DNA of 34,828 nucleotides from a virus (IMGVR_UViG_3300044501_000010:1-34828); one strand, 5' to 3'; shown: positions 1 through 34,828, counted from the stretch's first letter. Program-made: numbers and translations. Notes: generated from the sequence alone by a model not told the origin.

Positions 1-86
1 AGTGGCACTTGGGCGGTGTCTACCTCTCCGACTAGGCTGGATCTCAGCCGCCCGGTATCGACCGGGGCCTCGCGCTTGGCTTCATT
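1..86. repeat. Terminal direct repeat, left copy (circularity overlap)
   Basis: Matches 34743-34828 at 82/86 nt, with mismatches at offsets 21, 57, 66 and 84. Confidence 0.95.
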
Positions 87-206
87 GCGGATCGTCTCCG
101 TCGCTCTCTGAAAAAAGATCCCGAGCGGCTTGCCGATCAGATCGGGTTCGAGCTTGCGGACCAGCTCCTTCAAGCCTTCCACGTGGACTTCCATCGCCTG
201 CGCCAT
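1..206 (-). CDS. HK97 gp10-like tail-completion/neck protein, 5' part (continues at 34442-34828)
   Basis: ATG at 206 overlaps the upstream TGA (TGATG). Reads MAQAMEVHVEGLKELVRKL...EAKREAPVDTGRLRSS, with the APVDTGxLRxS motif typical of the family. Confidence 0.85.
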   Translation of the reverse strand, partial: MAQAMEVHVEGLKELVRKLEPDLIGKPLGIFFQRATETIRNEAKREAPVDTGRLRSSLVGEVDTAQVP

Positions 207-823
207 CAGACCGCCACCGGGATCATCCTGATAAATGATTGCAGCATGAGCCGCACGTCCGGGTCGAGCCGTGGGATGACCATGAGCTGCCCGAGTTCGG
301 CGGATCCGACGACCCCGAAGATGGCGTCCTTGCGCTTGAAGAGTCGTTCGCTTTGCAGGAGGGCGGCCTCCAGGATCATGGGCGGTGCGGCGGTCGAGGC
401 TCCGGTCACGTAACCGAAGTCGGCCGTGAGCTCAACACTCTTGGCCTGCCCGGCGGGGAAGCTGTAGAGGCCCTTGGGGGTCGTGGCGATTCGGGTGTAA
501 GGCTGTGGCTGGCTCTGGCTCGGGGCGTTGAACGGGAGTAGGTCGAAGTCCGTCGTCGCCCACGTCCGCTCGTAGATCCGGTCGCCGTCCTCGTCGGTCT
601 TGAGAGTTGTGACCGCGGTCAAATCATCGGTGAAGAGAAGATCGCCAACTTCAGGAGTGTAGTAGCGGACCTGGGCGGCGACCTTGTAGAAGTGGCGGCC
701 GCAGTGGGCATCGACCCAGCGCGAGACGCCCTCCAGGACGGCGCTCAGGATCGCGTCGTCGGTTGTGTCGGTGATCCCGAGGCGGGCCTTGAGGTTGGCG
801 AGAGTCCCGTATTCAAACGCCAC
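206..823 (-). CDS. Head-tail connector/adaptor (gp6 / SPP1 gp15-like)
   Basis: YGTLANLKARLGI..DDAIL..VSRWVDAHCGRHF N-terminus, PPMILEAALLQSERLF and RLDPDVRLML C-terminus; located downstream of the capsid genes. Confidence 0.8.
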   Translation of the reverse strand: MAFEYGTLANLKARLGITDTTDDAILSAVLEGVSRWVDAHCGRHFYKVAAQVRYYTPEVGDLLFTDDLTAVTTLKTDEDGDRIYERTWATTDFDLLPFNAPSQSQPQPYTRIATTPKGLYSFPAGQAKSVELTADFGYVTGASTAAPPMILEAALLQSERLFKRKDAIFGVVGSAELGQLMVIPRLDPDVRLMLQSFIRMIPVAV

Positions 824-825
824 GG

Positions 826-1164
826 TCAGTCATCGCTGGCGTTCGCCCAGGCATTGACCGTCCCGCTGGTGTAGGCGCTGATCCGGGCCCGGACCTTTTG
901 CAACCCGCCGACCTCGTCCAGCATGAACAGCCCGGCGACGGTCGTGGTGAGCGCGCGGGCTCGGGTCGCGGACGCCAGATCGGCCAGCGCCGCGCCCGCC
1001 CAGGTGGCGCCGTCCATTGTCGCCTCCCAGGTGATGGTCCCCACGAAGGTCCCGAAGACCTGGATGACGACATTGCTCCGGCCGGCGACCAGTAGCTCAG
1101 CGCCGTCGCCGATGGCTACCGCCGCGTCCTGGAGCTTGACGACGCCGGTTTGCCCGAGGGTCAC
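826..1164 (-). CDS. Hypothetical beta-rich virion-associated protein
   Basis: 112-aa ORF coupled to its neighbours (GTGA overlap); Ala/Gly/Thr/Val-rich; within the head module. Confidence 0.65.
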   Translation of the reverse strand: MTLGQTGVVKLQDAAVAIGDGAELLVAGRSNVVIQVFGTFVGTITWEATMDGATWAGAALADLASATRARALTTTVAGLFMLDEVGGLQKVRARISAYTSGTVNAWANASDD

Positions 1165-1406
1165 AGCTCGGCCTCGGATTCGCCCTCATCGGCCGCCCGG
1201 TCCCTTCCAGGGGCCAGAAGCTGGCGGTTCTTCTTGCCGCGGGATTTACGCTCACCCTCGGCCAGTTCGATGCAGCCCGGGCGATCCCGGCCGATCCAGC
1301 TGCCAGTGTCCTCGTCCAGGTCGACCTCGGCGCCGGCCTCCCAGGGGCCGAGCGCCTGCCCGGCGTAGGTCCCGGCATAGTCCATCAGTAATCTGTACTT
1401 GGGCAT
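1161..1406 (-). CDS. Small hypothetical protein of the head module
   Basis: GGAGG RBS upstream of the ATG; 81 aa; typical post-capsid position. Confidence 0.7.
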   Translation of the reverse strand: MPKYRLLMDYAGTYAGQALGPWEAGAEVDLDEDTGSWIGRDRPGCIELAEGERKSRGKKNRQLLAPGRDRAADEGESEAEL

Positions 1407-1560
1407 GATGCCTCCGTTGTTCGGCGGGGCCGGAGCGGCAGCTGCCGGTCCCCCCGGTGCTTGTCAGACGGTGTCAATTGGGCCGGACAGGGTCTCGTCC
1501 CCGTCCCAGGTGGAAATTACCCCTGCCTGGCGAATAGAGCCGCCGGGAGCCCCGTTTTTC

Positions 1561-2001
1561 CTAGATCCCCGCACCGTCTCCCAGATAGAGCATCACCCAC
1601 ACGACGACGAACAGATCGGCGGTGATCGGGGCGAAGGTGCCGTTGGTCGTGATCTCGGCGCCGATCCGGGCACCCTTGACGAAGCGGGCCGTCCCGCGCG
1701 GGACGAGCGCGTCCTTGCTCTGGCCGGCGGCCGCGTAGGTCTGAGTCAGGTCCGCTACCTCCGTCCCGTCGATCGTAGGGCCGACGGTGAGCGATCCGGC
1801 GGTCGCCGCGGTGCTGAGTTCCATCGAGATCCCGACGACCTCGCCATCGCACGGCATGGGCACACCCTCGACGTCATTCGCGGTGGCCCCGGCCTCGGCG
1901 ACCTTGAGCTGAACATCGGTCTGCGAGACGGCCAAGTCGACCTGCGCGAAGTGCAGTGGGACGAGCTGGCCCTTGCTGATTACTCTGACGATCTGTGTCA
2001 C
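1561..2001 (-). CDS. Putative capsid decoration/cement protein
   Basis: AGGAGG RBS before a GTG start; 146 aa, beta-rich, immediately downstream of the major capsid gene. Function is inferred from position. Confidence 0.55.
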   Translation of the reverse strand: MTQIVRVISKGQLVPLHFAQVDLAVSQTDVQLKVAEAGATANDVEGVPMPCDGEVVGISMELSTAATAGSLTVGPTIDGTEVADLTQTYAAAGQSKDALVPRGTARFVKGARIGAEITTNGTFAPITADLFVVVWVMLYLGDGAGI

Positions 2002-2030
2002 GGCACAACCCTCCTAGTCGAGGGGCGGAA

Positions 2031-2060
2031 GGACGGGCCCGCTGGTGGGTGGGCCCGTCC
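2031..2060 (-). terminator. GC-rich hairpin downstream of the major capsid gene (attenuator or mRNA stabiliser)
   Basis: GGACGGGCCC (2031-2040) and GGGCCCGTCC (2051-2060) form a perfect 10-bp stem with a 10-nt loop; only a short U tail follows. Confidence 0.55.
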
Positions 2061-2085
2061 CCTCACCCGTGTCGGATCACGCCGA

Positions 2086-3627
2086 TCAAAGCGTGATGTT
2101 AAACAGCGTGTCGCTTGCCTCGATCCCCGAAGCCGCCCCGGTGGGCGTGAACCGCCCGAAGGCGGCCCGCAGGCTGTAGATCAGCCGGGTCTGGTCTCGT
2201 CCGGGCAGCCGCTCAGTCTCAAGCTTTACCCGCCGGCGCCAGCCCCACTTGAAGCCCCGCCGGTTGTAGGTCGCGATCTGGCCCTTGGTGTTGTTAGCAG
2301 CGGTAGTCGAAACCTTTCCGTCGGCCTCGGTCTTGCTCATCGCGATCGAGCTGATGACCGGGCGCCCGAGGATCCGGGCGACCTCGCCGTTGAACAGCGG
2401 GACGTTCTGCATCTGCTTGTACTTGAGCACCTCGTCCAGGGTTGCGATCCGATCAGCTGTCTCCGGGTCCGCGACGTGGATGACGTCGCTCGGGTCGTTC
2501 GGGTGGCCCCAGTCCACGAAACGGGCCGCGTCGATCATGCGGCCGATCGTGTCCCGCAGGAGCGTGAAGCTGACCGCGCCCGCCGCGTCCTTCGAGTTGG
2601 CGGTGTTGTCCACCAGCCCGGCGTGCCGAATGCCATCGAACGCCAGGTAGTGCTTGTCGTCCGCCGGGTCGGCGTCGTCCAGATTGATGTTGCCGGTCGC
2701 GGTGTTAGTCGTGTCGCCGTTGAGCTCCACGCTGTCGCTGTAGTGCGCGAGCGACAGAGTCGCCTGGCGCCGCAGAAACGGCACGAACGGGACAATGGAA
2801 TCCTCCTCCATCTCGCCTGACCAGATCTGATGGATGATGAACTTCTTGGCATCCACCTGCACCCGCTGCGACCCGGTCTTCTTGGTCGCGTAATCGGCGT
2901 CGGTCGGCCCCGTCTTCTCGGCCACGAATAGCATCTCGGGGATGTCGACCTCGACCGGCAGGAACGCGGTCGCATCCAGCATCTCGAAGCTCTCGATCGT
3001 TGCCGCGATCCGGCTCGCCGCTCGGGCGGCCTCCCATAGCTCGCGGACGTACTGCTGCCCGACGAGCTGCAGGCCGAAGCCCGTTTCAGCCGTGTCCATC
3101 GCCCGGGTGCCGTCGGCCTGCACGGCCGCGATCGCTTGCTGGTAGGCCCCGGTCAGCTCGAACTTGCCTTTGACCGCCAGCTGGCGGTCCTTGCCCTGGA
3201 ACCAGGTCAGCGGGATCCGGGGGAACAGCCCCTCGATCGCCCGCCTGTCGATCGCCTGGACCTCGGCCTCGGGGAGGTACATGGCGTCACTGATGGCCTC
3301 GAAAGTGTTGCGCAGCTCCTCCGACGGGCCCTCATAGACGCCGCCCCCGTCCCCACCGACCCGCTTCATCCCGCGCATTGCGCTCTGCAAGTCGAACAGG
3401 AACTCCACGTCGGCCAGCGTCAGGCCGAAGCGGGCGTACTTGGTCCCGACCAGCTTGGACGGGACGCCCTCGGCGCCGAAGCGCATCTTGCGGACGAAGG
3501 TCTCGTCCTGCATCAGCTTGTCGAGGCTGGTCTTCACGATCGCCTCGATCGCCTCAGGGCTGGCCTGCTTGCCGATCGCCGCGAGCCGATCATGGATGTC
3601 CTTCACCAGTTCTGCTTGTGTGCTCAT
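2086..3627 (-). CDS. Major capsid protein (HK97 fold), about 513 aa
   Basis: True start is probably ATG 3627 (AGGAG RBS; MSTQAELVKD) rather than 3894. Motifs RAMDTAETGFG..LV, SGEMEEDS, LNGDT, FDGIR and ILGRPVI; follows the protease. Confidence 0.9.
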   Translation of the reverse strand: MSTQAELVKDIHDRLAAIGKQASPEAIEAIVKTSLDKLMQDETFVRKMRFGAEGVPSKLVGTKYARFGLTLADVEFLFDLQSAMRGMKRVGGDGGGVYEGPSEELRNTFEAISDAMYLPEAEVQAIDRRAIEGLFPRIPLTWFQGKDRQLAVKGKFELTGAYQQAIAAVQADGTRAMDTAETGFGLQLVGQQYVRELWEAARAASRIAATIESFEMLDATAFLPVEVDIPEMLFVAEKTGPTDADYATKKTGSQRVQVDAKKFIIHQIWSGEMEEDSIVPFVPFLRRQATLSLAHYSDSVELNGDTTNTATGNINLDDADPADDKHYLAFDGIRHAGLVDNTANSKDAAGAVSFTLLRDTIGRMIDAARFVDWGHPNDPSDVIHVADPETADRIATLDEVLKYKQMQNVPLFNGEVARILGRPVISSIAMSKTEADGKVSTTAANNTKGQIATYNRRGFKWGWRRRVKLETERLPGRDQTRLIYSLRAAFGRFTPTGAASGIEASDTLFNITL

Positions 3628-3635
3628 TTCGTCTC

Positions 3636-4991
3636 CTAGTTGGGAGCGACGACGATCCGATGCAGGTCGGCCAGGAATGCGGCCGCCGCCCGTTCGCCAT
3701 CCTCCGATGGAATTTCGGGTTCCTCTTTCTTGGCGCGCTCTAGCACGGCTAGGATCAGGTCCGCCGCCTGCTGCAGGTCGTCCCGGTTCCGGGCATTCAG
3801 CACCGCCCCGATCCGGGTCCCCAGCTCGCCCTCCAGAAACAGGCCCGCGATGTCGTCCGGTCCGAGGGCCTTGAGTTCCTCGGCCGTCCGCCACTCGGGC
3901 GGGATCCTATCGAGCTTGCGGTATATCCTCTCCAAGCTATTGTAGATCGCCCGTCTCGCCTCCTCGCCTACTCCACAGTCCGGCGCGAAGAGGGCGGCCA
4001 TCGCAGCCGCCGTCCCCCGCCACACCGCGTCACGTTCGGTGGGCAGCGAGCGCGGGAAATCCGCGCTGGTGATCTGTGCGCACTGGCCCTTGAGCCAGCC
4101 GCAGAAGTTCTCCTTGTCAGTCGGCGCGAATTCGCCGAAGTCCGTGTCCATGCAGGTGTCGAAGCTTCCACCCGTCGCGGCGCATAGGCCGTCGAGCAAC
4201 TGCTCTGGCATCTGCCTGGCGTTGATCTTGGTGAAGCCTTTTCGCCGCATCTCGTCGGCGCAGGAGGGGCAGAGCTGCTCCATCTGTTCGACCGTCAGCC
4301 ACAAGTCCGGCGCCGCATGGGTCGCCGCGCCGATCGCTGCGATCTGATCATGGGCTCCTTGCTCGGTCTCGTGGCAGCCGAGGCTTTCGCCGGCCGCCTG
4401 GCCGTCTACGACTTTATAGACGCAGAAAGGCTTATCGTCTGGTCCATTCTTAACGACCGTCCAGGGCCGGCCCTCGTCAGGCTCGGCCCGGATGGTTCGC
4501 TCGAGCTCGCGGGTCAGCGAACGCAGCGCCACGATCTGGCGTTCCTTGAGCGCGTCCGGGTCGCCCGGCACCGGCACGGCCGAGACGTCGAGCAGCTCGG
4601 CCTTGGTGATCCTGGGCGGCTTCCCGTTCCCCGGCTGGCTCTCCATCGTGTTCCATCCGACAGACACCGCGCTCAGGAAGCCGCGGCGATACTTCGATTC
4701 GACTTTCCGGGCGAATTCGTCCTGCTGGTCGAAGGTGACGTCGGCGACTAGGTGCTTAGCCTCTGTGGAAACCTCGGCCCGCCCGATCGGCAGGCGCTCG
4801 CCGAAATAATCATGGGCCCAGAGAAAGACCGGATTCTTTCGGTAGTTATCGAGCTGCCAGCCGGCGGCCTCGATGACCATGCCGTCCCGGCCGACGCCCT
4901 CGGTCGAGGCCTTGAAACGAATCGGCGAGCCGGGCTCGTCCTGCCCGTCCCCGATTTCGCGGTACGCGCGCAGATAAGAAGTCTTCGTCAT
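3636..4991 (-). CDS. HK97-family prohead protease with a long C-terminal extension
   Basis: ASTEGVGRDG, NYRKNPVFLWAHDY..LPIGR, GFLSAVSVGW and ELLDVSAVPVPGDPDAL; GGGGAG RBS. Confidence 0.9.
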   Translation of the reverse strand: MTKTSYLRAYREIGDGQDEPGSPIRFKASTEGVGRDGMVIEAAGWQLDNYRKNPVFLWAHDYFGERLPIGRAEVSTEAKHLVADVTFDQQDEFARKVESKYRRGFLSAVSVGWNTMESQPGNGKPPRITKAELLDVSAVPVPGDPDALKERQIVALRSLTRELERTIRAEPDEGRPWTVVKNGPDDKPFCVYKVVDGQAAGESLGCHETEQGAHDQIAAIGAATHAAPDLWLTVEQMEQLCPSCADEMRRKGFTKINARQMPEQLLDGLCAATGGSFDTCMDTDFGEFAPTDKENFCGWLKGQCAQITSADFPRSLPTERDAVWRGTAAAMAALFAPDCGVGEEARRAIYNSLERIYRKLDRIPPEWRTAEELKALGPDDIAGLFLEGELGTRIGAVLNARNRDDLQQAADLILAVLERAKKEEPEIPSEDGERAAAAFLADLHRIVVAPN

Positions 4992-5038
4992 CGTCTTTCT
5001 CTCCCCTCTATAGCACGGATTCGCGCGTTTGCATAGCG

Positions 5039-5449
5039 TTACCAGTCCATGATGCCGAGGTCGCGCAGCTCTTGTTCATCATCTTCCAAGCTGCGAAGTC
5101 CTACGGCGAAACCTGTTTCGATCTGCGCCAGCATAGTCCAGTCGGTCTGGAATTGCGCGTTGAGTTGACTCAGGATCGCCCAACGTCCAGCAAGTCTCAT
5201 CCCGACTTGGCAACGGATTTCCCAAGCAGCGGCGCGCCCAGCCTCGACCGCCTGGACATATTCGACTTGCCATTCGGCCCCGAGCTCGAGATCGACCGGC
5301 GTGATGACGACCGCCAGGCCGGGGATGAAGACCGGGATGCCGTGCGCAAGAACTGCTGGGGCGGGAGGCACTCCGGTCGCCCCGCCCGACAATCCAGCGA
5401 ACAACCCGAACCCAAGGTTCGTGATCGAGCGTCCGCGCTTGGCTGGCAT
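5039..5449 (-). CDS. Hypothetical protein
   Basis: 136 aa; tightly packed in the minus-strand operon. Confidence 0.6.
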   Translation of the reverse strand: MPAKRGRSITNLGFGLFAGLSGGATGVPPAPAVLAHGIPVFIPGLAVVITPVDLELGAEWQVEYVQAVEAGRAAAWEIRCQVGMRLAGRWAILSQLNAQFQTDWTMLAQIETGFAVGLRSLEDDEQELRDLGIMDW

Positions 5450-5452
5450 CCC

Positions 5453-5683
5453 CTATCGAATGAGCTCAATGAGCTGATCGAGAATTGTCCTCAGCGCAAT
5501 GGCTATGAACGGTGGCAGCAGAGCGTTCCACTTCCCGGGCCGGTCTCGATAGCCCGGCATCGTGGGGATGCCCTGCATGCGGATCATGGTCGGCTGCCCG
5601 ACTGCCAGCGTCCCGCCCCCGACGTCGTAAGGTGTCAGGAAGCCGCCCATCTCGTGGCGATTGCGGCCGCGAACGTTAGCCAC
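5453..5683 (-). CDS. Small hypothetical protein carrying the GQPT..R.QG.PT..G.RDRPG.WN motif
   Basis: 76 aa with 3-nt gaps on both sides; shares a 27-aa motif with the C-terminus of 7326-8618. Confidence 0.7.
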   Translation of the reverse strand: MANVRGRNRHEMGGFLTPYDVGGGTLAVGQPTMIRMQGIPTMPGYRDRPGKWNALLPPFIAIALRTILDQLIELIR

Positions 5684-5686
5684 GGC

Positions 5687-7000
5687 TTAGACCGCGCCGG
5701 TTAACTCGTCGACCGGGTTCAGAGTCGCATCCGCGGTGACGACCTGGCTCGCATGGATCGTCAATCCGTCGCTGCGGTAGATTTCCAGCGTGCCAACGTT
5801 GTCCCGGATCCGGTGGACGGCCTTCATCACAGCGGCGCCGAGGGATTTGACCGGCGCGGTCGCCTCCCAATTGGAGCTGGCCCGAGTCATGATTGCGTCG
5901 GCGATCTCGTTGGCCGCGTCAACAGCCAGTTCGCTCGCTCCGATCGCGTCCACGCCAATGTCCGCGGCGGCCAGGACGAATCCGAGCGCAGTCAGGTTTC
6001 TCGTCACGCTCGCCCATACCTTATCCGCCGCGGCTTGCGCGAATTCGAGCGAGCCAATGGCATCGGTTGCGATCGCGGCTGCATCGATGGCGCCGGCCGC
6101 GAACGCGGCCGCTATGATCACTCCGGTTTGCATTGCCCCTGCCGAAACATCGACCCTGCCCGTCAGCAGCGCGTTGACGACCGCCCCAAGCCAGGTCGCC
6201 ACATCGACCCGTGCCGCCGGCCTGATGACGAATACGCTGGTCGCATCCGGAGCCGTGATCCAATTCGGCGAGACGCTGGCTACTTTTGTGGCGCCGACAT
6301 AATCCAAGATCAATCGCGCCTGGCCCACGCCGGTGGCCCCGGTGATCTGCACTACCGCGTCATTGTAGAAATCGTCAACCGCGCTAGCCGCCGCATCGAG
6401 AGTGATCGATCCGACTGCGCCACCCGCGGCGGTACCATCCCGGATAGGCTGGGCGGCCCGGCCGAAGGAACCCGCGGCTACGTGGGCCGAGAGCAGCTCG
6501 TCCCAGACTTTGTCGACGATGCCGTCCTGCTCGGCCGCGGTGAGGGCATATCCGGTCTTGTCGCCGACAACCTGAGCGTTCGCGTCGACCCGGCCCGTGA
6601 TCAAGGCCGAGGGGGCGACACCGACCCACAAACCCAGATCGACTCGCCCGCTCGCGTCGACCGCGAGGCTCCGCCCGGAGACTGCCGGAAAGGCCAGATC
6701 GATCAGCTGTCGCGCGGCGGTGTACATCACGTTGACCGCGGTCTTGGCTCCGGCTGTCGTGGTCTTCGTGATCGTCGCCACGATGTCGGCGGTCATCTCA
6801 GTCGCGGTCAGCGCCAAGGTGTACATACCGCTGGTGGTCGCGATCTCGGTCGCCTCGGCCGTCACGTCCGTAAATGTGCCTGCGTCTTTCGACACTTCGC
6901 TGTCCAGGGTCGCCGCCGCGCTCACCAGATCCCCATCGGCGTCGTAGATCGGAAAAGTGACAGTGAAAGCTGCTGCTCGTTTCGGAGGCCAGTCGGCCAT
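5687..7000 (-). CDS. Ala/Thr-rich virion fibre-like protein
   Basis: AGGAG RBS; 437 aa with internal repeats (GRVDLGLWVGV / RVDVATWLGA; IVDKVWDE / AADKVWAS; AIDAAAIATDAIG / AADIGVDAIGASEL). Confidence 0.7.
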   Translation of the reverse strand: MADWPPKRAAAFTVTFPIYDADGDLVSAAATLDSEVSKDAGTFTDVTAEATEIATTSGMYTLALTATEMTADIVATITKTTTAGAKTAVNVMYTAARQLIDLAFPAVSGRSLAVDASGRVDLGLWVGVAPSALITGRVDANAQVVGDKTGYALTAAEQDGIVDKVWDELLSAHVAAGSFGRAAQPIRDGTAAGGAVGSITLDAAASAVDDFYNDAVVQITGATGVGQARLILDYVGATKVASVSPNWITAPDATSVFVIRPAARVDVATWLGAVVNALLTGRVDVSAGAMQTGVIIAAAFAAGAIDAAAIATDAIGSLEFAQAAADKVWASVTRNLTALGFVLAAADIGVDAIGASELAVDAANEIADAIMTRASSNWEATAPVKSLGAAVMKAVHRIRDNVGTLEIYRSDGLTIHASQVVTADATLNPVDELTGAV

Positions 7001-7002
7001 GG

Positions 7003-7326
7003 TTACTTCTCCTTCCCGGCTATCCGGGCAAACAATCGATCGGCCAAACTGGGCGGCTTGACTAGTTTAAGTTGCCGCAACCAGTGTTCACCTTCGAGCT
7101 TTTCAATCCTCAATATCAACGAAGGCCGCAGGTTTCGCTCTCGGGTTCCTGCCGTCGACAGCGCCAAGCGTTCCTGTCCGCTGCCTTCTCGCACGTCGAT
7201 CCGAACGTGGATGAACTCTGGATCGGCCTCATCGCCCTCGACCATGCCGAGCACTTGGGCGACGAATTCTCCCGCCCGCTTGTGCCAGAAACGATACACC
7301 TCTCCGCGCTTCAGTTCGAGTTCCAT
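7003..7326 (-). CDS. Hypothetical protein
   Basis: Likely start ATG 7326 overlaps the upstream TAA (TAATG); charged globular composition. Confidence 0.65.
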   Translation of the reverse strand: MELELKRGEVYRFWHKRAGEFVAQVLGMVEGDEADPEFIHVRIDVREGSGQERLALSTAGTRERNLRPSLILRIEKLEGEHWLRQLKLVKPPSLADRLFARIAGKEK

Positions 7327-8618
7327 TAGTTCCATCCTCCAGGCCGATCCCGACGGCCCGATCCGGTCGGCACTCCCTGGGTGCGATGCTGGGTCGGCTG
7401 GCCGACGGCGGCCTCGGCCGGCCCGAAGGCCACGTACCAGACGAAGGACTGCGCCGGATCGGCGTCGTCCATGACTGCGGTGAATCCATCCGCGTCCATC
7501 GACTGCAAATCCATCAGTCCGTCAATCGTGTCGGTCGCGGTATTGAGATTGGCATACACCTCATCGTACTCGACCGCCGAGGCGCAATTTTCAGTCGCCA
7601 CCAAGTCCTCGTCCCGCAGGGCGCAGGCCACCCGCTCGGCCATCCCGGTCGCGGCCCCCACGCTCAGCATGAAGTGGGTTTGCTTCGTATCCTGGACGGA
7701 CTCGCTGGTGCCATGGCTGACCATTAGCACTGCGCTCGGAGCAAAGCCGAAGCCGGTCTCCGAGATGGTGGCCCCCAGGGTCGTCGAGGTCAGCAGCGAG
7801 CCGACCAAGAAGTTCCCACCCTTGATCGCCAGGTAGTGCACCCGGTTGGCGGCGCCGGCCTCCAGCCAGTTCACCGTGAAGCCGTCCGCGTCCATCGAGA
7901 CGAAATCCGCCCGGTCGAGGGTCGATCCGCCGCCCTGCGGGTTGGTCGTGTAGCATTCGATGTCGTTGCAGTAGCGGGCGGTGTCGGTGGTCGCGGCGGC
8001 ATCGACGATGGCGTTCGCCAGGACGGCCCGCTGGGTGGACGAGCGGGCGGCCCCGATGGTGAAGGACGACCCGGCGGTCCAGACATTCGCATCGCTGGTG
8101 GAACGCCGTCCGGCCAGGATCACCAGGTCGGGCTGGAACCCCACCCCGGTCACGGCCTGGTTGCCTAGCGCGTTGGCCATCGTGAAATGGGAGGCCTTGG
8201 CGTTAGTGATCGAATCGCCTCCCAGGGCCAGATAATGCACCCGGCGGTTAGTGACCCAGGCATCCACGACCACCATCGTGAAGCCGTCAGCGTCGAATGA
8301 CTGCAACCCGAGGATGCCGGTGATCGCCGTCCCATTGCTTTCGACCACGGCCCCGTCTACGACCTGAGAACGCCCCGCGTCCGAGGTCGCCGCCGCCTCG
8401 AGACTGAAACCCCCAATGGCCCGCTCTTGAGTAGAGCTCGTGCAGAAGCCAAAGCTCGGTACGAGGGAAAGCGCCCCGACCGTATCGACGCCCTCGGTCC
8501 GGCCCGACATCCAGCAAATCAGCGCCTTGGGTTGGAAGCCTACGCCCGTGACGACGACCGTCGAGCCAACGGCGCCCGTTCCCGATTGGAACGTGCCAAC
8601 TTTGGCCTGGAGGGTCAT
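7326..8618 (-). CDS. Virion-associated protein with three tandem repeats of about 130 aa
   Basis: Three copies of TG[VF]GF.P..[LV] ... S[FM]DADGFT ... (V)HYLA/WYVA; ATGA coupling with the upstream gene. Confidence 0.75.
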   Translation of the reverse strand: MTLQAKVGTFQSGTGAVGSTVVVTGVGFQPKALICWMSGRTEGVDTVGALSLVPSFGFCTSSTQERAIGGFSLEAAATSDAGRSQVVDGAVVESNGTAITGILGLQSFDADGFTMVVVDAWVTNRRVHYLALGGDSITNAKASHFTMANALGNQAVTGVGFQPDLVILAGRRSTSDANVWTAGSSFTIGAARSSTQRAVLANAIVDAAATTDTARYCNDIECYTTNPQGGGSTLDRADFVSMDADGFTVNWLEAGAANRVHYLAIKGGNFLVGSLLTSTTLGATISETGFGFAPSAVLMVSHGTSESVQDTKQTHFMLSVGAATGMAERVACALRDEDLVATENCASAVEYDEVYANLNTATDTIDGLMDLQSMDADGFTAVMDDADPAQSFVWYVAFGPAEAAVGQPTQHRTQGVPTGSGRRDRPGGWN

Positions 8619-9145
8619 TGTGCCGTGTCACCTCGCAGGCGCAAGAGAAAGAAGTCCTTCCTGATCGCAGGCAATCGGTGAGCTTGGCGCTTGATCCAGA
8701 ACGCCTTGACATGCCCGGCGGGGATCGTCCCGATCCGCACTGCCTGGCGCTTCCCCTCGGCATCCCGCCATTCAAATGTGCCCTCTCGACCGTCGCCCCA
8801 GATCAGCGCTTGGGGATCTTCCGTCCTGGCCGGTCTGGCGGGCGTCGGGTCGGCTGCAACCTGCAATAACGCCCCGCCCTCCGCCTTTCGTTCGATCCAG
8901 ATAACCGCGTCGAGCAGCGGGAGCTCGGCGTGACGGTTGTGGAGGAAGAGGCAGCGGGCGTCGAGCAAGCCGTTCTCGTTGTCGGCCCCGGTGATGTCCG
9001 GAAACAGCCCCGTCGATTCATCATTCCATTCCGTCGTTGACACGCGCCCGCCGAGGCTCTGCTCCGGCGCGGAGGCAACATCCATGCCGCGGCCCGCGCC
9101 GGGTTGCGAAAGATGAAACGTCAGATCAAGCGGGACGATGGGCAT
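8615..9145 (-). CDS. Hypothetical virion-associated protein
   Basis: 176 aa, abutting the portal stop; SLGG..S, LFPDITGADN..G..D.RCLFLHN and KAFWIKR resemble phage structural proteins. Confidence 0.65.
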   Translation of the reverse strand: MPIVPLDLTFHLSQPGAGRGMDVASAPEQSLGGRVSTTEWNDESTGLFPDITGADNENGLLDARCLFLHNRHAELPLLDAVIWIERKAEGGALLQVAADPTPARPARTEDPQALIWGDGREGTFEWRDAEGKRQAVRIGTIPAGHVKAFWIKRQAHRLPAIRKDFFLLRLRGDTAQ

Positions 9146-12100
9146 CTAGTCCAGCTGCTCCTCGTCGATCACGGTCGGCAAGCCCCGTTCGTCCCGCTCG
9201 ATGCGCTTGCGGGTCCGCCGCGGCTTGCCGTTCTCCCTCCCGGTGACCACCTCGATCACGATCGGGGCCGGGGCCGGTGAGGCCTCCGGCGCTCGAATCT
9301 GGGTGCCCTTCGCCTGCCTCGCCGGTTTCCCGATGCGTTCCTTCAGCGCCGAGGTCATTACGCACCTACAATTAATCGACTCCTCCGGCCTGTCAATCTG
9401 GCCGGGCGCAGGTCCAGATCCTGCGCCGACTTCGAAATCCTCGTCCAGTGGGATCGGGTTGCCCTGGTAACGCTGATGGGCGGCGACATGCGTCTCCCGA
9501 GTCCGTTCATCTAGGGCGCTATTATGAACAACTAATCCATTGGCAATCATCCAACCGGTTTCAGTGGTATAGTCGTAAACATGGCAACTAGACGCAAAGA
9601 TCTTGACGTCCACGCAGGGGTCATAGCTCAGGAATATCGGCAAGGAAGCTCGACCAGAACTCTCGCACGGAAGTGGAAGTGCTCCCAGCCACGCATCTTC
9701 GAATGCTTGCGGTTCGCAGGCGAAACGCCGCGATCCTTCTCCGAGGCCGGCAAACTGCGTGCCAGCCGAGAAAGCGTCCAAACGATTCGGAAGCGGGTTA
9801 CCGCCGCCAAACGCATCAATACTGGCAGGCGCATGAGCGACAAGGCTCGCATTCGTAATGCGCTCAGCAAAGAACTCACCAAGCCGCACATCGGTAAATT
9901 CGAGCGCGAGCTGGCGAATGCTTTGCGAGTACATGGGCTCCAACCCGGCAGCCAGATTGCGGTGGACCGGTACAACCTCGATCTCGCTCTTCCGTCCATT
10001 GCCATCGAGGTACACAACTCGATGCACCATCCCGACCGAAGACACTATATTCAGCAACGTATTAAACGTCTCCGCGATCTCGGTTGGCATGTGATCTATA
10101 TCTGGTATCAGCCCGGCGTGTGGGGTGGCCCCTTCAACGTCAGCTTGGTCGCAGATCAGATCGTCGCCTTTGCAAACCTCTTCGGCAGCGATCCATCCGT
10201 GCCTCGTCAATACAGGGTGCTGTGCGGTGATGGTCAAGACTCGTCCCGCCATCGTCGTAAGTTTGACCATGCGGCCGTCGTACCATCGGCGCGCCGCACA
10301 GCTGACGCCCAATCCTGAAACCCTAGTTTCGCCACTCACGCAGAGCCATTCCTTGCCCTCGACGACTTCGCTCTGCTCCCAGGCCTCGAGTGTCGCCCCA
10401 TTTGCAGCTGCGAGGGTTTCTGTTCTAGCTATCGTCTCCGGCGTGGAGGCGATCCGGCCCTCCATGACGTCGACGACTCGGGCCGAGAGCTCCGGTATCC
10501 CCTCGCCGGCGCCAATGCCCTCGTTCAGGCTGGCCTTGAGCTCGCGCCAGGTCGTATCGTTAACCTCCTTGGCGAACCGTTGAGCTCGCTGTTCGAGAAA
10601 GCGTTGCACTTCCTGGGTGGCCGCAGAGAATGCCTTGTCGAGGCCCAAGTCCTCGAGCGCGTCCTGGCCAGCAGCCGTGACGATCTCTAGCAGCGGAGCC
10701 CGGGCGGTCGTGCGGAAGGTCCTGACCCATTGCGGCTTGCTGAACGGGTTGTCGGCTATGTCTTTCAAGTCGCGCTTACCACGCTCGCCTAACTTGCTCA
10801 GGACCGACTCGCGCTGGCGCTCGAATAGGTCGACCACTACCCGGCTGAACATCTTCTCGTGCGCCGAACTGCGCCGGATGAAACGGTTCCACATCCGTTC
10901 ATGCTCCTCGGATCCTAGCGGCAGCAGGCGGGATCCGCCCGTTGGCGCCCCTTGCGCCCCGGGCAGCAGCTCGGACAGGTCTTCCTCCGCATCGGCCTCC
11001 TCGGCCGGGGAAGCTGGCTCGGCGCTGGATACCGGCAGCAGACTCAGCGGCGCCCACCAGACGTCACCCCATCCGACCGGATCGAGTCCCTGCTCACCCT
11101 CGCGCCACTCATTGACCGTGATCGCGCCCTTGCTGATCTGCTCCGAGGCCCGCTGCCACTTGGCATCCTCGGCCTCCTGCAAGACCTCAATCCCACTGAA
11201 GTCGAATGCGACCAGATCAGCCTGGCCGTCGAACATCGGGACCAACTGCTCGGTGAGCTCGGCCGCCAGGAACTCGGCCTCGGGGCGCATCGTGCGAGCC
11301 CACAACGCCCGCTCGGATCCCTGGACGTTCTCGAAGGTCCGCTGCCCACCGACCAGATCGAGCGGGACGCCATAGGCGCGGCAGATGTCCTCGAGCGTCC
11401 ACTTGAGCAGTCCGAGGAATTCGGCGTCCTTCGGCGAAAACCCGATGGTCTCGGCCTTGACCTGGTGTTTGAACGCCGCCCAGCGGTGGGCCTTGTCGAC
11501 GCCCTTGAAGCGCTTCTCGAGGCCGGCGACGATGGCGTCGACTTGCTCGTCGCTCCAGACAATCTCCTTCTCGCTCGGCGAGATGATCCCGCCGGCGGTG
11601 ATGCCCTGGGTGAAGATCTTCATGTTGGATTGCATGGCGCCGCTCGAGCTGTCGGCCGCGAGCCGAGCCGCGGCGAGCGGGGAAAGCCCCTCAAATTCGT
11701 CGAGCGGGTTCGGGTAGCGGAACCAAATCGTCTCCTCGGGACTGTACTCGATGTCCTGGGCGGCGGTCGCCCGGGCCTCGAGCACGAAGCCGCTGACGTA
11801 GTCGGTTGGGTGGGGCTTGACCCGCACCCGGTCCGGCCGGGCCCACCAGATCTCCTTCGGCTCGCCGCGGCCACCTGGCCGTTCCAGGAACCAGAAACAT
11901 TCGCCCCAGAGGCCCAGGCTGATCTCGGTCATCCGCCAGAGCCGGGACATTGTCCAGAACTTATTGACCCTGTGCAGCAGGTCGACGAGCGTGCCGGACG
12001 TGATCTGCTCGAGGTCGCCGTCGGCCTTCTGCTTGTAGGCTTTCATCGGCAGACCGGCCAGCGAGCTCGCCCGCAAGTTAACGCAGGCGAAGACGCCGTT

Positions 12101-12232
12101 GGAGGTCGCGATGTAATTGCCGTATTCTTCGGGCGTGAACTCCTCGCTCCGCTTACCCCAAGTCGCGTCGAACGGGTCGACGACCGTCGGGCCTGTGACG
12201 AAGCTGCGCAGATTGGGGACCAGCCGGAGCAC
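9146..12232 (-). CDS. HK97-type portal fused to a MuF/SPP1 gp7-like head morphogenesis domain, intein-containing
   Basis: Portal motifs VFACVNLRASSLAGLP, LWGECFW, FRYPNPLDEFEGLSPL, DICRAYGVP, ITVNEWR..GLDP. MuF motifs TIARTET..A.N, KEWL|SALDERTRETH, INCRC. Confidence 0.9.
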   Translation of the reverse strand: MLRLVPNLRSFVTGPTVVDPFDATWGKRSEEFTPEEYGNYIATSNGVFACVNLRASSLAGLPMKAYKQKADGDLEQITSGTLVDLLHRVNKFWTMSRLWRMTEISLGLWGECFWFLERPGGRGEPKEIWWARPDRVRVKPHPTDYVSGFVLEARATAAQDIEYSPEETIWFRYPNPLDEFEGLSPLAAARLAADSSSGAMQSNMKIFTQGITAGGIISPSEKEIVWSDEQVDAIVAGLEKRFKGVDKAHRWAAFKHQVKAETIGFSPKDAEFLGLLKWTLEDICRAYGVPLDLVGGQRTFENVQGSERALWARTMRPEAEFLAAELTEQLVPMFDGQADLVAFDFSGIEVLQEAEDAKWQRASEQISKGAITVNEWREGEQGLDPVGWGDVWWAPLSLLPVSSAEPASPAEEADAEEDLSELLPGAQGAPTGGSRLLPLGSEEHERMWNRFIRRSSAHEKMFSRVVVDLFERQRESVLSKLGERGKRDLKDIADNPFSKPQWVRTFRTTARAPLLEIVTAAGQDALEDLGLDKAFSAATQEVQRFLEQRAQRFAKEVNDTTWRELKASLNEGIGAGEGIPELSARVVDVMEGRIASTPETIARTETLAAANGATLEAWEQSEVVEGKEWLCVSGETRVSGLGVSCAARRWYDGRMVKLTTMAGRVLTITAQHPVLTRHGWIAAEEVCKGDDLICDQADVEGATPHAGLIPDIDHMPTEIAETFNTLLNIVSSVGMVHRVVYLDGNGRKSEIEVVPVHRNLAAGLEPMYSQSIRQLALEFTDVRLGEFFAERITNASLVAHAPASIDAFGGGNPLPNRLDAFSAGTQFAGLGEGSRRFACEPQAFEDAWLGALPLPCESSGRASLPIFLSYDPCVDVKIFASSCHVYDYTTETGWMIANGLVVHNSALDERTRETHVAAHQRYQGNPIPLDEDFEVGAGSGPAPGQIDRPEESINCRCVMTSALKERIGKPARQAKGTQIRAPEASPAPAPIVIEVVTGRENGKPRRTRKRIERDERGLPTVIDEEQLD
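9565..9573 (+). promoter_or_regulatory. Extended -10 element for the nested antisense ORF (probably leaderless)
   Basis: TGgTATAGT ends 7 nt before ATG 9581; no Shine-Dalgarno in between. Confidence 0.55.
9581..10318 (+). CDS. HTH + DUF559/Vsr-like endonuclease nested antisense within the intein
   Basis: HTH-like EYRQGSSTRTLARKWKCSQPRIFECL; basic NUMOD3-like TGRRMSDKARIR; nuclease-like FERELANAL..QIAVDRYNLDLAL..IAIEVH...H...RIKRLRDLGWHVIYIW. Confidence 0.8.
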   Translation: MATRRKDLDVHAGVIAQEYRQGSSTRTLARKWKCSQPRIFECLRFAGETPRSFSEAGKLRASRESVQTIRKRVTAAKRINTGRRMSDKARIRNALSKELTKPHIGKFERELANALRVHGLQPGSQIAVDRYNLDLALPSIAIEVHNSMHHPDRRHYIQQRIKRLRDLGWHVIYIWYQPGVWGGPFNVSLVADQIVAFANLFGSDPSVPRQYRVLCGDGQDSSRHRRKFDHAAVVPSARRTADAQS

Positions 12233-12249
12233 CAGGCGCTCGAACCAGG

Positions 12250-13731
12250 TTATGCCATCACCCTCCCCTCGATCTGGCCGTAGCCACGCGCGGGGCGGAG
12301 CGAGGCGACCGGATAGCGAAGCGCGTCCAGCAGATGGTAGTGCTGCTTATTCTCAACTTCAGGGAGCACATTACCCAGGCGATCCCTCTTGCGGCGGTAG
12401 GTAGCTATCTCTTTCAAGAGTTCGTCTAGATCCTCGAAGATTACTAGGCGTCGGGTCTTGAACTGAGCATACACGCGGTCGAGCTGCACGTCAAAGTCTG
12501 GGACCGTCGGCTCGCGCACCGGCAGCCCCGCGACCTGGCGGCCATCGACCGTCCCGCCGGCGGCGAATTCGCGACGCCATTGGTCCTCCGAACTCGATCC
12601 ACCCCAGATCCCAAAGAAGCTCGCCGCGAAGCCGCGGAAAGTATCGGCATGCTCAGCCGCGGTCTTCCCGCCGGCGTGGTAGAGCTTGTAGGCATAGAGG
12701 ATCGGAGGGAAGTCTGCCCGGGCGCTGGCCGGGTCCTCAGCCAAGGCCACCGCCGCCATATTGACCCCGCCCGGGTCAATCCCCAAGTAGCGCGGCCAGA
12801 CATCGGGGATGGCGAATCTCGGGCAAGTGTTGAGCTGCAGGTCGAAGCAGTCGTAGATCAAGAGCCGCGAGGCCACTCGCCTTCCCCGGTGCTGCGCCTG
12901 GAAGTCCTCGTCGGGCAGCTCCTCCCGGGCGCTCTCATATTCGGCCCTAGGGTACACGGGGTTCACGATGCTGTCGAATTGGATCAGGGCGATCCCGGCC
13001 TTCTCGTTGTCGGTAACCTCGACCTCGCCGCCGTTCTCCCTGGCAATTGTTGTGCTGCCGCCCCGGATCGCCTTGTCAATAATCTCGGTATCGACCCAAC
13101 CCGGGTCGAAGAGGGTCGTCGAGAGCAGCGCCCGGCCCTGGTAGAGGGCGAGTCGCCGGCGGATGGCCCGCCAGGCGTCGAGCGAGTAGAGCCCGGCCTC
13201 ATCGAGCACGGCGGCCTTGGCATCCCCCGACTCGAGGCCCCCTTCCGCGTCGGCCGACCGCAGGATCACTCGGCCCCACATCAGGTCGTCGGCGTGCCGG
13301 GCCAGGAACTCCCCAGTACGCGGGTCCTTGAGCTCGAGCACCCGGCTGGAGGCCCACCAGCGCGCGACACCCAGGATTTCTTCGAATGCCTGCCGCAGGG
13401 CCGGGAGCAGCTTGAACTTGAAGAGGTCGAAAGTCGCGGTGATGGCCAGATAGTCGCCGGCTCCCCGGCGGCCGATCTCCCTCCAGAGCCACCACGGGTC
13501 GAAGCTGGTTTTTCCGCCCTTGGTCCCGGCGACGATCGCCACCCAGCGGCGCGGCGAATCCCAAGCCGCGTTTTGCCCCGAGTGAAACGGCATCGGGACC
13601 GCGCCCGGCTCGCCGGTGGGGTGGGCGACGTAACGGTCTGGCCATCCGGGCCCGGCCTCAGTCCGCTCGACCGGCGGCAGCAGGTCCTGGTAGAGCTGCT
13701 GGACCGACGATCTGAATAAATCGCTCGGCAA
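12250..13731 (-). CDS. terL: Terminase large subunit
   Basis: Walker A AGTKGGKT, Walker B AVLDEAG, LSTT coupling motif, nuclease GIDPG and HLLDALRY. The TTG start with GAGGA upstream is uncertain. Confidence 0.9.
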   Translation of the reverse strand: MPSDLFRSSVQQLYQDLLPPVERTEAGPGWPDRYVAHPTGEPGAVPMPFHSGQNAAWDSPRRWVAIVAGTKGGKTSFDPWWLWREIGRRGAGDYLAITATFDLFKFKLLPALRQAFEEILGVARWWASSRVLELKDPRTGEFLARHADDLMWGRVILRSADAEGGLESGDAKAAVLDEAGLYSLDAWRAIRRRLALYQGRALLSTTLFDPGWVDTEIIDKAIRGGSTTIARENGGEVEVTDNEKAGIALIQFDSIVNPVYPRAEYESAREELPDEDFQAQHRGRRVASRLLIYDCFDLQLNTCPRFAIPDVWPRYLGIDPGGVNMAAVALAEDPASARADFPPILYAYKLYHAGGKTAAEHADTFRGFAASFFGIWGGSSSEDQWRREFAAGGTVDGRQVAGLPVREPTVPDFDVQLDRVYAQFKTRRLVIFEDLDELLKEIATYRRKRDRLGNVLPEVENKQHYHLLDALRYPVASLRPARGYGQIEGRVMA

Positions 13732-14464
13732 TGGCCGTCCTCACCTTCCGCTGGAGCTGGGGATCCTCGATCAGCTGGACTCCTTCAACGACCGCCAACC
13801 GCAAACCATTGAACGCGAACCGCAGCTGCTCGTCGCGGACATAGCCGCGGGCCCGTTCCCGTTTCTTATCCTCGGTCTCGATCAGTTTGGTGCGGATCTG
13901 CTCGGCGTTCTCGAGCTGCTCCCACGTATCTGCCTGAGCCTGGCTGGATCCCAGCAGCTGCTCGATCGCTCGGCGGTGTTCAAGTGCCCGCTCAGTCTGA
14001 TTGGCATCGATCGCTGTCCACAACCCCTCAAGTTCGCGGCGCAGTTCGCCCAAAAGTCGAGCCGGCGCACCTCCCTGATCGAGGGTCTGGAGTAAAGTGC
14101 CGATCCGACCCTCCCAGGTCCCGATCGCCTGAATCAGGTCGAGCGGATACCCGTGCTGCAGGAAGGCGGTAATCGTCGGCTCGAGCGCGCCCGGCGTGAA
14201 ACGAGAATAACCTTTGCCCTGGTAGTTATAGTGCTCCATGCCGCGGGGACTCTTGCCGCCATCGAACTCGCAGACTGTGGAGTAGTTATTCGGATCGGCC
14301 GGGTGTCCGCCGGCAAGCACCTTCATCGGGATCTTGCTGCATTGCCGGGCATGGTTCTCGTTCCAAGCCTGGCAGCGGGGCTTGCCCGCGTATTGGTGTC
14401 CTTTGGGGAAGGTAGAGGCCGGCTTGAACTTCGCCGGCTTCGGGTGTCTGATGTGCTTGGGCAT
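13658..14464 (-). CDS. Putative terminase small subunit (HGGxSTG-like Cys motif)
   Basis: RCQA...QC..P...VCEFDGGKSPRG followed by a helical region; directly upstream of and overlapping terL. Confidence 0.65.
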   Translation of the reverse strand: MPKHIRHPKPAKFKPASTFPKGHQYAGKPRCQAWNENHARQCSKIPMKVLAGGHPADPNNYSTVCEFDGGKSPRGMEHYNYQGKGYSRFTPGALEPTITAFLQHGYPLDLIQAIGTWEGRIGTLLQTLDQGGAPARLLGELRRELEGLWTAIDANQTERALEHRRAIEQLLGSSQAQADTWEQLENAEQIRTKLIETEDKKRERARGYVRDEQLRFAFNGLRLAVVEGVQLIEDPQLQRKVRTAIAERFIQIVGPAALPGPAAAGRAD

Positions 14465-14517
14465 CGCTCAAGAGGTTCGTTCAGGAGCTCCAGCTCGCTG
14501 CAGGCGCCATCGAGGCC

Positions 14518-14526
14518 ATTCTAGCA
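14518..14526 (-). promoter_or_regulatory. Extended -10 (TGcTAGAAT) upstream of the packaging operon
   Basis: Lies about 54 nt upstream of the TerS ATG; the same 9-mer occurs at 15883 and 17994. Confidence 0.5.
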
Positions 14527-14539
14527 TGCCCTCGCTGAC

Positions 14540-14557
14540 AGGCCCCACGTGGGGCCT
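14540..14557. repeat. Perfect 18-bp palindrome with a near-copy at 14602-14616
   Basis: AGGCCCCACGTGGGGCCT; second copy GCCCCACACGGGGCC 60 bp away. Confidence 0.7.
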
Positions 14558-14716
14558 CCTGGCCGGATGGGTGTTCTCTCCCCCCGGCCGGTTCGCCTGG
14601 CGCCCCACACGGGGCCAATGGTGACCTTGCTGGCGGGGCTGAATTCGGGCCCCTTCCCCTTTGCTTTGGCCGGCTCCGGTGCGGCCCAGTTTGTCCTGGG
14701 GCCCTTATTTTGAGAC

Positions 14717-14745
14717 TTGACTTCTATGCCGAATTATGTCATACT
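14717..14745 (+). promoter_or_regulatory. Sigma70-type promoter of the early arm
   Basis: TTGACT-17 nt-CATACT with TGn extension, followed by a GGAAGGAG RBS and ATG 14769. Confidence 0.7.
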
Positions 14746-14768
14746 TTCCTTACTGGAAGGAGACCCTA

Positions 14769-15107
14769 ATGTTCAATGCTGGAGAATGGGCCGATTTGCA
14801 TGGCGAGGTCGCAATGACCCGGTCGCAGTCCGAGCGCGAGGAAGCTCGGGCAATTGCGGAACGTGAAACCGAAGAAGACGAAGCGGCTGAAACCGCCAAG
14901 GCCGAGCGCCTCTATCGGCGCCGGTCCTTCACGCTTACGCTCACCCCCGACGAGCTCGATTGGCTGCTCGGCGAAGTCCTGGTCGACGCCGCCCCAATCC
15001 ACGCCGCTCGTTACAACGTGAGCGACAAGGGCAATGAAGTTCTTTACTCGCTCGGCCAATGGCAGAGCCAAGTTGAAGCACAGGGTTATCGGTTCGCACC
15101 CCGCTGA
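14769..15107 (+). CDS. Hypothetical early protein
   Basis: Strong RBS; first gene after the promoter; acidic helical N-terminal half. Confidence 0.7.
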   Translation: MFNAGEWADLHGEVAMTRSQSEREEARAIAERETEEDEAAETAKAERLYRRRSFTLTLTPDELDWLLGEVLVDAAPIHAARYNVSDKGNEVLYSLGQWQSQVEAQGYRFAPR

Positions 15108-15199
15108 TCGAATTCCACCCCCGCCCCCGACCCCGTGGTCGCTGGCGGGCGCGGCTATTTGAGCCGATCTGGCTGGAAAATCTGAGAAGGAGGCGGGCG

Positions 15200-15394
15200 A
15201 TGGACCTGACACCGGAGAACAGGACAACGATTGACGGGATGAGCTACGAGGATCTGCTGCGCAAGTGGCGGTTTGCGCCTGCCGGAGATGAATGGTTCCA
15301 GGGCGAGACGGGTAAATACTGGGCGGAACGGATGAAGCAGCTACGCGAGTCTGACCCGGGCGGTGCTGTGGCTGCCTCGAAGCGGCTCAGTTAA
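15200..15394 (+). CDS. Hypothetical protein
   Basis: AAGGAGG RBS; 64 aa (IDGMSYEDLLRKWRFAPAGD.WFQG). Confidence 0.8.
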   Translation: MDLTPENRTTIDGMSYEDLLRKWRFAPAGDEWFQGETGKYWAERMKQLRESDPGGAVAASKRLS

Positions 15395-15419
15395 TAGCGA
15401 TGCCTCAAAGGAGTGTCTG

Positions 15420-15776
15420 ATGTCAAACCTCAATATGTCGCTGCATTTTGAGATCTACAATTCGGCGCTGGCCTGGGCCCGCCGGACCGGCCTTACTGAC
15501 GTAGGCCGGGTCAACCGGGCGCTCGGGATCCTGAAGAAGCCCGGCGCTCTTGATCGGGCGGTCGTCGAATATTCGACCACTCGCAACACTTGTGCCTGTC
15601 CCGACATGCGGGGCTTGATCTGCAAGCACCGGCTGGCGATGATGATGTGGACTCGGGTTCAGGAAGGCAAGTCTGAATTCCTGGGCGTCGACCTCCCGCT
15701 CGACTTCGTCCTGGCGCCAGACGATGGACCCGAACCGCCCGCCGATGATGCCGCCGGAAGCGATCTCGATCTCTGA
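15420..15776 (+). CDS. SWIM zinc-finger protein
   Basis: AAGGAG RBS before ATG 15420; CACPD....CKH motif. Confidence 0.75.
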   Translation: MSNLNMSLHFEIYNSALAWARRTGLTDVGRVNRALGILKKPGALDRAVVEYSTTRNTCACPDMRGLICKHRLAMMMWTRVQEGKSEFLGVDLPLDFVLAPDDGPEPPADDAAGSDLDL

Positions 15777-15862
15777 AGTGCAGGCGCCTCGCTGGCGCCT
15801 GGGCGCTCAGGCCGGCCCGCCCCCCTCGGGTTGGCCTGGGTGGCCAGATGCCAGCGATCCGG

Positions 15863-15891
15863 TTGACCCGTTCGATCGAGTATGCTAGAAT
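15863..15891 (+). promoter_or_regulatory. Sigma70-type promoter
   Basis: TTGACC-17 nt-TAGAAT with TGn extension, in an intergenic region upstream of the recombination genes. Confidence 0.7.
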
Positions 15892-15997
15892 TCGGCATGT
15901 TCGGCCCTGGAAGGAGGCCCATTGTCAGATAGTCCGCTTGTCGTCTCCCGAGCCCGCCGGCCGCGGGCGGTTCCGCGTTCCCCTGGAAGGAGTCGCT

Positions 15998-16390
15998 ATG
16001 ACGACGAAAACAGAGGTTGAAAAGCTCTTGGAGGAGCTCATGTCCGTTGAGGACCAGATGACCGCCCTGCGGTTGCAGCGGGACGAGGCCCGGGAGCGGG
16101 CACTCACCCCGTCGGTCAAGGCCGAACTCGAGGCGATCGACGCCGAGCTCGGTACCCGGCTGGAGCACGGTGAGAGCCTGATCCGGTCCTACCGCGAGAA
16201 GATCAAAGCCGGCGTGCTCGACCTCGCCGAATCGGTCCGGGCCGGCCGACTGCTGGCGGTGTACGCCAACGGCAAGCTGACCTGGGACACGAAGGGCCTG
16301 CTCGGATACGCCAAGGCCCATAAGGAAGTCCGCGAGTTTGCGACCGAGCACGACCCAACCGTCTCAATCCGATGGGTGGAGGGTAAATAG
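15998..16390 (+). CDS. Coiled-coil protein, Mu Gam / Gp157-like
   Basis: GGAAGGAG RBS; N-terminal coiled coil then ..TWDTKGL.GY...P.VSIR; adjacent to the annealing protein. Confidence 0.5.
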   Translation: MTTKTEVEKLLEELMSVEDQMTALRLQRDEARERALTPSVKAELEAIDAELGTRLEHGESLIRSYREKIKAGVLDLAESVRAGRLLAVYANGKLTWDTKGLLGYAKAHKEVREFATEHDPTVSIRWVEGK

Positions 16391-17380
16391 ATGAGCGAAA
16401 ACGATGAAGTAAAGACGACGGCCGCCGTAGTCGATGCGGCCGTGACGCCCGTGCTGCCGGCCGTGGAGATCATGGCCCCCGCGGGCCACCGGGCCCTGAG
16501 CTTTGTCGAGAGCGAGGCGCAGCCGATCGCCCTGGGCGGATGGGCCTTCGAGGACTTCAAGCAGCTGCTCGTGTTTGCGACGCAGATCGCCGAGGAATTG
16601 CGCCAAGTGATCCGGCAACACGAGGGCCTGGTCGTCTACATCAAGGGCGCGAAGAAGCCGCATATCACCGTCTCGGCCTGGTCGACGATGCTCGCCATGC
16701 TGGGCGTCGTGCCAGTCGAGGTCCGCACGACAGTCGACGAGCGCGGCGTGTATACCGCCTACGTCGAGTTGCGCCGGGTCCGGGACGGGGCACTGGTCGG
16801 GGGCGGATCGGCCGAGTGCGGCAATCCCGACGAGACTGACCGTGAAGGCCGGCCGACTTGGGCCGACCGGGCCGCGTTTGCCCGGCATTCGATGGCAATC
16901 ACTCGGGCGACCGGGAAGGCCGCGAGGCTCTCCTTCGCCTGGATCGTCGAGATGGCCGGCTATGCCCCCCGCGCCGCGGAGGAAATGCCCGGCTTCGAGC
17001 CGGATTCCGACGAGGCCGGCGAGACCATCAAGCGCTACGAGAACCAGTGGGAGGAGCCAGTGATCTCCTTCCTGGTCTCGACCCAGTTGGTGGACGGCGA
17101 CACCGAGCGGAAGGCGGCTGTCTCGGCCCGTCATATCCTGAACTACGCGCCGTTCCGCGAAGTCCCGTTCGGCAAGCTCGACGTCGTCGATGCCGTCGCC
17201 TGGGTGTACGGCTGGCGCCAGGCCCGGGAGAAGCACCCGAGCATGAAGCCGGCCCTGCTGGCGGGGGTCGTGCTCGGGGGCTGGAACGATGTGCCGGTCA
17301 AGGCCGAGTGGATCAACTGGGCTCTGGATCAGATCCCGCCTGAATCGCCGAAGGGAGGGCAACGTGCCCCCGCGCGGTGA
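16391..17380 (+). CDS. Putative single-strand annealing recombinase (Rad52/RecT-like superfamily)
   Basis: IKG.KKPHI.V..W, GSAEC, SMAITRATGKAAR..F.W and GY.P..AEEM motifs. Confidence 0.6.
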   Translation: MSENDEVKTTAAVVDAAVTPVLPAVEIMAPAGHRALSFVESEAQPIALGGWAFEDFKQLLVFATQIAEELRQVIRQHEGLVVYIKGAKKPHITVSAWSTMLAMLGVVPVEVRTTVDERGVYTAYVELRRVRDGALVGGGSAECGNPDETDREGRPTWADRAAFARHSMAITRATGKAARLSFAWIVEMAGYAPRAAEEMPGFEPDSDEAGETIKRYENQWEEPVISFLVSTQLVDGDTERKAAVSARHILNYAPFREVPFGKLDVVDAVAWVYGWRQAREKHPSMKPALLAGVVLGGWNDVPVKAEWINWALDQIPPESPKGGQRAPAR

Positions 17381-17654
17381 CACTGTGATTCAAGAGTTCA
17401 TCGAGCACCTGGTCGAGGACTTCATGAAGCGCCTCGAGCGGAAGACCGGATGGGGCAAGAACGAAGTCCGCGAGGAGTTCCTGCAATCGCTCGCCGCCGC
17501 GGCAATCGCCACCGCGAGCGATACCTTTCAAGCCGTGTCGGCCACGCAGAGCCGGCTTGGAAACCATGCAGACTTGACCCCACACCAAGCCGAGATCGCC
17601 CGATTGACCGCTAAAGGCTGGACGTTCAAGGAGACCTATGGCCCGAAGGACTGA
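17364..17654 (+). CDS. Hypothetical protein
   Basis: GGGAGG RBS before GTG 17364 (alternative GTG 17385); LERKTGWGKNEV. Confidence 0.6.
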   Translation: MPPRGDTVIQEFIEHLVEDFMKRLERKTGWGKNEVREEFLQSLAAAAIATASDTFQAVSATQSRLGNHADLTPHQAEIARLTAKGWTFKETYGPKD

Positions 17655-17919
17655 TGCCTCTCGGGTCCAGGAAGCCCGCGATCTCCTGAAGTCGCCATTC
17701 CCTACTGAGTCTGACGACCCGTTCCATTTGACGGTCCGCCAAGCCCAGGTCGCCAAGCTCGCCGCGATGGGGGCGACGACCGAGGAGATCGCGGCCGATC
17801 TTGGGATCCCGGCGAACACGGTCGGCTCCCACATGCGCGACGTGAAGCGTAAGACGGGAATGGGGAAGTTCGAATTGACCCGGTGGGTGTTCGATCAGCT
17901 GCGGGAAATCCTAAGATGA
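17638..17919 (+). CDS. LuxR-type HTH regulator
   Basis: LTVRQAQVAKLAAMGATTEEIAADLGIPANTVGSHMRDVKRKTG; AGGAG RBS. Confidence 0.85.
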   Translation: MARRTDASRVQEARDLLKSPFPTESDDPFHLTVRQAQVAKLAAMGATTEEIAADLGIPANTVGSHMRDVKRKTGMGKFELTRWVFDQLREILR

Positions 17920-17993
17920 ATTTGCCGGCTGGCCCGCCCGCGACATGGCTATCGTCGGCTCCTTGGGGCTCGGCGGCGGGCTGGCGGGGTCCG

Positions 17994-18002
17994 TGCTAGA
18001 AT
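17994..18002 (+). promoter_or_regulatory. Extended -10 element (TGcTAGAAT)
   Basis: Intergenic; identical to the 15883 element; no -35 seen. Confidence 0.45.
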
Positions 18003-18123
18003 GCTCCCGCGGTACGTGCCAAGCGCCCCTCGGGGACCCGGTCCTCAAGAGACTCCTTCCAAGGCTCCTTTGATACCGCAGCCGGGTTCCCGAGGCGTGC
18101 CGGGCTCACAGGAAGGAGTCTCA

Positions 18124-18435
18124 ATGTCCCCTCGTCCTCATCCGTTATCGATAAGACCCTATAACGAAGTCGTGCTGGCTGGAAAACCCGCAGCCCAGCG
18201 CCAGCGAATCTCGGCCTCCCTCGAAGTCCATGGGCCACTGAACCGCCGGATGATCGCACAGGCAGTGCGACTTCCGATCAGCAGCGTTTGCTGGCGCGTC
18301 AAAGGCATGCTGCAATCCGACCTGCTACGGGTAGCCTACGTCAGCGAAGATCCGGTCACTGGCCAGGAGACCGAGTTCCTCGAAACGATCTGGCCGCAGC
18401 TCAAGCAGAAGTCCTTTGAGGGGTTCCTGCGATGA
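18124..18435 (+). CDS. Winged-helix DNA-binding protein
   Basis: GGAAGGAG RBS before ATG 18124; GPLNRRMIAQAVRLPISSVCWRVKGMLQSDLLRV. Confidence 0.75.
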   Translation: MSPRPHPLSIRPYNEVVLAGKPAAQRQRISASLEVHGPLNRRMIAQAVRLPISSVCWRVKGMLQSDLLRVAYVSEDPVTGQETEFLETIWPQLKQKSFEGFLR

Positions 18436-19163
18436 GCACAGGGCCAAAATTGTCTGGAATCTATACGATTGTCCATGTCACGAGTGGCCAAATCTATGTA
18501 GGCCAAGCGCAAAATATCCCTGAACGTCTACGGATTCATCGTCAGGTGCTACGTAGAGGGACACATAAAAATCACTATCTGCAAAATGCTTGGAATAAGC
18601 ATGGCGAAGAAAGGTTCAAGTTCAATCCGCTCATCATTTGCCCAATTTCGGAACTAACACGACTTGAACAAATGGCGCTCAATATTGTGCCAGCGCCTCT
18701 TCGCTATAACTTCTCGTTCGATGTTTCAGCACCCAGAAGAGGCGTGGTTACATCTCTAGAGACACGGCGCAAACTGAGTGAAATTAACAGAGCGGAGAAT
18801 CATCCAAACTGGGGGAAACCGCGTTCGGAAGAAATTCGTCACCGAATCGGCAAAGGCCAGATCGGAATCAAGAACCATAATTGGGGTAAGAGTGCATCTC
18901 CTGAAGCACGCGCCAAAATGAGTGCTAACCGGGCAGGAAAGCTAAAGTCCGATGAACATAAGCGGCATATCGGTGAGGCCCATAAGCGGAGAATAAGTCT
19001 AGAACTTCACGGTTCGAAATTGAGTATTGATCAAGTACGCGAAATCAAAGAACTCTACAAAGAAGTTTATTGGAGTCAATCAAGATTAGCGGTCAAATAC
19101 GGTATTACTCAAACCATGATCTCTAAAATCATAACGGGTAAATGTTGGGGTTATGTCTCCTAA
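18432..19163 (+). CDS. GIY-YIG homing endonuclease with NUMOD3-like repeats and C-terminal HTH
   Basis: SGIYTI...IYVGQA..I.ER...H...L..G.H.N..LQNAWNKHG; repeated NHPNWGKPRSEE / NHNWGKSASPE; visibly lower GC than the flanks. Confidence 0.9.
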   Translation: MSTGPKLSGIYTIVHVTSGQIYVGQAQNIPERLRIHRQVLRRGTHKNHYLQNAWNKHGEERFKFNPLIICPISELTRLEQMALNIVPAPLRYNFSFDVSAPRRGVVTSLETRRKLSEINRAENHPNWGKPRSEEIRHRIGKGQIGIKNHNWGKSASPEARAKMSANRAGKLKSDEHKRHIGEAHKRRISLELHGSKLSIDQVREIKELYKEVYWSQSRLAVKYGITQTMISKIITGKCWGYVS

Positions 19164-19335
19164 AGTCCCCACGGAAACAACTGGAATTCCGGTCGGCCTC
19201 TATTCCGTCTTGGCTGTGACCGATCTGCGGATCAAACGATCAGGCAAACCCTGGCGGACGGTGAGGGCGATGGCCTGGCGGCCGGAGGAGCTGGCGGAGT
19301 TTTTGCACCAAATGTTGGACCAGCGGCAGAAGTAG
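19153..19335 (+). CDS. Hypothetical protein
   Basis: 60 aa, overlapping the end of the GIY-YIG gene. Confidence 0.5.
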   Translation: MSPKVPTETTGIPVGLYSVLAVTDLRIKRSGKPWRTVRAMAWRPEELAEFLHQMLDQRQK

Positions 19336-19392
19336 GCCGAACGCGTGGCGCTGGCTTGCTCTGAAAGAAAAGTGTAGTAGTATGATGGCATC

Positions 19393-19564
19393 ATGGCTGC
19401 ACACCATGCGCTTCGGCGCACATATCGACCCACTTTCAGGCGGTGGACCTGCAGCTCAAAAAACGGTGTTGCAGCCATCGTTGCGGGATCACCGCCGGAG
19501 AGTGGGCCGATTTGCTTTAACAGACACCCCTAACGGGCGGCGCCAGCCGCCTGCCGCAGGCGGT
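19393..19564 (+). ncRNA. Candidate structured RNA / regulatory leader
   Basis: Several complementary segments including a cUUCGg hairpin; promoter-like TTGCTC..TAGTAT/TATGAT just upstream; no convincing ORF. Confidence 0.4.
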
Positions 19565-19773
19565 CAGCGTTTCATAGCAGCGATAGCCTGGAAACTGCGG
19601 GTCGGCTCCGTGTCAAGAACGTGCGGCGCGTTTCAAAGCTCCCGACAACCCCAGATTCCGGAAGGAGCGGGATAGTGGGAGCGACCGGCAACACATCAGC
19701 GACACGCCCCGAATCGGAGAAAAGGCGCCAGCGAGGTCGGATAGGGCATCCGGGACCGTTTGAGCGAAGCGCC

Positions 19774-20133
19774 GTGCCTCCGATAGGTGAAGATAGCCGC
19801 GTCTTAGGTCTAACCAATCCTGATCCAGTTGGAGAACTACTAGGAACAGGATACCTAAGATTTCAATCGCCGACCGGTATCGACGGCTTAGCGAAAGAGA
19901 ACGGGGATCGACTTGACTTGCTGGCAATCAACGCGTTGATTCCTGGCATAGGTCAGTTTCGCAGGTTCATTCGGCGATGCAAGCGGGAGTACGAAACGAT
20001 CTGTATCTGGGAAGTATGGAATTCATGGCTGCCTGAAGTCTTGCAACAATACGGATTTCGGGCCCACTCGGAAAAGGATCGCGATACAGGAGAACGGCTT
20101 GAGGGCTATCGCTATGATGCCGGGCGAAGGTGA
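19774..20133 (+). CDS. Hypothetical protein, possibly GNAT-like fold (start uncertain)
   Basis: LDLLAINALIPGIGQFRRFI...IWEVWN..L...LQQYGF resembles acetyltransferase motifs A/B; the region upstream of GTG 19774 looks non-coding. Confidence 0.45.
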   Translation: MPPIGEDSRVLGLTNPDPVGELLGTGYLRFQSPTGIDGLAKENGDRLDLLAINALIPGIGQFRRFIRRCKREYETICIWEVWNSWLPEVLQQYGFRAHSEKDRDTGERLEGYRYDAGRR

Positions 20134-20181
20134 GCCAGATAGTCGTCGCTTGAGGGGCCGATAAATTCCCCAAACCCTGTC

Positions 20182-20511
20182 TTGCGCTTCGATTACGTCT
20201 GGAACGCGGGCGACACGCCGGAGGTCGTGCTGCGGGCCCTGGCCGCGCTCGGCGATCAGCCGCTGCGAGTGCAGTGGACGGGCGGTGCCGGAGGCTCAAT
20301 CGAGCGGGACGTCCACCCTTGGACGAAGCTCGAGCGCTGGAAGCTGCACTCGTTCGACAAGCGGGAGCTCGAAGCGATGGGCGCCTGGCTCTCGGCCGCG
20401 CTTGGGACCATCGCCCTCGAGCTCGTCGATCTCCTGGTTGAGACCGTCTACCAAGATGGGCTCGGCTGGGTGGGCTGGCTGTTCTGGCACCGGAAGGAAA
20501 TCGAGCCATGA
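20182..20511 (+). CDS. Hypothetical protein
   Basis: 109 aa with high GC3 codon pattern; the TTG start is uncertain. Confidence 0.55.
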
Positions 20512-20549
20512 AAGGAAATCAGCAGGCGAGGGTCCCGCAAGGAGGAACC

Positions 20550-20687
20550 ATGAGACGCTGGTTATATCGGATGGCCCGCTTGCTGGGCGATGTGCAGGCG
20601 GTAGCGAGCGGATCGCCGAAGCGAATCGCCCGGCGGATCGCGAACAAATGGATCGGGCGGAATATAGCCAAAAGATTGTGGCGATGA
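20550..20687 (+). CDS. Small basic protein (45 aa; not in the ORF track)
   Basis: AGGAGG RBS; [45 protein letters not shown]; ATGA overlap with the next gene. Confidence 0.7.
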
Positions 20688-21388
20688 ATACCCAATTAGC
20701 GATCCCCACTATGACCGCGGTCGAGCGGATGCCGCTCGAGCAGGTACTCTCGGAAGTCTACCCGGCCGCCCTGCTCGCGCTGGACAAGGCCGACGGCGCG
20801 GCCGAGGCGAACGAGGTCCGGGCCCGGATCGAGGCGGTGGTGACGTACGTCAACCGGATGATCCCGATGCAAGTCCGCTCGCGCGCTAAGCAGCTCAAGG
20901 TCGCCAACCGTGGGAATCGGACTTATCTCGAGGCCTGCCGAATCGTCGGGCATTATTGGGAATTGATCGCCCGTCCGCCGGGTCGCCCAAAAACTGTGCA
21001 CGAATTCACAGTTTTGAGTCCCGAGGAAGCCGGTTTCGCCGACCGCTGGGATGCCCGCCGGTGCGTGAAGGCCTCGCTGCTCCACGAGGAGGACCTGCGG
21101 ACCTATTTCCTGGAGTGCGACAAGGGTGGCCGCCAGTACACCCTGTCCGGGCTGGTCTCGGTATTCGATCTGCTGAACCCCGGCGAAGGCGGCGAGGGCG
21201 TCGAGTTCTCGACCCGGCCCCTGGCGAAATTCCTGTCCGACACCGCGGTCAAGATCGAGAAGCGGGCAGGCGACGTGGCGCCCGAAGTCCAGGAACTCAT
21301 GCTCGCCGCGGCCAGCTCGCTGCGCGAAGCGATCCCGCTGGTCCCTGAAGAGGAGCCGAAGGAGGAGATCAATGAACCCGGCGGATGA
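20684..21388 (+). CDS. Hypothetical helical protein
   Basis: Likely start ATG 20684 (MNTQLAIP); resembles helical domains often found N-terminal to phage methyltransferases (from recall), but has no catalytic domain. Confidence 0.6.
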
Positions 21389-21599
21389 GCGGCGGATCGA
21401 GATGCTATGGACCGTGCTGCAGGTGGGGCGCGTCGATCTGGTGATCGAGGGCTGGCCCAAGTGCTACCGGGTGAGTGTCCCGCGGGTGAAGGCCGATCTG
21501 CGCCGGGTGAGGGCAGCCCTGTCCAGCGCGACCGGAGGCCCCGAGTCCGGCGACGTTTTCCTGATGGGAAAGCTGCGGGTGCTGCTATGTCTGAATTGA
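21372..21599 (+). CDS. Hypothetical protein
   Basis: AGGAGGAG RBS; 75 aa. Confidence 0.6.
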   Translation: MNPADERRIEMLWTVLQVGRVDLVIEGWPKCYRVSVPRVKADLRRVRAALSSATGGPESGDVFLMGKLRVLLCLN

Positions 21600-21853
21600 C
21601 TTCGTCCGACTGGGTCAGCGGCGGGGCGATCGCCTCGGGCTCGATCGATGCGGATGTTTTCGCCGCGGGCGCGATCGACGCGGCGACCATTGCGATCGAT
21701 GGGCTCGGCGTCGCGATGAGGGAGTTGGCCGGTCAGCGTGCCCCCAAGCCGAAGCCGCCGACCGCCGGGCAGGATCCCCGCTGCGAATGGTGCGGGATGC
21801 GGGCCCCTTCCGATCGACGGGGCGGCTGTGGCGCGTGCGGAGCGCCCCGGTGA
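21587..21853 (+). CDS. Small zinc-ribbon protein with a fibre-like repeat
   Basis: ATG 21587; C-terminal CEWCG...CGACGAP; GTGA coupling to the next gene. Confidence 0.6.
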   Translation: MSELTSSDWVSGGAIASGSIDADVFAAGAIDAATIAIDGLGVAMRELAGQRAPKPKPPTAGQDPRCEWCGMRAPSDRRGGCGACGAPR

Positions 21854-22557
21854 AGCCTGGAAGTCTGGCGCCATCGATGACTCAGCTGCGGGCCCTGGTT
21901 GAATTGGCCCGGCCCGGAACCCGGTTGATCGTCAACGACCGGGTCGCTAAGTGGATCCATGCGGCCTCAAAGCTCCGGGCGGGCGGGGTGCGGCCGGCGA
22001 CCGCGCAGTCGCTCGTCCGGGCCGGCTGGATTCAGCAAGTCGGCAGCGTCAGCATGTACTACGAGATCTCGGCGGCGGGCATGAAGATCGCCGCGGGTCT
22101 GGGCCCGGAGGACCTCCCCCCGCTCGGCGCCTCGAAGGCCGGCCTAGCGCCGGTAGATCTGCTGCGGGCCCTGGAGCGCCGGCATCCCTTTCCTGCCTGG
22201 GTCCTGGCCACTGAGGTCGAGATCGGCCTGGGCGAGCGCCGGCGGGTCGACGTACTGGCCGTGTCCGGGATCGAGGTCATCGCTTACGAGCTCAAGGTAT
22301 CCCGATCCGATTTCGAGCGCGAACTCGAGGATCCCAGAAAACGGGCGCGGGCGATGGAGCTCGCGTCGTCGTTCTACTTCTGCGCTCCGGTCGGGTTGAT
22401 CAATATCATCGAGCTCCCGCCCCGGACCGGCCTGATGGAGGTCCATGCACTCGGCGGCTCGCACGTCGAGCACAATGCCGAGCGGAAGGAACCCGAGCGC
22501 CCTGACTGGCCGCTGGTCGCCGCCATCTTGCGGGCGGCCGCGACTCGTTGGGGTTAG
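21850..22557 (+). CDS. MmcB-like PD-(D/E)xK nuclease-family protein
   Basis: RRVDVLAV....YELKVSRSDF..EL..P.K....FYFCAP.GL....ELP..TGLMEV. Confidence 0.75.
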   Translation: MKPGSLAPSMTQLRALVELARPGTRLIVNDRVAKWIHAASKLRAGGVRPATAQSLVRAGWIQQVGSVSMYYEISAAGMKIAAGLGPEDLPPLGASKAGLAPVDLLRALERRHPFPAWVLATEVEIGLGERRRVDVLAVSGIEVIAYELKVSRSDFERELEDPRKRARAMELASSFYFCAPVGLINIIELPPRTGLMEVHALGGSHVEHNAERKEPERPDWPLVAAILRAAATRWG

Positions 22558-22572
22558 CATTCCAGAGAAGAT

Positions 22573-23820
22573 ATGATCGCCCAAGCTGATTGTTTCCGCA
22601 TCCCGCTTCCAAACAAGAGCGTTCATTGCGTTGTCACCTCTCCTCCCTACTGGGGCCTGCGCAAGTACGCCGGCTATCAAGGCGAAGAGCCATTGGGCCT
22701 GGAGGCAACTCCCGAGCGCCACATTGAGCGTACCGTTCAGTGGGCGCGGGAGGTCTACCGGGTGCTGAGGGATGATGGCGTGTTTTGGCTAAATTATGGT
22801 GATGTCTTTTCCGGTGGGGGCAGGGGCGGCAGCGAGACTGCAAAGCAGGCCAGCAATAGAGGGAGCAGACAAGCAGACCGAGGCTATCTTGGCATTCCTC
22901 CGGGTAGCCTCATGCTCATGCCCCACCGGATCGCCCTCGCCTTGCAAAATGACGGCTGGATCGTGCGCCAGGACCTTGTGTGGGCCAAGCCCAACCCGAT
23001 GCCGGAGAGCGTGGCTGGTTGGAGATGGAATCAGATTAGCCCTCCAGAATTTCCCGACATAGATGCTGGGGAGATTGAACTCCGCCGCGGCTCCTGGAGG
23101 CACACCCGAGCCCACGAGTACGTCTTCATGCTCGTCAAATCAATGGGCTACTGGGCGGACCAGGAGGTGGTGAGGCAGGCCACGAGCGACAACACGCATA
23201 GCAGAGGTGTCAAGCGCGATCCACCCATTGATCACGCTGAGCAGGGACACGCTGATTGGGTGGCCTACATGGATCAAGATGGCGAGGTCGCTGAGGCGGG
23301 CCGCAACCCCCGCTCCGTCCTCCATATCCCAACCGCGCAGTACAAGGGCGCTCACTATGCCACCTTTCCGCCAGCCCTCATCACGCCGCTCATTCTAGCC
23401 ACCTGCCCCCGCTGGTGCTGCCCAGTGTGCGGGCAGGGATGGGCGCCGGTGGTGGAGCATTCTCTTAGCTTCGAGAGCGGATCGGGGAAGGCGGGCAATC
23501 CGCCCAATGGCAAATGGGCAGGCAGCGAGCGGCTCGGTACGAATGACATGCGAATGGGTCCAACGCCACACAATAACGTCCTCGGCCACCGCCCCACTTG
23601 CGACCACCCGCACACTCAGGCCGAGGCCGTGCCAGGTATCATCTGCGACCCATTTGTCGGGTCGGGCACAACGCTGATGGTAGGCAAGCAGCTCTTGCGT
23701 CGAGCGATTGGCTTCGATTTGTCCAGACCATATCTCCGAGATCAAGCGCTGATAAGAGCTGGCGGCGTTCCCTCCGATCAGAAGTTCGATGAGCTTCCCT
23801 TGTTTGCAGGAAAGGAATGA
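22573..23820 (+). CDS. N4-cytosine/N6-adenine DNA methyltransferase (beta class) with a Cys-rich insert
   Basis: VTSPPYWGLR, WAKPNPMPES, HYATFP, CPVCG and DPFVGSGTT. Confidence 0.92.
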   Translation: MIAQADCFRIPLPNKSVHCVVTSPPYWGLRKYAGYQGEEPLGLEATPERHIERTVQWAREVYRVLRDDGVFWLNYGDVFSGGGRGGSETAKQASNRGSRQADRGYLGIPPGSLMLMPHRIALALQNDGWIVRQDLVWAKPNPMPESVAGWRWNQISPPEFPDIDAGEIELRRGSWRHTRAHEYVFMLVKSMGYWADQEVVRQATSDNTHSRGVKRDPPIDHAEQGHADWVAYMDQDGEVAEAGRNPRSVLHIPTAQYKGAHYATFPPALITPLILATCPRWCCPVCGQGWAPVVEHSLSFESGSGKAGNPPNGKWAGSERLGTNDMRMGPTPHNNVLGHRPTCDHPHTQAEAVPGIICDPFVGSGTTLMVGKQLLRRAIGFDLSRPYLRDQALIRAGGVPSDQKFDELPLFAGKE

Positions 23821-23927
23821 TTTTGAGCGTTCCCTCAGTCGTCGTCCTATTCATCATGGCCGCGATCTTCGTACTGGAGCCGGTGCTTCGGATGGGACTG
23901 TCGCTGATTGAGCGGCTGCTCCGGTGA
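23817..23927 (+). CDS. Small hydrophobic peptide (36 aa; not in the ORF track)
   Basis: ATGA and GTGA coupling on both sides; MILSVPSVVVLFIMAAIFVLEPVLRMGLSLIERLLR. Confidence 0.6.
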   Translation: MILSVPSVVVLFIMAAIFVLEPVLRMGLSLIERLLR

Positions 23928-24235
23928 CCCGGCCAGGTCAAGCCCATGGCCATAGCGACGCGAACCAGGCCGAGATCGTGGCCGCCCTCCGGCGGGTTGG
24001 CGCCAAGGTCTATCACATTGAGTGGCCGGTCGACCTGTTGGTCGTATTCCGCGGCCTGGTCTATCTCATCGAGGTCAAGGGTCCGAAGGGCCGACTCACC
24101 GCCAAGCAAAAGGAGCTCGTTCGGGAAATGGCCGAGGCGGGTTACTGGCCGCCGGTCGTGCGGTCGATTGAGGAAGCGCTAACCGCGATCGGCGCCGATG
24201 CCGGAGTTCAAGACAACTTGCCAGATGCGTTATAA
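23924..24235 (+). CDS. VRR-NUC domain nuclease (Holliday junction resolvase-like)
   Basis: DANQAEIVAALR..G..V, PVDLLV, LIEVK...GRLT..Q. Confidence 0.85.
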   Translation: MTRPGQAHGHSDANQAEIVAALRRVGAKVYHIEWPVDLLVVFRGLVYLIEVKGPKGRLTAKQKELVREMAEAGYWPPVVRSIEEALTAIGADAGVQDNLPDAL

Positions 24236-24246
24236 CAGCGTAATAT
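24218..24246 (+). promoter_or_regulatory. Sigma70-type promoter with a palindromic spacer
   Basis: TTGCCA-17 nt-TAATAT; the spacer contains the palindrome GTTATAAC. Confidence 0.6.
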
Positions 24247-24331
24247 TAGGTAAGGTTCCCTCAGGGATGGCTTTGGATCAAACATACAGGACCGGGCAGA
24301 AAACCCAGGGAATGGCACTCAAAGCCCTATC

Positions 24332-24601
24332 ATGCCAAAGACCCGGCGGCCGATTTTTATCTATCTGATGACGACAAAGGCAGAGATTCAGAGATTATAC
24401 GAAGCGCTCAATACATGGCAGGCAGTAGGAGAAAAGCTCGGCATCAATAAGGCAGTCGCTTACCGCTACGCCAATGAACCCGAATGGGAACCAAGGCGAG
24501 CGGATCTTCGGAAGGCCCTTGGATTACCTAGAATTGAATTGATCCGACAGAGACGTGGCCCTAAAGGTACGTTTGAGCAAAAGGAGAAACGAGAAGGATG
24601 A
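24332..24601 (+). CDS. Cro-like HTH protein
   Basis: TWQAVGEKLGINKAVAYRYAN; alternative start ATG 24368. Confidence 0.7.
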   Translation: MPKTRRPIFIYLMTTKAEIQRLYEALNTWQAVGEKLGINKAVAYRYANEPEWEPRRADLRKALGLPRIELIRQRRGPKGTFEQKEKREG

Positions 24602-24789
24602 AACAAGCCAAGTCCGGGAAGATCAAATGGCCCAAGACTTACTCGGTTAAGCGGTTGAAGCAGATGGATCGGAAGGCTGTGCTAAGGTACGCCAGAGACT
24701 TGCATGATGCCTACGCTGAAAAGTATCGGCGCAGCATGGAGTGGGATCTGTACTGGGCCGAGTTCTACCGCAAGCTCCTGAAGAAATGA
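24598..24789 (+). CDS. Small basic hypothetical protein
   Basis: ATGA coupling; 63 aa. Confidence 0.6.
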   Translation: MKQAKSGKIKWPKTYSVKRLKQMDRKAVLRYARDLHDAYAEKYRRSMEWDLYWAEFYRKLLKK

Positions 24790-24791
24790 CA

Positions 24792-24817
24792 AGAGCCGGG
24801 GACGCCATCCCGGCTCT
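24792..24817. terminator. Hairpin between the converging early and late arms
   Basis: AGAGCCGGG / CCCGGCTCT 9-bp stem with an 8-nt loop, between stops at 24789 (+) and 24849 (-). Confidence 0.6.
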
Positions 24818-24848
24818 CGCCGTCTGAGGAGGAGAGGAAGAACCGCGA

Positions 24849-25178
24849 CTACTTGAACAGGCCGGCGATCTTTTCCGTGATCGCCCGCCACAGATGGTCA
24901 TATACTTCCTGGGCTGTCTTGAACACGATCTCCGCCTGGGTCAGCAGTGCAAAGGCAAAGGCGAAGGGGTCCACCGCGGGATCGGGCAAGGCAACCGGCG
25001 GCTTCCACGCGTAGACCAGTCCGGTCGAGGCCGCAAAGGCGACCGCCTTCTTGCCATCGGTCGGCAGCTCCCAAATCTGCCCGAACAGTCTGCCCAAGAG
25101 CGGAATTCCCGAGTTCACCGCCCAGGCCAGCGCCACACCCACCACGGTTACGACTGCGAAATCAATCACGATGTCCAT
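24849..25178 (-). CDS. Putative holin / membrane protein
   Basis: GGAGG RBS; 109 aa with 2-3 hydrophobic segments; end of the lysis cluster. Confidence 0.55.
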   Translation of the reverse strand: MDIVIDFAVVTVVGVALAWAVNSGIPLLGRLFGQIWELPTDGKKAVAFAASTGLVYAWKPPVALPDPAVDPFAFAFALLTQAEIVFKTAQEVYDHLWRAITEKIAGLFK

Positions 25179-26180
25179 GTTTCCTCCGAAGGTCTCTCAA
25201 GGTTAGGATCAAGATGGCTAGCACCGAAGCGCCCAACGGGAAGCAATAGATCAGCTCGATCCTTCGCTCCTCTCTGCCGGCCGGGGATGCGGTCAGCGTA
25301 GCACCAATCGTAGGGGCTGGCAAGACAGTCGGTCTGGGTGGGGGCGTGTGGGTGGCGGTGGGAGCCGCGATGGTTGCCGTGGAGAGCGCCTTCGCCGTCG
25401 CCGTAGCTATTGGCACGGCATTGACCAGATCCCATTCCTCCCAAAAGGCATTGTCCTGTGGGTATTCATCCCGCCAGATGTTCCCCTCAGGAAAGAAGCG
25501 CACGCTCCGTTGACCGCTTGGCCGACTGACCTGATTGATCCATGTGACACTGGGTGAGCGGAAGCTCTCGAACCCGCGTAGCTCGATCGGGAATTCCTCC
25601 AAGTTGGCGAAGGCGATCTCCTCCGCGAATTGCCAGGTCAGGTAGAAGTCCCCGAGCTGCTCGTCGGTTGGGCAGAGCATTGACCGCAGCGCGTGGTATT
25701 GATTCAGTTCTTTGCAGGGGAAGTAGATCGCGTCGGCCGCACGGACCGGGCTGTATTGGCACCCGCCATTGCAGAGTGCCTCGACCGCGATGCTCGTCTC
25801 CGGTCCCCAGCGATCGGCGACCGCCAGGTATCCGGGCAACGCCTCCTTGAACCCCAGGGCGGCCCGCAGTCGGATCGACCACATGACGTAGACCCGGTCG
25901 CTCAGGCTGCCCGGCGCCTCACCCATCGCCACCCGCGTCAGAATGAGGGCATCACTCTCCGCATGTAGACAGCGATTGATCGATCCCCCGCAGGTCCAGA
26001 CGCTCTCGATGCGGAACTGGTCGGCGAGCTCCGGGCCGATCTGCTCGTAGAGCGGCGCGGCGGCGGTCGGACTCGGGGTCGGAGTGGGAATACTGGCGGT
26101 TGTTTTGAGGGGAAGGCTCAGGCCCGCGGCCAGCAGCAGGGCACCGAGCCAGCGGACTAACAGGGTAGGGGTTGTCTCAT
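25162..26180 (-). CDS. SleB/Hydrolase_2-like cell-wall hydrolase with signal peptide, Pro/Thr linkers and C-terminal TM; start codon is out of frame
   Basis: Frame is open from 26184 to 25162: LLVRWLGALLLAAGLSL, PTPTPSPT, ILTRVAMGEAPG..YVMW.IR.R...TSI..EAL....QYSPV. The nearest ATG (26180) is in another frame. Confidence 0.5.
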
Positions 26181-26184
26181 CGGA

Positions 26185-26475
26185 TCACTGCTCCCGGCGG
26201 AAGTTGGAGATGATGAAGGCGATCGCCGGCCCAAAGATCGCACCGATCGCGGCGGTCGCCCGGTCCCAAGCCTTTAAGCTCTTCACGGTATCCTCGAACG
26301 CGTCCATCCGATCCTTCTGCGCCACCTGGCGCTCATCCAGCCGCGCGACCACCAGGGAGGTCTCGATCACCTTGTCCTTGACATGCTTGACTTCTTGCTT
26401 GACTTCGCCGATGGCCGTAAGGATCCTGACCTCTTGAGCGTCCAGCTTGCGGGTGACGTCGTCGTTCAGGGCCAT
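26185..26475 (-). CDS. Coiled-coil protein with a C-terminal TM helix (XhlA/holin-like)
   Basis: GGAG RBS and TGATG coupling to the endolysin; AAIGAIFGPAIAFII then basic residues. Confidence 0.6.
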   Translation of the reverse strand: MALNDDVTRKLDAQEVRILTAIGEVKQEVKHVKDKVIETSLVVARLDERQVAQKDRMDAFEDTVKSLKAWDRATAAIGAIFGPAIAFIISNFRREQ

Positions 26476-27239
26476 CAGGTCTCCGTCACCGTCACGTCGA
26501 TGGTACCGGCAGGAGCGCGGATTTCAACAGGGACTTTCGGGCTAGGCAGCGGAGGGGGCGGGGCTGATCCTAAGCCGAGGAATTGACGAAACTGATCTTC
26601 GCTGTTGTTCACAACGTTGTAATCCATGCTTTCAGATTGGGCACCGACGGGCTTCCCGCCGGAAGTCCATTGCCACAGCGCCCAATCGGTCCAGCCTTTC
26701 GAGAGGGTATCCGGTTTCTTCGGGGCTTCGGGCTGTTGCGAAATATCAATCCCGCCCCGCGGCGCGCTGAAAATGTATTCGGCTTCCCAGAGTGGATAGG
26801 TGTTTTCCCAACCAGCCGCGACGGTCCACCACCAGGAAGCAGAGTAGACGAATACTTTTTTCTGCAGCACAGTGGTCACGCGCTCCAGCCAGATTTTCGC
26901 CTGAGCCTGGATCACGGCCTTGGTTAGCCCATGATCGAGTTCCACATCCAAGACCGCCAGATCGACCGGCCCGCACTTCGCCAAGAAACTATCAGCCTCA
27001 CGCAGCGGGTTCTTGTTCGCCGGCCACAAAACATGATAGCCACCAAAGATCATGCCATTCTCCCGCGCCTGTTTCTGACTGTTGTGATAGAAGTCCAGGG
27101 ATCGCCCAGCGGAGGATCCATCCTCGGAAAACCCTATCGTGCAACGGGCGACGATCCCACAGAAGCCCGCTGCCCTGATCTTCATGCCATCGATCATGCT
27201 TTGATAGCGGCTCACGTCAGCTAATGCAGCCCTTGTCAT
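26475..27239 (-). CDS. Endolysin, GH25 muramidase
   Basis: DVSRYQ, GGYH, EADSF, VLDVE, FVYS, LWEAEY, WALWQWTS and MDYN; AGGAG RBS before ATG 27239. Confidence 0.9.
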   Translation of the reverse strand: MTRAALADVSRYQSMIDGMKIRAAGFCGIVARCTIGFSEDGSSAGRSLDFYHNSQKQARENGMIFGGYHVLWPANKNPLREADSFLAKCGPVDLAVLDVELDHGLTKAVIQAQAKIWLERVTTVLQKKVFVYSASWWWTVAAGWENTYPLWEAEYIFSAPRGGIDISQQPEAPKKPDTLSKGWTDWALWQWTSGGKPVGAQSESMDYNVVNNSEDQFRQFLGLGSAPPPPLPSPKVPVEIRAPAGTIDVTVTET

Positions 27240-27247
27240 CCCGTCTC

Positions 27248-27448
27248 CTATGTCTCCATCGCGAAGATGGCCGCCCACTCAGGGTCATAGATCCCAGCGG
27301 CTATCCCCACGTTCGTCACCGTCTCTTCTTGCCGCATGAGGTCCCCAAAGGATGATGAGTAAGTCGCCGTAAGACCGGTGACTTCGGCCTTGAGAGCAGC
27401 TAATTGGGACATCGTTATATATATGTCGCCGTCTATGGCTAGGGACAT
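27248..27448 (-). CDS. Small hypothetical protein
   Basis: 66 aa, filling the gap between the tail-tip gene and the endolysin. Confidence 0.55.
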   Translation of the reverse strand: MSLAIDGDIYITMSQLAALKAEVTGLTATYSSSFGDLMRQEETVTNVGIAAGIYDPEWAAIFAMET

Positions 27449-27449
27449 C

Positions 27450-28571
27450 TTATCTCGCCAATCTTTTCAGCAGGGCCTCCGCGAACTGGTTTCGATCTGT
27501 TTTGATGCTGACCGTATCCGTGTCGCCGTCATAAATCATCCCGACGATATAGGTCGTCGAGGGATCCTCGATGTGATTGTCGTATACCACGCCTCGCGGA
27601 AGCTGCATCCCCTCCACTTTGATCCAATTGTCGGGCCGAAGTTCGTTCGGCGCAATCGCCGCCCCGGAGCTGTCGTAGATCCTAGCCCGTGGGTCCCACA
27701 TCCCCACCGCATACTTTACGGTTCCCGTCACCGATGCGGCCGACCGGTAGTAGAAGTCACGCTCACCCGTGATCCCGGCGACCATCCGATCACTGGATGC
27801 GTTGCCGGCCTCCACCAAGCTCGCGATGACTTCCATGGCGTACCGGTCGGAGTCGTAGGTCCGGTTCACCGAAAACGTATTGGTCTCGATGGTCTGGGTC
27901 CGCATGAACTCGGCCACGTCCAGGGCATCATCCACAACGGTACTCGCATTGGCAGTCCCGCCTATAGCGGTTTGGTTGTGCACCCGCCAGCCTAGGGTAT
28001 GCCAGTACCCTAAGCATTTGACGAGGAGCGTATCCTGTCCCTGAGCTTTGGCTCCTGGATTAATGGATCGGATGGAGGCGACCGGCCACGCGATCCACTT
28101 CAAATCCTTCTGGGCATAAAGATTTGCCGACGCGGTCGGAGCCTGACCGGCGATCAGGACCCGCACCTTTATTCCGTACCGGGCTTGGCTGAGCGAATCA
28201 CTGTAGGTCCCACCTCGGATCACACCCACCCCTGCGTCGTGTCGTACCCAGAGCTGGTTGGCCATGTCGTCCAGGGAGGACATGACCTCGTTGCCCCCGC
28301 GTTGGTACGACACCGAATGGATATATCCGATCCAATCCCGGATGCCGCGTTCATTGAAGATTTCCACCTGCCGCCCCAGCCCATTGTTCAGGAAATCGTC
28401 AGCCAGTGCCCGGGTTACGAGCCGAGGATGGACCTCGAATGTGGCGGACCAATCTCCCCCGATGTCCCGGTGCTCGAAGCGTACGTTCTGGATCTGCTCA
28501 GCGCTGAAGCTCTGGGCAAACTGCTCCCATCTCTTTACCGGATTGGCGGAGACGACGATCGACGCGATCAA
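27450..28571 (-). CDS. Tail-tip/hub-like protein
   Basis: WIGYI, DDMANQLWV and DSLSQARYGIK motifs; downstream of the tape measure. Confidence 0.65.
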   Translation of the reverse strand: MIASIVVSANPVKRWEQFAQSFSAEQIQNVRFEHRDIGGDWSATFEVHPRLVTRALADDFLNNGLGRQVEIFNERGIRDWIGYIHSVSYQRGGNEVMSSLDDMANQLWVRHDAGVGVIRGGTYSDSLSQARYGIKVRVLIAGQAPTASANLYAQKDLKWIAWPVASIRSINPGAKAQGQDTLLVKCLGYWHTLGWRVHNQTAIGGTANASTVVDDALDVAEFMRTQTIETNTFSVNRTYDSDRYAMEVIASLVEAGNASSDRMVAGITGERDFYYRSAASVTGTVKYAVGMWDPRARIYDSSGAAIAPNELRPDNWIKVEGMQLPRGVVYDNHIEDPSTTYIVGMIYDGDTDTVSIKTDRNQFAEALLKRLAR

Positions 28572-28822
28572 ATCTCCTTGCCCTCCAGCTTTATTGTTAC
28601 CTCATCGATAAAATCGGTTTGCTTCTGGTCGGCTTCCTTTATCTGCTCCGCCGCGTCCAGGATGGTTTTTTCCAGCTCCTCAGCCGAAGCTGGATCGAGA
28701 GACATCGCCACCGATCTGACCAAGGTCCAGCTATTTCCATCCGGCGACTTTTCGAGATCGAATGCCGCCTCGATCGTGTTCGCCAGCAGCGCCATGTTCA
28801 GATTCTTAATTCGGTACTTCAT
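28568..28822 (-). CDS. Hypothetical protein (84 aa)
   Basis: True start is probably ATG 28822 (TGATG overlap; MKYRIKNLN). Confidence 0.6.
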   Translation of the reverse strand: MKYRIKNLNMALLANTIEAAFDLEKSPDGNSWTLVRSVAMSLDPASAEELEKTILDAAEQIKEADQKQTDFIDEVTIKLEGKEI

Positions 28823-30846
28823 CAGTCGCTCCCGCGCAATCCGAGATATTGATTGTGGACGTAGACCTGGACCGCCATATGCATCCCTAGTTCGGCCACC
28901 ATCGGGGGTGTCCCGAAGGTCGTGGGGTAGGACATCATCAGACAATACACACCAGTCACCACTCCGGGGTCGAGCTTCATGGGAGATCCGCCCCGGCCCC
29001 ACCGAGAGGCAATGTATAACGTCCCACCGCTATTGAAGTACTTCACCGTCCGGTCGACCATCACACCACCATCACAGTCCAAGACGGAGCCACCCCGGAG
29101 GGCCGTCGCTCCGCTCGTTATATCTGACACTGGATCGTCCAGTTCGACGGACCACAGGTCTATCGGGATGAGGATCATGTCGTAGAGGCGCAGGGTGGAG
29201 GCGCCCGTGGTCCGCTCGGCGTGCAACTCGAAATACAGTTCCCCGCCCGTGAACACATCAGTGGAGATGGCCTCGCTGAACGGGATGCTGATTTGCCCTA
29301 GATCCACCACCTCGAGGCCCGCCGCCACGGCCGCCAGCTTGACTGTCGGGGTCTCAAATTTTGGTGAGTAGACAAAGTTTTCGTGGACGAAGGCCACCAC
29401 CTTGATTTGGGTGTCCCCGACCGCGCCACCGATCTGCTGCGCCCTCACGAAGATCCGGTATTTCCCCAGATAGTCCGGCAGGACGTTGGTCCCAGTGAGC
29501 CGGGCGCGGGCGATCATCGTAGCATTGGTGGCGAATGTGCAATTGGCATGTCTACCGATGATCCCGCGTCTGTCGGTGGCAACGACCGTAGTGTCCGTCA
29601 AGAGTGCCCCTGTCCATCCCGTAGCTAAGTTGGCTCCCGTATTTAATATCAGATCACTTACGAATGACCCAGGTGAGGATTTAGCACCCAAAACAATCCT
29701 CGATGTATTTCCAAACCCCTCGCTGTTATCGCCTCCCGAGGGGGTCAAGATACGTAGATTGACCAGTGGGGAGATGTCCCCCTTCGTGGCGGCGGCCGGG
29801 ATGGAGAACGCATTGGACCGGACGGCCGCCGGAGCTGAGGTTCCGTGGACAGGCGTCGTCGTCCAGGAAGACAATCCCGAGATTCGGATGCGAATGTATT
29901 GTCTCACCGCCCCATTAATGGAGATACTCACCATGTCGGTAGGCGGTTGAAACATCACGACCCACTCACCGGTCGATTTGAATAGATTGTCCGTGATGGA
30001 TTGTGGGTAGATGAGTAGGCTTGTGCCCTGGACCAATGTTTGCCAGAGAGTACCGTTCCAGTATTCGACCAACAAGTTCCCCGAGAACACCCCGGCGGTC
30101 GTGATGGTCAGCAAGAAATGTCGGGTTAGAATATCTGTATCAGCGGCATTCCCCCCGAGGTAGATGATGTCCTGGACAGCCGGTACAGAGCCACTAACGC
30201 TCCATAGGGACCAGGATGCTGTGTCAGCAAAATTGGGGGAAAAAGCCGCCGCCGAATTGTCATAATTCCAGATCGTGTCGATCTCCAACCCCGCACCACT
30301 CCCCTCCCTAGCGTTTGAGAGGTGTACGGTTGTCGGGCTTGCTGGCATACCGGTGGCGTCGTAGCCCAAAGTCGCCGCCGTCGGAAGCACCCCTGGGATG
30401 CCGGAACGCCACATGAATCGATGAATGGTCACTCCGTAGTCCTCGATCAAATTGACGGCCTCGAACGGGACATCCATGAAATCCGGATTGCTGATCTCGG
30501 GGGATTGGTAGACCAGCGCGTAGCGGGGGTTGGTTTCGCCGGTCGTCTGCTGTTTGAGATAGACCGGCACTCTCTGAGTGGGATCGTTGTGGAAGCGCCA
30601 AGCCTTGCGGAGCAGCTCGATGAGATCCCTGGTCTGGGTAGCCAGGTTGTCGTGGCTTGAGCCCTTGATGTCCAAATTCCACTGCTCGGTGAAGATCTGG
30701 GCCTCCAAGGCGCCAGAGGCATCGAGTTGATGTGGGGCGAAGCGGCTCATGCCAAAGCCGCCTGCTCTGGCGATGATGCCCGTCGCGGCGGGATTGATCA
30801 GATTGACGGTCTTCGTTCCATCGGTGATCTCGAAGATCCGCGGCAC
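28822..30846 (-). CDS. Minor tail protein (distal-tail-like with inserted beta-rich domains)
   Basis: 674 aa directly after the tape measure; ITDGTKTVNL N-terminus; VEYWNGT.W..L and YIRIRIS carbohydrate-binding-like segment. Confidence 0.65.
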   Translation of the reverse strand: MPRIFEITDGTKTVNLINPAATGIIARAGGFGMSRFAPHQLDASGALEAQIFTEQWNLDIKGSSHDNLATQTRDLIELLRKAWRFHNDPTQRVPVYLKQQTTGETNPRYALVYQSPEISNPDFMDVPFEAVNLIEDYGVTIHRFMWRSGIPGVLPTAATLGYDATGMPASPTTVHLSNAREGSGAGLEIDTIWNYDNSAAAFSPNFADTASWSLWSVSGSVPAVQDIIYLGGNAADTDILTRHFLLTITTAGVFSGNLLVEYWNGTLWQTLVQGTSLLIYPQSITDNLFKSTGEWVVMFQPPTDMVSISINGAVRQYIRIRISGLSSWTTTPVHGTSAPAAVRSNAFSIPAAATKGDISPLVNLRILTPSGGDNSEGFGNTSRIVLGAKSSPGSFVSDLILNTGANLATGWTGALLTDTTVVATDRRGIIGRHANCTFATNATMIARARLTGTNVLPDYLGKYRIFVRAQQIGGAVGDTQIKVVAFVHENFVYSPKFETPTVKLAAVAAGLEVVDLGQISIPFSEAISTDVFTGGELYFELHAERTTGASTLRLYDMILIPIDLWSVELDDPVSDITSGATALRGGSVLDCDGGVMVDRTVKYFNSGGTLYIASRWGRGGSPMKLDPGVVTGVYCLMMSYPTTFGTPPMVAELGMHMAVQVYVHNQYLGLRGSD

Positions 30847-30850
30847 GAAA

Positions 30851-32311
30851 TCAACCCCCCAGCCAGCTTCGCATCATGGCATCGAAGGCCTTGAGATCCA
30901 AGCCACTGTTGATGTTGATGGTGGCTCCGCTGAGAACATTGCTGCTTGGCGCCGCCTGATTCGCCGGTGTGACGGTGACGGTTTCGCCGCGGGTCGCCAA
31001 GAAAGAAATGGGCACCCGATCAGATCCTTGGGGACCCATGACGGTGAATTGCCCCCCTTGCTGGAAACCTCCCGGACCTCCCACCCCTAGTTCATGAGGC
31101 ACACGGATCTCCTCGATGGTGATTGTGATTGATTTGTCCGTGAGTGCCTCCAAATCATTTCGGATCGCTCCAATCATCCGCCGCGGATTTTCTAGGCTGA
31201 TCCCGAGCGCCTCGGCTTTGCTGGTAGCCTGTTCGAAGGTGATCAGCTCGGTATCAACTTTTATATTCAGGACCTCCAACTGGATCGCCTCCATGAGGTC
31301 GTTCATCTCCTGTAGGTTGATGCCGCCCGTGTCGAAGGCCGTGGCGACGTCGGCCGCTAGGTTGCCGAGCGCCTCGCCGCCGGCTGCCTGGAAGATGGTC
31401 AGGTTCAACATCTGCTCAATCGTGTCCTCGAGGCCGAGCGAGAGCATCCGGAAGGACTCGGCCGCCTCGCCGGCGATGGTGCTGGTCTGCTCGAGCGGAG
31501 TTTGCAGGTCGATGATTGGATCATGGGCCTCCTTTGCCGCGGTCGTCAACTCGCGCAATCGGTCGGCCGCGATGCCAGTACCCTCCTCGAACAAACCGAC
31601 CGAGATGGCCCAATTGTTGAAAGCCTCGTTGATGCCCGGCGCCCATTGGGGCAGGTCCTGCAGAATGTGGATGTAGGGCAGCAAGCCCTCAACCAGGAAT
31701 CTGCCAACCGCCAATCGCCCGGCCTCGATGGCGTCCTGCCATTCGTCCTGAGCGATTTCCCATTCGCGGGCCTTGGCGATGGCCTCATCGGTCATGATCA
31801 GATTCTCGCTGATCGCCGCGGATTGCTCCCGGATGGCATCCCCGCCAGCCTCGAGCAATGGATTGATCACCGCCCAGTTGCGGCCAAAGATCTTCGAGAG
31901 AGCAGCCGCTCTCTCGGTTGGGCTCTGGATCCCATTCATCTCGTCAGCCAGGTTGGCTAGGTTCTCGACCGAGGGGGCAAAACCATTCTTGACCGCTAGT
32001 TGCAGCGCACCCCGCAGCTCGCCCACCTCAATCTTATAGTCGTCCGAGAGCTGGATGAGCCGACTGGTCTCCTCGGAGCTGGTCCCCAACGCGAGCGAGA
32101 GCTCCTTGACCTGCCTGGCGTAGTTGATGAAGGGGGTGATCGCCGCGTCGACGATCTTGACAGCCCCGGCGATCGCCGCTCCGCCTGCTGCCGCGAAGAC
32201 GCCGAGTTGCTTGAAGGCGGCCCCGACCTCGCCCGCGCCGCTCTGCACCTTGCGCAGAGTCGTGGTGGCCTGGTCAGTCGCCTTCAGTACGAATTCAAGC
32301 TTCTTCGCCAC
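30851..32311 (-). CDS. Tape measure protein
   Basis: LKATDQAT N-terminus, Ala-rich helical body, IFGR motif and FQQGG.F.V.G..G.D.V......GE.V C-terminus. Confidence 0.85.
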   Translation of the reverse strand: MAKKLEFVLKATDQATTTLRKVQSGAGEVGAAFKQLGVFAAAGGAAIAGAVKIVDAAITPFINYARQVKELSLALGTSSEETSRLIQLSDDYKIEVGELRGALQLAVKNGFAPSVENLANLADEMNGIQSPTERAAALSKIFGRNWAVINPLLEAGGDAIREQSAAISENLIMTDEAIAKAREWEIAQDEWQDAIEAGRLAVGRFLVEGLLPYIHILQDLPQWAPGINEAFNNWAISVGLFEEGTGIAADRLRELTTAAKEAHDPIIDLQTPLEQTSTIAGEAAESFRMLSLGLEDTIEQMLNLTIFQAAGGEALGNLAADVATAFDTGGINLQEMNDLMEAIQLEVLNIKVDTELITFEQATSKAEALGISLENPRRMIGAIRNDLEALTDKSITITIEEIRVPHELGVGGPGGFQQGGQFTVMGPQGSDRVPISFLATRGETVTVTPANQAAPSSNVLSGATININSGLDLKAFDAMMRSWLGG

Positions 32312-32582
32312 GCCTCAGCTTCTGGACCGCCATGACGACATCCCATTCGTCGGGGTGGGCAGTCTTCCAATCCTTTTCCTTGCCGGGCTGACGTTGATGC
32401 CAGGATCGCGTCGCTGACCAGACATTGTAAACGGCGGTCATCCGCTCAAGCAGACCGGCCGGTTGGTCGAGCAAGCCACCGGGTTCGGGCAGCGCGCCCC
32501 AGCTCCGAGCCTGGAGGGCAAGTATAAGTTCCCTAGGCGGCGGGCTCTTGCCCTCGGCGTGGTCGGCCGCCGCCCGGATCAT
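32295..32582 (-). CDS. Tail assembly chaperone, second (T-like) ORF
   Basis: WGALPEPGGLLDQP; in the -1 frame relative to the upstream chaperone; has its own ATG at 32582. Confidence 0.7.
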   Translation of the reverse strand: MIRAAADHAEGKSPPPRELILALQARSWGALPEPGGLLDQPAGLLERMTAVYNVWSATRSWHQRQPGKEKDWKTAHPDEWDVVMAVQKLRRGEEA

Positions 32583-32857
32583 TCCGGGGGGATCGTTAGC
32601 ACCTCGGCGACGTGCCTCGAGATCTTGGAGGCAATCCAGACGATCAACTTCGGCGAGAGCCCGCCGGGGTCGCCCAGGCCATTCAGCCATCCGAGCTCGG
32701 CCGCCAGCCTCACGGCGCCGCCGGCGTATTCGACCGATGAAATCTTGTTGATGTCGATGCCTTTTTCGCGCATACTCGCGAAGAAAGCCTCTAGCTCGCG
32801 CTGCTTGAGATCCGGCAGGTCGACGGCGAAGCCCAGCTTCTTGTGCTCGTACCTCAT
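32579..32857 (-). CDS. Tail assembly chaperone (G-like)
   Basis: ATG 32857 overlaps the tail tube stop (ATGA); 92 aa ending ATC CCC CCG GAA TGA. Confidence 0.7.
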   Translation of the reverse strand: MRYEHKKLGFAVDLPDLKQRELEAFFASMREKGIDINKISSVEYAGGAVRLAAELGWLNGLGDPGGLSPKLIVWIASKISRHVAEVLTIPPE

Positions 32858-33855
32858 GGCAGCGTGGCCAGCTCGTTGATCACCGCGATTTCCAAAAACC
32901 GGGCCGCGGTCGCGTTGTAGCGAGGGCGCAAGGTCACCGTGAGAATATCGTTTCCATCGGCTTCGTCGAGCTTCGAGACCTTCTCGATCTTGGAAGCGCA
33001 ATCGATCCGGATGGTCTTCTTGGTGAAGCTGGTTCCCGGTGTCGCTAGGGTACTGCCCTCGAACTGGATCCGGAATAGCCGGGCCGTCTCCGCCCGCCAA
33101 TCCACCTTGCGGGCCGCGCCCACCGCGTCGTGCTCGAAGGTCAGATCGATGGTCACCTCCGGCTTGGTGATCTTATGGAAGCTGAAGAACTTGTTCCCGT
33201 CGGCGGCGAACACCGGCACCCAGCCGGTCTTGCAATTCAGGGTCATGCCCAGCAAAGTATTGGACTGCAGAGTCGTTCCGATCGTCCCTCCGATGGCGTC
33301 GATGAACAGCTTGCCCAGAGAAAAGATCACGTCCTCCACGGTGGGCAGGGTGGCGCCCCCGGCGAAGGCGTTGAGCGCCACCTGCCGGCCGATCCAGTCG
33401 GCGCTCATCATCAGCGCCTCGCCGCCAGCGCCCGAAAGCGCGAAGGCGTCCACGAAGGCATACTCCATCCGCTCGGCCTCCTGGTCGTCGCCGCCCTCGA
33501 GCGTGTAGGTGCGGATCGTGTTCTTGGCCGTGGTCGGGAAGGTGTAGGTGTAGATCTTCCCCGACCCGGCTCCGTCCGCCACGCCGGTCTCTACCAGTTT
33601 GACCCCGGCATTGAGGATGTGAGGGAGCTGCTCGAATGTGGCCGGCACCTCCTCCATCGCCAGGGCCGCCAGCAGCTTCGCGGTGAACGTCCGGTCCTGC
33701 CCGCTGATGTAGCCGATGTCCTCTTCGACGTAGGTGACTTCCCGTTGATCCTCGATGGTACCGAGGCCGCGCCAGATCGTCGTCGCGGCGCCCGGTGTCC
33801 CGGCGGTGACTTCCTTGAACAGCTGTATCTTTCTGAGGGCGCGAATTCCCGGCAT
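32854..33855 (-). CDS. Major tail tube protein
   Basis: RKIQL.KE.T.GT N-terminus, YTYTFP and YTLEGGD; AAGGAG RBS; synteny. Confidence 0.8.
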   Translation of the reverse strand: MPGIRALRKIQLFKEVTAGTPGAATTIWRGLGTIEDQREVTYVEEDIGYISGQDRTFTAKLLAALAMEEVPATFEQLPHILNAGVKLVETGVADGAGSGKIYTYTFPTTAKNTIRTYTLEGGDDQEAERMEYAFVDAFALSGAGGEALMMSADWIGRQVALNAFAGGATLPTVEDVIFSLGKLFIDAIGGTIGTTLQSNTLLGMTLNCKTGWVPVFAADGNKFFSFHKITKPEVTIDLTFEHDAVGAARKVDWRAETARLFRIQFEGSTLATPGTSFTKKTIRIDCASKIEKVSKLDEADGNDILTVTLRPRYNATAARFLEIAVINELATLP

Positions 33856-33858
33856 GGC

Positions 33859-34026
33859 TTACTCCTTGGCCTTGGCTTTCGGCTTTTCGTACAGACCGGA
33901 GGCGAGCAAGGCTTTCTCGCCCCCGTGCCGCTTGACTTCCTCATCGGTCAGGTCCCGGGCGGGCACGTCCGGCAACGAGCCGCCGTGGCCGCCTCCGGTG
34001 TAGATCAGTCCCTTGTCAGGCAACAT
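33859..34026 (-). CDS. Small hypothetical protein (55 aa; not in the ORF track)
   Basis: MLPDKGLIYTGGGHGGSLPDVPARDLTDEEV...LLASGLYEKPKAKAKE; fills the gap before the tail tube gene. Confidence 0.65.
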   Translation of the reverse strand: MLPDKGLIYTGGGHGGSLPDVPARDLTDEEVKRHGGEKALLASGLYEKPKAKAKE

Positions 34027-34441
34027 TGGATTGCACCTTCACTTCCTCGACGATGAAACGGAATCCTAGGGTGTCGACGCCCCCGTAGCCCAGCGGCCCG
34101 AAGGTATACGAGATGGCGCCGAAGGTGTCGATCGTGAAGTTCCACTTGTTGTCGTCCTTGAGCTTCAAGAATAGCAGGTTGGGCAGGATGTCGGAATAGT
34201 CCATCGCCTTGTCGAAGTCCCTGGGCAGGTCCTTCCGCATGACGTGAATCTCGATGGCGATGTTGTGCAGGCCGGTCTTCGACCCGGCCGGCGCCATCCG
34301 CCAGGTGCCGCTCGAGGGATAGCTGATCGCGAAGGGGAAGGCGTTCATCTGCTCCGGCGGCTGAGAGGGAGCCTTGCGGATACCTGTCAGGGTGGCCACG
34401 TAGGTCTGGACCTGGGCGATGACGGTCTCGAGCGAGGCCAT
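34016..34441 (-). CDS. Tail terminator/completion protein
   Basis: 141 aa; PPEQ...FPFAI; between the gp10-like gene and the tail tube. Confidence 0.65.
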   Translation of the reverse strand: MASLETVIAQVQTYVATLTGIRKAPSQPPEQMNAFPFAISYPSSGTWRMAPAGSKTGLHNIAIEIHVMRKDLPRDFDKAMDYSDILPNLLFLKLKDDNKWNFTIDTFGAISYTFGPLGYGGVDTLGFRFIVEEVKVQSNVA

Positions 34442-34828
34442 TCAGCGCGCCTCCCAGCGATCCTTCACGTCCTGTTCGAGCCGGCGCAGGAAGCCCTGAA
34501 CGCTGCTCTGGGTCTGCTCGACTGCGCCGCGAAGGAAGCGCCGGGGTCTCAGTCCGCCGCGCTTGCCGATGATGCGCGCCACTTGGAACCCGCTGGCGAA
34601 TCCGTGGCGAGAGGCCCACACCCCGAGCGCGTGTCCAGGCGGCCAATGGCCAGGCTTGTGCGGCACCTCGGGATCCCCCTCGGATCCCGTCCCGTACTCT
34701 TGATAGGGCGCGTAGTGGACCGGGGTCCTCACCTTTCCAAAGAGTGGCACTTGGGCGGTGTCCACCTCTCCGACTAGGCTGGATCTCAGCCGCCCGGTGT
34801 CGACCGGAGCCTCGCGCTTGGCTTCGTT
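34442..34828 (-). CDS. HK97 gp10-like protein, 3' part (joins 1-206)
   Basis: APVDTGRLRSS, HYAPYQEYGT and PRRFLRGAV; about 168 aa after circularisation. Confidence 0.85.
   Translation of the reverse strand, partial: NEAKREAPVDTGRLRSSLVGEVDTAQVPLFGKVRTPVHYAPYQEYGTGSEGDPEVPHKPGHWPPGHALGVWASRHGFASGFQVARIIGKRGGLRPRRFLRGAVEQTQSSVQGFLRRLEQDVKDRWEAR
34743..34828. repeat. Terminal direct repeat, right copy
   Basis: 82/86 identical to 1-86. Confidence 0.95.

Follow-up and report, generated by a model that had tools for sequence, protein, structure and literature searches.

What is an intein doing with an interior that has no recognisable endonuclease in its own reading frame, and is the long open frame that lies inside it on the opposite strand a gene? 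The question is raised by the portal gene of the window, by which we mean the whole 34,828-nucleotide stretch of DNA that was analysed, a 34.8-kb virus record of 63% GC found in sediment metagenomes. Our answer, in which we have considerable confidence, is that the strand opposite the portal-MuF intein encodes a conserved nuclease with a helix-turn-helix (HTH) segment and a Vsr fold, likely a homing endonuclease, and that the minus strand is predicted to splice.

The host gene (9146–12232, minus strand) encodes a portal-MuF (gp7-like) fusion of 1028 aa including the intein, with Pfam matches to Phage_portal (E 2e-62) and Phage_Mu_F (E 8e-9) and a match to phrog_2662 (E 3e-106). MuF proteins are described as having no known function apart from SPP1 gp7, which binds the portal (PMC5576092), and the essential role in the virion first proposed for the restored portal-MuF protein is unproven. 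The intein (9521–10342, minus strand), identified by sequence, Pfam, structural model and Foldseek, is a class 1 intein of 274 aa (822 bp) that corresponds to residues 631–904 of the host frame and lies in the MuF part, at the site WL|S, C-terminal to a portal domain that is uninterrupted.

Class 1 inteins have Cys or Ser at position 1, TxxH in block B, an Asp in block F, a terminal His-Asn, and Cys, Ser or Thr at +1. All of these are present here (C1, T39xxH42, D257, H273, N274 and S+1), together with a Hint fold and an in-frame insertion relative to intein-free alleles. Cys1 in block A (10340–10342) and H42 of the block B sequence T39-A-Q-H42 (10217–10228) are invariant in all 23 aligned inteins, block F reads HVYDY (9569–9583) with Tyr in place of the family's usual Leu, and the terminal His-Asn (9521–9526) adjoins Ser+1 of the C-extein (9518–9520), all on the minus strand; the positions that the original prediction gave for these elements all hold. 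Pfam Intein_splicing matches at E 7e-5, which is under its curated cut-off. In the structural model the N- and C-terminal Hint parts have pLDDT values of about 86–97 and residues 139–234 are below 50; residues 89–134 are modelled at moderate confidence, and this portion of the model probably reflects the conserved core of the nuclease on the other strand. Foldseek searches with the model returned Hint structures only, and profile searches of the intein frame gave no match to LAGLIDADG or HNH families. The minus-frame interior is as anticipated, with no known endonuclease matched. By profile, selection and fold the intein lacks the canonical homing arrangement, in which blocks B and F flank an in-frame endonuclease.

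The opposite strand carries a 245-aa reading frame (9581–10318, plus strand) that is codon-aligned with the intein and wholly inside it, in agreement with the coordinates first proposed. Its ATG is the reverse of the block-F His codon CAT, its stop codon is opposite intein Ser9, and its codons 213–216 are antisense to block B, inside the last predicted strand of the nuclease (residues 211–215, pLDDT >90). Two Pfam families, MTES_1575 (E 7e-7) and DUF559 (E 0.047), match the protein, each under its cut-off. Ten other genes of the window have codon-aligned antisense shadows that are stop-free for 113–438 codons, and because such shadows are common in a 63% GC genome the length of the frame is no evidence of a gene; homology, selection and fold therefore have to carry the case for a real gene. 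The overlap costs little in the shared register, because host stops arise only from TTA, CTA or TCA codons in the nuclease, which can be avoided synonymously; the nuclease gene uses none of the three. All 92 homologues compared are stop-free across block B (41 expected), and 88 of the 92 stop within the first 40 or so intein codons, from position 1 to three before block B (49.5 expected). No differences are listed inside the nuclease frame in eight sequencing runs, of which four cover it fully and two are possibly the source of this DNA.

A model of the nuclease built from 102 sequences (pLDDT 91) has three parts. Residues 6–45 (9596–9715, plus strand) form a three-helix HTH-like domain with helices at 6–20, 25–31 and 36–45; an HTH_7 match is found in 9 of 13 aligned homologues, the window's own protein not being among those that match. 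Residues 53–100 (9737–9880) form a basic helical linker of three long helices. The original prediction saw a NUMOD3-like segment here, a suggestion that fails, as there is no Pfam match to NUMOD3 or other NUMOD motifs in the nuclease, and none is present among the 25 of 43 families listed for the 13 homologues. Residues 106–225 (9896–10255) form a Vsr/EDxHD-like nuclease domain of alpha/beta type, recognised by Foldseek, profiles and conservation. The top Foldseek rows are 3R3P (I-Bth0305I), 1VSR (Vsr) and 1CW0 (Vsr bound to DNA), with probability 1.00 and E values of 4e-3 to 9e-3, none reaching 0.001, and profile searches match 3HRL (E 1e-7) and 3R3P (E 2e-5). Structure prediction thus bears out the HTH-like segment and, with Foldseek, the Vsr-like nuclease proposed for this strand, and a nuclease fold is found for 9581–10318.

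The residues expected at a Vsr-type active site are largely present. In I-Bth0305I, E170, D196, N208, H213 and D222 are reported to pair with Vsr E25, D51, H64, H69 and D97, with a further conserved acid at the Vsr F62 position (PMC3239194). By spacing rather than by superposition, E108, D134, H145, H150 and E143 of the window's nuclease match Vsr E25, D51, H64, H69 and F62, and among the 102 sequences these are conserved in 100 (E108), 102 (D134), 54 (H145), 59 (H150) and 101 (E143). H145 is thus the commonest residue at its position, and because it is kept in 54 of 102 sequences and sits at Vsr His64, the motif EVH is a usual, Vsr-like feature of the family. For the last Asp of EDxHD (D222 of I-Bth0305I, D97 of Vsr) there is no conserved counterpart at position 157 in the 102 sequences, and none is conserved by eye around 157–159 in the 13-row alignment; R160 is near invariant instead. 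Because the final Asp is not conserved, we regard the nuclease as working like an EDxHD enzyme and not as a strict member of that group.

Selection differs between the two strands along the element. Estimated by simple counting in overlapping frames, with some dS values near saturation, dN/dS between the window and its closest relative (L017) over the 142-codon interior is 0.19 in the nuclease frame and 0.87 in the intein frame, and the order is reversed in the Hint N region (0.79 and 0.27 respectively). Against a second relative (L018) the nuclease has a dN/dS of 0.30. Pooling six pairs gives 0.27 for the nuclease and 0.89 for the intein frame over 896 interior codons, and 0.88 and 0.26 respectively in the Hint C region; the interior contrast, with the nuclease frame the more constrained, has the same direction in 10 of 10 pairs. 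The few words conserved in the intein interior mirror motifs of the nuclease, with DFHGD opposite AVEV and VDVV opposite YNLD. By these comparisons of sequence, constraint in the interior acts on the nuclease, and the intein frame drifts there as filler; in the Hint blocks it acts on the intein. Such a switch between strands supports the two-strand mobile element of the original prediction.

Searches of GenBank phages with tblastn matched the intein frame in 108 records and the nuclease frame in 118. The two sets of matches coincide in position on opposite strands, and most lie in genes annotated as head-morphogenesis or MuF. The phages matched include those of Salmonella, Gordonia, Pseudomonas, Escherichia and Vibrio; homologues are found in Vivi2, Fosterous, Affeca, Angelicage, Sedona, Keitabear and Sejanus, and those in MuF-type genes of Gordonia and Mycobacterium phages are 27–36% identical. 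We assembled loci from GenBank phages (15), from IMG/VR by nuclease motifs (38), from bacterial genomes (9) and from metagenomes (20), and further IMG/VR loci by an intein motif, of which at least 516 were confirmed and the best 80 used. In all 54 loci of one set, which includes the window's own locus and some duplicates, the host frame has no stop in the codon-aligned register, and the other two registers have 3–33 stops. All of the best 80 of at least 516 intein-motif loci carry the antisense nuclease, 79 of these 80 being scored as codon-aligned and the other (L070) ending at a contig end, and about five of the 80 are broken or shortened (L094, L103, L107, L114 and L124). Nesting is also seen in 13 of the 14 metagenome loci inspected (20 fetched); the remaining one, a distant match (L256, 24% identity), lacks an open frame to nest in. 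The antisense frame is open also in AT-richer relatives with 41–46% GC. A full HMMER search with the nuclease gave 721 clusters at 50% identity with E values up to 1e-10, a count of protein matches. The antisense frame is therefore kept among homologous inteins, as the original prediction requires, with well over a hundred nested homologues and with antisense stops rare, and on these sequence matches the nuclease-bearing inteins are a large family across many phage groups and not an actinophage rarity.

The family occupies several insertion sites, most copies being at N|CRC of MuF genes, others at the MuF site WL|S/C used in the window, and others in terminase genes. Several members depart from the common form. 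Three copies (L027, L028 and L031) have the antisense nuclease inside inteins of terminase-like genes, with Tyr or Arg in place of the block-F His. Many nucleases have two or three HTH units in tandem (among them L004, L005, L007, L012, L014, L238 and L240), and in these copies the intein is longer by the same number of codons and is still open. Two shortened copies (L107, and L114 at 2001–2573) are 191-aa inteins with a 162-codon antisense frame, some copies among L107, L114, L124, L094 and L103 have early antisense stops, and it is possible that such shortened or broken copies are steps towards mini-inteins. In L044 and L045 the intein N-terminus and Cys1 are out of frame and the antisense nuclease is still open, which suggests a frameshift or an assembly error.

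The target site itself can be examined in intein-free alleles. All 33 loci retrieved via the C-extein are intein-free, some 77% identical over the C-extein. Most of these relatives are long portal-MuF fusions, whose identity over the N-extein reaches about 50%. At all 33 junctions WL (or WI, WV, WS or WW) runs directly into the C-extein, and the +1 residue is Ala in 18, Thr in nine, Ser in five and Cys in one. No splicing would be possible in the 18 empty alleles with Ala at +1 without co-conversion, and because the closest intein-free relatives have Ala the Ser+1 codon has likely been co-converted with the element. The commoner family site is present and empty in the window as ESINCRC (within 9146–9520, minus strand), about 50 residues downstream of the occupied site, and one locus (L235) is apparently the reverse, with WL empty and an intein-like start at N|C. 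We found no near-identical intein in a different extein, the nearest nuclease being 61% identical, and so saw no sign of recent homing of the window's copy.

Other genes of the window bear on mobility and DNA modification. A free-standing gene at 18432–19163 (plus strand) encodes a GIY-YIG homing endonuclease that has two NUMOD3 motifs and, at its C-terminus, an HTH; it is a second homing nuclease in this phage, unrelated to the intein nuclease. A 415-aa N6/N4 DNA methylase (22573–23820, plus strand) matches its profile in two stretches, is longer than the profile and has a Cys-rich insert near its C-terminus. Directly upstream is a gene (21787–22557, plus strand) with a match to phrog_5429, 'DNA repair protein', over residues 141–253, and its product was not recovered as a relative of the intein nuclease.

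For start signals of the nuclease within the splicing motifs, we compared 143 family loci (113 with bounds; 95 representatives after reduction at 70% identity) with 58 control intein loci from Chloroflexota and Actinomycetota (48 with bounds; 38 inteins compared). The resulting counts overstate significance because related sequences are not independent, although the contrast with controls is still large: a His precedes the block-F Val in 88 of 95 family inteins and 3 of 38 controls; this His is encoded by CAT, the antisense of ATG, in 75 of 88 (36 expected from extein codon use), with no such bias for the block-G His (29 of 64; 28 expected); and the block-F Leu is encoded by CTC, giving the Shine-Dalgarno sequence GAGGT on the antisense strand, in 57 of 83 (21.5 expected), with no bias in controls (9 of 20; 8.3 expected). 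A −10-like hexamer is present upstream in 67 of 95 family members (27.5 expected from synonymous shuffles) and 4 of 38 controls, and in 37 of the 67 it lies in block G, at a distance of exactly 45 nt from the His position. TG-extended −10 boxes are found in 30 of 95 family members (3.6 expected) and in none of the 38 controls. Antisense runs of at least 200 codons occur in 10 of the 38 control inteins, and none of the 58 control loci has a nuclease match. We lean slightly towards the interpretation that the splicing motifs form a full antisense expression cassette for the nuclease, rewired to a leaderless block-F promoter in the window's clade; so read, the cassette has its start at the block-F His, its Shine-Dalgarno at the block-F Leu, its promoter in block G and its stop in block A.

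When a −10 box stands some 7 nt ahead of an ATG, it marks the gene as leaderless. The window's copy has neither the Shine-Dalgarno nor the block-G −10 box, the Shine-Dalgarno Leu codon having gone because block F reads HVYDY, and it has instead a predicted extended −10 promoter of leaderless type, recognised by sequence pattern (TG-G-TATAGT, 9565–9573, plus strand), 7 nt before the ATG. In a nuclease tree made by a quick method the window falls in a clade of seven rows (SH-aLRT 97), and TG-n-TAnnnT is present in five of these, with a distance to the ATG of 7 nt in the window, L017, L238 and L240 and of 10 nt in L239, the box being TATAAT in L017 and L238. Most of the clade has lost the Shine-Dalgarno; two others of its members (L018 and L244) have GGAG in place of the extended −10 box, and a weaker box lies at 7 nt in L057, a neighbour of the clade. 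This pattern, chosen after seeing the data and present in five of seven members of one clade, predicts that the window's nuclease is made from a leaderless mRNA. The promoter-like box also makes it plausible that nuclease timing is uncoupled from late portal expression, as was first suggested.

The two-strand mobile element of the original prediction stands as regards the switch of selection between strands, the two folds and the nested homologues, and it does not stand as regards novelty, decay and NUMOD3. The mechanism we propose begins from two open frames that have codon boundaries in common and from an interior under selection as a nuclease between Hint blocks under selection as an intein. 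From the extended −10 box in block F, host RNA polymerase would begin a leaderless antisense transcript whose first bases are the ATG, so that production of the nuclease would not need late transcription of the portal gene. By analogy with I-Bth0305I the nuclease, probably a dimer, would cut an intein-free portal-MuF allele near WL|S, this allele belonging to a co-infecting or resident phage. Repair would copy in the 822-bp element, probably along with the Ser+1 codon where the recipient has Ala, and late translation would give a portal-MuF-intein precursor that, judging from the intact class 1 residues, would splice.

An alternative explanation is that the antisense gene is real and no longer homes, the nuclease being retained because it helps the phage by binding DNA or cutting competitors, and the intein being inherited vertically. 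This is consistent with the lack of recent transfer seen for the window's copy, whose nearest nuclease relative is 61% identical, with the missing conservation of the terminal Asp of EDxHD, and with several VSR-like cases that look vertically inherited in the account of bioRxiv 10.1101/2025.01.02.630785. However, the acidic catalytic residues are nearly invariant, the family's insertion sites are several and unrelated (two in MuF, one in terminase), the intein is missing from close exteins, and start and stop both lie inside the intein, as suits a self-contained mobile unit, and we consider this explanation improbable. A decaying relic is a still less likely account of the window's nuclease. 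EVHN departs from the EVDG pattern of DUF559, which the original prediction took as a possible sign of decay, the family's Shine-Dalgarno and block-G −10 box are missing, and about five of the best 80 of at least 516 relatives are broken. A relic is contradicted by the dN/dS values of 0.19 and 0.30 against L017 and L018, which largely refute decay, and by H145 being the commonest residue (54 of 102) with the spacing of Vsr His64; moreover, the extended −10 box replaces the lost signals in five of seven clade members, and no differences are listed inside the frame in the eight runs (four with full cover, two possibly from this DNA's source). That the plus-strand frame arose by chance, as the antisense shadow that GC-rich DNA gives a long mini-intein, can practically be set aside, even though stop-free shadows reach 438 codons on other window genes and antisense runs of at least 200 codons are found in 10 of the 38 control inteins, since the frame is open in relatives at 41–46% GC, intein-interior motifs are reversed nuclease motifs, 0 of 58 control loci have a nuclease match, and strand selection, the nuclease model and the Foldseek matches refute it.

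Several known systems are close to the window's element. The nested arrangement, which the original prediction flagged as possibly undescribed, has been described: Gosselin, Arsenault and Gogarten report full actinobacteriophage inteins with an anti-sense VSR-like endonuclease (bioRxiv 10.1101/2025.01.02.630785), and in the main text of that preprint these inteins, listed there as clusters 60 and 91, have a disordered in-frame interior and match 1CW0 and 3R3P; of minor capsid inteins it says that all their endonucleases are non-canonical. The window has the features of this class, an opposite-strand Vsr-like frame and an interior without recognisable fold, and it shares with the elements reported there a contiguous intein, a long helical stretch, the 1CW0 and 3R3P matches and a MuF host. 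It differs in its portal-MuF fusion host and in using WL|S instead of the commoner N|CRC, and its family extends beyond the actinophage set reported there to phages of Salmonella, Pseudomonas, Escherichia, Vibrio and others. The endonuclease VII-like inteins of the preprint (cluster 47) include Angelicage, Affeca, Keitabear and Sedona; here the MuF inteins of Sedona (L002), Angelicage (L005), Affeca and Keitabear carry antisense Vsr-like frames, and these phages may have a second intein elsewhere.

Among nucleases of this fold, I-Bth0305I as described in PMC3239194 resembles the window's nuclease in its N-terminal DNA-binding region with a predicted HTH, its C-terminal Vsr fold, its E, D, acidic residue and H at matching spacings, and as the top structural match (3R3P). 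It differs in sitting in a group I intron, in having N208 where the window's family has His, in having the final Asp, and in having NUMOD repeats where the family has a resolvase-like HTH. The Vsr-like nucleases of fractured genes reported by Dassa (PMC2677866) are free-standing genes between split-intein halves, and the window's nuclease is unlike both in overlapping the whole intein on the other strand. Anti-sense LAGLIDADG inteins (Synechocystis dnaX, Chloroflexus SpoVR-like and Gordonia minor capsid, as cited in 10.1101/2025.01.02.630785) have the same opposite-strand layout with a functional intein but a different nuclease family. The ShiLan HNH insertion in phage methylases (PMC11855218) likewise has its nuclease in another frame with the host frame kept open, but it is described as out of frame rather than antisense, with an HNH nuclease and without a splicing domain. 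In the literature searched we found no description of start signals in splicing blocks, a point on which the supplements of the preprint may bear; its main text does not mention a promoter, start codon, ribosome or block F, and 'Shine' occurs once. What is new here is the predicted leaderless block-F promoter of the window's clade, the breadth of the family and the question of Ala at +1; the layout itself is known.

That layout has barely been studied, and the nuclease is missed because annotation usually calls only the head gene. Isolated relatives (Escherichia phage Snoke, Mycobacterium phage Sejanus and Gordonia phage Vivi2), whose hosts are laboratory strains, make expression and homing testable, and the nuclease family is a potential source of site-specific enzymes. 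The element is a natural test of how a free nuclease gene and a mini-intein become one mobile unit without fusion, and of how far catalytic protein motifs can serve as promoter and ribosome signals. If the leaderless reading is true, the change of Leu to Tyr in block F removed the Shine-Dalgarno and created the extended −10 box, so that 15 bases would encode splicing residues, promoter and start codon together, and the nuclease would be made from a leaderless antisense mRNA by the host polymerase, independently of late transcription.
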